Below, one piece after another: positions 1 through 64,000 of a DNA stretch of 64,000 bases. A program made the translations under genes and the position numbers. Under the pieces are notes generated by a model. The model searched no databases, had not been told where the DNA came from, and saw nothing but the letters and a program-made list of their open reading frames with translations. This DNA comes from Candidatus Gottesmanbacteria bacterium (GTDB taxonomy: Bacteria; Patescibacteriota; Microgenomatia; UBA10105; UBA927). The stretch covers positions 57,368-121,367 of the forward strand of contig JAHFKN010000003.1 of the NCBI GenBank assembly GCA_023245355.1, given 5' to 3'. The stretch's first letter is position 1; every line of letters begins with the position of its first letter.

Positions 1-643
1 ATTTTCGGCTTCCCGTGATAATTACTCCGCCCAGAATAGTCGTGATAAGCATCATTCCCATGATAGTGCCTATCCCGAAGATACAAAGATACAGCAGAGC
101 CAGATTCTGATCGCTGATACTGCCCAGCACCAGGAGCGCGACGGCAGCGGAACCGGCCAGTCCGTGAATGAGGCCTACGATAAGCGGCCGGAGCAGCTGG
201 AAGACGCCGTGCTGCGTGATGAATTCCGCGACCGCTTCATGGCGTCTGCTTTTTTCATGCAGCGATGCGTCATGATGGTGCACATGGATATGCATCCTAT
301 CATGCTGATGGAAGTGGCTGTGTACGCCGGAGAATGCTCCGAGAAGTTTTTGCATGATACCGGTCAGGTTGAGTATCCCCAATACAACGAGCGCTATCGC
401 GACGACAAATTCAAAAGACAACTGGAGTTTTGCCGGTATGGAAACATGAAAAAGAATGATTGCGATGCCTACGACAATAATCATCATGGTGTGTCCGATG
501 CCCCAGCTGATGCCTATCATGGCCGCTGACGTAAGTTTACGGGCACGGGAAACAATCGTTGTCACGGCTGCTACATGATCGGCATCCGTTGCGTGTTTTA
601 AGCCCAGAAGGAATCCTACGGCAAGAATAGTAAATGGATTCAT
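1..643 (-). CDS. Nickel/cobalt efflux transporter, NicO/RcnA-like (5' complete at 643, runs off window start)
   Basis: Minus-strand translation from ATG at 643..641 gives a polytopic protein with a His-rich loop (HFHQHDRMHIHVHHHD) and two GxxH...DH-type repeats typical of the NicO family. It is not in the ORF track because it lacks a stop inside the window. Confidence 0.5.
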   Translation of the reverse strand, partial: MNPFTILAVGFLLGLKHATDADHVAAVTTIVSRARKLTSAAMIGISWGIGHTMMIIVVGIAIILFHVSIPAKLQLSFEFVVAIALVVLGILNLTGIMQKLLGAFSGVHSHFHQHDRMHIHVHHHDASLHEKSRRHEAVAEFITQHGVFQLLRPLIVGLIHGLAGSAAVALLVLGSISDQNLALLYLCIFGIGTIMGMMLITTILGGVIITGSRK

Positions 644-653
644 GCTGTTTTCG

Positions 654-1166
654 TTATATCCAGTGTTCCAGGAGTACCATCAGCGTCACGATCCAGAGAG
701 CGATTTCAAGATACAGCACCCAATGTTTCATATACCAATGCACCCATTCATGCGTATCGCTGGGTATGATAGGAAGCATGCGGATAAAACTGTATTTTTT
801 CTTAATCCACGGCCCGAACCATGCAATGCCGTGGTAGATGGAAAACGTATCAAGAATAAAGTGGAGGAATACGTTGACCGTCGCAAGTCCGAGGTAGGTG
901 TAGAAAAACCGTATATGGAACGGGAGTGCCAGAACAGCAACGAATCCGAACACAATAAACCAGTTGGCCGGATAGTGTGACAGGTTTTTCAGCGCGCTGT
1001 GGTGGTCGTACACTCTGCGCAGCGATACAAGGCCGTCTATATCCGGGATATTGGCAAACGCGACCCCCAGAATGTAGGGGGTGATAGTAGTATCCGGCAG
1101 CCAACCGCGGTCAACAAAAAATTTTGTGACAAGGAGTCCGACTGCAGCATGAGAAAGTGTTGTCAT
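654..1166 (-). CDS. YdjM-like membrane-bound metal-dependent hydrolase (DUF457)
   Basis: 170 aa, 4-5 TM segments, N-terminal MTTLSHAAVGLL motif resembling the YdjM/DUF457 family. Confidence 0.45.
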   Translation of the reverse strand: MTTLSHAAVGLLVTKFFVDRGWLPDTTITPYILGVAFANIPDIDGLVSLRRVYDHHSALKNLSHYPANWFIVFGFVAVLALPFHIRFFYTYLGLATVNVFLHFILDTFSIYHGIAWFGPWIKKKYSFIRMLPIIPSDTHEWVHWYMKHWVLYLEIALWIVTLMVLLEHWI

Positions 1167-1183
1167 ACGGTGCGAGATGGGTA

Positions 1184-1559
1184 TTAGCCTGTTTTGGTTT
1201 GTGTCGGTTCCGGCGACTTCAATGGCGCTTCTTTCGGGTGCGTTTTCCGTTTCGCGATCTTCCCCAGTGTATACATGACGCGTTTGTGAAGGTCAATATT
1301 TTTTATGCGGGCAAAACGGATCACGGAGACGATGATATCTCCCAGTTCCTGTTCGTATGTTTCATCCTGCTGGGCGGCGAGGTTGGTGGGTTTCCGTCCG
1401 TGTTTAGCCAGGTACGCTCTGGCCATTTCACCGATTTCCTCGACCAGCGACAGAATGAGAAATGACCCGAATTCCTCCTGGTTTTTAACGTTTTTGTCCG
1501 CTTCTTCGAGGATAGTGATGTATTTACCGAACGGCGATCTGATTTGCGGTTTGTTCACC
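1184..1559 (-). CDS. MazG-like nucleoside triphosphate pyrophosphohydrolase
   Basis: MazG core motifs EEFGSFLILSLVEEIGEMARAY and ELGDIIVSVIRFA. The long ORF 1184..1747 overlaps the next gene, so a shortened start at GTG (plus 1559..1557) is inferred. Confidence 0.5.
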
Positions 1560-1564
1560 CGGTT

Positions 1565-1570
1565 ATTATA
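1565..1570 (-). promoter_or_regulatory. Candidate -10 box (TATAAT on minus strand) upstream of mazG-like gene
   Basis: Plus attata at 1565..1570 reads TATAAT on the minus strand, a few nt upstream of the inferred GTG start. Confidence 0.2.
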
Positions 1571-1595
1571 GCAGAACGCGCAGTATTCGTGCGAT

Positions 1596-1985
1596 TTATT
1601 TGCCGCCGATAATCTGCACGGTGTTGCCGTCGGGGTCGGAGAATGTGGCAAACCATTTTTCCATTGTCGGCGCTTTAAACGGCGCGGCGACAAACGGGAC
1701 GTTTTTGCTGACAAGATATGCATGTGCTGCACTGACGGAGTCGACATTTATGTTAAACATGATGCGCACGGGGTCTTTGTTGGTCCCTTGGATTTCCGAA
1801 TGTTGTCCTATCCACAGAAAGGGGAGGCCGTCAGGAAATTCGAATAAAATACCGGTGTCCTGCGGGTGATTGAGATGCTCATTAACCTTTAAATTGAACA
1901 CATCCTGATACCAGTGCGCTAACCGCTCATAATCCGCCGACCAAATGAGAATTGTAGTGATTTTATGAAATGTAATTGCTTCCAT
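1596..1985 (-). CDS. VOC/glyoxalase-bleomycin resistance family protein
   Basis: 129 aa with a typical paired beta-alpha-beta-beta-beta VOC fold pattern (WYQDVFNL, FEFPDG, DPDGNTVQI). Confidence 0.55.
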   Translation of the reverse strand: MEAITFHKITTILIWSADYERLAHWYQDVFNLKVNEHLNHPQDTGILFEFPDGLPFLWIGQHSEIQGTNKDPVRIMFNINVDSVSAAHAYLVSKNVPFVAAPFKAPTMEKWFATFSDPDGNTVQIIGGK

Positions 1986-2026
1986 TGAGGATTATTATAG
2001 CATGGCATCATGTGATTTTTCTGGGG

Positions 2027-2650
2027 TCATCGGTGTATGAGTAGGAAGAGGCCGATCATGCCGATAATCCCGAGCGAGTTGAGCATGTAAGAAGACAGAA
2101 CAAACCGGTGTGCGCTTACCCGTGAGATACCCAAAAGACCGATAGCTAAATCATCAGGCAGGGGGGTTACGATGATAAATATCACCAAGAGCGGCAAGGT
2201 CCACCGGAACATCCTGCTGTGGAATATATGTATAAGTTTCCTGCCGTGAAATTCATTAAAAATATCCTCAATTTCTTCCAGCAGTTCGGTATTGAGCACG
2301 TGGAGTATGGTCATGTCAGCTGCGACCGCGCTTGCCCCTGAGAGTGCTATAACCTGCCAGATCGGCGTCTGTTTTGCCAGAATGGAAAGCATAAGCCCTC
2401 CGATGGGAGCTGTAAACGGCGTGACAAACAGAATACCGGCTGCGGCAATTGCAGCAAACCGGTACATTCCCAGTCCGGAGAGCGCAGTTTCGAGACCGTT
2501 CCCTTGAGCAAGCCAGACTGTGACGATAAGCCCGACAGCGCACAGAATGAGGTTTATGTGGGTGTGCCGTTTGCGGAGTTGTTTTGGGTGCTTGAGGTGG
2601 CGGTGGTTGGATAAGTGGATTGGCCTACGCATATATGTATATAGTAGCAA
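2027..2650 (-). CDS. DUF368-like polytopic membrane protein (possibly N-terminally truncated or split)
   Basis: GISRVSA motif resembling the GISRSG signature of DUF368. The first 30 aa are basic low-complexity, so the true start is probably internal. Confidence 0.35.
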   Translation of the reverse strand: MLLYTYMRRPIHLSNHRHLKHPKQLRKRHTHINLILCAVGLIVTVWLAQGNGLETALSGLGMYRFAAIAAAGILFVTPFTAPIGGLMLSILAKQTPIWQVIALSGASAVAADMTILHVLNTELLEEIEDIFNEFHGRKLIHIFHSRMFRWTLPLLVIFIIVTPLPDDLAIGLLGISRVSAHRFVLSSYMLNSLGIIGMIGLFLLIHR

Positions 2651-2698
2651 ATTCCGTGTGAATCTGAACCACTCATCATCGGAAGAGAATGTCCCGTG

Positions 2699-2905
2699 TT
2701 ATACCAAATCAGAGAGTTTGTGTGTGGAAAAAAGCACGATGAGCCCTAGTACCAGCGAGATAATGTAGCTAGCCAGCAAATGATCCGGAAATATGTAGAG
2801 ATCCATGAGGCCCCATGCGCCGCGCCAGACCAGAACCACGGCAACTGCTATCCATAGCACACGGATATACGACGGTTTCCTTTTTTTCATATGCAGTTTA
2901 GGCAT
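2699..2905 (-). CDS. Small membrane protein (possibly detached N-terminal fragment of the DUF368 gene)
   Basis: 68 aa, 2 TM helices, immediately upstream of the DUF368-like ORF on the same strand. Confidence 0.25.
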   Translation of the reverse strand: MPKLHMKKRKPSYIRVLWIAVAVVLVWRGAWGLMDLYIFPDHLLASYIISLVLGLIVLFSTHKLSDLV

Positions 2906-3053
2906 GGCAGGCCTTAGTGGCCAGACTTAGAATAGTTTGGCACAAAGTAAGCTCGTTTGAAATAGATGAAATTGGTCAGTTCCTAAATCCCCAGCCAGCA
3001 ATTTTGTCTATGCTTAGTTAAAAGGATTATAATCAAATTATTATCTAAACTCT

Positions 3054-4151
3054 ATGGAAACTTCAGGTGGAAATGTGGGCAACCCAAAGAAAAATTTCAG
3101 GTTGATAATACAACTCTGGCTTGTATTTGAAGTTAGTGTTTTAGTTTTTCTTACTGATTTTGTCTATGTAATAGCGATAAAGAAAGTCTTGTTTAATGAG
3201 GCTCCAGATGTTTTCGGAATCGTTCTATTAGCATCTATGCTTGTAGGAGGATTATCTTTCTTTTTGGCAATAGTCCTCAGTCTGCTTAGAAAGCACTTTA
3301 GCGATAAGAAAATAACTTTTTCAAAAGTTTTATTGATACTACTGACGTTACCTGTGTTGCCATTTTACTTGTTCGTCTCGCATCTTCTTGATAAAAACAG
3401 AAAGCTTTTTCCAAGACTACTGAGTGGTTCTGTTTTGTTGGTTGTTTTATTTCCCTTTTGGATTTTGGGATATGTAGTTCTGTATTATGTTTCTACGGAT
3501 GAATTGTTTTTGGGTTCAAGATATCAAGTTTCGTCAATTGCATATTCCGATTCCATGATGCCTACCTTCAAACCAGGGTCAATTGGTAAGTATTATCCTT
3601 ACAAAAATATATTTTACAAATTAAATCCTAACTGGGCTTATAAGATTGAACGAGGAGACATTGTAAGGTTCAGTAGTGGGGTGACTCAAGATTATTTGAA
3701 TAAGGAGGGAAATATAGACTACCACAATTTTGTTAAGAGGGTTATTGCAATTGAGGGAGATAAAGTTGAACTCAGAGCAGGAGTGGTAATACTAAACAGT
3801 GAGCCATTATCAGAACCTTACACCCTTGAACCCAATTCAACTTTTGCCCTGGATGACGCATACAAGAATGCAAAATCGCAGGGTTTAAGTGGGCTGTTTT
3901 TGGATGAATGTAAAGCTATTGTAATTCCAGAGGGTAAGCTATTTGTACTAGGTGATAACAGAAAAAATAGCAATGACTCAAGAGTTATTGGTCTAGTTGA
4001 TTTGGCAGACATTAATGGGTACTTTCCGTACAAAGAACAGAAACAACCATTCAAAGAAGGAGTAAATGTTATTAATTACTCTGACCAATGGAGAACCTCA
4101 ACTGACCTAAATTCTTCAATTCTCCAGAAGGTTGAAAATTATTGTTTATAA
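3054..4151 (+). CDS. lepB: Signal peptidase I (S26 family) with a long polytopic N-terminal extension
   Basis: S26 boxes: SMMPTF (Ser box), VKRVIAIEGDKVEL (Lys box), GDNRKNSNDSR (box E). The N-terminal 160 aa have multiple TM helices. The gene is markedly AT-richer than its surroundings. Confidence 0.65.
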   Translation: METSGGNVGNPKKNFRLIIQLWLVFEVSVLVFLTDFVYVIAIKKVLFNEAPDVFGIVLLASMLVGGLSFFLAIVLSLLRKHFSDKKITFSKVLLILLTLPVLPFYLFVSHLLDKNRKLFPRLLSGSVLLVVLFPFWILGYVVLYYVSTDELFLGSRYQVSSIAYSDSMMPTFKPGSIGKYYPYKNIFYKLNPNWAYKIERGDIVRFSSGVTQDYLNKEGNIDYHNFVKRVIAIEGDKVELRAGVVILNSEPLSEPYTLEPNSTFALDDAYKNAKSQGLSGLFLDECKAIVIPEGKLFVLGDNRKNSNDSRVIGLVDLADINGYFPYKEQKQPFKEGVNVINYSDQWRTSTDLNSSILQKVENYCL

Positions 4152-4371
4152 CGAAGAAATACATATATGAAAATGTTACACGCAGGAAATAGAATCATTT
4201 TTAATGTTTTGTAATGAAGATCCGAAGCTGTTTGCCAGTTCGAGACCTGCCTTGCAAAGAGAACTTTTAAGATTTGTTATCTCGAACCTTATTTTGAGGG
4301 ATAAAAAGGTCAAATATACGCTCAAAACTCCATTTGATATAGTAGCCAAATACTCTCAAAGTGAGAATTAG

Positions 4372-4442
4372 CAGGCTCGGAGGGAATCGAACCCCCAATA
4401 GAGGTTTTGGAGACCCCTGGTATACCATTTACCTACGAGCCT
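4372..4442 (-). tRNA. tRNA-Trp (anticodon CCA)
   Basis: Cloverleaf folded by hand: acceptor AGGCTCG/CGAGCCT, D-stem GGTA/TACC, anticodon stem GGGGT/ACCTC with loop CTCCAAA, T-stem GGGGG/CCCTC with loop TTCGATT, discriminator G. No CCA encoded. Confidence 0.8.
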
Positions 4443-4450
4443 ATGATGAT

Positions 4451-4699
4451 CTATTTTATCAGCTTCAGACGTTTAATTAAACCTTGATAGGCGGATCCGT
4501 GTTGTTTCAGCTTGTGCTCCCGTACTGTTGCACTGATTTTATCACGGTATGCTTCGTAATATATGAGTTGGGGATGAATCATTTTTCTTGTTGTAAAGGT
4601 TTTGCCACTAATATGTTCGCGAATTCTACGTTTAAGATCGCTTGAGTATCCAATATATAGTGAGTGATTGTTGTCTTGAAGAAGGTATACGTAATACAT
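4451..4699 (-). CDS. GIY-YIG nuclease superfamily protein (YhbQ/UPF0213-like, 82 aa)
   Basis: MYYVYLL...LYIGYSSDLKRRIREH...YYEAY...REHKLK matches the GIY-YIG core and the YhbQ-like pattern. The ORF is wedged between the tRNA-Trp 5' end and a partial tRNA copy. Confidence 0.75.
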   Translation of the reverse strand: MYYVYLLQDNNHSLYIGYSSDLKRRIREHISGKTFTTRKMIHPQLIYYEAYRDKISATVREHKLKQHGSAYQGLIKRLKLIK

Positions 4700-4700
4700 G

Positions 4701-4751
4701 GGTATACCATTTACCCCGCCTTTCGCGAAAGGCTGGGTTTACCTACGAGCC
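4701..4751 (-). repeat. Partial duplicate of tRNA-Trp 5' end (positions 1-24) interrupted by a 24-nt palindrome flanked by TAAA direct repeats
   Basis: On the minus strand, AGGCTCGTAGGTAAA + CCCAGCCTTTCGCGAAAGGCGGGG + TAAATGGTATACC reproduces GGCTCGTAGGTAAATGGTATACC of the intact tRNA. The insert (plus 4714..4737) is a near-perfect palindrome around TTTCGCGAAA, with TTTA repeated at 4710..4713 and 4738..4741. Confidence 0.7.
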
Positions 4752-4812
4752 TAACTAAAGGGTATTGTAGCAATTTTCGGCCGGGAATGAAATTCCAAAT
4801 CCGAAGGAACGA

Positions 4813-5322
4813 TTACAGAAGTTTGAGCGTGGTAATGAATTGCGTAAATACCGGCCCGAAGCCGCCGATATATACATCAAGGCCTGTTTTGGGATGGGTG
4901 AACATAAGTTTATCGGTCGGGGATCCGTCTTTGGCGGACGTATCGTGATACAGACGGGCTGAGACACTTGCCGTGCCGCTCGCTACAGGAATGTTCATGG
5001 ATTCGATTTTATCCGCCGGTAACGCGATTCCGGGAATATCTTTCTGACAGACGACGATAACGGATCCATCCGGATGGGAAAGATTTGCAAATACCGTGCC
5101 GCTGGTCGAGCTTTCCATCGGGGTTAACGTGTTCGGATATTGAAATGAGACGCCGCATGTAGAACCCACAAGATACGCAAACGTCGGTGACGGCGTGGTA
5201 ATCTGCGTGGGAAGAGCGTTGGTGGACGCTTGCTGCGGGATAGTCCGGCCGAGGTTAAAGCCGATAAGAAGCGCGGCAACAATTGCCAAAAAAGCCGTAA
5301 AGAGCAGAGTGTTTCTGTGCAT
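4813..5322 (-). CDS. Hypothetical secreted/membrane-anchored protein
   Basis: The long ORF 4813..5535 overlaps rpmG. An internal start MHRNTLLFTAFLAIVAALLIGF (signal anchor) at 5322 gives 170 aa. Confidence 0.4.
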   Translation of the reverse strand: MHRNTLLFTAFLAIVAALLIGFNLGRTIPQQASTNALPTQITTPSPTFAYLVGSTCGVSFQYPNTLTPMESSTSGTVFANLSHPDGSVIVVCQKDIPGIALPADKIESMNIPVASGTASVSARLYHDTSAKDGSPTDKLMFTHPKTGLDVYIGGFGPVFTQFITTLKLL

Positions 5323-5326
5323 GCCT

Positions 5327-5500
5327 TTAGTCCAGCTTGCTTGTTTCTTTGTGCTCTGTGTGTTTCCGGCATTTCCGGCAATACTTTTTGAGCACGATTT
5401 TTTCCGTTGTGTTGACCTTATTTCTACTAGTGATGTAGTTTTGGGATTTGCACACGGTGCAGATGAGCGCGAGCACGAGTCGTTGATCTTTTTTTGCCAT
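5327..5500 (-). CDS. rpmG: 50S ribosomal protein L33
   Basis: MAKKDQRLVLALICTVC...YCRKCRKHTEHKETSKLD: a zinc-ribbon L33 with CxxC...CxxC, about 57 aa. Confidence 0.75.
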   Translation of the reverse strand: MAKKDQRLVLALICTVCKSQNYITSRNKVNTTEKIVLKKYCRKCRKHTEHKETSKLD

Positions 5501-5527
5501 AGAGGGATTATAGCCCAAAAACGTTTG

Positions 5528-6490
5528 TTACTCAAGCAGTCTGTTGCTGATTATGGCGGCTGCGACGGTTTGGGAAAAGAACGCACGTCCGGAATCAGAG
5601 TAGTGTATATGGTCGCCTGCGTTTATAAGTGAGAGTCTGCCGTTCCCTTTGGCGTCCATGCTGGAATGGTATGCATCGGCCACCGGGAATCCCTGGCTTT
5701 TGGCAAACGCGACCGTGTTTTCTATGTATTTTTTGATTTCCGTCACCTTATCGAGTTTTCCCTGAGTACCGAAAGAAATACCGGGCGCTCCGTCGCCGAA
5801 TACGTCCCAATTGGGAGTGATGGTTGCGGCAAAAATGATTTTGGTTTCCGGAAGTTCGCGGCGGATTGTGTCGACGATGTCAGCTAGCTTCAGCCAATGG
5901 CGGGTAAGCGCTTCATTGATGTCAGCAGACGGATATGGGTTGTATCCGAATGACTCCACAACGATAACATCGGGCTTTTCACTTACGACCGAATTTCTCC
6001 CTAATCCGAGATATGAATAGCCGTTGGTGAGCCTGCGCAGTCCCGAATCGATATTTTCAGCTCCGACTCCGTGGTTGATGATGGTAAATGTGGCATTGGG
6101 GTAGACGGCATTGAGCCGTCCGGCGAGTCCGCTTCCGACCGGACCTAACGTGTCGATCATCGAATCGCCGAGCAATGTTACGGTCCAGGATTTTTTCCGT
6201 GCAGTTCTTGTTGCCGGTGTCGGAGACGGACTTGCGATCCCGGGTTCCGTTGGCACGGGCATAAGCGTCGGAGAAGGAGTCGCTGTTGCAACGGACTGGC
6301 CGAGGACTGAGCCCGTGTCTGGGATAACATGTAACAGATCGCTGAAACTGACCAGCGGTTTGGATACAGGGCGGTTTGGCAGCAATATCGGTGTGGGATC
6401 AGGTAACGGAGATATGATTCCTTCGGACGCGTATACCGTGAATGAAAACATCAGAAAACTTCCGATAATAAATACCGCAATCCAGCGCAT
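5528..6490 (-). CDS. SGNH/GDSL-family hydrolase with signal peptide and Pro/Thr-rich linker
   Basis: Block I motif TLLGDSMID and later SGNH-type blocks (GYNP, DHIHYSDSG). N-terminal signal peptide and PSPTP-rich linker. Confidence 0.6.
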   Translation of the reverse strand: MRWIAVFIIGSFLMFSFTVYASEGIISPLPDPTPILLPNRPVSKPLVSFSDLLHVIPDTGSVLGQSVATATPSPTLMPVPTEPGIASPSPTPATRTARKKSWTVTLLGDSMIDTLGPVGSGLAGRLNAVYPNATFTIINHGVGAENIDSGLRRLTNGYSYLGLGRNSVVSEKPDVIVVESFGYNPYPSADINEALTRHWLKLADIVDTIRRELPETKIIFAATITPNWDVFGDGAPGISFGTQGKLDKVTEIKKYIENTVAFAKSQGFPVADAYHSSMDAKGNGRLSLINAGDHIHYSDSGRAFFSQTVAAAIISNRLLE

Positions 6491-6545
6491 ATATCCATCA
6501 TAATGGGCATACGGGGGTACGGTCTAGTAGGGAATGTTATGGGTA

Positions 6546-6932
6546 TTATTCCCGTTTCAGCAGCGTGCTTTCCACGCGTTTCGCGCCGAAAAACTCTTTA
6601 CAGAATGCCTCGGTTTTTTTTGCGTCATACCACGCACATGAGAATATGTTGAGATACACGCTTTTTTTGTATTCTGAAAAATGTGCGGTGACGGAGCTTG
6701 TTTCTATAAGCTGGACCAGCGAATACCCGCTCGTGATGGGATTATCGTGTCCGAAATGAGGGATAAGCGGTTCACCATACCGTTTCATCATGATGACGTC
6801 ATCGCAGAGTGTAATCACGAATTCTTTAATTTTTTCTCCGCTTGAGATTGTCTCAAGGTTACAGTCGTATAAATTGAGGATAAGCTCCTGTCCGAACATC
6901 GTTTCTTCATTGGGTGTGGGTGAATTCAGCAT
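6546..6932 (-). CDS. speH: S-adenosylmethionine decarboxylase proenzyme (SpeH-type, pyruvoyl-dependent)
   Basis: IETSSVTAHFSEYKKSVYLNIFSCAWYD matches the ES-HxxxH/PE self-processing region of small AdoMetDC. 128 aa. Confidence 0.55.
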   Translation of the reverse strand: MLNSPTPNEETMFGQELILNLYDCNLETISSGEKIKEFVITLCDDVIMMKRYGEPLIPHFGHDNPITSGYSLVQLIETSSVTAHFSEYKKSVYLNIFSCAWYDAKKTEAFCKEFFGAKRVESTLLKRE

Positions 6933-7105
6933 GCTGTTTCTTATGACCGGAGTTTGCTATCAGGTTGATGCGCATTTCTCCGATGCACAATACCAAAAAA
7001 TAATTATTACTGTTTATTTAGATAACGGTATTTTTACACCCTTGTCAATACATGAAACGGATGTATTTCATCTGACGCGCTCTGACAGGCGAAATAATTT
7101 ATACT

Positions 7106-7975
7106 ATGTATATGAACTGGATTCTCGCAGGATTCCTTATGTTTGCTTTCTCGGTCGTGCAATATCTGCTCGTCCGCAAAAGCGTTCAGCTGAAAACTCC
7201 GTCGCAGTTTTCTAATTTAGCCATGTTCCTAATCCCGTCCGTGTTATTTTACGGAATTTCGGCCGCATCGGGGATAAGTCTTCATATCGGGTGGTATGAA
7301 TTTGCCGTGATTGTCGTGCTTGCCGTATTTTTCAGTTATTTGGGAAATGTATGGTCGTTAAAAAGCATAGAAGTTGCGCCGAACCCCGGATATAGCCTTG
7401 TGTTGTCCAAGAGCTATGTAGTGTTTACAACCCTTGCTTCCATCCCGTTATTTCATGCGGCTCTTACCGTCCGATCGGGAATAGCAATTGCAATCATCCT
7501 CGTATGTTCAGCGCTCATATCAATTACGGGAAAGGTGAAACAAGCCGGCCATGTCCGCGCGTCATGGCTGCCGCTTTCAATCGGTGCATTTTTTTGTTGG
7601 GGAATGCTCTCACTGACCTCAAAATACCTCCTGATTCTGGGCGTACACATATATAGTCGGCTTATATACTCCATGGTCATCGTGACCGTGTTAATCGGTA
7701 TCGAAATGGCAGTGAAAAAAATATCGTTCCGGCGTATTTCTTTGCGGCAGGCTGCAATTTCCGTACTGATCGGCGTATGTTCCGCCGGATTTAATTATTT
7801 TATGCAGGCCGGTTTCGCGACGGCTCCGAATATCGGCTATATCAACGCGATGAACGCGTCTTCTATCGGACTGGTGGTTTTGGGATCGGCAGTATTTTTT
7901 CACGATGAATTTTCGCTCCGCAAAGGTATCGGGGTGGCCGGAGTCATCGCCGGACTTATCATGTTAGTCGTATAA
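7106..7975 (+). CDS. EamA/DMT-superfamily transporter (10 TM)
   Basis: Two homologous 5-TM halves, hydrophobic throughout, 289 aa. Confidence 0.5.
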   Translation: MYMNWILAGFLMFAFSVVQYLLVRKSVQLKTPSQFSNLAMFLIPSVLFYGISAASGISLHIGWYEFAVIVVLAVFFSYLGNVWSLKSIEVAPNPGYSLVLSKSYVVFTTLASIPLFHAALTVRSGIAIAIILVCSALISITGKVKQAGHVRASWLPLSIGAFFCWGMLSLTSKYLLILGVHIYSRLIYSMVIVTVLIGIEMAVKKISFRRISLRQAAISVLIGVCSAGFNYFMQAGFATAPNIGYINAMNASSIGLVVLGSAVFFHDEFSLRKGIGVAGVIAGLIMLVV

Positions 7976-7995
7976 ACGTATTACAGTTATTTTGT

Positions 7996-9012
7996 ATGGC
8001 AGATATATTTTATCCGGTAGCACACCGGTCAGACGAAGAAATTGAGGCACTGAAAAACCGGTATGTTTCGTTTGACGAAAACGTTATTCCCGGACTGATA
8101 AAACAATCGTGCAGCATGACGGCCGTATCCTGGAAAAAACCGGAAAGCTGGAGCACGTCACACGTCATTTACGTCGTGTCGGTCCGTGAGCGGCAGCGTC
8201 CTGTCGTTATCCGCGCAAATATCGGCTGGGGAGAGCCTGAGCGGTACATGCTGGTCGAGAAATGTATTACCGACAGGGCAGCGGTTCACGGAATTCCGGT
8301 TAACCGTATTCTCTATGTGGATATCAGCAGGGAGATATACCCGTTCGATTATCAGATTCAGGATATGCTGGAAGGCAAAGATATCGAAAGTTCATTTCGC
8401 GGAACCCGGGCTGAGTATGACCAGTTGTCATTTGATCTGGGTGCATATGTCGGGAAATGGGGTGAGTTGGAGTTTGAAGGGTTCGGCCGGTTTGATCTGG
8501 ATGAAGCTGAACATAGCTCGCTTGCAGGCACGAAGCAATCCATGTATGAATACATGATCGTGCGGCTCGATGAGGATATCCGGTATTTAGCCGATGCGCA
8601 GGTTGTCTCAGTCATGCAGGCTGATGCAATCCGGAAATTATTTGAAATACATAAGCCGGTGATGAATGTGAAAAAAGGAACCCTGGTGCAATATGACCTC
8701 GCGGATCATAACGTGATGTTTGACGGCGGGAAAACGATTACCGGTATTTTTGACTGGGAAGCGGCGGTAACAGGAGACCCGGTGTTGGATTTAGCGAGTG
8801 CCCCTACATGGAAGACGTTTTTCCCTCGTGAGGAAAAAATGATAGAGGGGTACCGTTCCGTACGGGATCTGCCGAATTTTTTCAGGGAAAAAATAGCGAT
8901 TTACCGCCTGCGCACCATGCTGTGGAAAATGGTGTATGCCATACGGGCGGGGATTCTCAATGAAGACAGGAAGAAAAAGTTTGAGGCAGCGCTCGTGCCA
9001 TTTAGGATATAA
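7996..9012 (+). CDS. Phosphotransferase-family kinase (APH/ChoK fold)
   Basis: Catalytic loop DLADHNVMFD and metal-binding IFDWEAA, as in aminoglycoside/choline kinase-like phosphotransferases. Confidence 0.55.
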   Translation: MADIFYPVAHRSDEEIEALKNRYVSFDENVIPGLIKQSCSMTAVSWKKPESWSTSHVIYVVSVRERQRPVVIRANIGWGEPERYMLVEKCITDRAAVHGIPVNRILYVDISREIYPFDYQIQDMLEGKDIESSFRGTRAEYDQLSFDLGAYVGKWGELEFEGFGRFDLDEAEHSSLAGTKQSMYEYMIVRLDEDIRYLADAQVVSVMQADAIRKLFEIHKPVMNVKKGTLVQYDLADHNVMFDGGKTITGIFDWEAAVTGDPVLDLASAPTWKTFFPREEKMIEGYRSVRDLPNFFREKIAIYRLRTMLWKMVYAIRAGILNEDRKKKFEAALVPFRI

Positions 9013-9047
9013 CCCCCGGGGGTGTGAACGGGATGTATTCCGTGCGT

Positions 9048-9272
9048 TTATTTTTTGGGTTTGTCGTTTAAATCTATTCTTAATACCCTTTTCGTCAGGC
9101 GGTATGCAATCTCGGCAAGGGAATTCATTTTTTCGATTTTTTCATCATCAGTACCGTCTTCGGTAACCACTTTCAGAATATTTGCATGTGCAGCATCTAC
9201 AATTTCCTGCCTGTCGCGGTTGAGAATTCTTTTCATCCTCCGATGCGGATGTGGTGGCTGATCTTCGCTCAT
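9048..9272 (-). CDS. Hypothetical small charged protein
   Basis: 74-aa ORF in an intergenic gap. No recognisable domain. Confidence 0.2.
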   Translation of the reverse strand: MSEDQPPHPHRRMKRILNRDRQEIVDAAHANILKVVTEDGTDDEKIEKMNSLAEIAYRLTKRVLRIDLNDKPKK

Positions 9273-9301
9273 GTATCCGAGTATATCAAATAATGAATTT
9301 A

Positions 9302-11503
9302 TTAATAGACAACATTAGTATGCTTCCTGATCGAAAATTCCTCGTATTCAAAATATGGCATCATATCGTGTATCGGTTCTATGTTTGTATAGTCCGTTTG
9401 TTGAATAGATACATATTTTTGATAGATCCATTCATGCTGCGGATTGAATGCTCTTTGTAGTGACGGTATCGTGCTATATTGCCTGAGAATGCCGTCCATA
9501 TATGCTGTGTCCCATGCCACGTTCTGTTTAGAGCAAATGACATAGGTTTTATTATATGCCCCTAAGAATGGACATATGCGTGACAATCCCGAAATGGCTG
9601 CATCATACTGCCGCTGATAATTATGGTGCAGCATAATGATATAGACGCCGTTATCAGTCAGAAGCGGCAGCATGGATCGGAAATATTCTATGGACCGGAC
9701 GGATGTCGATCCTGACCATCCCAATACGGTAAGATTATCGATTATGAGTGTATATGAGAGGCGAGATGCTTCGGCAAAAGATGTGTACGTATGTGCATCC
9801 GTAGCATAGATTGTTACTCTCGGATCTGTGAGCGGGTGAGACAGTACATCAGATGCTTCCTGTTTACTCAGCAGGGTAATGAGTTCATTAGACCACTCTA
9901 CTATGTCGACTGCCTGCACGTTTGTCATCGCAAGTACGTCCCGCACAATACCACCTCCGCCGAGCCCCAGGATAAGGATGTGCTTTCTATCAGGAGCGCC
10001 TGACGCGATTGCAGCAAGAAGGGAGTGGGCCTGCAGATACGGGATATATGACGCAACTGTTCCGTTTATACTTACCGAGCCGGCGTTATGATGGCCGTCC
10101 GTCCAGTTTATGGCAGCGACACCTCCTATACCTTCCACCCGTTGTGATGCCGGTGTAGAAGATTTTTGTATCCACCGGTTCCATATAGTTCCCGGTATGT
10201 TGATAAGAAGTATCATGAGCAGTGCGGCGTAAACGGCGTATGTTAGTCTGGTTTTTTCCTGTGACAGCAAGAATACTGTCGAAGTAAGATAGACTGCAAA
10301 TATGGTAATGATGCTCCACCTGGTGCCCATTACCGGAAGTCCCAGGATCATAAACAGTAATCCGCCAACCAGGGATCCTGCCGAAGATATAAACGATAAT
10401 ATTCCTGATTGCCGTTCCATATCCTCGGTCGGACTGGTAGATATGATAAGCGGAAAAAATGAACCGGATAAAAACGCAATCAGCCCCGTATGTTGAAACC
10501 CACCGATAAAAAATAACGATAAGAGGCCTTGATCGGGCATTGTCTTCGGAAAGTACATTGTTCCTATAAATGCGATAGGTAGCATGAGAAACAGCGGTGC
10601 AAGTCCGATATGGGGCGTCATCCGCTTATAGAGCGGGGAGAGGATATAGCTTCCGGCTGCGTACGACATAAGATAGGTTAGCAAGGCAAACGGGTATGTA
10701 TACGGGCTGGAGTTACTCCATGTCACAGTAATGGCGCGGAATATGGACGTTTCAAGAATAATTGATAGCATACTTGCTACTCCCATAGCCGCAAAATATT
10801 TTGTATTCACCGGCATAGCTGTTTCGAGAACTGGCGGTTTATTCGTCGTCTGTTTCCGGTCAATAAAAAGAAATATGCAGAAAATATACAGAAATATTAC
10901 CGCTATCAAAAGAAAAATAAGGCGGAAATCAATAAGCGGTAACAAAACCCGGATGAGTGTATAGATACCAGCTGCAGAGCCGGCTGTGTAGGTTCCGTAT
11001 AAGAAATCCGGCGTGCGGAATATCCCCCGGTTAGTGTAACGCATGATTCTTGGCAATATTGCCCCTGAAAGGATTGCGATTGGTATTGTCAGCAGGATGG
11101 CGGTGGCAAGGAGGATAGATTGAGAAAGCGATGCGTTCATGTGTTGAGAAATGATAAAACGCGATACACTCTGGAGTATCGGGAGCGCAAGCCCGGCACT
11201 TATAAGCGTATAAACACTGCTTATCCAGGCAATAGTGCTATATGGGAATAGTTTTTTACCCGACGGAAAAATTGCAAGTCCGGCTCCCAGTCCCATACCA
11301 ACCAGCGTGGTTAACAAAATGGCAAATGAAGATGCTGCCGTGCCGCCAACAAAGAGTTTTATCAAACGTTCTGCAATCACCTGATAGCTGATCGTGGCAA
11401 ATCCGGTAAGAAATATCGCGATGATAACCGTGGCAGAATAAACCGTTCCGTGTGTGGAGCGCGCGGGGCGTATGTCTGAGCGCGCAAAGGTATCTATTTC
11501 CAT
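9302..11503 (-). CDS. speE: Polyamine aminopropyltransferase (spermidine synthase-like) fused to an N-terminal polytopic membrane domain
   Basis: C-terminal ILILGLGGGGIVRDVL (GGGDGG-like dcSAM site) and IIDNLTV motifs. About 450 aa of N-terminal TM helices. Partner AdoMetDC gene at 6546..6932. Confidence 0.6.
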   Translation of the reverse strand: MEIDTFARSDIRPARSTHGTVYSATVIIAIFLTGFATISYQVIAERLIKLFVGGTAASSFAILLTTLVGMGLGAGLAIFPSGKKLFPYSTIAWISSVYTLISAGLALPILQSVSRFIISQHMNASLSQSILLATAILLTIPIAILSGAILPRIMRYTNRGIFRTPDFLYGTYTAGSAAGIYTLIRVLLPLIDFRLIFLLIAVIFLYIFCIFLFIDRKQTTNKPPVLETAMPVNTKYFAAMGVASMLSIILETSIFRAITVTWSNSSPYTYPFALLTYLMSYAAGSYILSPLYKRMTPHIGLAPLFLMLPIAFIGTMYFPKTMPDQGLLSLFFIGGFQHTGLIAFLSGSFFPLIISTSPTEDMERQSGILSFISSAGSLVGGLLFMILGLPVMGTRWSIITIFAVYLTSTVFLLSQEKTRLTYAVYAALLMILLINIPGTIWNRWIQKSSTPASQRVEGIGGVAAINWTDGHHNAGSVSINGTVASYIPYLQAHSLLAAIASGAPDRKHILILGLGGGGIVRDVLAMTNVQAVDIVEWSNELITLLSKQEASDVLSHPLTDPRVTIYATDAHTYTSFAEASRLSYTLIIDNLTVLGWSGSTSVRSIEYFRSMLPLLTDNGVYIIMLHHNYQRQYDAAISGLSRICPFLGAYNKTYVICSKQNVAWDTAYMDGILRQYSTIPSLQRAFNPQHEWIYQKYVSIQQTDYTNIEPIHDMMPYFEYEEFSIRKHTNVVY

Positions 11504-11745
11504 TTATGTTTCACTCCCCGCGTTTTTCCTTTTTCCACTTCCATCGAGAAACACCGATCGAACAGATCGAGGGCTTCATCGGATGCTAAATGACGATCCC
11601 GTACAAGGTGCCGGAAAAAATCCATATAGGTGTCCTGTGTGAGCGGGTGATTTCCGCGGACACTAGCTTCATACGCCAGGCGGGCAAGTGCGTGAATATA
11701 GAACGTTTCTATGTGGTTCATGATCACAGGGGGCAGGGGTGCTAT

Positions 11746-11819
11746 GGAGCCCGGAGCGAGAATCGGACTCGCGACCTAGTTCTTACCAAGAACTCGCTCT
11801 ACCACTGAGCCATCCGGGC
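11746..11819 (-). tRNA. tRNA-Thr (anticodon GGT), CCA encoded
   Basis: GCCCGGA/TCCGGGC acceptor, D-stem GCTC/GAGC, anticodon stem AGTTC/GAACT with loop TTGGTAA, T-loop TCCGATT, 3' TCCA. Confidence 0.85.
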
Positions 11820-11934
11820 GGAATACAGGGTATTGTACCAAATAGGAAGATTGCTGTGAATGATTTTGTATGAAGCATGCGACTAATATACTTACTACAA
11901 AATGTTTGTTACCCGTCAAACGGGATCATATAGT

Positions 11935-12882
11935 ATGAAGAAAGCAATTTTGGTTACCGGAGCATTCGGATTGGTTGGATCAGACCTTGTTCCTGCTTTG
12001 CAGAAGAAATACGGAGCCTCCCTCGTGTTTGCGCTGGGCAACAAAACAATTCCCAAAGATTTCCGCGGACAATTAGTCAAAGGCGATGTCCGTGATTTGT
12101 CATCGCTTAAAAAAATAGTCACGAAATACAATATCGGCATCGTGTATCATCTGGCGGGGTTGCTATCCGTCGGAGGAGAAAAACATCCGGATCTGGCATG
12201 GGACGTGAATCTTAACGGACTCCGCAATGTCCTTGATCTTGCACGTGACGAGCACCTCCGGATGTTTTGGCCCAGTTCCATTGCCGCATTCGGTCCGACG
12301 ACACCGAAAGATATGACGCCGCAGCACACGGTGATTGAGCCCACGACAATGTACGGCATTACGAAATATGCGGGAGAACTATTATGTCAGTACTATCATT
12401 CGCGGTGGGGCGTCGATGTCCGGAGTCTCCGGTATCCGGGGCTTATCGGGTATAAGGCGCCGCCGGGAGACGGAACGACTGAGTATGCCGTTCATATTTT
12501 TTACGGGCTGCTCAAAGAGAATGCATACAATCCGTTTCTGAAAGCCGATGCGCGTCTTCCGATGATGTATATCGATGATGCGATTCGGGGGACGATGCAG
12601 CTTATGGCAGCACCTGCCGATAAAATCACCGTTCGGACAAGTTACAATTTCACAGCGATCAATTTTACGCCGAAAGAGCTTGTCACCGAAATCAAAAAAC
12701 TATACCCGACGTTTAAAGCTGCCTATGTGCCTGATCCGGCAAAACAGCGCATTGCCGACGGGTGGCCGAAATCGATTGACGACACTCAGGCGCGGAAAGA
12801 CTGGGGATGGAAGCCCGAGTTTGATCTTCCCACGATGACCAAAACCATGATTAACGGGTTGAAAAAGAAGTTGGCTATATAA
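11935..12882 (+). CDS. tdh: NAD-dependent epimerase/dehydratase family, L-threonine 3-dehydrogenase-like
   Basis: N-terminal VTGAFGLVGSDL Rossmann motif and extended-SDR YxxxK region. Immediately followed by kbl, a known tdh-kbl pairing. Start taken at internal MKKAIL. Confidence 0.55.
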   Translation: MKKAILVTGAFGLVGSDLVPALQKKYGASLVFALGNKTIPKDFRGQLVKGDVRDLSSLKKIVTKYNIGIVYHLAGLLSVGGEKHPDLAWDVNLNGLRNVLDLARDEHLRMFWPSSIAAFGPTTPKDMTPQHTVIEPTTMYGITKYAGELLCQYYHSRWGVDVRSLRYPGLIGYKAPPGDGTTEYAVHIFYGLLKENAYNPFLKADARLPMMYIDDAIRGTMQLMAAPADKITVRTSYNFTAINFTPKELVTEIKKLYPTFKAAYVPDPAKQRIADGWPKSIDDTQARKDWGWKPEFDLPTMTKTMINGLKKKLAI

Positions 12883-12953
12883 ATTGTATTGTATGTCTTG
12901 CGGAGTCTGACGGTGCTTCGTCATACGCACAAAAGACGGAAAGGAATGCATAT

Positions 12954-14159
12954 ATGCATCCGTTACAGCATTATTTTGACACGATCGAGGATATGAAGAA
13001 AAAAGGGTTATATACCCCGATTCGGGTGCTGGAATCAGCGCAGGGACCATGGATCACGATTGACGGGAAAAAGGTACTCAATTTTTGTTCTAACAATTAT
13101 CTGGGGTTCGCCCAGGATAGGCGGTTGGTGTCAGCAGTGGTTAAGGCTGTGAAAAAATACGGAATCGGTGCGGGAGCGGTGCGGCCGATTTCCGGCAACA
13201 TGACGCTCCATATGGAAGCTGAGAAGGCGCTGGCGAAATTAAAAGGTGCGGAAGCGGCGTTTCTTCTTCCCGGCGGATTTATCGCAAATATTGTGGCTGT
13301 CGCGACCATTGTCGGTAAAGAAGATATCGTTATCTCAGACGAACTTAATCACGCATCTATCATCGATGCTATCAAGCTCGCACAGGTGAAAACGAAATTT
13401 ATCTATAAGCATAATGACATGGCAGAGCTGGAATTGCGGCTCAAAGAAGCGGTCGCCGCCGCCAAAACACCCAAATCAGACGGACAGAAACCGGTGATTC
13501 TTGTCGTGTCGGACGGCGTATTCAGTATGGACGGCGATATAGCACCTCTTCCCAGGATTGTCGCGCTCGCCAAAAAGTATGGCGCAATCACTATGGTCGA
13601 TGATGCACATGGAGAAGGTGTGTTGGGAGACGGACGGGGAATCGCGGCGCATTTTTCGCTCCACGGGAAACTCGATATTGAAGTGGGAACGCTGTCGAAA
13701 GCATTCGGTGTGCTGGGCGGTGTTATCACCGGAAAGAAAGAACTTATAGAATATTACCGTCAGAAAGGGCGGCCATATCTGTTTTCGACCGGACTCACAG
13801 TAGCGGACTGCGCGGCGGTTATCGAAGGCGTGAAAATTTTGACTAAATCAAAGTCGCTCGTCAAAACGCTTTGGAGTAACGCCGCTTACCTCAAAAAAGA
13901 ACTTGAGAAAGCAGGATTTAATACCGGAGTCACCCAAACGCCCATTACACCCGTGATGCTGGGAGATGAAAATTTGGCCAAGGAATTCAGTAAACGTCTG
14001 TACGAACGCGGGGTATTTGCTACTCCCATCAAATTCCCTATGGTTGCGATGGGAAAGGCGCGTATCCGCGTGATGCCGTCCGCCGTTCATACCAAAAAGG
14101 ACATTGATTACGGTGTCGCAGCCTTTGTGGCAGTCGGAAAAGAACTGAAGGTTATTTAA
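12954..14159 (+). CDS. kbl: 2-amino-3-ketobutyrate CoA ligase / glycine C-acetyltransferase (PLP-dependent, AONS family)
   Basis: SMDGDIAPL, MVDDAHGEG and GTLSKAFG (PLP-lysine) motifs. 401 aa. Confidence 0.7.
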   Translation: MHPLQHYFDTIEDMKKKGLYTPIRVLESAQGPWITIDGKKVLNFCSNNYLGFAQDRRLVSAVVKAVKKYGIGAGAVRPISGNMTLHMEAEKALAKLKGAEAAFLLPGGFIANIVAVATIVGKEDIVISDELNHASIIDAIKLAQVKTKFIYKHNDMAELELRLKEAVAAAKTPKSDGQKPVILVVSDGVFSMDGDIAPLPRIVALAKKYGAITMVDDAHGEGVLGDGRGIAAHFSLHGKLDIEVGTLSKAFGVLGGVITGKKELIEYYRQKGRPYLFSTGLTVADCAAVIEGVKILTKSKSLVKTLWSNAAYLKKELEKAGFNTGVTQTPITPVMLGDENLAKEFSKRLYERGVFATPIKFPMVAMGKARIRVMPSAVHTKKDIDYGVAAFVAVGKELKVI

Positions 14160-14881
14160 AGCGCTGCGCCTTTAAAATTCGGGCAGTTTGCTTTGGCCCA
14201 TGAGAGGAATTCTTGTGTGCATTCGAACTTGATGCCAGCCGTGTCCGGTCCCGGCATGCAGTCTACCCATTCGGTTTTGGGACACGTAAATCCCTGCCGG
14301 GGATCAGAGGGCACTGTTTGGTCCGTATCAAATACACATTGATTATTACGGCAGACCGGCTGAGAAGGCGACTCGCACGGTTTGCAGGCCACAAAAGATT
14401 CGCATGTGGTTTTCTGGCTGTAGTCGGTTCCGGGTACGTAGGATTCCCATCCGTCTTTTCCGATCTGTGACCTATTGATAGGCTCCGGGCAGACGCAGCA
14501 GCCGGATGATACCAGGATTCCCGTCGTACAGTCGCGGTCGGTGTCACAGGAGAGAGGATCCGTGTATATCGGGTTTACCCCGTCATCGATCGTCGGCTGG
14601 GTAAACCGTTTTCCGTCGCGGGTAACACAGGTCGGCGGAAAACTTTCCTGGATCACGCTTCCACGGGCTTTTACGCATTCTTCATATGTGGTAACGGCAG
14701 TCGATGAGAAAAATTCCTGATATGCGAACAAGCCGCCGCTTCCTAAGAGTATGCCGAATATAAGTATCAACGCCGTATAGACAGGACGTAAAGACAGACG
14801 GGTGCGGGGAGGTTCAGGAGCCGAAGATACCGAAGCGGGGAGTTCCTGTTGTTTCTCATTAGTTTGCAGCGGATCTTCCAT
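14156..14881 (-). CDS. Cys-rich secreted/membrane-anchored hypothetical protein
   Basis: N-terminal TM anchor, then about 20 Cys in CxxC/CC patterns. No recognisable family. Confidence 0.4.
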   Translation of the reverse strand: MEDPLQTNEKQQELPASVSSAPEPPRTRLSLRPVYTALILIFGILLGSGGLFAYQEFFSSTAVTTYEECVKARGSVIQESFPPTCVTRDGKRFTQPTIDDGVNPIYTDPLSCDTDRDCTTGILVSSGCCVCPEPINRSQIGKDGWESYVPGTDYSQKTTCESFVACKPCESPSQPVCRNNQCVFDTDQTVPSDPRQGFTCPKTEWVDCMPGPDTAGIKFECTQEFLSWAKANCPNFKGAAL

Positions 14882-14948
14882 TAGGTACCAGTATAAATCG
14901 TGTGATCGGTAACATACAAGGCAAAATCCTATGTGATACAGTAAGGGA

Positions 14949-15941
14949 ATGAAATATGCGGGCGTATTGATTGTTCTGGGGCTCCTGATAGCGGGTTTTT
15001 CTACGTACGCATTGTTGGGACCCAGGCAATCCGTATCCGTTCTTTCTCCGATTACTCAGGTTGTGGAACGACCCTTGGACAAATATACGATAGAGACGCT
15101 TACCAGGAGGCAGGGAATAGCCGGTAACATCATGCTGGATGACGCGGTTGCAACGGCGTCGGGTTTTACCGAATGGACATTTCATTACACAAGCGACGGG
15201 AAAAAAGTTACCGGTCTGGCTCATATTCCGGCAGGCGTCACCGATACACGAAAAGCGCCGGTTATTGTTCAGTTCCGGGGATATGTCGAACGCAGCGCGT
15301 ATGCGCCGGGAATCGGTACGAAGAAAAGTGCGGAAGTATTTGCCCGGAACGGATATATTTCGTTGGCGCCTGATTTCTTAGGATACGGAGGGTCTGATAA
15401 CCCGGAAGATGATGTGTTTGAAGAACGGTTTCAGACGTATCTTGCTGCTCTCGATCTTCTGGCTTCCGTCCGGTCGCTGTCGCTAGCTGATCCGTCCAGA
15501 GTCGGGATCTGGGCACACAGCAACGGGGGACAGATAGCACTCACAATCCTTGAAATCACCCAAGGGAAGTATCCTACCGTTTTGTGGGCGCCGGTTACCC
15601 GCGCATTTCCGTATTCCATATTATATTATACCGACGAAGCGGAAGATAAAGGTAAGGCGCTGCGTAAAAAACTTGCGGATTTTGAACGGGATTATGATTC
15701 GGATCTCTATGCCATGACAAATTTTCTCGACCGGATCAAAGCTCCGCTTCAGTTACATCAGGGGACTGCTGATGACGCAGTTCCGGTTCGTTGGAACGAT
15801 GAGTTTGTCGCTGATCTGAAGAAGCGTAACATTACTATCGGATACTTTTTGTATCCGGGCGCCGATCATAACCTGCAGCCTTCATGGAATACAGTAATTG
15901 CGCGGGATATCGAGTTTTTTACCCGGTACCTCAAGCCGTAA
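14949..15941 (+). CDS. Secreted alpha/beta hydrolase (dienelactone hydrolase/S9-like)
   Basis: Signal peptide, nucleophile elbow GIWAHSNGGQIA (GxSxG), downstream Asp and His (GADHNL) in triad order. Confidence 0.6.
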   Translation: MKYAGVLIVLGLLIAGFSTYALLGPRQSVSVLSPITQVVERPLDKYTIETLTRRQGIAGNIMLDDAVATASGFTEWTFHYTSDGKKVTGLAHIPAGVTDTRKAPVIVQFRGYVERSAYAPGIGTKKSAEVFARNGYISLAPDFLGYGGSDNPEDDVFEERFQTYLAALDLLASVRSLSLADPSRVGIWAHSNGGQIALTILEITQGKYPTVLWAPVTRAFPYSILYYTDEAEDKGKALRKKLADFERDYDSDLYAMTNFLDRIKAPLQLHQGTADDAVPVRWNDEFVADLKKRNITIGYFLYPGADHNLQPSWNTVIARDIEFFTRYLKP

Positions 15942-15974
15942 GTATATACGGCGCGTGCGTTTTGTCAGATAGCA

Positions 15975-16481
15975 TTATGGCTGCGGGAATGTGAACGCTG
16001 CGCTGCAGCTTGAATTCGCATTCAGGTCATCTTTGATGACCACATCCACGATGGCCGGCGTATTGGCGGTAATTGCCAGCGGTTTCGTCGTGCATCGGAA
16101 CGTGGATCCTCCCCGCTGCGGGGAAGCAGTCAGCGGGCTGGTGACGGAAGATTTTGTAACTTCCTTGCCGTCAATTTTTACTGAAAAATCACACGTTACG
16201 TTCTTGGCTCCCGTTACGTCTCCGCCTTCAACAGAAAGATAATATTCGGAAAATCCGACTTTCGGGTTAAAGTATTGCTGGTCACACCCTAAAGCCGAAA
16301 TAGGTCCCGGCGTGGGGGAGGTTACAGCAACGGGCTGCCCTGCAGGGGTTACCACGGCATTCTTCGGACTCTTTGTCCGGAAGTACCATGCACCGGCTAC
16401 AACTGCGACAACCAATACTGCCCCTACGACGTACGTCATCATGGATGGGGATTCCATGGACTCTTCAGATGTTTTATCCAT
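15975..16481 (-). CDS. Membrane-anchored hypothetical protein
   Basis: 168 aa, single N-terminal TM (MMTYVVGAVLVVAVVAGAWYF), beta-rich ectodomain. Confidence 0.35.
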   Translation of the reverse strand: MDKTSEESMESPSMMTYVVGAVLVVAVVAGAWYFRTKSPKNAVVTPAGQPVAVTSPTPGPISALGCDQQYFNPKVGFSEYYLSVEGGDVTGAKNVTCDFSVKIDGKEVTKSSVTSPLTASPQRGGSTFRCTTKPLAITANTPAIVDVVIKDDLNANSSCSAAFTFPQP

Positions 16482-16583
16482 ATAGAATCAGTATAGGAAT
16501 TTTTGTGGGTTATGCAATAGGGGAAGTTACATCCGTTGTACGCTACCCGCCGGATGACTCTCCTGGGAATGTCGGGCGTGTTG

Positions 16584-16668
16584 TGCTGAGGCCAAGATTC
16601 GAACTTGGGTAGGCCTGTCGGCCGGCAGTTTTACAGACTGCTGCGATTGTCCACTCCGCCACCTCAGC
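16584..16668 (-). tRNA. tRNA-Tyr (anticodon GTA), type II long variable arm
   Basis: Acceptor GCTGAGG/CCTCAGC, anticodon stem GCAGT/ACTGC with loop CTGTAAA, long variable arm CGGCCGACAGGCCTA, T-loop TTCGAAT, discriminator A. Confidence 0.85.
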
Positions 16669-16693
16669 AATATTCGTTTATCAGTATGCTGTT

Positions 16694-16724
16694 GCCCCAG
16701 TTGCTTTGAGGGGCCACCTCAGCA
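16694..16724 (-). repeat. 12-nt duplicate of tRNA-Tyr 5' end plus adjacent GC hairpin, upstream of the intact tRNA
   Basis: Plus gccacctcagca at 16713..16724 repeats 16658..16669 (tRNA positions 1-11 plus one upstream nt). The hairpin GCCCC-N11-GGGGC lies at 16694..16714. Confidence 0.5.
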
Positions 16725-16804
16725 TGGGATTACGAACGTTCTTTATTATATCCCATCATCCGGTTGCTGGAAACCGGGAATGTATCGCTCTATAATGGAT
16801 ATCT

Positions 16805-17125
16805 ATGACAAGCGGAAAACGGTTGGTTGCGCGCGTGGCTCCGTATGCACGGTTTGTACGCGGGATTGCGCACCCGCACCGGCTGGCAATCCTGTATCTA
16901 TTGGCACATGAACCCATGAATCCTCATGATATAGGAGCGCACATGCCGGTTGCTGAAAGTCTTGTTGCCCATCACCTGAAAGCGATGTATGCGTCCGGTT
17001 GGCTCAACAAGCAGCGCATCGGAAAAAATGTGCTGTATAGCGTAAACAAAAAAACACTCCGGGAAATACCTAAATTTCTTCTGGATACGCCGTTATGGCG
17101 AAATATGAGCAAAAAACCGGTATAA
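16805..17125 (+). CDS. ArsR/SmtB-family transcriptional regulator
   Basis: Winged-HTH pattern HPHRLAILYLL...ESLVAHHLKAMYASGWL. 106 aa. Confidence 0.55.
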   Translation: MTSGKRLVARVAPYARFVRGIAHPHRLAILYLLAHEPMNPHDIGAHMPVAESLVAHHLKAMYASGWLNKQRIGKNVLYSVNKKTLREIPKFLLDTPLWRNMSKKPV

Positions 17126-17132
17126 TTGCACC

Positions 17133-18014
17133 ATGGAGCATCCGGTAACTGCACTCACGAGAGAAGCCATGACAGGACAGGAGATCCAACTCCTGCTCAA
17201 ACAAGCCACGCCCGAGCGTAGGGGCATATTTGAAAAACTTCAGGAGAAAGCGTGGTTTCAGCAGACGGATCCCTCTATTCAGAAAACACTGCTGACGCTT
17301 CCTTCCAAGGGTCGCGAGAATCACGACGGATTTCTGGAAGATTTAGCAGGACGGCCGGAGGAAATCGCCAATATTAAAGTGGAACGTATGATCGATGTAC
17401 CCAGAGGATCATTTGCCCTCGTGCCGAAGTTTGAAGTATCGCGTAAAGATAATCCTGCTATCCGTTATACCTATGAATACGTCAGTTGGCGAACCGGTCC
17501 GCTTTCAGGGGCAAAAGGAGTAGTATTTGTGGAAAAAGACGGGCAGACGACACACTTTATCGTGCTGCGGGGCGAGAAGTTTGCCCCCGGCAAAAAAACC
17601 TGGGACGCAATCGGCGGTTTTCTGGATAAAGATGCAGACGGAGTCGGTCATCTTGATGACAGGATTCTCCACGAGGTCCGGGAGGAATTGGGAGCACCAT
17701 CGGCACAGGTAAATAAAATTGTTGACTTGGGGCGCGTGATGCCCGATGCCGGATTTTCCAATAACGAACCGTCGTTATTTGCCGCATTTATCTCGGATGC
17801 CGATATGCAGACACTCTCAACTCAACCGGTGAATCCCGATATATACGAGCTCAAAAGCGGGGCAGTCATATTACCCATGGAACAATTAGCGGATATCGTC
17901 ATGGAAAATAATGACGGGTACTTTCTTTCCACGATTGCGCGCGCATGGGCCAAAGGAATAATTGCTCCGCCCGCGGCGGTGAGCGGCAAGGCCGTAGGAT
18001 TTTCTCCGAACTGA
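17133..18014 (+). CDS. Hypothetical protein with C-terminal Nudix-like hydrolase domain
   Basis: GGFLDKDADGVGHLDDRILHEVREELG approximates the Nudix box Gx5Ex7REUxEExGU. Confidence 0.4.
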   Translation: MEHPVTALTREAMTGQEIQLLLKQATPERRGIFEKLQEKAWFQQTDPSIQKTLLTLPSKGRENHDGFLEDLAGRPEEIANIKVERMIDVPRGSFALVPKFEVSRKDNPAIRYTYEYVSWRTGPLSGAKGVVFVEKDGQTTHFIVLRGEKFAPGKKTWDAIGGFLDKDADGVGHLDDRILHEVREELGAPSAQVNKIVDLGRVMPDAGFSNNEPSLFAAFISDADMQTLSTQPVNPDIYELKSGAVILPMEQLADIVMENNDGYFLSTIARAWAKGIIAPPAAVSGKAVGFSPN

Positions 18015-18020
18015 TTATTT

Positions 18021-18094
18021 TGGAGCCCCCAGTCAGAATTGGACTGACATCAGCGGTTTACAAAACCGTCGCTCTGCCGTTGAGCTATGGAGGC
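18021..18094 (-). tRNA. tRNA-Thr (anticodon TGT, probable), CCA encoded
   Basis: Acceptor GCCTCCA/TGGGGGC, D-stem GCTC/GAGC, anticodon stem ACGGT/ACCGC (one mismatch) with loop TTTGTAA, short variable arm, unusual T-loop TCCAATT. An alternative register would give GTA, but the type I variable arm argues against Tyr. Confidence 0.65.
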
Positions 18095-18760
18095 GTATAC
18101 CTGATTTTACCAAAGCCAAAGCAAATAGGGAACCGCGGGATACGCTAAGAGAAGAAAAAATAAGTGCTGCCGCGTGTCGAGTTGAAGTATTTTCCCCGAT
18201 TTGAGCAATCGGAAAGACTGATTTGAATACCTCGGTACTCAAATACGTTAGTCTTGTTACTTCCTAAGAGTATCAAAGGAAGCTACCTCAATGTTAAAAT
18301 TCTGTGGAGGAAAATTATCCACAACTCTACACGGGCATATTCATCGTAAAACAACCCGGTAATGACTGTCAAGTGGGGTTATTTGAGCGCGAGAAGCTGA
18401 AACAGCGTGAGGATGGTGAGCGTATTGGACATGAATAAAATCCAGGTAAGTTTTTCATGAAGCGGGGTAGCTTCCCACGCAGCGTCAAAATACTCGGTCC
18501 AGATTAAGCGGTTCAGCTTAAGGCCCAGGGCAATTGTTTTCCCCGTCGGCGAAAGAATGCGTGAATGAAAATTTCTGATAAACCGTGCCATACGGCTAGA
18601 AGTATATGGCAGGAACGTGAATTTCTGTTATGCATCACAATGATGTAGTTATATTCTTTTTGTCAGGTCGGCAGAACGGGGTGTTTGCGGGGTGATTACG
18701 AATCCCGGGGGAGGCACGCGCAGGCAAGCTACGAAGCGTTGTACGAAGCTGACTGACCCG

Positions 18761-19309
18761 TCAGACCATATCTTTGTCTATGAGGTTCCGCAGATACACG
18801 GATTTCGGCACACGGTTCTTTTTGGCCTGTTTCGCGAGGTAGGCCGCTTGTTTGCTGGATATGAAAAACGTAAATCTCGTATCAGCTTCGCCGCGGACAA
18901 AGTGGAGAAAATCCGTGATAATGGAAAGCAGTGTTTCCGGCGTGTACATTTCGCATACGATTTTTTCGTTTTCGTGATATGCGAAAAGTGCCGGCGGATC
19001 ACCCTCACTGTAAAGGATAAGGACGGGCTTGCCGCGATCGAGCGCCATGGATATTTCGTATCCGACACTGATAGAGGGGAAGCTGGTTTCAGCTATCAGA
19101 AAATCCGAGGAATTGATGCCGTCTTCGAGTCGCTGATGAAACGCCAGCCGTTTTTCCCTGGATTGGAGCTGGATATCTTTTTCGGAGACATTGAGGATAT
19201 GCTCGTCGAGCATTTCCACGCCTTTAGATTTTAACAGTTCCACAATCTGCTGGTATTTCGACAGATGATACTTCCGGCCGACAATGGATGCAGTAAAGTA
19301 TGCGCGCAT
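18761..19309 (-). CDS. Rcl/DNPH1-like (nucleoside 2-deoxyribosyltransferase superfamily) protein with C-terminal RHH-like tail
   Basis: N-terminus RAYFTASIVGRKYHLSKYQQIVELLKSKGVEMLDEHI parallels the Rcl motif YFCGSIRGG...IV..L..G....EH. The C-terminal about 40 aa (RFTFFISSKQAAYLAKQAKKNRVPKSVYLRNLI) look ribbon-helix-helix-like. Confidence 0.35.
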   Translation of the reverse strand: MRAYFTASIVGRKYHLSKYQQIVELLKSKGVEMLDEHILNVSEKDIQLQSREKRLAFHQRLEDGINSSDFLIAETSFPSISVGYEISMALDRGKPVLILYSEGDPPALFAYHENEKIVCEMYTPETLLSIITDFLHFVRGEADTRFTFFISSKQAAYLAKQAKKNRVPKSVYLRNLIDKDMV

Positions 19310-19317
19310 AGGTGTGT

Positions 19318-21261
19318 TTAGGTGTGATGGGATCTCGTACGTAGTATACCATGAGTCGCGAGATAGGCGTGCTGGATGGCAGGATCGGAGTGGTCATCGG
19401 CAAGTTTGGGCATAAGACTCCGGAATTTTTTAAGATCCGTTCCGGCGGCGACCCCCTGTTCAATAACCTTGATGGAGGGAACCAATACCACCTCTCCTTG
19501 CGAGTTGTTTGCCGGTACGAAGCGGGGGAGCAGTGTTTCGGATTGTTCCAGCAGTGTACACATATCGCCCAGCGACCGGATGATGGATAAGCCGAGCCGG
19601 GAAACGCCGCCCATATGTTTTCCCCGGACCATCAGAATGGGTATCATATCGCCGACAAGAAAATACGGCCACAGATTAAAAAATTCACGTAAGTCATCAA
19701 ATGCCACGTTCGTTTCTTCCGTAGACATGGGCTTGTCGCCCGTGCGGTCCGTATCAAGTTTCATAACGACCGGAATCGGCGTACCGTCGTGACCCGGGCT
19801 CGAATGGAGGAGTACGGAATATCCGGTAAACATTTCGCTGGCACTCGGTCGGTCCAAGTCCCCCTGACCGAGGGCAATGAGGGGTTTAGAGCCGATTTCA
19901 TGGTCTCCGGTGGCCAGATAATGCTCGATATGGTGCATTCCCGGATGGTTACCTTTCTCTAGCGTGTCGAGCAAAAATGCGTATGCGACAACATGAAACA
20001 GATGATGGATTACACGCCGGTCGGCAGGAGCGTGGTCGTTAGCCGCAGCGTTTTTCCATGCGTGGAAATACTCGCGGACCATCGCGCGCACGGAAGAAGA
20101 TTTTTTAAGATACAGATTCCATAGTGTTTCCGTGACATCTACCAGGCGGGAGATGCCGGGTATCCAATTATTCTGTAAGTCGGCATAGGTCATCGCACCT
20201 CTGTGAAGCACGCCTGTGTGTTCGATGTCGCGATAGACGTTTTCGGAATGCGTCAGAAGGGAAAAAATGCGTTTTTCCTTGGCGAGTTTTATCAGGATTT
20301 CTTTTGTAAATCCTCCGGCAGCAATGACATGTGCATTGGAAAGCACGTCTATACGGTCAAGACCTGCATACAGGTTGCCGGTTTCTTTTTCATACACTTC
20401 AATCGGGCTTACGATGGTAATATCCCGCTTTAGCTGTGACAGCGCCTGACGCTGCGCAATTTTTTGCACGATTCCTGCATACAGGCCTTTATCGGGGGTT
20501 ATGACCGAAACACCGTGCCGCGGCAACGTCCGCCAGAGTTTTTGTACCGATTCCAGACGTTGTGGTGCGGATTTGTCCGACGGATATTCTGCGGCTAGGG
20601 CATCGATATGGTCGAAGATAAACGTCAGCGAAGGAATTTCGGCGTGCGCCTCTTCGTTCGCAAGCATTTGGCCGCGTCTGCCGCATGTCGTGTGTTCGAT
20701 TAACGGCTCGACAAGGATATGTTTTCCCTGTCTTCCGTAATGGATAAACCGTTTAATCAGCGCGCTGGCCGTCGGATAAAATCTGTGTTTGGAGGGAATA
20801 TACGCAAATTCTATGTCGCCTGCCAGTACCCGGCCGACGTTGGATATATCGATCCCCATAGCCTCTGCGGATATGCCTTTGTCGACGCAGACGAGTACCC
20901 CGAAGAGCGGTTTCGGTTGGCCGGGCGTATACCAAAGGGATTTGTCTTTTACCTGCAGGTGCTGGTAGGCGGGGTCACCAAGCTGCAATGCGCGGGTGTT
21001 GATCTGGAGGATAATTTCTTTGGTGAGCGTTGCAATCTCGTCTGCGCGTTTTGTGAAACTTTTCCGTAATGAGTCCAGATTTTGGGAAATACCAAGTGTG
21101 ACCGCCAGCTCTTTGGGGAATGCCATAGCCTGCAGGCCCTCCATATAGGTTCGGATTGCCTGTGCTATGACATCAGGCGAAACGCTGCCGTCGATGATTG
21201 TTTCTACCCGTGCGTTTGCATGATTTTTCATATCAATAAAAGACAATAATAGTGCATTCAT
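19318..21261 (-). CDS. Large hypothetical protein (647 aa), no confident family assignment
   Basis: Long intact ORF. Contains VCVDKG and EHTTCGR (HxxCG), faintly reminiscent of beta-carbonic-anhydrase metal-site motifs, but no global match recognised. Confidence 0.4.
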   Translation of the reverse strand: MNALLLSFIDMKNHANARVETIIDGSVSPDVIAQAIRTYMEGLQAMAFPKELAVTLGISQNLDSLRKSFTKRADEIATLTKEIILQINTRALQLGDPAYQHLQVKDKSLWYTPGQPKPLFGVLVCVDKGISAEAMGIDISNVGRVLAGDIEFAYIPSKHRFYPTASALIKRFIHYGRQGKHILVEPLIEHTTCGRRGQMLANEEAHAEIPSLTFIFDHIDALAAEYPSDKSAPQRLESVQKLWRTLPRHGVSVITPDKGLYAGIVQKIAQRQALSQLKRDITIVSPIEVYEKETGNLYAGLDRIDVLSNAHVIAAGGFTKEILIKLAKEKRIFSLLTHSENVYRDIEHTGVLHRGAMTYADLQNNWIPGISRLVDVTETLWNLYLKKSSSVRAMVREYFHAWKNAAANDHAPADRRVIHHLFHVVAYAFLLDTLEKGNHPGMHHIEHYLATGDHEIGSKPLIALGQGDLDRPSASEMFTGYSVLLHSSPGHDGTPIPVVMKLDTDRTGDKPMSTEETNVAFDDLREFFNLWPYFLVGDMIPILMVRGKHMGGVSRLGLSIIRSLGDMCTLLEQSETLLPRFVPANNSQGEVVLVPSIKVIEQGVAAGTDLKKFRSLMPKLADDHSDPAIQHAYLATHGILRTRSHHT

Positions 21262-21518
21262 ATGCCGCTGTCGATATTATCCTGATACGCATATCGGTGA
21301 TGTATTTGCTTTTTAAAATATTCTTGTATTATGTCTTACAATATGTCGGCAGAACACGGGGGACATGGCAGTTCAGGAGGCATCTTTTTTATTGAGGGGG
21401 TTGCAGAGCCCTCGGAAGACGTGTGGAACAGTATTTTTGATATTTTTACGTTGTTTATCTTCGGGCTTTTTGCCATATTCGATACGCCGATAAAAAGCGA
21501 AACGCATAGCGGCGGACA

Positions 21519-22247
21519 TTAGCCGTTTAACATCTGCGGGAGTTTCCAGACATCGAAAATACTCGGTTTGAGCACGGTAATCCTTCTGATACCGATTTTT
21601 TTGTGGATAAGATTTTCGTAGGCATCGACGATATGGTTCCGGAATTTTGCCGTGTCGCGCCATGACAGATCAAGTTGTTTGGCATATACATCCGGCGCCC
21701 ATCCGTCGCAGTTGAAAGCGAATATGCCGTTAAGTCGCAATCCGTACGGATCCAAAGACATATTTTTATGCCAGTTGAGTACGGCGTGCGAATTCCTCGC
21801 ATGCTCACCGTAGTATGTTGATATTGTTCCGTTAAGCGCGCGGACACGCTCCAGCCGTTCATCTCCCCGCACGCGTTCCGGAGCCCCCACAAGACCGGGA
21901 TCGTGTTCTACGATGGCTGCATATGCGCATCCTTTGGCGCTGTAATGATGATGCGTATCCACATGGGCAGAAATCGGTATGCCGGCTGCAACTGTTGCGT
22001 CCCACGCTTCGTGTTCCCGCAAGCCGAGAATTTTCTTAAGTCCGTCTACTACTGAAAATGTCGCACCCGGGAGCTCTACGCCCCTCATAACGTCAGATTG
22101 GCGCTCGTCGACGCACCGCAGTTCCCAGGGTGATTCAGGATGAAGAAACAGCCGGAGCACCCGCCCGGGATTTGTCTGGAGCATTTCTGCTTCGGGTCTT
22201 GAAAGAAATCGATTCATACCTTTGTAGAAAAAAGGTATTATACTCAC
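21519..22247 (-). CDS. Hypothetical protein
   Basis: 242-aa ORF with a His cluster (HVDTHHHYSAKGCAYA). No recognisable family. Confidence 0.35.
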   Translation of the reverse strand: MSIIPFFYKGMNRFLSRPEAEMLQTNPGRVLRLFLHPESPWELRCVDERQSDVMRGVELPGATFSVVDGLKKILGLREHEAWDATVAAGIPISAHVDTHHHYSAKGCAYAAIVEHDPGLVGAPERVRGDERLERVRALNGTISTYYGEHARNSHAVLNWHKNMSLDPYGLRLNGIFAFNCDGWAPDVYAKQLDLSWRDTAKFRNHIVDAYENLIHKKIGIRRITVLKPSIFDVWKLPQMLNG

Positions 22248-22273
22248 GGAAAAATATACCGGTCAAGAGGTGC

Positions 22274-22963
22274 TTAGATGATGCCTGCAGTCCCGACGCC
22301 GGGCAACAGCAACGACAAAACGAAATTGATGACGGGGGAAATAACACGGCTTATCGGGGATGCACCTCCGAAAACCGGAAACACGAGAAACAGCAGAAAA
22401 ATCATGCCGTACGATTCCAGTTCCTGCCATTGCCGGGCATATTCTGCCGGCAGCAGTCCTCCGACAATTTTAAATCCGTCCAGCGGATGGATCGGTACGA
22501 GATTAAAAATTGCCAGGAATACGTTCATGATGATGATCGGCTGAATGATGATATACGCAACCATGGCATACGGACCGGAAAGAAACGCGCGGAGAATAAG
22601 CGATAATGCCGTGGCAAGCGCGATGTTTGATACGGGTCCGGCAAAGGAAATTATCGCCGCATCCCGCTGGGGATTCTTGAGATTGAACGGATCAAATACA
22701 ACCGGTTTGCCCCATCCGAATCTGGCAATAAGCAGCATCAGTGTGCCGAGCGGATCCAGATGAGCCAGGGGATTTAGCGTGAGGCGTCCCTGCAGGCGGG
22801 GCGTGGGGTCTCCCAGGCGGTCGGCTGCGAGTGCATGGGCAAATTCATGAACGGTTATAGCTACTACCAGCGCGATCAGCCAGGAAAAGAATCCAAATGG
22901 ATTATTGAAGAGTTCACCCAACATATGGTATAGTATAGCTTCTATGGCACTCAAATGCGACAT
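22274..22963 (-). CDS. Site-2-protease-like zinc metalloprotease (peptidase M50 family)
   Basis: HExxH in a TM helix (ITVHEFAHALAA) and downstream LNPLAHLDP (LDG-like motif). Polytopic. Confidence 0.6.
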   Translation of the reverse strand: MSHLSAIEAILYHMLGELFNNPFGFFSWLIALVVAITVHEFAHALAADRLGDPTPRLQGRLTLNPLAHLDPLGTLMLLIARFGWGKPVVFDPFNLKNPQRDAAIISFAGPVSNIALATALSLILRAFLSGPYAMVAYIIIQPIIIMNVFLAIFNLVPIHPLDGFKIVGGLLPAEYARQWQELESYGMIFLLFLVFPVFGGASPISRVISPVINFVLSLLLPGVGTAGII

Positions 22964-23201
22964 CTGTTCGAAACATTCCGTAGCTGGGGGAACCCATAAG
23001 CACCACCGCGGTGTTGCCGGCGGTCAGTGGAAACGACGGGCAACCCATACCAAGCGGACTATCGGTGTGAACATGCATTGGGTCACGATGCCGGTTGACG
23101 GCGTCATGACTCGTCTTCATGCGTGTGCAAGTTGTATCAAGCGCGTGAGGTTTGATATCAAGAAAAAAGCAGCTGCATCAGCTGCAGTAGCAACCGCGTA
23201 A
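22944..23201 (+). CDS. rpmB: 50S ribosomal protein L28
   Basis: MALKCDICSKHSVAGGTHKHHRG...HTKRT...HACASCIKR matches bL28 with a zinc-ribbon Cys pattern. Start taken at the internal Met of ORF 22905..23201. Confidence 0.6.
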   Translation: MALKCDICSKHSVAGGTHKHHRGVAGGQWKRRATHTKRTIGVNMHWVTMPVDGVMTRLHACASCIKRVRFDIKKKAAASAAVATA

Positions 23202-23220
23202 CAATGAGTAACGGCTGACG

Positions 23221-23517
23221 TTACTTCGGTTGGCAGAGGAATACCTGACATCCCCGGGCATCAGAACCCAGTTTCCACTCACCATTGCATTCCGATGACT
23301 GCGGAAGCTGTCCGTTAAATGCCGCCAGCGGATTGGGACAGGCGAGTCCCGCCCGGCTCCGGAGATCAAGCGCGACACCTTTCATGCTGGCAACTACGAC
23401 AACCAGAAGAAGGAACGCGAGAGTCAGGAATATGACAAAGTTCCATGAGCCCAAGTCTTTGCCCATCTTCGAAGATAGTGATGGTTTTGCTTGGATGCGG
23501 GATTTTTTTCTGGCCAT
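23221..23517 (-). CDS. Small membrane-anchored Cys-containing hypothetical protein
   Basis: Internal start MARKKSRIQ, single TM, Cys-rich C-terminus. Confidence 0.3.
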   Translation of the reverse strand: MARKKSRIQAKPSLSSKMGKDLGSWNFVIFLTLAFLLLVVVVASMKGVALDLRSRAGLACPNPLAAFNGQLPQSSECNGEWKLGSDARGCQVFLCQPK

Positions 23518-23844
23518 ATATATTTCCTCCTTGGAACTATATCCAGCGTAGAGAAATGCGTGAAATGTGTCAAGGGGGAAGCGGAGTAAAATATTGACTT
23601 TGAAAAGAGAGCCGTAGATAATATGCCTCATGAAAAGAACAGCACCTAGAATTCGTAAAGAAAAAGGTACTGCCGGTCAGGATGAAACCGTTTTCGGTCT
23701 CTCACTACGACCATTACCTGTTGAAACATCGATGCGTTCGGGTGATCATCCGCTAAGACCGGTGCGGGAAGAAAAGAAAAAGAAAGATGAACGGACGGCA
23801 GTTTCCTTCCTTTCGTTGCCCCGGATCTGGGACATATTTGCAAG

Positions 23845-24795
23845 TTAAGGTAAAGGCGAAAGATAGGCCTCGGCAAACTGTTTCCACGAAACAGATTTTT
23901 TCCCTTCCAGCTGAACCTGGTCAATTGCCAGGATGTTATGGTCCAGGTGGAGCTCGAGAATTTTGAGCCGTAAGGGTTCCGTATTGTGTTGTGCGTGTAT
24001 TATCCTGGTCCATACTCCCGGCCACGGGTGTAGTGCGCGGTATTTCCGTTCTATCCTTTCGGCATCAGCGCCGGAGGACATGGCTGCAGCAATTGCCTCC
24101 CATGGTTCGAAACCGTCTTCCCGTGTAAATTTCCGTGCGTATTTGGGCTTTTCGCTTCCTATGTGCGAAACAGGACGGGTTGCTTTGAGTTTTCCCTGAA
24201 TAACGACAGGTAATATGCCGGCAAGCAGATCCGCACCTATGGCAAAAAGTTTTGTCCGGAGCGGGTCACTCGTGTCTTTTGGGGTGATCGGAATTTTTTC
24301 CTGGGCCAGGATCAGGCCCTGATCAAATGTCTCCGACAATGTAACGACCGAAACTCCCGTCTGATGGTCTCCTTCCATAATTGCCCACGGCACCGGATCG
24401 GCTCCTCTCCAATAGGGAAGAATGCTCGGGTGGACATTTATGCCGCCGAATTTAGCATCCCGGATTGTATTCCAGGGAATTTTAATACCGTAGGACGCAG
24501 ACACTAACAGGTCCGCCTGTACGGGTTGCAGCGTATCGATCACCTGCTGTTCGTTTCTATACAGCCATGGTTTTTCGGGGTTACTTTCAAATGTCAGGAC
24601 GGGAATCGTGTGTTTTTTGGCCCACAGCTCTACCGGGGTGGCCGTGACGGTGTGATTTCTGCCAATGGGTTTCGGGGGCTGGGTAACTACAGCAGCGACC
24701 GTGCAGCCATTGACAGTCATGAGTTTTTCCAGCACGAGAACGGAATCCGTCGTGGAACCGAAAAAAATGATGGTTGTAGGATGATTAGTCTTCAT
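23845..24795 (-). CDS. fmt: Methionyl-tRNA formyltransferase
   Basis: IIFFGSTTDS N-terminus, SYGIKIP, HPSILPYWRGADPV (formyl-transferase SLLP motif region). Lies downstream of def. Start taken at MKTNHPTTIIFFG. Confidence 0.75.
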   Translation of the reverse strand: MKTNHPTTIIFFGSTTDSVLVLEKLMTVNGCTVAAVVTQPPKPIGRNHTVTATPVELWAKKHTIPVLTFESNPEKPWLYRNEQQVIDTLQPVQADLLVSASYGIKIPWNTIRDAKFGGINVHPSILPYWRGADPVPWAIMEGDHQTGVSVVTLSETFDQGLILAQEKIPITPKDTSDPLRTKLFAIGADLLAGILPVVIQGKLKATRPVSHIGSEKPKYARKFTREDGFEPWEAIAAAMSSGADAERIERKYRALHPWPGVWTRIIHAQHNTEPLRLKILELHLDHNILAIDQVQLEGKKSVSWKQFAEAYLSPLP

Positions 24796-24986
24796 TGTCT
24801 GATTTTGTGACTCCGGTTCCTTTGATCGGGTTGCCGCCGTGCAACGCCTGTTGAATTTGTCTGTCAACTTCTTTCACGAGTGCGGTCATAGGTTTTCTGG
24901 TTTTTGCCTGCACCGTTAACATATCCGATTTTTTCTTGAACAGATGCGAGATGAATGATGTTTCTTTACTTTGTAAGTCATTCATA

Positions 24987-25532
24987 TTACGGAAGCGGTA
25001 TTTCTTCCAGAAGTTCGTCGCCCTTTTCGTCTGTTGAGACCTGGAATAGTTTTTCCTGCTGTTCCAATACCCGTTGAGTAAAAAGAATACCGTTTACATG
25101 GTCCGTTTCGTGCTGGATGATCGTAGCCAGGAATCCTGAAAATTCTTCCTGATGTACGCAACCCGTTGCGTCCTGATACCGCAGGGTAAGCGAGGATGTG
25201 CGGCGGACTTTACCCCAGACGTTCGGTATGGACAGGCACCCTTCGAGTTTATTGCCGCGTTCAGGAACGCCGTCTGTCACTTCGTCGGATTTTTTGACAA
25301 TTTCCGGATTGATAAACACGCGGATTTTTGCCCGCTGGTTGGGTTTTGTGAGAAAAAGACGGATACTGACGCCAACCTGCGTTGCGGCTAAGCCGACACC
25401 TTTCGGGTTGACGGTTGCAAGCAGGGTTTCTTCCATTTCCGAGATGAGTTTTGCAAGTTTACCGTCAAATACGGTGACCGGGGATGCCGGGGTAGTGAGA
25501 ACAGAATTGGGAACATGCACGATAGGCTTCAT
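24987..25532 (-). CDS. def: Peptide deformylase
   Basis: GVGLAATQVG (motif 1), EGCLSIP (motif 2), QHETDHVNG (motif 3, HExxH). Confidence 0.8.
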   Translation of the reverse strand: MKPIVHVPNSVLTTPASPVTVFDGKLAKLISEMEETLLATVNPKGVGLAATQVGVSIRLFLTKPNQRAKIRVFINPEIVKKSDEVTDGVPERGNKLEGCLSIPNVWGKVRRTSSLTLRYQDATGCVHQEEFSGFLATIIQHETDHVNGILFTQRVLEQQEKLFQVSTDEKGDELLEEIPLP

Positions 25533-27778
25533 TTGACTTTCTCCGAAAAGTCCTTGTCATTGGGGTCGATATTCGTAAGATATTCCCTAAGGATTGCATT
25601 GGCTTCCGCAGGCTTTTTGGTTTCGGTGTAAAACACCCACAGCGCGTAATATGCGTCCCGGTATCCGGGTTTGAGCGATTTGGCTTTTTGTAGGTTTACG
25701 ATTGCCTGCGCTGAATCTCCTTCGCGACCCAACAGAATTGCAAGGTTATAGTAAATCTTCGGATCATTGGGAGAGAGCGACACGGCATATTTGAGTGTCT
25801 CTATGGCCTTTGCATTAAATGTCGGTTCAAGGGAGGAAAGCGTGTAGTATATTTTTGTCCGTGTTTTATAAAAATTGACATTTTTCGGAGACGTATTGAT
25901 TGCAGTAACACTTTCGCCGACAGAAAGAGCAGCCAGCTGGGCTGCCTGCGTGGCATTACTGCCTTCAAATGCGGCAACGGCAAGGGTGGCGTATGCGCTT
26001 CCGAGTTCATCGTGATAGGCAGGTTCGTTTTTATTGAGGCTGATAGCCTGAACAAATGCGGGGATTGCCTGACCGAATGAGCCGGACCGGACGAGGCGGT
26101 ATCCTTTGGCATACAGCGTATCTGCATACCAGAATGCCCCGATCCTCATGAGTAAGGAGATGCTGCCGATACAAAGAACCCAGATACTCCACCCCGGAAG
26201 ATTCATAGATTTTACATTGGTTCTGAGTTCCCGGCCGGAAAGCGCGACGCTGAATGCGGGGAACAGGAAAAGCACCAGTTGCATGACGACGACGGAAAAT
26301 CCGAAAAAGTTGGTAATCAGTACCGAAAACCATCCGGCAAACAATGCAGCCTGAAGAACGAATGTTGCAGCATCGTTCGATGCGGCGGTATTGTTGTTCT
26401 GCACCAGTTGTTTTCTGACAATTTTTATAAACCACCAGATGTAGGACGCGAGGAACAAAAGATAGCTACCGAGGCCGAATACCCCTGTAGTTGCCAGATA
26501 GTTGAGGTATTCGTTGTGCGCTTTATTATACAGGAAGTCCCATTCGCTTGTCTGGTTGTGGCCGACCGGCCGGTATTGGTAAAACGCGAATGCAAATGTT
26601 TCCGTACCGGTTCCGATGAGTTTTGTTTTCACTGTGCTTGCCCACGCGTTGATTGCCGCCTGCCACACGTATTTCCGGATCACGCCGGATTCCGTTCCTC
26701 CTACTTCAAGCGCCGGTCCCGTAGTTGCAGAGGGTGTCGCTTCTGCAGGTGCCGCCTGCTGCTTCGTGGTCAATGTGCGTACGGCGTTTTTCCACCCGGT
26801 GAATGTCACAAACCTGTCGATTGCCGGTGTTCCCGTGCCGTTTGCAAATACGATAAGAGCAAAAAGCAGGTGAAGGACAGCAACAGGTTTTACCTCCGGG
26901 AGGCGTTTAAGATGATCAAATGTTTTAACTCCGGTACCCGGTATAAGTGTAAGACACCAAAATACCGCGTCAGCGATGATAAATCCCAACAAGCCGGATC
27001 TGCTTCTGGTAAATAGCAGGACAGTAAACAGAAGGGTCGGCAGTACTGCATAGGCTGACATGAAAAACCAGCGGGTGCCGGTAGCTTTGTCCTGCTGCAT
27101 CCGTATGAGTCCAAGCGCCCAGGTGACGGGAATAAACGCGATGAGGTAGGCTGCCAGCCAGTTCGGTTGTCCGAGGGTGGAAAATACGCGGTTTTGGACG
27201 TCCTGTACCCATAGGTGTTTATCGATGCCCAGTCGCTCCAGCACGCCATAGAATGCGACTAAGGCAGCGGTAACCACCGCAGCCTTGAGAAGCGTAGGCA
27301 CAGACGTAAGGCGTAATGTGAGCACCGGCTTCTGTTTCAGCTTATTTTTTGCTGATTTGGCGGTTATCGGGGCCGTATCCCGTATTTCTTCCCTGTGTAT
27401 AAAGAGGTCTGCATTGTTTATGAATGCGTAGTAGAGCAGGACATACGAAATCACCGACCACAGCCCTCCGTTAAATCTGCTGTAGTACCCGAGCCAGCTT
27501 ACATGCGGATCAATCGAGAAAAGTGTGCTGACAAGCTGGGAAGTAGCAAAAAGCAGGATAGGGATGTCCAGGGGGGTGCGTTGTAAGCGGATTTCGCGCT
27601 GCCTGATCATTTTGACAAGCCAGCCCGTTGCCACAATCACGGTGATTCCGTACACCATCATCATTTTGTTGTACTCAAAGAGTTCGTAGTTCCAGGGGGT
27701 AAGAAGCAGGGGAACGAGGCTAAAAAGCAGGTAAAATCCTATTTTTATGCACGTGTTGCACAAGCTTATAAGCTTCAT
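25529..27778 (-). CDS. O-antigen ligase/Wzy-like polytopic membrane protein with C-terminal TPR repeats
   Basis: About 12 TM helices with a large periplasmic loop, then at least 4 TPR-like repeats (AYHDELGSAYATL..., KIYYNLAILLGREGDSAQA...). Confidence 0.5.
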   Translation of the reverse strand: MKLISLCNTCIKIGFYLLFSLVPLLLTPWNYELFEYNKMMMVYGITVIVATGWLVKMIRQREIRLQRTPLDIPILLFATSQLVSTLFSIDPHVSWLGYYSRFNGGLWSVISYVLLYYAFINNADLFIHREEIRDTAPITAKSAKNKLKQKPVLTLRLTSVPTLLKAAVVTAALVAFYGVLERLGIDKHLWVQDVQNRVFSTLGQPNWLAAYLIAFIPVTWALGLIRMQQDKATGTRWFFMSAYAVLPTLLFTVLLFTRSRSGLLGFIIADAVFWCLTLIPGTGVKTFDHLKRLPEVKPVAVLHLLFALIVFANGTGTPAIDRFVTFTGWKNAVRTLTTKQQAAPAEATPSATTGPALEVGGTESGVIRKYVWQAAINAWASTVKTKLIGTGTETFAFAFYQYRPVGHNQTSEWDFLYNKAHNEYLNYLATTGVFGLGSYLLFLASYIWWFIKIVRKQLVQNNNTAASNDAATFVLQAALFAGWFSVLITNFFGFSVVVMQLVLFLFPAFSVALSGRELRTNVKSMNLPGWSIWVLCIGSISLLMRIGAFWYADTLYAKGYRLVRSGSFGQAIPAFVQAISLNKNEPAYHDELGSAYATLAVAAFEGSNATQAAQLAALSVGESVTAINTSPKNVNFYKTRTKIYYTLSSLEPTFNAKAIETLKYAVSLSPNDPKIYYNLAILLGREGDSAQAIVNLQKAKSLKPGYRDAYYALWVFYTETKKPAEANAILREYLTNIDPNDKDFSEKVK

Positions 27779-28997
27779 GGCGGTAAGTATATCACGATTT
27801 TACGAAAAAATTGATCCGGCAAAGTATTTTTTCCGGGGCAGAAGTAGGGCTAATTAGCTTGACAAACATGGCCTTTTTATGTTATAGGATATGCTCCTGT
27901 CTATGAAAATTCAATATATCGCCGTTCCGCTGTCCTGCCGGCGAATCACGCGAGCCCTTAGCTGGGCTTCTTTGCGTTGGGTGCTTTGCGAGAGAATTCT
28001 TATTCTCGAGCTTAGCAGCCGAACGATCCCGCTGAAGCGCTCTTTGCGCCGTGTACGGATAGTACTGAAAAGGCGCAAAGCAAGCTTGTGCGGGAGGGTT
28101 GAGGGTAATTTTTGAGGTTGGTAAAGCTGGTTGAGGCTATTTGAGGCTGGCCCGCTGGGCGGGAGGACATGGAAAAACGTTGAAATATTAGGTTGATATT
28201 TGAGGCTAGGATTGTTGACTGGCTAGTTAACGATCCCGATCAGATCGGGAGAGTTTACGAGCCATCAATCCCGCTTCGCGGGACGGGAATTGAGATTCGA
28301 AGTTCGGGTAGCTAAGGAAAACATTGAAATAACAGGCTTGATGTTGAGGCTGGGATTGCGGGCTTTTGGACAGGGAGCCCGCAATTCTGGCCTAAATGAG
28401 GCTGGACCTTGCCCCTCCCTGTGAAGCAGGGCGAGGGTGAGGGTATTGTTCTGAGCTTAAGATGTGCCTGAGCAGCCTCCAATTGCGGAGGTATGTTTCC
28501 GGGTGTGTCTTTGAGCGCACATTAACAACTGAACGAAGGAAATAGATGAAGAGTTATAGATGAGTGGAGAGTGATTACGATTGAGTGAGCAACGCATGAT
28601 ACATGCTGCAATGCTGCTCATTTTTGGCAGGAAGTTTTTTACGTGCGTAGTTTCACAATAGAACTGAACAGAGGGAAGAATTGAAGCATTCTTTCTTGTG
28701 GTCAGTTCTATTGGGGAATTTAATGTAATGTAACAATTACCATCGATTGTTTTTTAATCGATATCGACTTTGGGGGAAATTTTAAGTCTAGTACTATCCC
28801 AACTCTGTATGTGTTTTTTTATAGACACTACAACCAAGTCACGCGGAATAAACACCGCAAACTCAAGATGTAATCCCGCAAGGGTCACATCTTAAACAAT
28901 TCCGTGTCAGCTCACGTTGGCATCGGAACTACCGCACAACCAATTCAGACAATCTTTACAGAACGTCTGTTGGAATCCAATTTATAGGAGCCAGATC
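27779..28997. other. 1.2-kb ORF-free, highly structured intergenic region (candidate origin of an integrated element and/or large ncRNA)
   Basis: No convincing ORF. Contains nested inverted repeats, hairpins cccgctgggcggg (28151..28163), cccgatcagatcggg (28235..28249), cccgcttcgcggg (28270..28282), gcgggc..gcccgc (28358..28382), and an AT-rich tract (about 28680..28870) with the palindromes aatcgatatcgatt and agaactgaac..ggtcagttct. Confidence 0.5.
28112..28403 (+). repeat. Iteron-like direct repeats: TTGAGGCT(R)G in six copies, plus a duplicated 45-nt segment
   Basis: TTGAGG(C/T)T at 28112, 28131, 28141, 28200, 28344 and 28397. The 45-nt units ggaaaaacgttgaaatattaggttgatatttgaggctaggattg (28171..28215) and ggaaaacattgaaataacaggcttgatgttgaggctgggattg (28316..28358) are about 80% identical. 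Confidence 0.55.
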
Positions 28998-29213
28998 ATG
29001 GCGAAGCAAGGTAAGAAAGGCAAGCAAGACGAGCAAGTTGTTGAAGTACCCGCCGAAGAGCACGTGGAAGGTGATAAACCGACCAGACGACCCAAAAAGG
29101 TCCCTGCTCAAGGCAAGCGTTTCCGCAGCGGTCCCAGAGAACATCGGGAAAGCCGGAGAAGCGGATTTCATCACTTGCTGAATGAAGGCGAGGAGGACGA
29201 ACAACTCTCGTAG
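28998..29213 (+). CDS. Small highly charged, probably disordered protein
   Basis: AGGAG SD 8 nt upstream of the ATG. 71 aa rich in K/E/R/Q. First gene of the GC-rich plus-strand block. Confidence 0.4.
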   Translation: MAKQGKKGKQDEQVVEVPAEEHVEGDKPTRRPKKVPAQGKRFRSGPREHRESRRSGFHHLLNEGEEDEQLS

Positions 29214-29234
29214 AGATACTTCATTTGCTTGTTA

Positions 29235-29262
29235 CCAGTCGGTCACTTATCGGTGACCGACT
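29235..29262 (+). terminator. Perfect 10-bp stem hairpin after the small charged-protein gene
   Basis: agtcggtcac-ttatc-ggtgaccgact followed by ttctcc. The T-run is weak, so it may be an attenuator or processing site. Confidence 0.3.
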
Positions 29263-29578
29263 TTCTCCTATTCCAGGCCGGTGAAATCACCGCGTCTGTT
29301 ACTTCCGGGACACTGACCGTGTACCCAAACCCATTCGGAATTCGTCCGGGTGGTCATGCCAAGAAAGGAGCGTGAGTTACAGAAGGTACCAAATCGTTTT
29401 TCTGATCGTGAAGTACGTTTAGAAAAGAAGTAGGTTGGATCTTAAGTATGTCTTTGTCATTCCGAAGCCTGGCTTTTGGCTGGGTCCTGGAAAAGTCGGA
29501 TGACGTTTGATTGACAGAACAGGTGAAGATTTGCTTCGACAATCAATTCGATTATGTACAAAAACAGGAGTGTGTATC

Positions 29579-29992
29579 ATGTCAGCAACTCGAAATGACC
29601 CGAAGAAAAAAGACGACAAGAAAGGTACGTCTCTGGCAAAATTGCTCGCAGGCAGTGAAGAGCCCGCGAAAAACGGTAATCACGACACTGGTAGCGGCGG
29701 CGGAAATCTCGTCGGCGCAATCGGCGCAGGGCTCGGTAAGTTTTTCGGCAATCTGCTTCCCGCAGGTTTTAAGAGCGCCAAACTCAAGGACACCGCTACG
29801 CAGGTTATCAAGACCCCGCTGGGCGGCAGTATCGTCGGCACCTATGTGTCCGAAATCGAAATTGAAGGCGCACCCGATATCATCAAGGCGATTGAAGAAG
29901 CCAAGGAAGCCACTGAGCAAGCGGCTATACTGGCTGACAAGGAAGTCGCCATGGCGAAAATCGAAGCCGGTAACGCAGACAAGGAGGAATAA
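29579..29992 (+). CDS. Hypothetical protein with glycine-zipper segment
   Basis: AGGAG SD. GNLVGAIGAGLGKFFGNLLPAG glycine zipper, acidic coiled-coil C-terminus. Confidence 0.45.
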   Translation: MSATRNDPKKKDDKKGTSLAKLLAGSEEPAKNGNHDTGSGGGNLVGAIGAGLGKFFGNLLPAGFKSAKLKDTATQVIKTPLGGSIVGTYVSEIEIEGAPDIIKAIEEAKEATEQAAILADKEVAMAKIEAGNADKEE

Positions 29993-29995
29993 ATA

Positions 29996-30751
29996 ATGAC
30001 CACCGAAACCACACAGCCGACGCGGCTGGATAAGATCCGTCCATTCATGGCATGGGTCGTCCTTCCCGCGATTCTGGCGATGGTGGCAGGAGTGTTCGTG
30101 AATTTCAAAGTGCCATGGCTCCGTCCCGGTGCCGTGGCCCTTTTGCTCCTGTCTGCCGTGCCGTTATGGCCCGTGATTACGGCTAAGCCCTCGAAAAAGG
30201 TTAACTGGGCTGGTTTCTTCTGGCTGGCTGTGCATGTCGTGCTGTTTGCGACTGCCGGTTATCTGGAATGGGACCATCTCAAGTGGCCCATCAGCCCGTG
30301 GCTTGGCTTTGGATCAATGGTTGTCATCTGGATTGGCGTCGTCGTCGCTATCTCGCAAATCAAAGTGCGAAGCGAAGGCGATTCACCGTCAGTCCGTCAT
30401 GTGACGCCAACCGTCTCTGATGGCGCTGTTAAGGTAACGAATAAGCTCGCCGCTAAACTCGGACTTCCCATCGGCAAAGAAGCCGAAGTCGATATGGGGA
30501 AATTTCTCCAACGTATGGAGATGGCGGCAGAGAACGAACGTCGGACACTCGACCTGGAAGAACGCAAGGAAGTACGCGCGATTCTTGAGTTTGGTCTCAA
30601 GCACCAGCTGATTGCCCCTGAGGAAATTAGTGCGCGAGTCCGGGCATTAGCAGGTATTACCAGTGTCGAAGAAGTTGTCGCTCCGCGTTCACCGCGCCGT
30701 CAACGCGATACCGGTTACGAAATTCCGCAACGATCGAAACGGAGGTTGTGA
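29996..30751 (+). CDS. Integral membrane protein (4 TM) with C-terminal coiled-coil/charged domain
   Basis: GGAGG SD. Overlaps the next gene by 4 nt (ATGA). Confidence 0.5.
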   Translation: MTTETTQPTRLDKIRPFMAWVVLPAILAMVAGVFVNFKVPWLRPGAVALLLLSAVPLWPVITAKPSKKVNWAGFFWLAVHVVLFATAGYLEWDHLKWPISPWLGFGSMVVIWIGVVVAISQIKVRSEGDSPSVRHVTPTVSDGAVKVTNKLAAKLGLPIGKEAEVDMGKFLQRMEMAAENERRTLDLEERKEVRAILEFGLKHQLIAPEEISARVRALAGITSVEEVVAPRSPRRQRDTGYEIPQRSKRRL

Positions 30752-31530
30752 TGGACAGTGGAACGATCACCACGATTGTGTTTGTCCTTTTGGGTTTGGG
30801 CGTGTTGGGCTTGGGACTTGCAATTCCGGGCAACTACAACGTTATCCGACCCAACGAGCGCGGTTTTACCTATGCGTTCGGTAAAGTAACGAGTCTCAGA
30901 GGCCCCGGCCCTACACTGACCTGGCCCTGGGAGAATCTGATTATCCGTCCCATCAACCAGCAAAAGGTTGATATTGAGTTGTCCCGCCTGACAACCGGCG
31001 CGCCTGATCCGATGGAGTTTGACCTGACCATGAGCGCGCTGATCCATGTCGCAGATGTGGAAAAGTCCGTCTTCGGGTTTCAGGGCAACTTCAAGCAGGC
31101 GCTGGACGATTTGGCACAAGGAGCGATGCAAGCCGCTTTGGTCCGTGTTGGTGGTAACGCACTGCTCGACAATACGCTCCCGCGTGTTCTTGAGCATGTA
31201 AGCGAAACCATCACCAAGCATGTGACTGAGAAATGGGGCATTGCCGTTGATGAGCTGGTTATTTCGGACATTGGACTGCCCCAAGTGCTCATTGACGCTA
31301 CTGCAATCCGTGCCAAGTCCAAGGCAGAAGCCGAGGCTCTTACGAACCTGTCCAAGGCAGAAGCCGAAAACTACGAGCGCGAACTCAAAGCGCAGGGACG
31401 TAACTATCGTTTCCATCAGCTCATGGACACCCTGGAGAAGATGGCCAAAGGCGGCGCATTCCGTGCTGTCGGCGACCTCAACTCCGTGCTGGGGATGGTT
31501 CTGGTGGATAACAAGGAGGATGCGGCATGA
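30748..31530 (+). CDS. SPFH/band-7 (stomatin/prohibitin/flotillin-like) domain protein
   Basis: N-terminal TM, then VIRPNERGFTYAFGKVTSLRGPGPTLTWPWENLIIRPINQQKVDIE typical of the SPFH fold. C-terminal coiled-coil (EAEALTNLSKAEAENYERELKAQ). Confidence 0.65.
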   Translation: MMDSGTITTIVFVLLGLGVLGLGLAIPGNYNVIRPNERGFTYAFGKVTSLRGPGPTLTWPWENLIIRPINQQKVDIELSRLTTGAPDPMEFDLTMSALIHVADVEKSVFGFQGNFKQALDDLAQGAMQAALVRVGGNALLDNTLPRVLEHVSETITKHVTEKWGIAVDELVISDIGLPQVLIDATAIRAKSKAEAEALTNLSKAEAENYERELKAQGRNYRFHQLMDTLEKMAKGGAFRAVGDLNSVLGMVLVDNKEDAA

Positions 31531-32057
31531 ACGCATGGTTTAACTATGCATTGGAACGGTTGTACGCCTGGCTTTTGCTGGCGCTTCAGCAGTTCCTGTC
31601 TCTCATCAGCATCTGCAAGAAATTGTGGTGGGGCGGGCTTATCTTAGCCGTCTACATCCTTATCGAGCAGGTGTTCGATGCGCCGGCGCTGTTTACTCTG
31701 ACAGCGGAAACGTACCAGTACCGAAAAGGCATTCTGACGCTTCTCATGTTGGCGTGGGTCTTGTTACTCACAAGCCATGTCCTCGTGCGTCAGGAATATG
31801 TCGTTGGTGACGAAGATAAGGCTATCGAGACGTTCAGTGGCAACGCGAATTGGATGAGCATTGTGTTCGCTCTCATCGCGACGCTGTTTTTCTGGATTCT
31901 CGGGACGCCGAAACTGACCCTCGTCATCCTCGGACCGTTACAGATCGTGCCTTTCTTTCTCGGAACTGACTACAAGGAGCAGGCTGACATGGAGTTGCCT
32001 CGGTTGATTAACCTCACCTTGGTCGCGCTGTCTGTCTGGATCGTTGCGTTCCAATAA
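31527..32057 (+). CDS. Integral membrane protein (4 TM)
   Basis: Translationally coupled (ATGA) to the SPFH gene. 176 aa. Confidence 0.5.
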   Translation: MNAWFNYALERLYAWLLLALQQFLSLISICKKLWWGGLILAVYILIEQVFDAPALFTLTAETYQYRKGILTLLMLAWVLLLTSHVLVRQEYVVGDEDKAIETFSGNANWMSIVFALIATLFFWILGTPKLTLVILGPLQIVPFFLGTDYKEQADMELPRLINLTLVALSVWIVAFQ

Positions 32058-32070
32058 AAAGGAGGATGAG

Positions 32071-32916
32071 ATGAAAATTCTCATCAAGTACGGTTGGATC
32101 ATCCTCCTTATGGGGGTGATATCTGCCTGCAGCACAGCGACTCCGATGAGTCCCGTGGAAGTGCAGATGACGAGCATGGCGGCTCAAGCACAGGCGTGTG
32201 CCACGCTTCAAGCGATCGGTACACCGTACCCTTGTAACCCGCCTACTGCGACTCTGCAACCCACGAGCACGCCGACACCGATGCCGTCACCGACTGCAAC
32301 CCCTTACACAGGGTGGAAACAGTTCACGGAAGATGGTTCGTATGTTGGTGATATGCCTCCCGGTTTCGAGCCGCCATGCGAAGGCGTCGTCGGGTGCCCC
32401 GGTAAGTTGTACATCCAGTATGTCAACGGGGTACCTGTTTCCGGTGATCAAGGCGGCACGACAGGCACACCTGGCTATTGGCCCTGGCTACTAGTTGGGA
32501 TCCCAGTCGCGCTCGCGTTTTTCCTGATTATCGGCATCGGCGTTCATGGCGCAACAGCACCGCAACGCGCGCTGGCTGAAAGCATCAAAATGACCGCAAA
32601 GGTTCAGGCAAAACTGCTCGAAATGTCCGGCTTGAAACAGCCCGCTTTACAAGCGCCAAAGGACGTACGGGCAGGTGACCTATGGGTTTACCTCCAGCGG
32701 TTCATTCAGGAATGTCATCCGGATCAGCGGTTTGAGACAACGATGCGGCATCACATGCGCGCATATCATCGTAAAGATGACTTGATCCCTCTGGAAACGA
32801 TGGCTGGTTGGGTACATGCGTTTGACCAAACCAACGAAACCAACGTGCTTGAGGCGTTCACAGCGTTTGCTGACCGGGCTGACTTCAATCATCAATTAGT
32901 AGAGAGGAGTTCGTGA
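32071..32916 (+). CDS. Lipoprotein with Thr/Pro-rich linker, a C-terminal TM segment and cytoplasmic tail
   Basis: AGGAGG SD, lipobox-like LMGVISAC, PTSTPTPMPSPTATP linker, a TM segment (LLVGIPVALAFFLIIGIGV). Start taken at the internal Met after the SD. Confidence 0.5.
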   Translation: MKILIKYGWIILLMGVISACSTATPMSPVEVQMTSMAAQAQACATLQAIGTPYPCNPPTATLQPTSTPTPMPSPTATPYTGWKQFTEDGSYVGDMPPGFEPPCEGVVGCPGKLYIQYVNGVPVSGDQGGTTGTPGYWPWLLVGIPVALAFFLIIGIGVHGATAPQRALAESIKMTAKVQAKLLEMSGLKQPALQAPKDVRAGDLWVYLQRFIQECHPDQRFETTMRHHMRAYHRKDDLIPLETMAGWVHAFDQTNETNVLEAFTAFADRADFNHQLVERSS

Positions 32917-33131
32917 TGGAAAAGATCGTGATCATTCTGATCATCGTCGGTGTGGTAATGCTTGCCGGCAGTAACATGGCGCAATCCGTTGCCATTGACC
33001 TGTCAGCCGGCCCCCATGCCGAAGGTGAAGCACAAGTGCTTGCGGCTCAGTCCGAAGGCATTCAGGCGCAGAACCAAACCGATCAGGCAGCAGCCGAGCA
33101 AGCGCTGACTGATAAGACTCAGGTCGACTAA
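32913..33131 (+). CDS. Small single-TM protein
   Basis: GGAG SD, 72 aa, overlaps the upstream stop. Confidence 0.4.
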   Translation: MMEKIVIILIIVGVVMLAGSNMAQSVAIDLSAGPHAEGEAQVLAAQSEGIQAQNQTDQAAAEQALTDKTQVD

Positions 33132-33176
33132 GCTACACAAGCCAGCCGTGTCTTCAAGTGGAAGGCGCTTCAGTGG

Positions 33177-33566
33177 GTGCTGGGTATCGTCGGTGGGTTC
33201 TCGTTGGCGCTCGTCCTCATCATGGTGGCAGTAAATGCCTCAGCGTTCATGGGTCTCATCAACTTCCGTATGGCGGTGATGCCCGTAGGCGTTCAACGAG
33301 GCGATGACATCATGTGGGTGTTGCCGCTCATGCCGAATATCGGGTTTCTGACGCATCAAGGCGCGCCGGGAGTCGTGACCAAGCTGACTGCTCATGATCA
33401 TCCTCGCCTCAGCGAGTCGCATGATTCTGTCGGTCTGGCAATGGCAAACGCACTTCGCGAAAAGGCACGCTCAGCGTCCTATGGACAGCAAGGCGACGGT
33501 GGTTTTGCCAATGCTATGCATACGCTCTCGGACGTACTCAATGGGCGACCCCGACTCGGTTCCTAG
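33177..33566 (+). CDS. Membrane protein, hypothetical
   Basis: 129 aa, 2-3 TM. Last gene of the GC-rich block. Confidence 0.4.
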   Translation: MLGIVGGFSLALVLIMVAVNASAFMGLINFRMAVMPVGVQRGDDIMWVLPLMPNIGFLTHQGAPGVVTKLTAHDHPRLSESHDSVGLAMANALREKARSASYGQQGDGGFANAMHTLSDVLNGRPRLGS

Positions 33567-34219
33567 GTGGTGCCACATGCGCCCCCTCAAAAAACCTTAT
33601 AAGCTGCCCAACAAGGACAGCCCTTCGTTCAGTAAAACAATCTATTCCGCTCAACGGCGGCCGTTTGTTTCCCTCATGGGAGCAGACGTCCGCCGACGCG
33701 GGAATCCTAGCCGATCAACCGGCACCATACCTTCGACCTGCGAAAGCGGGAAGAGAAGATTGGTGCCGGCAGGCTTGGGATGCATGGGAAAGAGAGGTGT
33801 GGCGTATCGCCACTTTATCAGCATCTGCTGAACTCTCTTTCCCGTCTCTTTCCGATTTTCAACCGTTGGTTGAAGACCGAAATGAGAGAATAAACACTAT
33901 TTGATTTCTGCCCTATGAAAGAAATGTTACAAACATTACATTCTGCTGCACTCATACGTATCGTTTCGCGGTACGGCGTTCTGGGAGAACAGGAAGCAGT
34001 CACGGTTACGAATTTGCCCAGACGGGGAGTGCGGTCTTCGGTGATCGGCAGAACGGATATCAGGACGGAGCCGACGCCTGATTTGCTCACTGGGTTATTT
34101 GTCGTTACCTCGAGATCAAGAGGTAAATATACGTTGCAAAATCAATCTACCGGCATAGAGTTATCAGGCGTGCCGCGAAAGAGTATACGGAAGATTCTGG
34201 ATTGGGAATAAGGCGGGCG

Positions 34220-34591
34220 TTATTTAATTTTAATTCCGAACCAGCCTGCAATCACTCCCAGTGCGCTTCGTGCAGCATGTTGTCTGTCTGTTTCACTCAT
34301 GTCGTCTCCCGGTGCGACCTGAATTTTTAACCGTTGTCTGTGAGTACGTTCTCCTTTGGGCTCATAAAAAGCTCCGGCTACAGCTTTGCCCCGTGTCACA
34401 AGCCCCATTTCCCCCTCACCGTCGTCAGCGAGCGCGTGTTTTAATTCATGGTGGGCGCCCCGTGCAGCTTCTTCATGCGGTACCCCGCGGGCTTTGGACA
34501 GACGGCCGACGTGCGCTGCTGCGCGCGCCTTGTCGCCTTTTGTTTTCAGGCTTTTATCTGTGGTTAATAAATACTCATCTTCTTCAATCAT
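34220..34591 (-). CDS. Small HExxH-motif protein (possible minimal zinc metallopeptidase-like, ImmA/IrrE-like motif)
   Basis: GAHHELKHALAD contains HELKH. 123 aa. The assignment is tentative. Confidence 0.35.
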   Translation of the reverse strand: MIEEDEYLLTTDKSLKTKGDKARAAAHVGRLSKARGVPHEEAARGAHHELKHALADDGEGEMGLVTRGKAVAGAFYEPKGERTHRQRLKIQVAPGDDMSETDRQHAARSALGVIAGWFGIKIK

Positions 34592-34662
34592 AAAAAAATT
34601 ATATCAAGAATCGCGCTTTTTTTACAGGTATTAGTGTTGCGGTGGTATAATTACAGGCTGTT

Positions 34663-34950
34663 ATGCCAATGAACCCGGAATTGAAAAAAGCCCTGTGGTG
34701 GATGGCACCCATTAACTTCGACGGAACATTCTGGGGTGCTACGTTCCGCTCGGTAGAAACGGTTGCCGCCGGTATCGGTTCGATATTGCTTCTCCACACG
34801 GTAGGAGCCGATTGCAGCGGTCCTATCGCCATAGGCACGCTTCTCATCATGGGAGGGCAATTTGCCGGAGTGCCCAGGCACAACCGGGAACACCGCTCAG
34901 CCTTACGTAAATTCTGGAGTATCCGGCCTGATCCGCCCGATGAAGATTAA
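34663..34950 (+). CDS. Small membrane protein
   Basis: Preceded by TTACAG-N18-TATAAT (34626..34655). 95 aa, 2 TM. Confidence 0.3.
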   Translation: MPMNPELKKALWWMAPINFDGTFWGATFRSVETVAAGIGSILLLHTVGADCSGPIAIGTLLIMGGQFAGVPRHNREHRSALRKFWSIRPDPPDED

Positions 34951-35269
34951 CGGAGAATGAGTATAGTTTTTGTTCAATCACAATCCCGCTTTCTGATGTT
35001 CGTTGCCGTACAAACCGGCATTTGATAGTATATGGTCGCGGTTTCGGGTTTCCTGGTTACCATAGCGCGGTAATTCTAGGGAACTTTTTTTGTACCTTAA
35101 CAAACGGGAGAATAAGCAGTTTGTAATTATTGAGAGTCCTATGGAGAGAACCATATGTAGGTTCTCTGTGTCGGTCTATCAACAATCAACACGTAAGGAG
35201 GCACTTCGGAAAATTATAGTAACCCACTATTTCTATTCATGTTTTTCATATAGACCCTTTGGAGGAGTC

Positions 35270-35530
35270 ATGACCAATCCACTGCTCGAAAAGTTTCGTA
35301 AATCCTTGAGTAAAATCAACTGGAAAAAACTCGGGACAATCGTCTTTTACAGCGCCTTTGGTCTTATGTGCGCTGGCATCTTGTTTCTGTTCGTCGGGCT
35401 GGTTATCGTCGGTCACCCGTCGGCACCTGAGTATGAAAATCCAATCAACGCGCTGATCACGTTGGGAATTTTCCTGGGCGCCGGGATAACCATTTACACC
35501 TTCCGGGGTGGGGGAGGAAAAAAGAGGTAA
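35270..35530 (+). CDS. Small 2-TM membrane protein
   Basis: Internal start MTNPLLEKF of ORF 35090..35530. Hydrophobic core, GGGGKKR tail. Confidence 0.3.
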   Translation: MTNPLLEKFRKSLSKINWKKLGTIVFYSAFGLMCAGILFLFVGLVIVGHPSAPEYENPINALITLGIFLGAGITIYTFRGGGGKKR

Positions 35531-35741
35531 AAGCCACCTCGCGTGGAGAACACAAGGGCAAGTCATCTTGCTTGCCCTTTCTTGTTTTATTTCTGCGTAT
35601 GCAGAAATGCAATGATATAGTTCCGACGCACGGTCTTTTGCGCTTTTTTGTTTCTTTTTTTGTCCTTTGCTGCTTGTTCTCCCGTTTTTCTTTTCCCCGG
35701 AAATACCCAATCCCGATAATTTGTTATAATGCCGATATTCT

Positions 35742-36611
35742 ATGGTAGAAGTATCACCAGAGCGTTTCAGGCTATTGGGTACCCCGCCGCAAAGAGTCAA
35801 AGAAATTCCGGTACACGAAGTATCCAAGCCTGCGGAAGTGGCAGTATCGCTGCGTCCTACCGTTGCCATGGACAAGCATTCCCCGGAGGCGATAAAGGCC
35901 AAAAAGATTGCAAAAAAACCGCTGCCTGCGCTTTGGGGCAACAGGGCAGAATTTTTGCCGGAAACAGCAGCATTTTTAAAAGGGTGCGGGATAGATCCTG
36001 ATTTGGTAAATCCCATTCCGTTGGGGGAAGGGCTTACGAATGTCGTGTTTTCCTACGCATCGCCGGACGGGAGCCAAAAGGTGATAAAAATCGCACGGCA
36101 GGCACGGAAGGGATTTATGAGTGCCGGTTACCATCACGATGCGGAAAATATCGCACTGGTCAAAAAGTTTTTCGGTTCGTATGCCGTGCCGACGGAGCTT
36201 CGGCAGGACCAGGCAACGGGCAAATATCTCATGTTGCAGGATGCAATCACCGGCACACCGGTGACGAACAAAACAGAATCAGCATCCGTCCGCGCGCAGC
36301 TTGTGGATCTGGCCCGCTTAAACCGGGAAATGATGCGGCAGACAGGATACAGCATGGATTTTATCGGAGTACCCGGCATGTTTACCTGGTTTCGGCATCA
36401 GTTCCGGCAGATCATTACCCGGAAAAGCGAGTTCCAATTATCAAACATCTTCATGGACCAGTCCGGCAATCTCAAAATCATCGATGAGGGGCTGCTCCGG
36501 TTCGGCAAAGGGTTATCGCTGAAGCAGCGGTTGGGTTCCTGGTCCGGCTTTTTGGCAAACCGTCTTATTATGCGCCTGTACTTCGGAGTCGATTTACGCC
36601 CCAAAGCGTAA
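35742..36611 (+). CDS. Kinase-like protein (APH/ChoK-like fold, tentative)
   Basis: NIFMDQSGNLKIIDEG resembles the catalytic loop/DFG region of phosphotransferase-fold kinases. Preferred over the overlapping antisense ORF 35246..36016. Confidence 0.35.
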   Translation: MVEVSPERFRLLGTPPQRVKEIPVHEVSKPAEVAVSLRPTVAMDKHSPEAIKAKKIAKKPLPALWGNRAEFLPETAAFLKGCGIDPDLVNPIPLGEGLTNVVFSYASPDGSQKVIKIARQARKGFMSAGYHHDAENIALVKKFFGSYAVPTELRQDQATGKYLMLQDAITGTPVTNKTESASVRAQLVDLARLNREMMRQTGYSMDFIGVPGMFTWFRHQFRQIITRKSEFQLSNIFMDQSGNLKIIDEGLLRFGKGLSLKQRLGSWSGFLANRLIMRLYFGVDLRPKA

Positions 36612-36863
36612 TTTGCTATAATCCTCTTCTATGGAAAATCAGATCAGCAAAAATATGGCCCGCAGAGCGTGGAATTTTTTGCGGGAAAGCGGGCAGATAT
36701 TGTTTGGTGTATCCAGATCAGGACATGCCGATACCGTAAGACACGTAAGCCCTGATATGGTCGAGTGCGGACAGCAAACGTATCCGGTTCGCAGTTTGCC
36801 GGGTCACGTACGGGAAATTCTTCGGGATTCGCGGGAACGGTTTTTGCAATACTGGCGCTGATA

Positions 36864-37427
36864 CTAAAACGGTATGTCGTCCGTCGGTAGTTGTGCTTTT
36901 CTTCTGGCTGCTTCTTCTTTTTGAAACGCCTCGGCACGTTCTTCCATAAGAGCAAGCAGCTCGTACTCTCTTCCTACATTAGACTGGAACCCACCACGTG
37001 ATAATTTTTGGTATGGGCTCATTTTTCCCTCGGATTTTCCGTCGATGTGTCCCCGTGAATGCCTGCCATGACGGGCAGAGCGTAGGCTTCGGCGTTCATG
37101 TTCGCGCGGAAGAAGGGTACCAACGACATCGTGCGTGAGTTCGCGATGAGGCCGCTCATGTTTTCGGGCACGGTAGGGAATTGCCCTCGTATCCTGTGAG
37201 TTTTCGCTTCGCGTCACCAAAATTTCTCCCCGTCTGGTTTGCATTGCTTTCCCAAGTAACGTATCGGCAATATTTCTGGCAAATGTTCTTCCCAAACTCA
37301 GTACGTCAGTCCACACTTCATCGTGGGTTAGATTATCTATTCCGACCTCATTTCCGTGTTCATCAAATGTCCGTTGATCAACGGAGGTATCTGGCCGCAG
37401 GTATTTTCGTTCAGGAGCACCTTTCAT
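36864..37427 (-). CDS. Hypothetical protein (Arg/His-rich low-complexity centre)
   Basis: 187-aa ORF. No recognisable domain. Coding status uncertain. Confidence 0.2.
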   Translation of the reverse strand: MKGAPERKYLRPDTSVDQRTFDEHGNEVGIDNLTHDEVWTDVLSLGRTFARNIADTLLGKAMQTRRGEILVTRSENSQDTRAIPYRARKHERPHRELTHDVVGTLLPREHERRSLRSARHGRHSRGHIDGKSEGKMSPYQKLSRGGFQSNVGREYELLALMEERAEAFQKEEAARRKAQLPTDDIPF

Positions 37428-37492
37428 ACCTATTATTATATCCCAGGAAAGCCAGTATGACGCGTTTTCCGATGTGGTAGAATGACTTCATC

Positions 37493-38548
37493 ATGTTCGA
37501 CTGGATATTTAGTCTGCTTTCACACGATCTTGGTATTGATTTAGGAACCGCAAATACGCTCGTGTATGTGAAAAACAAAGGCATTATGATCCGCGAACCG
37601 TCCGTTGTAGCCCGGCACAGGAAAACAAAGCGTATTATTGCAATAGGCCGGGAAGCAAAGCACATGCTGGGGCGCACTCCCGATACGATCGAAGCACTGC
37701 GTCCGCTCAAAGACGGCGTGATTGCGGATTTCGACGCGACGGCAGCAATGCTGACTCACTATATCCGGCTGGTACACATGCAGCCCAAACGTCCGGGATT
37801 TCCGAGCATACCCAAACCGAAAGTCGTGGTCGGTATTCCGTCCGGAGTCACGGAAGTCGAACGCAGGGCAGCCGCAGAGGCGGCTATTATGGCGGGCGCC
37901 CGCGAGGCATATCTTATAGAAGAGCCTATGGCAGCAGCCATAGGAGCAGGACTTCCCATTCAGGAAAGCCGGGGGAGCTTTATCTGCGATATCGGCGGGG
38001 GGACGACCGAAATTGCCGTCTTGTCATTGGGTGGAATTGTCGTCAACCGCAGTATCCGCACGGCCGGAGACGAAATGGATGAAGCCATCGTGTCGTTTGT
38101 ACGTCTGAAACATTCGTTACTGATTGGGGAACCTACTGCGGAAGAGGTAAAAATTGCCGTCGGAAGCGCATACCCTATCGATAAAACGGACAAACAGACT
38201 GTCGTTCGCGGACGCGATATAGAAACAGGTCTTCCCCGGAGTGTCCGGCTGTCGGAAACGGAGGTGCGTGAAGCAGTATCCCCGGTTGTCCATGAGATCG
38301 TTGAGGCGGTTGCAGAGACGATAGAAGAAACGCCGCCCGAGCTTATCGGAGATATTATGGAACATGGTATTGTGCTGGCAGGCGGCGGCAGTAAACTCGT
38401 GGGTATTGATAAGCTCATCGCGACGGAACTCAAGATGCCGGTGTGGATTACGGACGATCCGCAGACCGCTGTAGTCCGCGGGTGCGGAAAGCTGCTGGAC
38501 GACGAAGTATTGTTGTCCAAAGTAAAGATTGCCGCCCGTAAAGTATAA
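37493..38548 (+). CDS. mreB: Rod shape-determining protein MreB
   Basis: IGIDLGTANTLVYV phosphate-1 motif, DIGGGTTEIAV and GIVLAGGG actin-fold motifs. 351 aa. Confidence 0.85.
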   Translation: MFDWIFSLLSHDLGIDLGTANTLVYVKNKGIMIREPSVVARHRKTKRIIAIGREAKHMLGRTPDTIEALRPLKDGVIADFDATAAMLTHYIRLVHMQPKRPGFPSIPKPKVVVGIPSGVTEVERRAAAEAAIMAGAREAYLIEEPMAAAIGAGLPIQESRGSFICDIGGGTTEIAVLSLGGIVVNRSIRTAGDEMDEAIVSFVRLKHSLLIGEPTAEEVKIAVGSAYPIDKTDKQTVVRGRDIETGLPRSVRLSETEVREAVSPVVHEIVEAVAETIEETPPELIGDIMEHGIVLAGGGSKLVGIDKLIATELKMPVWITDDPQTAVVRGCGKLLDDEVLLSKVKIAARKV

Positions 38549-38556
38549 TAGAAGTC

Positions 38557-39123
38557 ATGCGACTTGCCTCATTCATTTCCCAGCTCACCGAACCTATGGT
38601 TTTGGTCACGGCACTTGTTGTGTCGGGCGCCTGGCAGCGCGGTTTACGGGGAATCCCGTTTGTTTCATTCGTGATGTATGTCGGTCTCTTTTTTTTGGCG
38701 TCACTCGGACTGCGTATCTTTGCGGTACGCAGACTCAAAACGAACTGGGATATATCCGACCGGGAAAAACGGGTGAAATCACTGGTGCCGTTTGTGGGAA
38801 TTTGTGCCGTATTTTTCTTGTGTATGCTCTTCTGGCGTAACGGCGGACTTATACAATTCGGGATGACACTTATTCTTTGGATGGTGGGATTTGTTCTGAT
38901 TACCCTGCGGACAAAAATATCCGGCCATCTTGCCATTCTCACCCTGACTTTGGGATACGCCGCTTCGTGGTACGGGTACATGGTTCTTCCGGCATTTGGC
39001 ATTCTGCCGTTTGTCGCCTGGTCGCGGTTGGTTCTTAAGCGGCATACGATGATAGAAGTAATCGGGGGCATTATGTATTCACTTGCGTTTCTCATGCTCA
39101 TCCGTTTTGCGGGGTGGGCGTAG
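38557..39123 (+). CDS. Polytopic membrane protein between mreB and PBP2 (MreD-position; weak PAP2-like motifs)
   Basis: 188 aa, 5-6 TM. KISGHLAI and SRLVLKRHTMIEV loosely resemble PAP2 motifs 2 and 3. Occupies the place of mreC/mreD. Confidence 0.3.
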   Translation: MRLASFISQLTEPMVLVTALVVSGAWQRGLRGIPFVSFVMYVGLFFLASLGLRIFAVRRLKTNWDISDREKRVKSLVPFVGICAVFFLCMLFWRNGGLIQFGMTLILWMVGFVLITLRTKISGHLAILTLTLGYAASWYGYMVLPAFGILPFVAWSRLVLKRHTMIEVIGGIMYSLAFLMLIRFAGWA

Positions 39124-41009
39124 TATCCCGTATGGTCAAACTTGGAAGTGCATTCTCCGACAATCTTGTTTCGTCGCATAAAGTCCGGTCCAAACAAAAG
39201 CCGGATGAACTGCCGTGGTGGGCAGGGGCCGGGCGCGCGCTTATGTTTGCCACGGTATTATGTGTCGGTTTTTTTGTACTCATTTGGCGGTTGTTCGATC
39301 TGACATTGGTACACGGCAGGGAATACCGTCAGCTTTCGGACAATAACCGTACGCGGGATGTCGTCCGGCATGCGCCCCGCGGCATACTGCTGGACCGCAC
39401 CGGCAAACCGCTCGTGCGCAATATTCCGCAGTACCGGCTTATCAAACCCTGCGGCGCGGAATCTATCGGCGAGTGTGTTTCGTTCCTCACTCAGGACGAA
39501 GGGGACCGCCTTATGCGGTCAGGAGGGTTACCCGCCGGCCAGTTTGTAGAAGTCGATTATGTCAGGCGGTATCTGTACGGAGAGGCGACCGCGCATGTGG
39601 TCGGGTACACGGGAGAATTATCACAAGAAGAACTGTCGAGTGATTATTATAAATCGCGAAATTACGGACTGGGAGACCGGGTAGGACGCATGGGAGCGGA
39701 AGAAGTGTATAACGAACGGCTGCGGGGAAGAGACGGCAAGGAATTAGTAGAAATTGACTCAACCGGAAAAATCCTGAGAACATTGGGACGTCAGGAAGAA
39801 TTGGCGGGTGAAAATATTTCTCTGGCATTGGACGGAGCACTTGCAAAAGCTGCTGCCGACGCATTTCCCCCGGGTCACAAAGGTGCCATTATCGTGACGA
39901 AGCCTTCAAGCGGTGAAGTGCTTGCCATGTACTCCAGTCCCGGATTTTCTCCTGATGCATTTACCGTCGGGATGTCGCAGGCAGAATATGCAGCCCTCAT
40001 CAGCAACCCGGATTTGCCTATGTTTAACCGTGCGATAGGCGGCTCATATCCTCCCGGTTCGACATTTAAAATCGTGACGTCGCTGGCCGGATTGGAAGAA
40101 GGAGCAATTACCAAATCAACGACGGTAGAGGATAACGGCGTCATTACGATCGGTCCGTTTACGTTTCCGAACTGGTATTTTCTCCAATACGGGAAAACGG
40201 AAGGAATCGTGAATGTCGTGAAAGCGCTGCAGCGGAGTAATGATATCTTTTTTTACAAAGCGGGTGAATGGATAGGTGTTACCAAACTTGCCCAGTGGGC
40301 CAGGAAGGTCGGTATCGGGGCGCCTCTTGGTATCGAATTGTCCGGTGAAGCAGGCGGACTTATGCCTGATCCGGCGTGGAAAAAAATACGGTTTGCAACG
40401 GAAGCGGACAAAATAGCCCGCAATGACGAATGGTATTTGGGAGATACGTATCATATTTCCATCGGGCAGGGATATTTACTGACAACGCCGCTTGCGGTCA
40501 ACACATGGACCAATATCATTGCAAACGGCGGTAAGCTGTGCAGGCCGACAATCCGCAAAATTACCAGTCTGCGTGAAGAGCGGGAACAATGTAAGGATCT
40601 GGGGCTGAAAAAAGAGTCAATCAATATCATTATGGAGGGTATGGAAAAGGCCTGCGCTACGGGAGGCACCGGGTGGCCGTTATTTAATTTTGCCGTCAGT
40701 AAAGCGACGGGAACGCCCGCAGATGTTCAGGAGTCCTCACCGTCGGCCGCCGTAAAGGTACAGATTCCGGTGGCATGCAAAACCGGTACAGCTGAATTCG
40801 GCGATCCCAAGAACCGCACGCATGCATGGTTTACGGCATTTGCACCGATTCCCGAGCAGTATATCCCCGATGACATAAAAGCAACGGAGAATTATATCGA
40901 CGGAAATCCCGAAATTTCGGTCACCGTATTGGTGGAAGGTGCGGGAGAAGGAAGCAATGTTGCGGCCCCAATTGCCAAGAAAATTTTTGAGGAATGGTTC
41001 TCAAGATAA
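39114..41009 (+). CDS. mrdA: Penicillin-binding protein 2 (class B transpeptidase)
   Basis: N-terminal TM, dimerisation domain, then SxxK (STFK), SxN (SIGQGY region) and KTGTA motifs. Confidence 0.8.
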   Translation: MGVVSRMVKLGSAFSDNLVSSHKVRSKQKPDELPWWAGAGRALMFATVLCVGFFVLIWRLFDLTLVHGREYRQLSDNNRTRDVVRHAPRGILLDRTGKPLVRNIPQYRLIKPCGAESIGECVSFLTQDEGDRLMRSGGLPAGQFVEVDYVRRYLYGEATAHVVGYTGELSQEELSSDYYKSRNYGLGDRVGRMGAEEVYNERLRGRDGKELVEIDSTGKILRTLGRQEELAGENISLALDGALAKAAADAFPPGHKGAIIVTKPSSGEVLAMYSSPGFSPDAFTVGMSQAEYAALISNPDLPMFNRAIGGSYPPGSTFKIVTSLAGLEEGAITKSTTVEDNGVITIGPFTFPNWYFLQYGKTEGIVNVVKALQRSNDIFFYKAGEWIGVTKLAQWARKVGIGAPLGIELSGEAGGLMPDPAWKKIRFATEADKIARNDEWYLGDTYHISIGQGYLLTTPLAVNTWTNIIANGGKLCRPTIRKITSLREEREQCKDLGLKKESINIIMEGMEKACATGGTGWPLFNFAVSKATGTPADVQESSPSAAVKVQIPVACKTGTAEFGDPKNRTHAWFTAFAPIPEQYIPDDIKATENYIDGNPEISVTVLVEGAGEGSNVAAPIAKKIFEEWFSR

Positions 41010-41028
41010 GCCTTGATATAATGCCATC

Positions 41029-42399
41029 ATGGCAAAAAAGCCGCGCATCATTATCATCGGCGCCGGGCCCGCCGGGTTAGGGGCTGCCTGGAGGCTTACC
41101 GAATTAGGCATCTCTGATTTTACCGTCTATGAAAAGCAGGGGTATGCCGGAGGGCTTGCTACCTCATTTACGGACGACGCGGGATTCACCTGGGATATCG
41201 GCGGGCACGTCCTCCATTCGCATTATCCGTATTTTGACCGGATGTTTGAGTCGGTCATGACCAGCGAGTATTTCACACACCAGCGCGAGAGCTGGGTGTG
41301 GATCTACGATCGGTTCGTGCCGTACCCGTTCCAAAACAACATTCACCGTCTCCCTCCGAAAGCGCTCCGGGAATGCTTGCAGGGGCTGCATGAAATTTCG
41401 CAAAAAAAGCCCAAAAAACTCCGTACATTTGCGGATTGGATTACCGCATCGTTCGGGTCCGGTATCGCCAAACATTTTTTGCTTCCGTATAACCGCAAAG
41501 TGTGGGCATATCCGCCGGATAAGATGAATTACCAGTGGGTCGGTGACCGGGTGGCAACGGTGGATGTTTCCCGGATAGAGCGGAACATACAAACGCAGCG
41601 TGACGATGTTTCCTGGGGTCCGAATGCCGTGTTCCAGTTTCCGAAAAAAGGCGGCACCGGTGCTATATGGGAACGCGTTGCCGGCAGATTCCGCCGCCGC
41701 ATTGTATTTCACCGCGAGGTCATCTCGCTTAACCTGAAGAAAAAAACCATCGTGTTGTCTGACGGATCTACCGACTCGTATGACCTCCTGTTTACGACCA
41801 TGCCGCTTGACGTACTCGCCAAAAAACAAACGGATATCCCGCTTCCTGCTGCGTCCCGGTTGCATCATTCGTCCGTAACGATTGTGGGCATCGGTATAGC
41901 AGGGAATACGCCTGAAGCGCTTTCGACCAAGTGCTGGATGTATTTTCCTGAAAACAAAGCACCGTTTTTCAGGGCAACGGTATTTTCCAATTATTCCCGG
42001 TACAATGCGCCAAAAGGCGCATGGTCACTTATGACGGAAGTAGCGTCTTCCCGCTATGTGCCGCTGCCGCACGGAGATATTGCCAAAGAAGTGCTGGCGG
42101 GAGCCCGGAGCGTAAAACTCATTCCGAAAGGCGCCTCGATAGAAGATCTCTGGACATTCCGTTCGGAATACGGGTATCCGACCCCGACGCTGTTGCGGGA
42201 CAAATATCTTTCAGGCGTATTGCCTGTATTAGAACAATTCGGTGTGTATTCCCGCGGCCGGTTCGGCGCGTGGAAGTATGAAGTGAGCAACCAGGACCAT
42301 ACGTTTATGCAGGGGGTGGAGTGGGTAAATCATATCCTGAATAAAGAGGAAGAAATTACCCTGCATAATCCCGGGAAAGTAAACGGGGGAAAACGATGA
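41029..42399 (+). CDS. FAD-dependent oxidoreductase (amine-oxidase / UDP-galactopyranose-mutase-like)
   Basis: IIIIGAGPAGLGAA dinucleotide-binding motif and GGLATSF...DIGGHVLHSH resembling the Glf/amine oxidase N-terminus. Confidence 0.5.
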   Translation: MAKKPRIIIIGAGPAGLGAAWRLTELGISDFTVYEKQGYAGGLATSFTDDAGFTWDIGGHVLHSHYPYFDRMFESVMTSEYFTHQRESWVWIYDRFVPYPFQNNIHRLPPKALRECLQGLHEISQKKPKKLRTFADWITASFGSGIAKHFLLPYNRKVWAYPPDKMNYQWVGDRVATVDVSRIERNIQTQRDDVSWGPNAVFQFPKKGGTGAIWERVAGRFRRRIVFHREVISLNLKKKTIVLSDGSTDSYDLLFTTMPLDVLAKKQTDIPLPAASRLHHSSVTIVGIGIAGNTPEALSTKCWMYFPENKAPFFRATVFSNYSRYNAPKGAWSLMTEVASSRYVPLPHGDIAKEVLAGARSVKLIPKGASIEDLWTFRSEYGYPTPTLLRDKYLSGVLPVLEQFGVYSRGRFGAWKYEVSNQDHTFMQGVEWVNHILNKEEEITLHNPGKVNGGKR

Positions 42400-43565
42400 A
42401 TATTTTAGTCATTACCGCAACATATCCGCCGAGTGCTAACGGGGTTGCCGTGTCGACAAAGCGTACGGTGACGGCGCTGAGGAAATTAGGGCATAGGGTG
42501 GTGGTGTACGGGCCGAAGCGTTCAGGAATACCTGAAGAACAGGATTATATCGCGGCCCCGACTATCAGGATTCCGCTGCTGGGGATATCCGATTATCCGA
42601 TTGCGATTCCGCATCCCGTAGCTGTATTGTGCGCGCTATTGCCGGATATCCGATGGGATATTATTCATGTACATCATCCGGTTATTGCCGGCCCGTTTGC
42701 AGTCCGCATGGGTAAAAAACTCGGCGTCCCCGTCGTATTTACCTATCACACACGGTATGACCAATATATCGAACATTTCCTGGGGGCACCGCTGTATTTC
42801 CGGCGGTGGTTATATCGATGGCTGTATGAAGGCGGTCTGGTGAGTATCATACGGTCGTTTGACGGTGTTATTGCAACGACCCGGTGGCTCAAAACGATGC
42901 TCACTAAAACCATACCCGGTCTCCGGGTGTATTACGCGTCCACCGCAGGTCTGACAAAATCCTTTTTCGTACGGCGTTCCAAGCAAACACTCCGCCGTAC
43001 GCTCGGGTTATCGGAAGCGGAACCGGTGTTTTTGAGTGTTTCCCGTTTGTCCAAAGAAAAACGAACCGATATTTTACTGCGCGGTTTTTTGCACTGGGCA
43101 GATACGCATGATCAGGGGATTCTCGTCATGGTCGGCGACGGGGGTAACAGATCATATCTGGAATCCCTCTCGCGCGCGTCGGTTCATCATGCGCGCGTGC
43201 GTTTCGTCGGGAAAATTCTGAATGATGATTTGCCGCAGTGGTATAGCTGTGCCGATATATTTTTGTACAGTTCAATTACCGACACGATCGGCATAAATAT
43301 TCTCGAAGCCATGTCAGCCGGTTTGCCGGTAGTCGCGCCCGATCATCTGACCACGCGGGAAATTATAGTTCCCGGGGCCAACGGGCAGTTGTATAAAGGA
43401 AACGAGTCCGGCATGGCAAAGGCAATAGATACCGCATTACGCTACAGGAACAGGCTTGCCCGCGGTGCGTTCCACACTGCAAAAGGCTATGATGTCATGA
43501 TTACAATCAGACAATTATTGGGTATTTATGAAACACTCATCCGCCAATACAAACGTCATACATAG
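42396..43565 (+). CDS. Glycosyltransferase family 4 (GT-B)
   Basis: ILEAMSAGLPVVAPD (E-x7-E region) and N-terminal ITATYPPSANGVAV typical of GT4. Confidence 0.65.
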   Translation: MNILVITATYPPSANGVAVSTKRTVTALRKLGHRVVVYGPKRSGIPEEQDYIAAPTIRIPLLGISDYPIAIPHPVAVLCALLPDIRWDIIHVHHPVIAGPFAVRMGKKLGVPVVFTYHTRYDQYIEHFLGAPLYFRRWLYRWLYEGGLVSIIRSFDGVIATTRWLKTMLTKTIPGLRVYYASTAGLTKSFFVRRSKQTLRRTLGLSEAEPVFLSVSRLSKEKRTDILLRGFLHWADTHDQGILVMVGDGGNRSYLESLSRASVHHARVRFVGKILNDDLPQWYSCADIFLYSSITDTIGINILEAMSAGLPVVAPDHLTTREIIVPGANGQLYKGNESGMAKAIDTALRYRNRLARGAFHTAKGYDVMITIRQLLGIYETLIRQYKRHT

Positions 43566-44691
43566 TGCCCGCGATATGGCGCGGCAATCGCTTCTTGCCT
43601 GTGTTTCTGATATCGGGATTACCGCAGGGACGCATCATTTTGTGGATCTATGGGCGCGCGACAGTTTGTTTGCCACGTTCGGCGTAAACGTACTGGGGCT
43701 CCCTGATATATCCAAAAAAACAATGGAAACATTTTTGCGTTTCCAGCGGCCGGACGGGTTGGTCCCGTATCTGGTGTTACGGAGCCGCCACACGATCGGA
43801 AAATATTTCGGACGTCATGCGTATTACGAAACTCCCGTTGCTCATTTCCGCTCACATATGTCTTTCGGTATCGTACCGGACGGCGGCATATTGGTAATTA
43901 TTGCAGCCGCGCAGTATGCAGAAAAATCCGGCGATGTACGGTTTCTGAAGAACCAGTATAAGCGGCTTGTTTCTGCATTTGCCTGGTATGAAGCGCGTTT
44001 TGGGAACGGACTGGTCAGGGAATGGTTCCAGTGCGAATGGGCCGATGCGTTGCTTAAATCCGGGAAAACACTGTATACCAACATATTGTATTTTCGGGCA
44101 GCCACGGATATGTCTTCTATAGCGAAACGTCTGGGAAAATTACGGGATGCCGCGCGTTTTGCCGCGCGTGCAGCAGAGGTGCGCACGCGTGTCGTATCCG
44201 AGTTATGGACGGGAGAGTTTTTTGCAGATTGGAAAGACTGGAAACGACAGGATTATTTCGCCACGCACCCTAACATGCTCGCAATTATTTTCGGTTTAGC
44301 GACTGGGCATCAGGCAGAGATGATCCTCCATACGGCGAAAACCCGGGTTTGGAACGGCTGGACGGCAGAAAACAACGCGCCGAAATATCCGTTCTGGCGG
44401 GTGCCGATTTTTCATACTGCTATCGGTATGCACGACTATCATAACGGGTTACTCTGGCTTCAACCGGGAATTCTTTATGCAGTTGCGCTGCATACTCGTG
44501 GGCATATAAAAGAAGCAAAAGCCGTGTTGACAGGCATAGCGGAAAAAATTGTTTCTTCCGGCGGTGCGCACGAGGTGTATGAGCAAAACGGTCATCCTGT
44601 ACGGCGCACGGTATACCGGTCTGAACATCCGTTTGCATGGAGTGCCGGGCTTTTTGTATGGGCATCGCATATACTAATGAAGGAACTATGA
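43528..44691 (+). CDS. (alpha/alpha)6-barrel glycoside hydrolase-like protein (GDE_C / GH63-like)
   Basis: HFVDLWARDSLFATFG and an aromatic-rich barrel pattern. Assignment tentative. Confidence 0.4.
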   Translation: MKHSSANTNVIHSARDMARQSLLACVSDIGITAGTHHFVDLWARDSLFATFGVNVLGLPDISKKTMETFLRFQRPDGLVPYLVLRSRHTIGKYFGRHAYYETPVAHFRSHMSFGIVPDGGILVIIAAAQYAEKSGDVRFLKNQYKRLVSAFAWYEARFGNGLVREWFQCEWADALLKSGKTLYTNILYFRAATDMSSIAKRLGKLRDAARFAARAAEVRTRVVSELWTGEFFADWKDWKRQDYFATHPNMLAIIFGLATGHQAEMILHTAKTRVWNGWTAENNAPKYPFWRVPIFHTAIGMHDYHNGLLWLQPGILYAVALHTRGHIKEAKAVLTGIAEKIVSSGGAHEVYEQNGHPVRRTVYRSEHPFAWSAGLFVWASHILMKEL

Positions 44692-45404
44692 AATCATCCA
44701 TATCGGTTATTATCGCGGCATACAATGAAGAACGTACGCTCTCTTCCATTGTCGAGATCGTCCTTGCCTGGGGAAAAGCAAAAGAGATCATCATTGTAGA
44801 TGACGGTTCTACAGATCAAACCACCAAGAGTGTCAGACAATTCGTGCCCAGGATACATCTAATTCGCCACACACAAAATTCCGGAAAAGCTTCCGCAATG
44901 GCAGACGGGATAAGGAAATGCAGCGGGGATGTAATTGTTTTTTTGGATGCTGATACGGTCGGGTTAACCCACAGAGATTTGGATCGTATGGCAGATCCGG
45001 TGGTTTCCGGTGCTGCCGATATGGTATTGGGAGCGGCCAGATTCTGGTCGGCGGGAAAATTTGAACCGTTTAACAACCTCACCGGTCAGCGGGTACTCCG
45101 CCGTGAAACTGTCGTTCCCGTACTCGAAAAAATACAGCATCTCGGATACGGCATCGAGCTTTTTCTTAATAAGCTCTATGACGGGAAACGGGTTGTTACC
45201 GTGCGGTTGCCTCATGTATTTATATTGGGGAAACTGGAAAAACAATCGCTGCCTGATGCGCTGTTATCGTACGTGAAGGAAATCCGAGAATTATTGTCCC
45301 AATTGGTCACCCAGTATGCGGATGAAATCGGCCCGCACGCAAAACATATTTTCCGTGAAATTATCCGGTATATCGGCCGGATGCTCGATGCGCTTACCGC
45401 ATAA
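44688..45404 (+). CDS. Glycosyltransferase family 2 (dolichyl-phosphate mannosyltransferase-like)
   Basis: ISVIIAAYNEE, IIVDDGSTDQT and VFLDADTV (DxD) motifs. Confidence 0.6.
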   Translation: MKSSISVIIAAYNEERTLSSIVEIVLAWGKAKEIIIVDDGSTDQTTKSVRQFVPRIHLIRHTQNSGKASAMADGIRKCSGDVIVFLDADTVGLTHRDLDRMADPVVSGAADMVLGAARFWSAGKFEPFNNLTGQRVLRRETVVPVLEKIQHLGYGIELFLNKLYDGKRVVTVRLPHVFILGKLEKQSLPDALLSYVKEIRELLSQLVTQYADEIGPHAKHIFREIIRYIGRMLDALTA

Positions 45405-45406
45405 CT

Positions 45407-46507
45407 ATGGATGCCGATCTGCCCTATATGGTGGGGTTTAGCAGATTTCCCGGTATTGGTCCGGCCCGGTTTAAACTCCTCTATGATTATTTCGGGTCTG
45501 CGAAGACCGCATGGGGAGCATCGTTATCAGAACTTCTCGGTATAAAACTCGGCAACACTCTGAGCCGTCAGTTTGTCGAATTTCGGAAAACAGCCGACGT
45601 AGACGGATATCTTAAAACGTTGGAAACGCTTCATGTAGTGCCGCTCACCATCCGTGATCCGAAGTACCCCCGGCTGCTTCGTGAAATACCGGATGCGCCG
45701 TTTGTACTCTACGTACTCGGAAAAAAGGGAAATACGCCCATAAATCTTGAGCGGACTATTGCCGTCGTCGGAACGCGCCGCATAACAGCGTACGGGAAAG
45801 AAGTGACACAGCATCTGGTGCGGGGTCTGGTAAAAAACGGAATCACCATCGTTTCCGGGATGGCCTACGGTATTGATGCCGCAGCCCATTGGAGCGCGTT
45901 GGAAGCCGGCGGAAAAACGATTGCGGTTTTGGGTTGCGGTATTGACATCATCGCTCCCGCAGGTAATGCTAGGTTGTATCAGTCGATAGCGGGCGGCGGA
46001 GGGGCGATTGTTACGGAAATGCCGCTCGGCCATCGGCCGCTCAAAGGCCTGTTTCCGGCTCGTAACCGTATTATCAGCGGGTTAAGCCTCGGAACATTGG
46101 TTGTCGAGGGGGCATCTGACAGCGGAGCCCTGATCACTGCACGGAACGCGGCTGAACAGGGGCGGGAAGTGTTTGCCGTTCCCGGTCCGATTACGAGTGT
46201 GTATAGCAAGGCTTCGGCCGGACTTATAAAAAACGGCGCAACGCTGGTTGAGTCGGCAGAAGATATTCTTTCGGCGGTAGGATTAGCGCATACGGGAAGG
46301 ACAGAAGCGGTGAAAACACCTGTGCGCGGGAGCTCTGAGGAAGAGCAAAAAATATTGGATTTGTTGGTATCAGGACGGTTGCCGATTGATGATATTGTGA
46401 GGGGGTCAGGCTTGACCGCCGGAAAGGTCGCTGCTATCCTTACCGTTCTTGAAATCAGGGGATCGGTCAGGGATTACGGGGAAAAACTATACGGTCTATG
46501 CAATTAA
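45407..46507 (+). CDS. dprA: DNA processing protein DprA (Smf)
   Basis: Rossmann-like DprA core VSGMAYGIDAAAH...GGGAIVTE...GALITAR. Classic pairing upstream of topA. Confidence 0.75.
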   Translation: MDADLPYMVGFSRFPGIGPARFKLLYDYFGSAKTAWGASLSELLGIKLGNTLSRQFVEFRKTADVDGYLKTLETLHVVPLTIRDPKYPRLLREIPDAPFVLYVLGKKGNTPINLERTIAVVGTRRITAYGKEVTQHLVRGLVKNGITIVSGMAYGIDAAAHWSALEAGGKTIAVLGCGIDIIAPAGNARLYQSIAGGGGAIVTEMPLGHRPLKGLFPARNRIISGLSLGTLVVEGASDSGALITARNAAEQGREVFAVPGPITSVYSKASAGLIKNGATLVESAEDILSAVGLAHTGRTEAVKTPVRGSSEEEQKILDLLVSGRLPIDDIVRGSGLTAGKVAAILTVLEIRGSVRDYGEKLYGLCN

Positions 46508-48531
46508 TAATCGTTGAATCACCGACGAAAGCCAGAACACTGTCGCGGTTTTTGGGAAGTAACTACCGCATCGAGGCATCTATGGGGCACGTGCGCGATT
46601 TGCCCAAAAGCACGTTAGGGGTCGATGTGGACCACGATTTTACCCCGAGTTACATAATTCCGCGGGATAAAACCAAACAGGTAAATGCCTTAAAAGACGC
46701 GGCCGCGAAAGCCGATGAAGTGATATTGGCAACCGATCCTGACCGCGAAGGAGAAGCTATAGCTTTTCATGTGGCAGCGATCCTCCGCGAGATGGATGAG
46801 AAAAAAGCGAAAAAATCCAAAAGAAAGCAACCGGAAATCGCCGGAGGTTTCCGCAGGATTGTGTTTCATGAAATTACGGAAACGGCTATCAAAGAAGCGC
46901 TTGCTCATCCGCGGGAGTTGGATCTTCGGATGGTAGATGCACAGCAGGCGCGACGTGTTCTGGACCGGCTTGTCGGGTACAAATTGTCGCCGCTTTTGTG
47001 GAAAAAACTTTCCAAACGGTGGTTATCCGCCGGACGCGTTCAGTCCGTTGCCGTCCGGCTTATTGTCGAGCGCGAGCGGGAAATCCGAAAATTCGAATCC
47101 AAGGAATATTGGACCATAGCCGGATTATTCGCACTGCCCGGCGGCGGTGATATATCAGCCGTGCTCGTTTCCAAAGACGGCGTGAAATACGAACGGTCCT
47201 TAGTGTTTGATCTGTTTGACGGTAAATATACGACGGCCGGTTCATTGTTGTCAGACGAAGCATCGGTGAAAGCGGTCATCGCAGATTTCGCTTCTCCATA
47301 TACGGTATCTGCGGTAGACAAAAAAGAAATCCGCCGCAATCCTGCTGCTCCCTATACGACAAGTACCCTGCAGCAGGATGCCGGGAGACGTTTATACTTT
47401 TCGTCCAAAAAAACGATGCAGATTGCTCAGAAGCTGTATGAAGAGGGATATATTACCTATCACCGGACGGACAGCGTCAATATAAGCGAAAAATTTATTG
47501 ATGAAGCACGCTCGTTTATCACATCAGAATTCGGTCCGTTGTATGTGCCGAAATCACCCCGCCGCTACAAAACGAAATCAAAAGTAGCGCAGGAGGCACA
47601 TGAGGCAATCCGTCCGACTGCCGCAAGCCGCAGAGCAGAGGCCATACAGGAAGGGGACTTTAACCGCGATCATATGCGCCTCTATGACCTTATCTGGAAA
47701 CGTGCCGTGGCAAGTCAGATGGCAGAAGCGGTATTTGATTCGACGACCATTGATATTACCAGCAGCAACGGGTATCAGTTTGAAACGAGCGGATCAGTGA
47801 TTAAATTTGACGGATTTCTGAAAATAACCGGCCGGGAAGCCGAAGAAACGGTTATTCCCGATGTTTCAGAGGGGCAGCAATTATCCCTCAAAGACAGTGT
47901 ACCCACACAGCATTTTACCTCGCCGCCGCCCAGATATACGGAAGCGTCCCTCATAAAAACGCTGGAAGAAAAAGGAATCGGCAGACCGAGTACGTATGCG
48001 CCGATCATGTCGACCATTGTGGACCGTCAGTATGTCACCCGTGATGAAAAAAAGCTGGTACCGACTGAGTTAGGATTTGCGGTGACGGATTTTTTGGTTC
48101 AGTATTTTCCCAATATTCTGGACCTTCCGTTTACCGCACATATGGAAGATGACCTGGATGCGATAGCAAACGGAGAGAAGGAATGGGTTCCCGTAATCAG
48201 GGAATTTTATACGCCGTTTAGTGAAAGTATCGAAAAAACATATACCGACGCGGAAAAAGTAAAGTTGTTGGAGGAAAAAATCGATGAGAAGTGTCCCGTT
48301 TGCGGTCATGACCTGGTTATACGGACCGGCAGATTCGGCAAATTTATCGCGTGTACCAATTTTCCGGAATGTACGTATACGCGGCAATACGGCGAGAAAG
48401 CAGACATCAAGTGCCCGCGCTGCGGCGGGGATATTGTCATAAAGCAAAGCCGCAGGGGGAAGAAATTCTACGGATGCAGTAATTATCCGACCTGCACGTT
48501 TGCCGCGTGGAAAAAAGAAGATATTAAGTAG
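46498..48531 (+). CDS. topA: DNA topoisomerase I
   Basis: Toprim N-terminus (LIIVESPTKA, DPDREGEAI), catalytic Tyr region (YITYHRTDS), and three C-terminal C4 zinc ribbons (CPVCGH..C..C, CPRCGG..C..C). Confidence 0.85.
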   Translation: MQLIIVESPTKARTLSRFLGSNYRIEASMGHVRDLPKSTLGVDVDHDFTPSYIIPRDKTKQVNALKDAAAKADEVILATDPDREGEAIAFHVAAILREMDEKKAKKSKRKQPEIAGGFRRIVFHEITETAIKEALAHPRELDLRMVDAQQARRVLDRLVGYKLSPLLWKKLSKRWLSAGRVQSVAVRLIVEREREIRKFESKEYWTIAGLFALPGGGDISAVLVSKDGVKYERSLVFDLFDGKYTTAGSLLSDEASVKAVIADFASPYTVSAVDKKEIRRNPAAPYTTSTLQQDAGRRLYFSSKKTMQIAQKLYEEGYITYHRTDSVNISEKFIDEARSFITSEFGPLYVPKSPRRYKTKSKVAQEAHEAIRPTAASRRAEAIQEGDFNRDHMRLYDLIWKRAVASQMAEAVFDSTTIDITSSNGYQFETSGSVIKFDGFLKITGREAEETVIPDVSEGQQLSLKDSVPTQHFTSPPPRYTEASLIKTLEEKGIGRPSTYAPIMSTIVDRQYVTRDEKKLVPTELGFAVTDFLVQYFPNILDLPFTAHMEDDLDAIANGEKEWVPVIREFYTPFSESIEKTYTDAEKVKLLEEKIDEKCPVCGHDLVIRTGRFGKFIACTNFPECTYTRQYGEKADIKCPRCGGDIVIKQSRRGKKFYGCSNYPTCTFAAWKKEDIK

Positions 48532-48565
48532 CTCTTCTTGATGATACGCGGTATACTACACTTGT

Positions 48566-48916
48566 ATGGACGAGAAGAAAAAGACCATAGCAGCGCTCAC
48601 CATTATTGTCGGCGGTATCGTACTGGTCGTTATTATCATCGGTGTATTGGTTTCCGGTAAAAAGGTAGTATCACCGGTGCCTGACGAGGGAGCAATCCGG
48701 GTCATATTTATCAGTCCGACGCCGTTTTCCGTTGCGACCGAAATGCCGCAGGTTACGGAAACGAGCCGTACAACCCCGAAGCCGACTGCTAAGCCGACGG
48801 CTAAACCGCAGGCCACTCCCACTGCTACTCCGAAAGCGACGGGTACCCCCGGAAGTGCCACGGTGACGCCGACACGGACTCCGACGCCAAGACCTACCGT
48901 ATCACCGACGCCCTGA
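48566..48916 (+). CDS. Membrane-anchored Thr/Pro-rich protein
   Basis: N-terminal TM, then a TPKPTAKPTAKPQATPTATPKATGTP low-complexity ectodomain. Confidence 0.4.
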   Translation: MDEKKKTIAALTIIVGGIVLVVIIIGVLVSGKKVVSPVPDEGAIRVIFISPTPFSVATEMPQVTETSRTTPKPTAKPTAKPQATPTATPKATGTPGSATVTPTRTPTPRPTVSPTP

Positions 48917-48919
48917 CCC

Positions 48920-49468
48920 ATGGACAGCCTGCTTTCTATCGACCGCTCCGTTTTTCTCAGCATAAATCTGCTGCCTCATACGGCTGTTACGGATTGGCTG
49001 GCGTTATTTTTTTCCGGTGCAGGTACTGCCGGATTTATCTGGATATGCATAGCAGTAGTTCTGTTTTTCAACGAAGAAAAGAAAAATCACCGTTTTTTTC
49101 TGCCGATAGCACTTGCCCTGGGAGCTAGCTGGCTTCTGGTTGAACGGATGCTCAAATACGCCGTAGCACGGCCCCGGCCTCATGTGCTGGACGGTGCGTT
49201 AATAGTCGGCAGCGCTTCGGGTTTTTCGTTCCCGTCCAGCCATGCTGCGGTTTCGTGGGCTATGGCCGTCGTGATGACCCGTTATGAGCCGCGGTTGCGT
49301 TGTGTCTGGTACCTGCTCGCCGCCGTGATTTCGTTTACCCGGATTTATCTTGGCGTGCATTATCCGCTGGATGTGATTGCGGGTGCTGCAATCGGGTGGG
49401 GAATCGGCAGCATTGCGTTGGTGTGGGCGGCTCCGCACCGGAAGAAGTCTCCTGCATCAAGCCGGTGA
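48920..49468 (+). CDS. PAP2-family lipid phosphatase
   Basis: PSSHA (motif 2) and YLGVHYPLDV (motif 3, SRx5Hx3D-like). Polytopic. Confidence 0.6.
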   Translation: MDSLLSIDRSVFLSINLLPHTAVTDWLALFFSGAGTAGFIWICIAVVLFFNEEKKNHRFFLPIALALGASWLLVERMLKYAVARPRPHVLDGALIVGSASGFSFPSSHAAVSWAMAVVMTRYEPRLRCVWYLLAAVISFTRIYLGVHYPLDVIAGAAIGWGIGSIALVWAAPHRKKSPASSR

Positions 49469-49487
49469 TGCGGCACGGTAATCGTCT

Positions 49488-51281
49488 TTATTGTGTTTTG
49501 TTTATCCTGTAGATTTCCGCCAGGCCGTTTGCGTACATACGCGTATACCGCGCCGGATCGTTTATAAGAAGGTGCGCATTGACGGCATTGCCCTGAGAAT
49601 TTTTCGTAAATGTTTTATTTCCGATAAATGCGTACGTTTCTTTCCCCCGGTTTACCCTTGGTTGGTCCATATCAATAGGATTTGTGTGATAGAGCGTAAT
49701 TTGTCTGTTTGTGATGGCCGGTATCCACAGTCCCGCATCTTCATAATTATTGAGGATAATATCAGAAGGCTTCGTATGTTCGGACAGCCACTGCATTGCG
49801 TCCAGATCCTGTTGGGTGACGACACTTAAGTTCCCCGAGCGGATATATCGTTGCAGATGATTTTCTACATGCGGATAGTATGCGTAGACAATCAGGAGTA
49901 ACGTAAGGCCGGTAAGTATATACCTATTGACCGGAGAGAAGTATTTGCGCATGGAGTCCATACTGTAGGATATTCCTCCGGCCAGACTCAGCGCGATAGG
50001 AATCACAAGGAGTAATACCATACGCTTGGGATACAAAAGCGATGAAAAAGGAATCCACCAGAGACGCGCGTTCATGATAAGGATAAGAATGCCCATAGTC
50101 CATACTCCATACCGCAGCAGAAGATGCGGCCGGAATATGCCGGTAATGAAAAGCGAGATCAGATACAACACGATAATCGGAGCGCCGAGTGTTCCTATAA
50201 GAAAGCGGATTGCCTCCGGTGTTACAGAAAACGGGTTGCCGGACCACTCCATTATTTCCTGCATCTGCAGTCCTTTCACGTACGTTTCCGTATGCGGCGA
50301 TATGGGTACGGGATTCTTCAGAATATGAAACAGAAACGGTACGGTGAACATTGCGCACGCTGCCGCAATACACAGGAATGCAGTGCTGTTATGTTTTATC
50401 CTGTTTTCCATACGGCGCCACAGGAGCGGCAGATACAGGAGTGATATATATCCGAGTCCTATCGGCATAATATAATGGATAAGTACTGCACAATACGCGG
50501 CGGCGAAAAGAAAAAAAAGCGACCCCCGTTGTTTCAGGTGGAAAAAAAATATAACGGAAATCAGAAGAAAGTCCAGTGAAAGTACCGTCGGATTTGCTCC
50601 CCACTCGATAAAATCATTGGGGGTCAGACTTAGCCACGTGACGGCAACTGTCGCTATAGCGCTTATAAAAGGCGGAAATTTGCTGCGGATAAGCGTATAG
50701 ATACATACCGCGAAAAACCAATAGGTAAATACGCTCAGCCAAAGTGCATTTGTGTAGACCGGGAGTTTGTTTAACAGCATCATGTCCGCGATAAGTACCG
50801 GAAATCCGATAGGGTAGGAAGTAAATTGCTGAATTGGTACAAGTGGCTCCATGGTTTTGGGAAACCCGTCAGCCAGATAAATAATTTTAGACAGATATGC
50901 ATGCATGCTCATGTCCGCACCGCTCGGTGCGATCGTGCCGTTAAGAGCAAGCATGCCGGGAACAGCCAGGAGAAGGAACCACCCGAGTATGACAATGTTT
51001 GCCCTGATGTTGTGCGTATGTGTGATAACAAAGCGGCGCGTCCTGTACAGGATTGCGATAAATGTACCTATGGACAGAACAATCGACGAAAAAAGAACAT
51101 AATGAAGCGGAAAGCGGAAATATTTAAGAAACCAGAAGCCGATAATCCAATAGGCAAGTGAAAGCGCGATGCAAATCGGGATTTTTTCCGTAAGGAGCAA
51201 CCGCGGAAAAAAATCTTTTCTCAGTGTCAGCAGCGTTCCCGGAAATAAAAAAAACAGCGCCGTAAGAACGATACCGGTCAT
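49488..51281 (-). CDS. Large polytopic membrane protein, possible lipid-linked glycosyltransferase (GT39/ArnT-like)
   Basis: 597 aa, about 14 TM. Placed among envelope genes. No motif-level confirmation. Confidence 0.35.
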   Translation of the reverse strand: MTGIVLTALFFLFPGTLLTLRKDFFPRLLLTEKIPICIALSLAYWIIGFWFLKYFRFPLHYVLFSSIVLSIGTFIAILYRTRRFVITHTHNIRANIVILGWFLLLAVPGMLALNGTIAPSGADMSMHAYLSKIIYLADGFPKTMEPLVPIQQFTSYPIGFPVLIADMMLLNKLPVYTNALWLSVFTYWFFAVCIYTLIRSKFPPFISAIATVAVTWLSLTPNDFIEWGANPTVLSLDFLLISVIFFFHLKQRGSLFFLFAAAYCAVLIHYIMPIGLGYISLLYLPLLWRRMENRIKHNSTAFLCIAAACAMFTVPFLFHILKNPVPISPHTETYVKGLQMQEIMEWSGNPFSVTPEAIRFLIGTLGAPIIVLYLISLFITGIFRPHLLLRYGVWTMGILILIMNARLWWIPFSSLLYPKRMVLLLVIPIALSLAGGISYSMDSMRKYFSPVNRYILTGLTLLLIVYAYYPHVENHLQRYIRSGNLSVVTQQDLDAMQWLSEHTKPSDIILNNYEDAGLWIPAITNRQITLYHTNPIDMDQPRVNRGKETYAFIGNKTFTKNSQGNAVNAHLLINDPARYTRMYANGLAEIYRINKTQ

Positions 51282-52054
51282 AGGATCATCACCGCCAAGT
51301 AGAACAGTCCTGCCAGGATCCGGTAGATACCGAAGTTTGTAAACGTCGCATGCGCGACATAGCGGGTAAATGCCCTGATAACAAACAGCGCGGTGATCCA
51401 GGAAATGACGAACCCTATCATCAGGGTGCCTATTTCAGGGGGTGTGAACGAGTGGGCGCTTTTTAGAAGATCCAGTCCTGTAGCGGCGGCCATGGTCGGA
51501 ACTGCCAGAAAAAAAGAAAATTCCACGGCGTCTTTGCGTTTGAGTCCCGACAGCATTCCTCCGACGATGGTAGAAGCAGAGCGTGATACGCCCGGTACCA
51601 TGGACAGAGACTGAAACAGCCCGATGGCAAGCAATGCCTTTGTATCCAGAGTCAGAATTGTTTTCGATTGTCCCGTAGGATGCGTTACCCAGTATCGCTC
51701 GAGTGCGATTAATATGGCGCCGACTACAATCAAAGCTGCGACAACGACGATCTCGTTGCCCAGTAAGTACGTTTTGATCAGTTTATAAAACAGTACACCT
51801 AAGATGCCGGTCGGAATAAACGCGATAACGGTAGGGCGGAGCAGCATAGGTTCTTTCATGAGCCGTTTCATATACAGGGATACAACCGCCATAATGGCTC
51901 CCAACTGGATAAAAATCTCAAAGCTTTTGACAAAATCCGACCCCGGAATCTGCAGTATTTTGGAAACCAGTATCAGATGCCCGGTGGAGGATACGGGAAG
52001 AAATTCCGTAATACCCTCGATTGCGGCAAGTATAATCGTGTGTATGATGTTCAT
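51278..52054 (-). CDS. uppP: Undecaprenyl-diphosphatase
   Basis: EGITEFLPVSSTGHL and PGVSRSASTIVGG signature motifs. Confidence 0.8.
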   Translation of the reverse strand: MNIIHTIILAAIEGITEFLPVSSTGHLILVSKILQIPGSDFVKSFEIFIQLGAIMAVVSLYMKRLMKEPMLLRPTVIAFIPTGILGVLFYKLIKTYLLGNEIVVVAALIVVGAILIALERYWVTHPTGQSKTILTLDTKALLAIGLFQSLSMVPGVSRSASTIVGGMLSGLKRKDAVEFSFFLAVPTMAAATGLDLLKSAHSFTPPEIGTLMIGFVISWITALFVIRAFTRYVAHATFTNFGIYRILAGLFYLAVMIL

Positions 52055-52074
52055 GTAACTATGGTATCAAATAT

Positions 52075-53646
52075 CTACGGGCGGTTGAAATATCCCGTTT
52101 CTATCAGGTTCTTGCGGTGTTCTTCGTCGATCCAGTCCGGGAAAGGCTCTGATTTGGGCGGATAATCCGGCTGTGCATATAGTACATCGTACAGAGCACT
52201 TGTTAACATATCCGTAATTTGGGGGTAGTCCGCCGTAACAATGTCTTTTTCATGAGTGTCAGTGCTGAGATGATAAAGTTCAGGGGTATGTTCCTGTGTA
52301 TTTTTCATCTCAAGGAATAATTTCCATTCCGTGTTCTGTATTGTTTTGGTTTTCCAGCTGTTTGTCCATTCCGTGATAATGTATGGATTTTTCTTTCCGG
52401 TATGATTCCCGTATACGGCCGGCCGGAAACTCACTCCCCGTAACGCATCGGATTTGGGTTTCCCGATAATATCCAGAATAGTAGGATAAACGTCTATGTG
52501 CTGTATCGGATCGTCTATGCGGGCCGGTTTTGCGCCGGGAACATGCATGATAAGCGGCACGTTAATTTCCGGATTGTACATTTTTATCCCGTGTCCGATA
52601 AGCCCTCCCTCACCCAGCAGTTCACCGTGTTCAGAGGATATGATAACGATGGTATTCCGCATGAGGTTGTTTTTTTCCAGTTGTGCAAGTATATCGTTTA
52701 CGTATAGATCCGTGCGTCTGACATATTCATCATACACATGCCTCATGTATACGAGAAATCCGGCATAATCCCGGTCGGCAAACGCAGGACCGATCACGTG
52801 CGACAGTATAACGTCGCGGTCTTCGGCGGGAAGCTCCAGAAACACCTGTTCGGCTTCATGAAGCGTCGGAGCGGATTGCAGTGTTTTGTACCAGGTCCGG
52901 TATTTGGCCAGCGGAATATCCGATCCTGTCGTAAACGATATATGTCCGAGAAGAGTATTTAATGCCGTTTGGCGGACTGTTTCCGTAAACGGAGTGGTTT
53001 GCAGTTTCGGGGGGATGTATTCCGGATCCAGCGGAAATTTTAGCGGTGCACGCATAAGATGGTTCGGGTAATCGTGAACGCCGTCGGTATGGATAAACAG
53101 GAACGCGGGCTTCCGTTGACGGTTTGACGCTTCGACGTCGTTGACGGCTTTACGCGTCATACCCAGTGATTGGTCAATATCATTTGGCACTATGATTTTG
53201 TTCATAAATCCCGTTTCCAGTCCCTGATACAGACCGACACTCGGCTGGTTTGTACTGACAAACGTCGTGTCGTACCCCGAATGTTTAAGATACAAAGGCA
53301 GCGGGATAATTTCCGGGTTAAGCATATTAAGCAGGGTAACGCCGATTCCGTGACTGGATGGGTATAACGAGGTAAAAAAAGACATAATGCTGGGCAATGT
53401 CCAGGATGAGGCGGAAAATGCACGGGTAAAAAGGGTGTTCCGATCGGCAAATGAACATATGTTGGGAGCGGTGTTGAATTTATAGCCGTAACACGGGAGC
53501 GAATCCGCACGGAGGTTATCGATCATAATAATTACGATATTGCACCGGAAGCAGGGTTTTGAGTCGGGGGAGGGCATACGGAGGAATACGGTATATATTC
53601 CTAACGCGACCATGCCTATAATAAGCAGGTTCCGTATGTAGTGCAT
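52075..53646 (-). CDS. Sulfatase-like (alkaline-phosphatase superfamily) membrane-anchored hydrolase/transferase
   Basis: N-terminal TM, IVIIMIDNLRADSL metal-binding region, and a later HGE/HG motif (SSEHGELLGEGGLIGHG). Confidence 0.55.
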   Translation of the reverse strand: MHYIRNLLIIGMVALGIYTVFLRMPSPDSKPCFRCNIVIIMIDNLRADSLPCYGYKFNTAPNICSFADRNTLFTRAFSASSWTLPSIMSFFTSLYPSSHGIGVTLLNMLNPEIIPLPLYLKHSGYDTTFVSTNQPSVGLYQGLETGFMNKIIVPNDIDQSLGMTRKAVNDVEASNRQRKPAFLFIHTDGVHDYPNHLMRAPLKFPLDPEYIPPKLQTTPFTETVRQTALNTLLGHISFTTGSDIPLAKYRTWYKTLQSAPTLHEAEQVFLELPAEDRDVILSHVIGPAFADRDYAGFLVYMRHVYDEYVRRTDLYVNDILAQLEKNNLMRNTIVIISSEHGELLGEGGLIGHGIKMYNPEINVPLIMHVPGAKPARIDDPIQHIDVYPTILDIIGKPKSDALRGVSFRPAVYGNHTGKKNPYIITEWTNSWKTKTIQNTEWKLFLEMKNTQEHTPELYHLSTDTHEKDIVTADYPQITDMLTSALYDVLYAQPDYPPKSEPFPDWIDEEHRKNLIETGYFNRP

Positions 53647-53708
53647 AGAACGTATAGTAGCAGAAAAATACCGGTACGAAAATTATCGCGGATTGATATA
53701 ATTGCCTC

Positions 53709-54266
53709 ATGATAAAGATGAATGCCAAGGAACTCAGGACGACGGAAGTAGATCCGGAGATTGCCCGGTCTATCAAAAAAAATCCGGTTTTTATCATTTG
53801 CGATAATGTGCTGGATACGTACAATGTCGGTTCCATATTCCGGCTGGCAGACGCCATAGCTGCAAAAAAAGTGTTTTTATGCGGTGCTACGCTGACACCT
53901 CCGAATTCACGGATAAAAAAAGCGTCGATTAACACGACCGGTTGGGTGGATTGGGAATACTGCGAAACGGCAATGGAAGCCATTACAAAACTCCGCGCAG
54001 AACACGCTGATATACAAATCGTTGCAGTAGAGCAGGACCGGCGGAGTAAGCCGTTTTACCAGGTGACGTATGGGTTTCCCCTGGCGATTGTCGTCGGTCA
54101 CGAAACGACGGGCGTATCTTCTGAGGTGCTGGATACGGCTGACGTGATCGTGGAAATGCCGATGTGGGGAATTAACACGTCCCTGAATGTTATGGTGTCC
54201 TGCGGGATAATCCTGTATGAGATCATGAAACAACATACGCAGACAATCGGTTCCGCTTCATATTGA
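53709..54266 (+). CDS. SpoU/TrmH-family RNA 2'-O-methyltransferase (SPOUT)
   Basis: NVGSIFRLADA (motif 1), VVGHETTGVS (motif 2), MWGINTSLNV (motif 3). Confidence 0.65.
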   Translation: MIKMNAKELRTTEVDPEIARSIKKNPVFIICDNVLDTYNVGSIFRLADAIAAKKVFLCGATLTPPNSRIKKASINTTGWVDWEYCETAMEAITKLRAEHADIQIVAVEQDRRSKPFYQVTYGFPLAIVVGHETTGVSSEVLDTADVIVEMPMWGINTSLNVMVSCGIILYEIMKQHTQTIGSASY

Positions 54267-54270
54267 GAAG

Positions 54271-54996
54271 ATGCGTTGTTCACCATTTGCATCTCTGGGA
54301 ATGTACAATAGGTACATGAAGCATCTGGTTGTCGCAGGCAGTATTATTCTTCTTTTCCTTTTCGGACTGTTATCCAAATATGAAGATCGTGCGTTTATTC
54401 GGAACCTGGATTTTGCGGTAACCGTGAGACTGCAGGAGCGGATTGACCGGTCATCACATCTACGCGCAGCGTCTGTCGTCGGAAACCTGATGGAGGGAGC
54501 AACGTTTTTTGCGAGCCCTGAATTTATCAGCATAGTAACCGTCTGTCTTACCGGATTCCTGCTCTATGACCGGAAGAAAAAGCGATGGAACATGCGCGCT
54601 TTGGCTGTTCCGCTGGCGCTTACAGCACTGGTTCTGGTCGAAATATACAGCAAATCTGTCGTGCATCATCCGGCGCCGGTGTTTAGCATGATCAAAAATC
54701 CGACGACGATTTTTCCTGCCAATTACATCAATGAACAGTTCTCTTATCCGTCGGGACATGCGGCTAGGGGATTGTTTATCGCTGTCATTGCCGGTATCTG
54801 GCTGATACGCGACAGGTTTGTCCGTAAGGGCGCGGCCATGTTGACATTGGGGCTGTTAAGCGGGTATGTGTTACTTGTTTCCGTAAGCAGGATTTATTTG
54901 GGGCATCATTGGTTTTCCGATGTGGCAGGCGGGTGGCTATTAGGAGGTGCGTGCAGCATGGCATGTGCGTCTTTCCTCTATAAAAAAAATGTATGA
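54271..54996 (+). CDS. PAP2-family lipid phosphatase
   Basis: YPSGHA (motif 2) and SRIYLGHHWFSDV (motif 3). Confidence 0.6.
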   Translation: MRCSPFASLGMYNRYMKHLVVAGSIILLFLFGLLSKYEDRAFIRNLDFAVTVRLQERIDRSSHLRAASVVGNLMEGATFFASPEFISIVTVCLTGFLLYDRKKKRWNMRALAVPLALTALVLVEIYSKSVVHHPAPVFSMIKNPTTIFPANYINEQFSYPSGHAARGLFIAVIAGIWLIRDRFVRKGAAMLTLGLLSGYVLLVSVSRIYLGHHWFSDVAGGWLLGGACSMACASFLYKKNV

Positions 54997-55985
54997 GAAC
55001 CGCGGTGAAACGGGCAGCTTTGGGATTTCTCATTTTTTTGGAAATCTGCGCCATTATTTTTCTAAGTGTACGGGTGGTCCGTCAGGTAGAAAAGCAAATT
55101 CACTCAATTAAATACGCCGCCAATCTTCCTGCCGCTGCGTATAACCCGCAGATAAAAAGTGAACGGTTCCCTCATTTTTTCGAGCCGGAAGCGGCACGTA
55201 TCATAAACGACAACCCGGCATGGCTGGGTTATACTGTTTCCTACTCGATTAACGCAGACAGTCTGAATGAGCGGAATGACTACCCGATAACCAAGACCGT
55301 TGACGGGTTCCGCATTGTGACGCTGGGCGATTCATTTACCTACGGATTGTTCGTGAACACGTACGAAAACTATACGGAACGTTTGGAGGATTACCTTGCG
55401 GGCGTATGCCCCAACGGGAGGCAGTATGAGGTAATAAATCTGGGTGTGCCGGCATATGATATCGGATACAGCGCTGAGCGGTTTCGGCTGCGCGGACAGA
55501 AATATGACCCGGACCTGGTAGTGTGGTTTATCAACCCATTTACATTTGAAGTGGACGCCGACAGAAGGCAGGCACTGGAAAATGAATACCTGAGTAAAAT
55601 TTCGGAGGCGAATTACTGGAAAGAATTGAACGGAGAGGTGGAGTATTATCCCGGCATGCTGGCATGGCAGCAACTGGGAAAAGAAACTCGCATGGAGCAA
55701 ACTATTGAAAAACAAGTGCAGTATTTCCGGGAGTTCCTGGCGTCATATCATAACGATTTACTTATTGTGGCAAACCAGTGGGATCTTTGGTACCCGGCAG
55801 CTGCCGAGGCATTGCAAAGGGAACTGGCGGACCGTACCAATGCGTGGATTTACAAAATGGATCCGCTGGTGCCGGGCGTCACATTGTTACCTGACGGGCA
55901 TCCGAACGTGGAAGGGCATATGCGCATTTCCGAACGCATAGCGACGTATATGCTTGAGAACAATATCCTGACGTGTGCCCGGTGA
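54993..55985 (+). CDS. SGNH/GDSL-like hydrolase
   Basis: IVTLGDSFTYG block I. N-terminal TM anchor. Confidence 0.5.
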   Translation: MRTAVKRAALGFLIFLEICAIIFLSVRVVRQVEKQIHSIKYAANLPAAAYNPQIKSERFPHFFEPEAARIINDNPAWLGYTVSYSINADSLNERNDYPITKTVDGFRIVTLGDSFTYGLFVNTYENYTERLEDYLAGVCPNGRQYEVINLGVPAYDIGYSAERFRLRGQKYDPDLVVWFINPFTFEVDADRRQALENEYLSKISEANYWKELNGEVEYYPGMLAWQQLGKETRMEQTIEKQVQYFREFLASYHNDLLIVANQWDLWYPAAAEALQRELADRTNAWIYKMDPLVPGVTLLPDGHPNVEGHMRISERIATYMLENNILTCAR

Positions 55986-56051
55986 CGGCTTCGTCTGAAC
56001 GGAGTACGGGTAATTTGAACTATAGGGTATATTTCGGTATAATCCCGCAGT

Positions 56052-56702
56052 ATGGTAGAACGAAAGCCGGGATATATCAAACGACATACGCCCAAAGGCC
56101 GGTACGAGGAGTACCGGGCCAAACATGCGCATCTTATAGCCCAAACCCAGGGCGAGGCGCGCTACCTTTTTGAAAAGAAACTGGATACTGATGCCAGACG
56201 GTATGCGCGAATTTCGGTTGCGCGGGATGTGCTGACTGCAGCGGTGCTAGCCACCGGCGCAGTATATATAGGAAGGGAAATCAAAAATCAAACGCTGGGT
56301 ACCACGCTCGGATCCATTCCGCGTAAGATACACGAACTCTCGGAGAGAATTAAGGCGGCAGGCCTCACAAAAGCCAATACCGTACTGGAATATGCCGGAT
56401 CCCATCTTGCCGAGGGCGCAGCTGCACGGATTGAATCACATCTTCCGGTCATGATGGAAATCATTGAGCGTGAGGCGCCCGCTGTCGGCCGGGCTGCTGC
56501 TTCAGGGGCATTGCAGGAAGTGCATCAATCGCTTCCGCAGATTACTCATGCATTGGAAGTGCAACTTACCGCATCGGGAGACGTGATAGCAGCACGCATT
56601 ATGGCTGCCATAGAATCAGGCATGCCGCATATGGCAAAAACGTTTGCAGCGTCAGTACGCAGTATTCCGGGCATGCTTCTGTTCGGAACGGGGAAGAAGT
56701 GA
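56052..56702 (+). CDS. Hypothetical Ala-rich helical protein
   Basis: 216 aa, Ala/Glu-rich amphipathic helices. No family recognised. Confidence 0.35.
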   Translation: MVERKPGYIKRHTPKGRYEEYRAKHAHLIAQTQGEARYLFEKKLDTDARRYARISVARDVLTAAVLATGAVYIGREIKNQTLGTTLGSIPRKIHELSERIKAAGLTKANTVLEYAGSHLAEGAAARIESHLPVMMEIIEREAPAVGRAAASGALQEVHQSLPQITHALEVQLTASGDVIAARIMAAIESGMPHMAKTFAASVRSIPGMLLFGTGKK

Positions 56703-56718
56703 GGCGTATTGTTTCCCC

Positions 56719-56748
56719 TTGACGCACGGATAAGAGCCAGCATATAAT
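56719..56748 (+). promoter_or_regulatory. Near-consensus sigma70-like promoter (TTGACG-N18-TATAAT)
   Basis: ttgacg at 56719..56724 and tataat at 56743..56748. Confidence 0.3.
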
Positions 56749-56799
56749 AAGGTTCAATGAGTGACTAAGAGCTGACCATTGGTGTATGGATAGCGATAT

Positions 56800-56824
56800 C
56801 CCGACCGAATGGTCGGGTTTTTTT
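56800..56824 (+). terminator. Rho-independent terminator
   Basis: cccgacc-gaat-ggtcggg followed by ttttttt. Confidence 0.65.
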
Positions 56825-57034
56825 GTCTTCATTGACCGGATTCTCGCAAATTTACATTTGGAATAAGAACAGCGGCTTTATTTTCACTTTACGAAATCGG
56901 GGGTAAACCCCGGGTCGCATCGGACGGAAGTCAAACGGTGACTTTTTCGAAATAGCCCTTTAACAATCGAATGGTGATAGGATTTTTTTTGATGTAAGCA
57001 GATTTTTGGTCAAACAAAAGTCCCTTATGTCAAT

Positions 57035-58544
<1,510 letters not shown>

Positions 58545-58704
58545 ATTTGAAAAATATCACTCGATCGGGATATTCACCAATTAGGTGAATGGTCTTTGAT
58601 ATTTTTCTCTCAAAACCCTAGATCCTATGCAAATCGTCATGTGTTGCTTCCGCTTTTATGCGGTGTGACTGGACGAGCTGCTCTGGATCCCTATCACCAT
58701 TGGA

Positions 58705-61188
58705 TTGTTAAAGATGACAATAATCCTCTCGTCCGCCGGCTGGCGGAGAGGGGATTTTTTGTGGGCATATTGGTACAATACGTTCGTGATAATTCTTTTC
58801 CGCCGGTATGGGATCTTTCTTGTATTGGCAGTCATTACCGCTCTGCTTTTTTCCCCGGTTTTGTTAAAAGGAATGGTTCCTATTCCAGCCGATTACATGC
58901 TCGCGTGGTATGAGCCCTGGAAAACAGCCAATTCAGTAAATGGCGTGCCGGCAATTCCTCATAAACCGGTTGTTGATGACGCGTTCCGGCATTTGTATCC
59001 GTTGCGGGTGATCGCATCAGAGATTCAGAAACAGGGCAGTATGCCGTTATGGAATCCGTATAATGCAGCAGGCACTCCGCTGTTTGCGATCATGCATCCG
59101 GGGTATCTTACTCCGTTCGGACTATTTTTTCTTATCGGTACCCCTGTCGTCGCCTGGACGCTGTATGTGATGATGCAGCCCGTCGTGCTGGGATTTGCGA
59201 CGTATTGGTATGCAAGAAAACTCCGGTTAAAAAGATACGCTTCGGTTTTTGCATCAGCTGTCATAGTACTTTCGGGTTTTTCAATCGTCCGGCTTGAGTA
59301 CGGGGAATTTTTATACGTGCTGGCCGGTTTGCCGTTCCTTCTTGGGATTGTTGAAGAGTTGGTCAGTAGCCCCAAAAGCAGAGTCATCCTGGTTATTCCC
59401 TGGATTGTTATGGGGATCATGCTATCCGGCCAGCCCCATATGATTATATATACGCTGGGACTATTCGCGCTGTATGCGTTCGTCAGACTGCCGTTTGCCG
59501 GTGCAGTACGGGTAGGAGGGTTTGCGGCATTGGGAGTTGGGTTATCTGCAGTGCAATTACTTCCGGGTCTGGAACTCTACACACAATCGACTATCGACCG
59601 GACGACGAGCGCATTTATTTTTGAGCGGTTCCTTCTGCCGGTTGTCCATCTTATCACCGTTATTATTCCGAATTATTTCGGTAATCAGGCAACATACAAT
59701 TATTTCGGTCCCCATGACTATACTGAGACGGTAGCGTACGTCGGGTTCATCCCGGTATTTTTTGCAGTGTTGGCAAACCGGTATGTGCGCACGCCGGTCG
59801 TACGGTTTTTTTCTGCCGTGGCTGCCGTTTCCGCACTTATGACGGTCGATTGGTTTGGTGCGAGACTCTTTTTTTCATTGCCGATTCCCGTTCTTTCATC
59901 GGATGTTCCCAGCCGCGTGTTTGTGCTTACCATGTTTGCGATTGCGATATTGGGTGCTATGGGAATTTCCGTGTGGGAAACACTCCCGTCAAAAAAAACG
60001 CGTTCCTGGCTGTTCTGGTCAGGATTGGTGCTCGGCGCAATCCTTTTGGGGACGTGGATTATGTATAGGATGCATATTGTCTGTCCGCCTGAAGTGTCAG
60101 GGTGCCGCATGGTGAGTCTTCGCACGACACTTATCGAAGCCGCCGGATTTGCAGCGTTTGTCGTCTCCTGCCTGTTTGGTTTTCGCGCTAAAGGAACATT
60201 GCGCGTTATCGCCCTGAGCGTTCCGCTGGTTGTCGTGTTGGCACTCGGTACATATAATGCACGGAAATTTCTTCCGTTTTCCCCGCGTTCGCGTGTGTTT
60301 CCCGAGACCCCCGTATTGTCAGCGGTTTCAAACATTGCGGGGTATAACAGATTTTTCGGATTTGGCGGAGCCGACTTCCGTACAAATCTTACATCCTATT
60401 ACCATTTGTATTCCCTGCAATACTTTGATCCGCTGCATCTTAAGCGGTATGCGGAACTTATAAGCTTCGTAAACACCGGGGACCGGAAAAAAGATATCCG
60501 CAGAAGCGATGTGAATATTATTTCTGATGCGACGGTAAGTGCGCAGTTGTATGCCCGGCGTGAGCGGATGCTGGATATGGCGGGTACATACGCACTGATA
60601 ACCAGAAAAAGTGACAATGTGACGCCTGGTGTTCCTGTAACGTGGCAAGATGGTACCTGGCAGATTATAAAACGGCCGACAGCACTTCCGCGGGCATATC
60701 TTATTACTGACGTAAGGATTCAGCCTGATCCTGACGCGTTGCTTTCACAGCTGTTTTCCGGTGAGACTGATATACAGAAAACGGCATTTGTTGAAGCTCC
60801 GGTTTCACTCATCGATACCGGTTCGGACATGACAGGATCCGTTATGATTGATTCGTATCAAGCCAATGCCGTGATGATGTCAGTCACCTCATCCTCGGAC
60901 GCGCTGCTTGTATTATCCGATGCATATTATCCTGGTTGGCGGGCGAGTCTGGACGGAAAAGAAACATATATTTACCGGACAAATTACGCGTTCCGCGGAA
61001 TAGCTGTTCCGAAAGGAACGCATAAGGTCCGGTTTTATTATGATCCCTCCTCATTTCGTATCGGCCTCTGGATAAGCGGGCTGAGCGTGTTTGTATGGAT
61101 TTTGATCTGGTTTGTTCCTGTGATAAAATCTCACAATGACAGTAGAAGAATTACCCGAAGCACAGCCAAGACAAAGAAGAATAACTGA
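58705..61188 (+). CDS. YfhO-family polytopic membrane protein (putative lipid-linked glycosyltransferase)
   Basis: 827 aa, about 13 N-terminal TM helices plus a large extracytoplasmic C-terminal domain and a final TM, the usual YfhO architecture. Confidence 0.5.
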   Translation: MLKMTIILSSAGWRRGDFLWAYWYNTFVIILFRRYGIFLVLAVITALLFSPVLLKGMVPIPADYMLAWYEPWKTANSVNGVPAIPHKPVVDDAFRHLYPLRVIASEIQKQGSMPLWNPYNAAGTPLFAIMHPGYLTPFGLFFLIGTPVVAWTLYVMMQPVVLGFATYWYARKLRLKRYASVFASAVIVLSGFSIVRLEYGEFLYVLAGLPFLLGIVEELVSSPKSRVILVIPWIVMGIMLSGQPHMIIYTLGLFALYAFVRLPFAGAVRVGGFAALGVGLSAVQLLPGLELYTQSTIDRTTSAFIFERFLLPVVHLITVIIPNYFGNQATYNYFGPHDYTETVAYVGFIPVFFAVLANRYVRTPVVRFFSAVAAVSALMTVDWFGARLFFSLPIPVLSSDVPSRVFVLTMFAIAILGAMGISVWETLPSKKTRSWLFWSGLVLGAILLGTWIMYRMHIVCPPEVSGCRMVSLRTTLIEAAGFAAFVVSCLFGFRAKGTLRVIALSVPLVVVLALGTYNARKFLPFSPRSRVFPETPVLSAVSNIAGYNRFFGFGGADFRTNLTSYYHLYSLQYFDPLHLKRYAELISFVNTGDRKKDIRRSDVNIISDATVSAQLYARRERMLDMAGTYALITRKSDNVTPGVPVTWQDGTWQIIKRPTALPRAYLITDVRIQPDPDALLSQLFSGETDIQKTAFVEAPVSLIDTGSDMTGSVMIDSYQANAVMMSVTSSSDALLVLSDAYYPGWRASLDGKETYIYRTNYAFRGIAVPKGTHKVRFYYDPSSFRIGLWISGLSVFVWILIWFVPVIKSHNDSRRITRSTAKTKKNN

Positions 61189-61393
61189 CAGGGGGCAGCG
61201 CATTGCGCGCCTGCGCATGGCACTTATACGGGGAGGAGCATCCGGAGTACAGATGCCGGAGGTTGACGGATATCCCGTGGCGACTGAACCGTTGCCGGGA
61301 ACCGTACGGACGACGCATGTCGATAGGCACAAACGAAGACAAACGGTTGATGTTTCCCTTGATGAGTAGAGAGAAGATCAGTGGTTCCTATGT

Positions 61394-61555
61394 GAGGCTT
61401 TGGAAGGTTGAGTCCACGAAATCCCGCTATGCGGGAGAATCGAGAATCCCTGGTAGCAATTTGAGCGTTTTATTGAGGCTTTGGAAGGTTGAGTCCACGA
61501 AATCCCGCTATGCGGGAGAATCGAGAATCCCTGGTAGCAATTTGAGCGTTTTATT
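61394..61555. repeat. 81-bp tandem direct repeat x2, tRNA-Cys-3'-end-derived, each with a CCCGCTATGCGGG hairpin
   Basis: Units 61394..61474 and 61475..61555 are identical. The third period (61556) is the tRNA-Cys 3' end itself (gaggctcggaagggaatcgaacc versus gaggctttggaaggttgagtcc). Confidence 0.8.
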
Positions 61556-61556
61556 G

Positions 61557-61628
61557 AGGCTCGGAAGGGAATCGAACCCTTGCATAGAAGTTTTGCAGAC
61601 TCCCGCGTTACCACTTCGCCACCGAGCC
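61557..61628 (-). tRNA. tRNA-Cys (anticodon GCA)
   Basis: Acceptor GGCTCGG/CCGAGCC, 3-bp D-stem, anticodon stem GGAGT/ACTTC with loop CTGCAAA, T-loop TTCGATT, discriminator U. No CCA encoded. Confidence 0.85.
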
Positions 61629-61653
61629 ATGGATATAAACATGAGTCTTTTAG

Positions 61654-61725
61654 TGGGTGCGCATAGAATCGAACTATGGACCTCTTTCTTATCAGGAAAG
61701 CGTTCTACCACTGAACTACGCACCC
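61654..61725 (-). tRNA. tRNA-Ile (anticodon GAT)
   Basis: Acceptor GGGTGCG/CGCACCC, D-loop AGTTCAGTGGTAGAAC, anticodon stem CTTTC/GAAAG with loop CTGATAA, T-loop TTCGATT, discriminator A. Confidence 0.85.
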
Positions 61726-61973
61726 AGTAAACTATTTTGTAATCTTGTTTTTAAGTCTTCTTTTAGCGCATGCATTTTGAGCTTCTTTTCTCTCATCAAT
61801 GCATCTTTTTTGTCTTTATACGCTTCGTAATATACTAAAATCCACGGTCGGTATCCTTTTGTTGATTTCACCTCTCCGTTATTGTGCTGATGTAATCTTG
61901 TACGTAAATCCCCGGTTGATCCTATATATACGTCATTATTAACCTTGCTTTTGAGGACATATACATAGTACAT
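61716..61973 (-). CDS. GIY-YIG nuclease superfamily protein (YhbQ/UPF0213-like, 85 aa)
   Basis: MYYVYVLKS...VYIGSTGDLRTRLHQH...YYEAYKDK...REKKLK. About 50% identical to the GIY-YIG protein at 4451..4699. Its 3' end overlaps the 5' end of tRNA-Ile by about 10 nt. Confidence 0.75.
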   Translation of the reverse strand: MYYVYVLKSKVNNDVYIGSTGDLRTRLHQHNNGEVKSTKGYRPWILVYYEAYKDKKDALMREKKLKMHALKEDLKTRLQNSLLGA

Positions 61974-61980
61974 ACCACTG

Positions 61981-62025
61981 TCAGGCGAAGCCTGATCTGG
62001 CTTTGCCAGAAACTACGCACCCAGT
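61981..62025 (-). repeat. Two tandem 15-nt hairpins plus a 15-nt duplicate of the tRNA-Ile 5' end, upstream of the GIY-YIG gene
   Basis: tcaggc-gaa-gcctga (61981..61995), tctggc-ttt-gccaga (61996..62010), then aactacgcacccagt (62011..62025), identical to 61713..61727 (tRNA positions 1-12 plus 3 nt upstream). Confidence 0.65.
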
Positions 62026-62053
62026 CAGGATGGCAATAATTGTACCACAAGGC

Positions 62054-63454
62054 TCACTGATAAATCACTACCGGCGTGCCTATATCGGCGAATTGGTACA
62101 CTTCCTTGGCATCTCCCACATCGAGCGCGACACAGCCTCCGGTATTCGGAGCACCGATAAATTCCCGTGGCCGTTGGATTTTGTTTCTTCCGGAATAGAA
62201 ATACGGCAGCTCATGAATACCAAAGTAGGCATGAAGTTCTTTGGAATATTCAAAGCCCATCCAGTACGGCATCCAGACGTTATAAATGCCCGAAAATCCC
62301 AATCCGGTTTTGTTGAGGATTTTAAATGATCCGACGGGGGTGGGATAGTCTTTACCGGTAGAAACGCGGTATATTTTGACAATCTTTTTGTCCTTAAACG
62401 TAAATAGTTTCTGCTGCGATATATCGATTTCTATATATTTTCCGGCAATTTCTCCTTCGGTATTGGGACCGCTGTCTATCCCTACCTTGACCGATTCGGC
62501 CGGTCCGCCCGCAAATCGCGTTGTGAGTGCATTTTTTATCCCGTTGCCGACCCGTTCATATGCGGTTTGCGGATTAAATGTTGCCTGATACACGGATAAT
62601 GCGGTAGTGAGGTCCGGCAAAAAGGTATCGTAATTGACGGAAAACGTGACCGTGTCCGAATTGGCGGACATGCTGGCAGTCGTATACCGCCGTAAGTCGG
62701 CTGGTGAAAGTGTTATGAATTGATTGGTGCCGTTTAAGCCGACGATGACGGTCAGCGGCTCGCTGTATACGCTGGCCAGCTTCGTATTTGTCGAAGCGAC
62801 AAGTTCTTCGAGGTGGTTTGGCGCTTCGACCAGCGGAACGGTCAGCGGCTCGCCGACGGAGCCGAAGTGGCGGAGAAGCTCAGTCTGAAACAATGTGATA
62901 TCGACAACATACCGTTGCTGCGGGGCAAACAGCGTCGCCTTTTTGTTATCCTGATCAAGGTAAACGATATTCTGACTGCTGAGTCCTGCGTCATTAAGTT
63001 TGGCAACATATTCGTAAAACTCCTGAGAAAAAGAAAGCGGAACGCTTACAATCCGCGGCCGGAATATCTGGTTTGCTACACTCTGAATTTTTTCCGGCCA
63101 GGAAAGCATATTCGGGGTGAATATCTCATGAATTACTTCATCGGGGTCCATATAGACGCCGATATGCTCGTAGGATAAATCGTAGGTTTGGGAGTTAATG
63201 GTAAGTACAAGTGTAGATTGGTAACACCGGGTGAGAAATTCCCGGATTGCTTCCTTGGTGCGCAGTCCCATGTTGGTATTCCCGATGACCGTATTGGGAA
63301 AACTTAGGGTGTTTGCGCTGATAATCAGGAGAAACATGGCGTTTATCAGGGTAAATGCGGCAAGGACATTTCGCCGGGTCAGAATTTTTTTGTGCCGCAA
63401 GTGCCGCACGATATGACGTGCATGGTGAGAGATAGCCGCAACGTGACGCTTCAT
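62054..63454 (-). CDS. L,D-transpeptidase (YkuD domain) with N-terminal TM and repeat domains
   Basis: C-terminal catalytic region YFGIHELPY...APNTGGCVAL (His...Cys in LDT order). Confidence 0.65.
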   Translation of the reverse strand: MKRHVAAISHHARHIVRHLRHKKILTRRNVLAAFTLINAMFLLIISANTLSFPNTVIGNTNMGLRTKEAIREFLTRCYQSTLVLTINSQTYDLSYEHIGVYMDPDEVIHEIFTPNMLSWPEKIQSVANQIFRPRIVSVPLSFSQEFYEYVAKLNDAGLSSQNIVYLDQDNKKATLFAPQQRYVVDITLFQTELLRHFGSVGEPLTVPLVEAPNHLEELVASTNTKLASVYSEPLTVIVGLNGTNQFITLSPADLRRYTTASMSANSDTVTFSVNYDTFLPDLTTALSVYQATFNPQTAYERVGNGIKNALTTRFAGGPAESVKVGIDSGPNTEGEIAGKYIEIDISQQKLFTFKDKKIVKIYRVSTGKDYPTPVGSFKILNKTGLGFSGIYNVWMPYWMGFEYSKELHAYFGIHELPYFYSGRNKIQRPREFIGAPNTGGCVALDVGDAKEVYQFADIGTPVVIYQ

Positions 63455-63508
63455 ATCTTTTAGGCTATCAGAACTCGCTTCTCAGGACAATTTGGAAAAA
63501 CGTGCTGA

Positions 63509-63973
63509 TCAGGATGAAGCCAGGGGATTTTGTGAAAGCGATTGGATAATGGTCGGAAGACGGGTGGCTATGTGTTTGGCGTCGCCTTTGTCGTTTAAGA
63601 GACCCCAGTTGAGCACGCCGAATTCTTTATCGTCGAATAACTCATAGAACCCGATGTTCCGGATATTATTATCGTTGACGACGGGGAGCATGGCCTGTGC
63701 GATTTTTTCGACAGCATATGACTGAAGCTTTTCGTGTTTCGGGTTTTTTTTCTGGATCGGGTCGAGTGTGGGGAATCCGAATTCCCCGACGTCTATTGCC
63801 AGAGCAGGAAACAACGTACGTGTCCGATGAACTACCTTTTCAAACTCATGTATGTCGGTAATCTGATCCGTAAGAAGTGTCAGAAAGTCGCCACGCACAT
63901 TTCGTGTTCCTTTGGTCGCAATCGCCTCAAGCGCCTGATGGGCCACCGTTATTCCTGATTTCGGACGCAGCAT
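63509..63973 (-). CDS. Hypothetical protein (possibly the C-terminal part of a longer gene starting beyond the window end)
   Basis: 154-aa ORF. No family recognised. The reading frame remains open to the window edge. Confidence 0.25.
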   Translation of the reverse strand: MLRPKSGITVAHQALEAIATKGTRNVRGDFLTLLTDQITDIHEFEKVVHRTRTLFPALAIDVGEFGFPTLDPIQKKNPKHEKLQSYAVEKIAQAMLPVVNDNNIRNIGFYELFDDKEFGVLNWGLLNDKGDAKHIATRLPTIIQSLSQNPLASS

Positions 63974-64000
63974 TTTTTTATTGTACTGGTATGATCCGGG

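Follow-up and report, generated by a model that had tools for sequence, protein, structure and literature searches.

In a genome of Candidatus Gottesmanbacteria, a very short GIY-YIG nuclease gene runs into the 5′ end of a tRNA gene, and a piece of the same tRNA is repeated in front of it. This arrangement raises the question of whether the locus is a coincidence or the insertion of a selfish element that targets tRNA genes, as the original prediction had argued from two loci with the same module order. A stretch of 64,000 nt (the window) was analyzed together with homologous loci in other genomes.

Anatomy and history of the insertion at tRNA-Ile(GAT)

The invaded host gene is an intact tRNA-Ile(GAT) gene at 61653–61725 on the reverse strand (ARAGORN; 72.5 bits with the Rfam tRNA model), followed on that strand by tRNA-Cys (61556–61628; ARAGORN and Rfam). 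The elements named in the original prediction are all present at the positions it gave. An ORF of 85 aa (61716–61973, reverse strand) encodes a minimal single-domain nuclease of the GIY-YIG type (Pfam PF01541; E value, 1.5e-18). As predicted, it ends 10 nt inside the 5′ end of tRNA-Ile, its stop codon TAG being nucleotides 8–10 of the tRNA, with an overlap of 10 nt between the two genes. RNase P cleavage at tRNA +1 would thus strip the stop codon from the mRNA.

Upstream of the ORF lies an orphan copy of the tRNA-Ile start in two fragments, both on the reverse strand. Fragment A (62011–62025) consists of ACT and tRNA-Ile nucleotides 1–12 (ACTGGGTGCGTAGTT) and is an exact copy of 61714–61728; fragment B (61973–61980) consists of nucleotides 13–20 (CAGTGGTA), and its final A doubles as the first letter of the ORF's ATG. 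Between them stand two reverse-strand hairpins, TCTGGC-AAA-GCCAGA (TCTGGCAAAGCCAGA, 61996–62010) and TCAGGC-TTC-GCCTGA (TCAGGCTTCGCCTGA, 61981–61995), which folding resolves into two 6-bp stems with −15.7 kcal/mol (z = −3.5). The orphan as a whole represents positions −3 to +20 of tRNA-Ile, split after nucleotide 12 by a 30-nt double hairpin. The predicted 15-nt repeat, including three nucleotides upstream of the tRNA, is exact and occurs in precisely two copies in the window (AACTACGCACCCAGT; 61714–61728 and 62011–62025), with no further site in the window even at two mismatches (shuffle expectation, 0.08). Its extent had been understated, and the two tandem 15-nt hairpins, correctly recognized, belong inside the orphan, where tRNA sequence resumes after them. 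The second copy of the full 23-nt segment (−3 to +20; 61706–61728, reverse strand) supplies both the 3′ end of the ORF and the start of the functional tRNA. The idea that such hairpins always sit in tRNA loops is only partly true, the tRNA-Ile site 12|13 being inside the D-stem.

The site is occupied in the window and in relatives L081–L088. In the closest relatives, L093 and L089, whose neighboring YkuD gene products are 95 and 89% identical in amino acids to that of the window, respectively, it is empty, with no hairpins, no ORF, and one copy of the tRNA start. The empty sites read ...TGGTACAATTATTGCCATCCTGACT|GGGTGCGTAGTTCAGTGGTAGAACGC..., with the same flank and promoter-like motif and an uninterrupted tRNA; the locus is therefore an insertion of 297 nt, comprising the 30-nt double hairpin and a block of 267 nt (the ORF and the second −3 to +20 copy). 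The same comparison identifies the ACT upstream of the tRNA as native flank; it is not kept before the orphan in L081 and L083. Within the 297-nt insert, the GIY-YIG ORF was the only gene found, with no tyrosine or serine recombinase. An assembly artifact is ruled out, since the structure recurs in independent NCBI, ENA, JGI, and Logan assemblies. Samples with empty and occupied alleles are JGI 3300037810, SRR22387951, SRR22387939, and SRR22387900. A group I intron or an archaeal-type tRNA intron is likewise ruled out: there is no ribozyme, the intact tRNA is uninterrupted, and the ORF lies outside the mature tRNA. At gathering score, Rfam detected only tRNAs and 16S rRNA in the window and no group I or II intron.

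An extended −10-like motif (TGGTACAAT; 62039–62047, reverse strand) lies 16 nt upstream of the orphan tRNA start and is kept in both occupied and empty relatives. The same 9-mer recurs at 11832–11840, 12 nt upstream of tRNA-Thr(GGT). Judging from its sequence and position, the motif is presumed to be the native tRNA-Ile promoter, now placed in front of the ORF. A scan for two-hexamer promoters called nothing at the locus, this motif included. The terminator scan gave one terminator-like site, which is the orphan region itself and probably arises by chance. Folding of the whole transcript gave only trivial pairing, of the orphan with the 3′ strand of the tRNA, and is silent on function.

Divergence at the locus is mosaic. 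Between the window and L081, the window and L083, and L081 and L083, dS of the GIY-YIG gene was 0.31, 0.34, and 0.10, respectively, compared to 2.0, 0.62, and 2.5 for the adjacent YkuD gene, values from an 85-codon gene being noisy. When L081 was aligned with L083, identity was 82% in YkuD and 81% in the intergenic region upstream; 98% in the orphan and hairpins, 97% in the ORF, and 97% in tRNA-Ile; and 64% in the downstream spacer, 81% in tRNA-Cys, and 44% beyond that. The high-identity tract ends at the orphan on one side and at tRNA-Ile on the other. On the sequence evidence, a low-divergence tract with these bounds indicates horizontal spread into the same tRNA site. The ORF has a dN/dS of about 0.13, by which measure it is under purifying selection. 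The window and L081/L083 agree at every position of the hairpins (30/30) and of the orphan (20/20), at a synonymous difference of 0.25–0.28 in the ORF, and hairpin 1 is identical in L081–L088 despite 8–9% divergence of the ORF. Hairpin 2 shows a compensatory change in L002 (TCACGC-TCT-GCGTGA) and a G.T pair in L001.

The nuclease and its family

The 85-aa protein scored 67.3 bits against the Pfam GIY-YIG model (PF01541; cut-off, 22.6), with a match spanning residues 1–68. Residues Y3, Y5, Y16, G18, R26, H30, E50, R61, and E62 were invariant across 30 homologues. The AF2 model (pLDDT, 89.6) matched UPF0213 protein BH0048 (1ZG2) and Slx1 best in the PDB, with 31–38% identity and an rmsd of about 2 Å (Foldseek; E values, 8e-4 to 1e-2), as compared to E values of 0.16 for I-TevI and 1.1 for UvrC. 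The sole phmmer match was again 1ZG2 (E value, 9e-5). As modeled, the protein resembles the Slx1/UPF0213 minimal nucleases and not I-TevI. Neither Pfam nor the AF2 model gave a second domain or an evident DNA-recognition module. A C-terminal catalytic Asn is typical of the UvrC/homing endonuclease lineage (PMC1564403). N80, in the motif NSL, which may or may not correspond to the Asn of I-TevI, is common in the alignment and missing in the tRNA-Trp paralogue and P0098. The NCBIfam model for group I intron endonucleases gave 25 bits, below its cut-off of 56, and the matches in PADLOC and PHROGs were weak and covered the GIY-YIG motif in part only.

A paralogous element is present at tRNA-Trp (4371–4752, reverse strand), with an ORF of 82 aa (4451–4699), an intact tRNA-Trp (4371–4442), and an orphan of tRNA-Trp nucleotides 1–24 (4701–4752) split by a hairpin (CCCAGCCTTTCGCGAAAGGCGGG) with a 6-nt duplication, all on the reverse strand. 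The homology proposed for the two proteins was borne out, with a measured identity of 45% over 69 aa instead of about 50%. Directly after tRNA-Cys are two tandem 81-nt units (61393–61554, reverse strand), each a decayed copy of the tRNA-Cys 3′ end with a TC..GA hairpin (TCCCGCATAGCGGGA); the window has two of them, L083 and L084 have one, and L093 has none. They are an ORF-less insertion of the same style as the Ile element. An ORF-less orphan of 12 nt of the tRNA-Tyr start (TGCTGAGGTGGC; 16713–16724, reverse strand), 44 nt upstream of tRNA-Tyr, may be a relic.

Of 90 homologous ORFs in other genomes, 39 are followed on the same strand by a tRNA that starts at most 150 nt downstream; these tRNAs cover 20 anticodon types. 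A tRNA on the opposite strand was found for only one of the 90. A copy of the cognate tRNA start of at least 9 nt precedes the ATG in 21 of the 39, compared to 1 of 1314 non-cognate pairs of tRNA and upstream region used as a control. Moreover, tRNA-Thr(GGT), tRNA-Thr(TGT), and tRNA-Cys in the window have no upstream copy of their own start. A generic tRNA leader motif, which had been named as the observation that would defeat the prediction, is ruled out by the control and by these other tRNAs. The order of orphan tRNA 5′ fragment, hairpin or hairpins, ORF, and intact tRNA was found in unrelated genomes. The predicted family of selfish elements, as opposed to a coincidence, thus gained support from this recurring module order together with the insertion polymorphism, purifying selection, and low divergence of the element.

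The original prediction had asked whether the duplicated length is constant for each tRNA species. It is instead constant within an element lineage: for tRNA-Cys, it is about 14–17 nt in L005, L008, and L011 and 45–48 nt in L003, L004, and L007; for tRNA-Ser(TGA), it is 20 nt in L059, L069, and L080 and 43 nt in L018. Repeated invasion also occurs. L052 (Luteirhabdus pelagi A3-108, a cultured carrier) shows tandem re-invasion at tRNA-Arg(TCG), with ORF1, a hairpin-split pseudo-tRNA, ORF2, and the tRNA in order, and paired ORFs are also present in L013, L018, and L076.

Targeting of tRNA genes holds at the 20 anticodon types but is not exclusive, and many genes for structural RNAs in the ultra-small CPR bacteria are affected in this way. 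Relatives bracketed by inverted repeats lie inside 16S rRNA, 23S rRNA, and RNase P RNA genes; the homologues within rRNA genes are in L010, L030, L040, L044, and L060. No relatives were found in viral contigs, leaving carriage by phages unsupported.

Proposed movement of the cassette and alternative readings

We consider it rather probable that the locus is a compact selfish DNA cassette in the tRNA-Ile(GAT) leader that moves horizontally by means of tRNA-derived homology arms. The ancestral order would have been promoter, 16-nt leader, and tRNA, and the cassette would have wedged itself between promoter and tRNA. The copied tRNA start would keep the host tRNA intact, with the old start left as an orphan beside the promoter. 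The ORF would be placed for transcription from the tRNA promoter, presumably together with the tRNA, and borrows U8-A9-G10 of the tRNA as its stop codon. Through homologous repair or recombination, the cassette would pass into the same tRNA gene in genomes that have diverged. Both homology arms would come from the tRNA: the left one would be the orphan fragment and the right one the intact tRNA itself. The cassette would therefore be independent of the surrounding genome. The Slx1/UPF0213-type nuclease may supply the break in the empty allele, or cut the DNA structure, that starts copying. The most likely position of the cut would be the D-arm, between tRNA nucleotides 12 and 13 (equivalent to 61713/61714 in the window), where the hairpins sit, and the double hairpin may mark and block the cut site in the orphan copy.

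Several points weigh against this explanation. Both the cleavage activity and its target are predicted only. The 85-aa catalytic domain has no evident DNA-recognition module, which makes it difficult to see how close relatives could cut about 20 different tRNA genes in a sequence-specific manner. The intact resident tRNA keeps any site that is wholly intra-tRNA, so that protection from self-cleavage is not obvious. On the left, the homology arm reaches the hairpins after only 12 nt, a short length for RecA-type recombination, and the two-hexamer scan gave no promoter. The empty sites could also be precise excisions by recombination between the repeats and not alleles that were never occupied. 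In addition, the hairpins occur mostly away from GIY-YIG genes and in variable orientation and may be an independent passenger.

The last point calls for consideration of the double hairpin by itself. A scan for double hairpins detected at least 120 metagenomic stretches with such a structure, including 51–82 clean copies among the matches listed, with AT-rich flanks and stems paired far beyond chance. The double hairpin of the locus is one copy of a widespread 30-nt palindromic repeat, which is also found at sites far away from any GIY-YIG gene. It is possible, albeit doubtful, that this repeat is an independent miniature palindromic mobile element inserting at TG|CA-like sites and not a working part of the cassette. 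It would survive in the orphan only because insertions into the functional tRNA are lethal, sharing a graveyard of pseudo-tRNAs with the cassette. Among the matches listed, a GIY-YIG gene lies within 150 nt of 10 of the 51 clean metagenomic copies and is missing there in the other 41, no tRNA lies within 400 nt of 33 of the 51, and the flanks show a preference for TG| (41/82) and |CA (29/82), all in line with independence. So are the ORF-less, hairpin-bearing pseudo-tRNA pieces in L091, L097, L131, L154, and L161, the 81-nt units and further TC..GA hairpins elsewhere in the window, and an orientation relative to the ORF that is biased and not fixed (L097 versus L154). On the other hand, the empty sites lack both hairpins and the ORF, every occupied Ile allele has both, and the hairpins are identical at 30 of 30 positions where neutral sites differ by about 25%. 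The hairpin type also follows the protein clade, with differences between the Ile/Cys, Ser, and Glu groups, and a GIY-YIG start lies at most 120 nt downstream of 39 of the 165 double hairpins in the collected loci, far above gene density, in a set partly selected for GIY-YIG. Decaying relics of terminal inverted repeats are disfavored at the locus, since the hairpins are perfectly conserved. L070 has a hairpin of 40 nt, and L008, L011, L059, and L131 have perfect palindromes of 30 nt, which makes terminal inverted repeats nonetheless plausible as the evolutionary origin of the hairpins.

A broader reading, which we put forward tentatively, is that the GIY-YIG ORF with its double hairpins, or with terminal inverted repeats of 12–22 nt in sister elements, constitutes an unrecognized class of bacterial mobile elements driven by a structure-specific Slx1-type nuclease, which is not a transposase, integrase, or classical homing endonuclease. 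Copies with the ORF would be autonomous, and lone double hairpins would be non-autonomous derivatives or footprints of cleavage sites. The class would be specialized in DNA encoding structured RNA: the D, anticodon, and T arms of tRNA, rRNA helices, and P3 and P12 of RNase P RNA. If true, the unusually heavy burden of insertions that CPR bacteria carry in their stable-RNA genes would be explained in part.

It is rather unlikely that the elements are true transposons in which the GIY-YIG protein, as a structure-specific nuclease, takes the part of a transposase at terminal hairpins or inverted repeats and leaves target duplications of variable length. On this view, the repeat of the tRNA 5′ end would be a long target-site duplication favored by selection since it restores the tRNA. 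Sister elements do carry inverted repeats of 12–22 nt, CCCC(G/C)CAC...GTG(C/G)GGGG, with flanking direct repeats of 4–11 nt, and near-identical elements occur in unrelated flanks in L012, L037, and L041. Five tRNA insertions of this inverted-repeat class all lie after tRNA nucleotide 10 with a 7-nt duplication, and direct repeats of at least 7 nt were found across 32% of lone double hairpins among the matches listed, compared to 11% of controls. However, terminal inverted repeats are missing from the window element, whose hairpins are located within one copy of the repeat and not at an element end, and wherever the Ile element was found in the relatives sampled, it occupied the same tRNA site. 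Known transposase staggers are shorter and less variable than the duplication, which measures 23 nt here and reaches 48 nt in relatives. To our knowledge, no prokaryotic transposase has a GIY-YIG fold.

A very improbable alternative is that the ORF benefits the host, for example as an Slx1-like repair nuclease or in defense, and is co-transcribed by chance with stable RNA genes, the tRNA fragment being incidental debris of a local duplication. Such a role would agree with the purifying selection on the ORF and with the earlier reading of the prokaryotic Slx1-like family as vertically inherited repair enzymes (PMC1564403). It is opposed by the patchy presence among close relatives with discordant divergence, the interruption of rRNA and RNase P RNA genes by relatives, the tandem copies and decayed relics, and the weak, partial matches in PADLOC. 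Least credible of all is an OMEGA-like system, in which the orphan and hairpins would be transcribed as a guide-like RNA that steers the nuclease to the matching tRNA gene: in the 5′ UTR of the nuclease, target-derived sequence does immediately precede a conserved structured module, would switch automatically with each new target, and would explain about 20 targets for an 85-aa protein with no DNA-binding domain, but the hairpins have no fixed orientation and also occur alone, the arrangement is missing in the inverted-repeat class, the resident tRNA would match the guide too, and we know of no RNA-guided GIY-YIG enzyme.

If the locus is a tRNA-leader cassette as proposed, the smallest known GIY-YIG proteins (Slx1/UPF0213), long seen as housekeeping repair enzymes, would include active selfish elements. 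The cassette would represent a new mode of tRNA-gene parasitism, inserted between promoter and tRNA, with the 5′ end copied and the promoter and stop codon borrowed. As it would carry both homology arms, it could move between genomes that share the tRNA sequence alone. The insertions in tRNA, rRNA, and RNase P RNA genes of CPR/Patescibacteria may be one element family, and the pseudo-tRNA fragments and GC-rich mini-palindromes that litter CPR genomes could share that origin. An 85-aa nuclease with portable targeting logic and a 30-nt self-inserting palindrome are possible tools. For annotation, pipelines should be prepared for orphan tRNA pieces and for ORFs that run into the 5′ ends of tRNAs.

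Comparison with known systems

The cassette shares several features with free-standing GIY-YIG homing endonuclease genes of phages and organelles, such as those of the T4 Seg proteins and the I-TevI relatives: a small nuclease gene with a GIY-YIG core, presence or absence at a fixed site, and horizontal spread into the same conserved host gene, which remains functional. Some homing endonuclease genes of organelles also bring a duplicate piece of the invaded gene. The Ile protein differs in being a catalytic domain alone (85 aa) with a fold nearest to Slx1/UPF0213, and the DNA-binding module for a long asymmetric site that is expected of a homing endonuclease was not seen in it. The Ile element further differs in targeting a tRNA 5′ end with a 5′ duplication and in carrying both arms, one of them split by the double hairpin.

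The best sequence and structure matches, with the same minimal architecture, are the Slx1-like/UPF0213 proteins (BH0048, PDB 1ZG2; the E. coli YhbQ family; eukaryotic Slx1). This family has been described as vertically inherited and repair-related, and selfish GIY-YIG proteins have been placed in the UvrC/homing endonuclease lineage (PMC1564403); in contrast, the gene at the Ile locus behaves as mobile DNA. GIY-YIG ORFs have also been reported in non-intron insertion sequences of CPR rRNA genes (Tsurumaki et al., 2024, J Bacteriol, PMC11270868). These insertions share the host group, the homologues in 16S and 23S rRNA genes, and the lack of group I or II introns, whereas the window copy is in a tRNA leader and not inside an rRNA gene. 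That study treats the GIY-YIG insertions as outside a homing context and mentions tRNA nowhere; the tRNA-leader form with a 5′ duplication, the RNase P RNA insertions, the inverted repeats, and the double hairpins do not appear in it. Full-text literature searches gave no description of tRNA-linked GIY-YIG cassettes, these two papers being the nearest.

Integrative elements that target tRNA genes (prophages, ICEs, and genomic islands) likewise have flanking tRNA direct repeats and restore the tRNA. The Ile element differs in using the tRNA 5′ end instead of the usual 3′ end, in having no tyrosine or serine recombinase, and in its size of about 300 bp. The hairpins are reminiscent of the double-hairpin and repetitive hairpin elements of fungal and sponge mitochondria (PMC10085805, PMC2800124), which also form adjacent GC-rich pairs in AT-rich genomes, are dispersed in intergenic regions and rRNA genes, have conserved stems and varying loops, and can be identical across species. 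The bacterial copies, however, are 30 nt long, prefer TG|CA sites and pseudo-tRNA loops, and are enriched beside a nuclease gene, and the likeness noted here is one of form. OMEGA-type RNA-guided nucleases have a RuvC/HNH effector, in contrast to the GIY-YIG fold of the Ile protein. Finally, REP/REPIN sequences with RAYT show a comparable combination of dispersed short palindromes and a nuclease gene flanked by the same kind of repeat, but RAYT is an HUH/Y1 enzyme and the Ile protein a GIY-YIG nuclease, and the repeats described here are much shorter and tied to structural RNA genes.

Anatomy and polymorphism of the tRNA-Ile insertion

The original prediction described a GIY-YIG gene ahead of tRNA-Ile(GAT), two hairpins and a 15-nt repeat of the tRNA start, and all three were confirmed. 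On the minus strand, the region opens with the stop codon of a YkuD-type L,D-transpeptidase gene (466 aa), followed by the extended -10-like 9-mer TGGTACAAT (62047-62039), located 16 nt before the orphan, the upstream copy of the tRNA 5' start. After a 13-nt leader come ACT plus tRNA-Ile nt 1-12 (62025-62011), the hairpins TCTGGCAAAGCCAGA (62010-61996) and TCAGGCTTCGCCTGA (61995-61981), and CAGTGGTA (61980-61973), which equals tRNA-Ile nt 13-20 and whose final A is the A of the ATG. The GIY-YIG ORF of 85 codons (ATG at 61973; Pfam E value, 1.5e-18) ends in ...TTA CTG GGT GCG TAG, its stop codon being nt 8-10 of the intact tRNA-Ile (61725-61653), which contributes GGGTGCGTAG; tRNA-Cys (61628-61556) lies 24 nt past tRNA-Ile.

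The predicted 15-mer, AACTACGCACCCAGT, was exact and occurs just twice in the window, also when two mismatches are allowed (shuffle expectation, 0.08), but the orphan really spans 23 nt (-3..+20). The hairpins, described as standing beside the repeat, are actually inside the orphan, after nt 12; both fold as predicted (-15.7 kcal/mol; z = -3.5). The tRNA-Trp locus follows the same plan, as had been proposed: its orphan (nt 1-24) carries a hairpin after nt 15 with a 6-nt duplication and leads into an ATG. Its ORF is a related GIY-YIG gene, although the identity is 45% rather than about 50%.

The 9-mer was also observed at 11832-11840 (minus), 12 nt ahead of tRNA-Thr(GGT), and is likely a tRNA promoter motif of the window organism; a two-hexamer promoter scan did not pick it up.

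Contigs of relatives were located by searching with the neighbouring YkuD protein. The L093 relative (YkuD 95% identical in amino acids) has TGGTACAATTATTGCCATCCTGACT joined directly to GGGTGCGTAGTTCAGTGGTAGAACGC, continuing through tRNA-Ile and tRNA-Cys, with both the hairpins and the ORF absent from the junction. The same unbroken junction was found in L089 (89%), as far as the contig end, and a clean promoter-tRNA junction in the more distant L092 (69%). The full module occupies the same position in L081 (81%) and L083-L088 (91%). Measured against the empty site, 297 nt have been added in the window: 30 nt of double hairpin and a 267-nt block made up of the body of the ORF and a repeat of -3..+20. 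The cassette is an insertion in the tRNA leader, polymorphic among relatives, with the orphan upstream and an intact tRNA downstream.

Horizontal spread and the wider family

Nei-Gojobori estimates of dS for the GIY-YIG and YkuD genes were 0.31 and 2.0 between the window and L081, 0.34 and 0.62 between the window and L083, and 0.10 and 2.5 between L081 and L083; dN/dS of the GIY-YIG ORF was about 0.13. Nucleotide identity between L081 and L083 was 82% at the end of YkuD, 81% in the intergenic region, 98% in the orphan and hairpins, 97% in the ORF, 97% in tRNA-Ile, 64% in the Ile-Cys spacer, 81% in tRNA-Cys and 44% further downstream. The recently shared tract therefore runs from the orphan on the left to the tRNA body on the right. 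Such tract ends would be expected if the two tRNA-derived repeats act as homology arms for conversion or recombination. These sequence comparisons indicate that the tRNA-Ile element has spread horizontally, and recently, into the same site. Occupancy does not track host phylogeny, because the closest host relative, L093 (YkuD dS 0.29), is empty. Empty sites could be never-invaded alleles or precise excisions via the direct repeats, and either origin makes the element mobile. The window shares every position of the hairpins (30/30) and of the orphan (20/20) with L081/L083, whereas about one quarter of the synonymous sites in the ORF differ; the non-coding parts are therefore constrained, as is the ORF.

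A pattern scan restricted to one genome per species yielded 80 loci with 90 homologous ORFs, mostly from Patescibacteria/CPR MAGs; Omnitrophota, Bacteroidota (among them Luteirhabdus pelagi, which is in culture) and additional groups supplied the others. A tRNA starts on the same strand at -23 to +150 nt from the ORF end for 39 of the 90 ORFs, covering 20 anticodon types, and an opposite-strand tRNA was found for only one. An exact copy (at least 9 nt) of the cognate tRNA start lies within 120 nt upstream of the ATG in 21/39 cases, compared with 1/1314 mismatched tRNA/upstream pairs, which argues against a generic leader element; diverged cognate copies occur in further loci. The module order thus recurs across the family: at most tRNA-linked loci, one or two GC-rich hairpins split the orphan after nt 10-13, 15-18, 21-23 (D-arm) or 33-36 (anticodon loop), and the tRNA sequence continues straight after. 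The duplicated length is not constant per tRNA species, a regularity that the original prediction had raised, and is instead fixed within each element lineage.

In several family ORFs, the stop is a TAG inside the tRNA, at U8-A9-G10 or in the D-loop. ORFs lacking a stop codon of their own and terminating on the conserved U8-A9-G10 were observed in the window (61716-61725) and at L001, L002, L026, L052, L070 and L078; RNase P processing there would leave a stop-less mRNA.

Flanking the rest of the ORFs are inverted repeats of 12-22 nt, which start CCCC(G/C)CAC and end GTG(C/G)GGGG, of the CCCCGCAC...GTGCGGGG type. According to Rfam, several ORFs of this class lie in 23S (L010, L040) and 16S (L030, L044, L060) rRNA genes, and others either within RNase P RNA or at its 5' end (L029, L038, L055, L068), at P3-like and P12-like positions. 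Five tRNA-linked elements of this class (L078, L076, L019, L015, L024) all follow nt 10 of the tRNA and have a duplication of 7 nt (nt 4-10); their terminal GGG stands in for tRNA nt 1-3, so that the functional acceptor stem is partly element-derived. In a rough neighbour-joining tree, the two architectures are intermixed, and the hairpin class groups by target (Ile beside Cys, a Ser clade, a Glu clade). Luteirhabdus pelagi A3-108 (L052) carries ORF1, a hairpin-split pseudo-tRNA-Arg, ORF2 and tRNA-Arg(TCG); such tandem arrangements suggest that a tRNA with a resident element was invaded again, and this host can be cultured, which would allow tests of the system.

The nuclease and a proposed mechanism

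Slx1 is a structure-specific nuclease whose substrate is branched DNA. The 85-aa product at tRNA-Ile is a single catalytic domain, and its sole PDB sequence match was UPF0213 protein BH0048 (1ZG2; E value, 9e-5). Its AlphaFold model (pLDDT 89.6) matched 1ZG2 and the Slx1 nuclease domain at 31-38% identity and an rmsd of about 2 A; matches to I-TevI (E value, 0.16) and UvrC ranked well below these. With 85 aa, the protein appears too small for a module reading a long tRNA-specific site. A 2006 superfamily survey assigned stand-alone prokaryotic GIY-YIG proteins to the vertically inherited Slx1 lineage and traced selfish endonucleases to the other GIY-YIG lineage (PMC1564403).

We propose that the likely promoter TGGTACAAT would drive one transcript comprising the orphan, ORF and tRNA, the parts of which RNase P would separate; at tRNA-Ile, the ORF mRNA would thereby lose its stop codon. 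A broken, unoccupied tRNA-Ile gene would be repaired off an occupied allele, with pairing to the orphan at its left end and to the intact copy of the tRNA at its right end; copying would thereby bring in the hairpins, the ORF and a new 5' segment. The break may be made by the encoded nuclease, whose probable target is a DNA structure or some short motif, not a long sequence. The cut would fall at the hairpin-marked site, between nt 12 and 13 in tRNA-Ile and at about nt 33-35 in the Cys lineage, and in the orphan this position would be blocked by the double hairpin. The scheme is weakened by a left arm of only 12 nt, by a resident tRNA that stays unprotected and by hairpins that also occur on their own.

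Double hairpins as a dispersed repeat and comparison with known systems

The double hairpins form a repeat family in their own right. At least 120 stretches of metagenome contigs matched TCYGGCNNNGCCRGATCNNGCNNNGCNNGA in an exact-pattern scan, and the 80 listed loci that were analysed held 51 copies with two perfect stems and AT-rich flanks. Among these listed matches, GIY-YIG lay within 150 nt of 10/51 copies and a tRNA within 400 nt of 18/51. Under a looser definition (82 clean copies among the matches listed), TG preceded the element in 41 and CA followed it in 29, which puts the insertion point at the centre of TGCA. Direct repeats of at least 7 nt spanned the element in 32%, versus 11% at control positions. 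TGCA is U33-G-C-A36 of tRNA-Cys, and pseudo-tRNA-Cys copies with a double hairpin between TG and CA of the anticodon (about nt 33-35) or in the T loop were found at L097, L115, L131, L154, L157 and L161. Some of these form tandem arrays beside the real tRNA-Cys. In double hairpins preceding ORFs, loop 1 is usually purine-rich and loop 2 pyrimidine-rich, with exceptions.

The ORF-less L091 (YkuD 72%) has orphan nt 1-8, the TC..GA hairpin TCGCCTCATCGGCGA, a duplicated flank and an intact tRNA-Ile, so the nuclease gene need not accompany a hairpin and duplication. The main alternative to the proposed mechanism treats the hairpins as independent passengers. Under a second, the GIY-YIG family would move by hairpin-based transposition, either cut-and-paste or copying, and a combination of such explanations is possible.

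The window holds further TC..GA hairpins, including two in tandem 81-nt units directly after tRNA-Cys (61393-61554, minus). Each unit has a degenerate tRNA-Cys 3' end (CCTTCCAAAGCCTCA) as its terminus and, in a T-loop-like position, the hairpin TCCCGCATAGCGGGA; L093 has no such unit, L083/L084 one and the window two. The units represent an ORF-less insertion with tRNA 3'-end duplication. An exact 12-nt copy of the tRNA-Tyr start, TGCTGAGGTGGC (16713-16724, minus), lies 44 nt upstream of tRNA-Tyr (16583-16668) and is followed by CCCTCAAAGC..., with no ORF at the site; it may be a relic of an inverted-repeat-class element. A 15-nt TC..GA hairpin, TCCCCGCTGCGGGGA (16110-16124), is found within a 168-aa ORF (15975-16481, minus); being divisible by three in length, it may have been inserted in frame into a protein gene. 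Remnants of tRNA ends may have collected in a non-coding region of about 1.1 kb (27780-28920), where repeated TTGAGGCT motifs (which match the complement of tRNA-Cys/Trp 3' ends) occur together with several imperfect inverted repeats and two TC..GA hairpins (28234-28250, 28269-28283).

For CPR rRNA genes, non-intron insertions with GIY-YIG ORFs are already on record (PMC11270868). In the full-text literature searched, whose coverage excludes most subscription journals, no description was found of the tRNA-leader form, a 5' duplication doubling as homology arm, RNase P RNA insertions of GIY-YIG ORFs, inverted repeats around them, a link to a dispersed double-hairpin repeat or the Slx1-type identity of the nuclease. 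We rate the tRNA-Ile element as a free-standing, homing-type nuclease cassette in kind, with a substantial chance that nuclease and hairpins together represent a new mobile-element class. GC-rich double-hairpin elements of fungal mitochondria, whose mechanism of mobility is given as unknown, are alike in form to the bacterial double hairpins (PMC10085805, PMC2800124).
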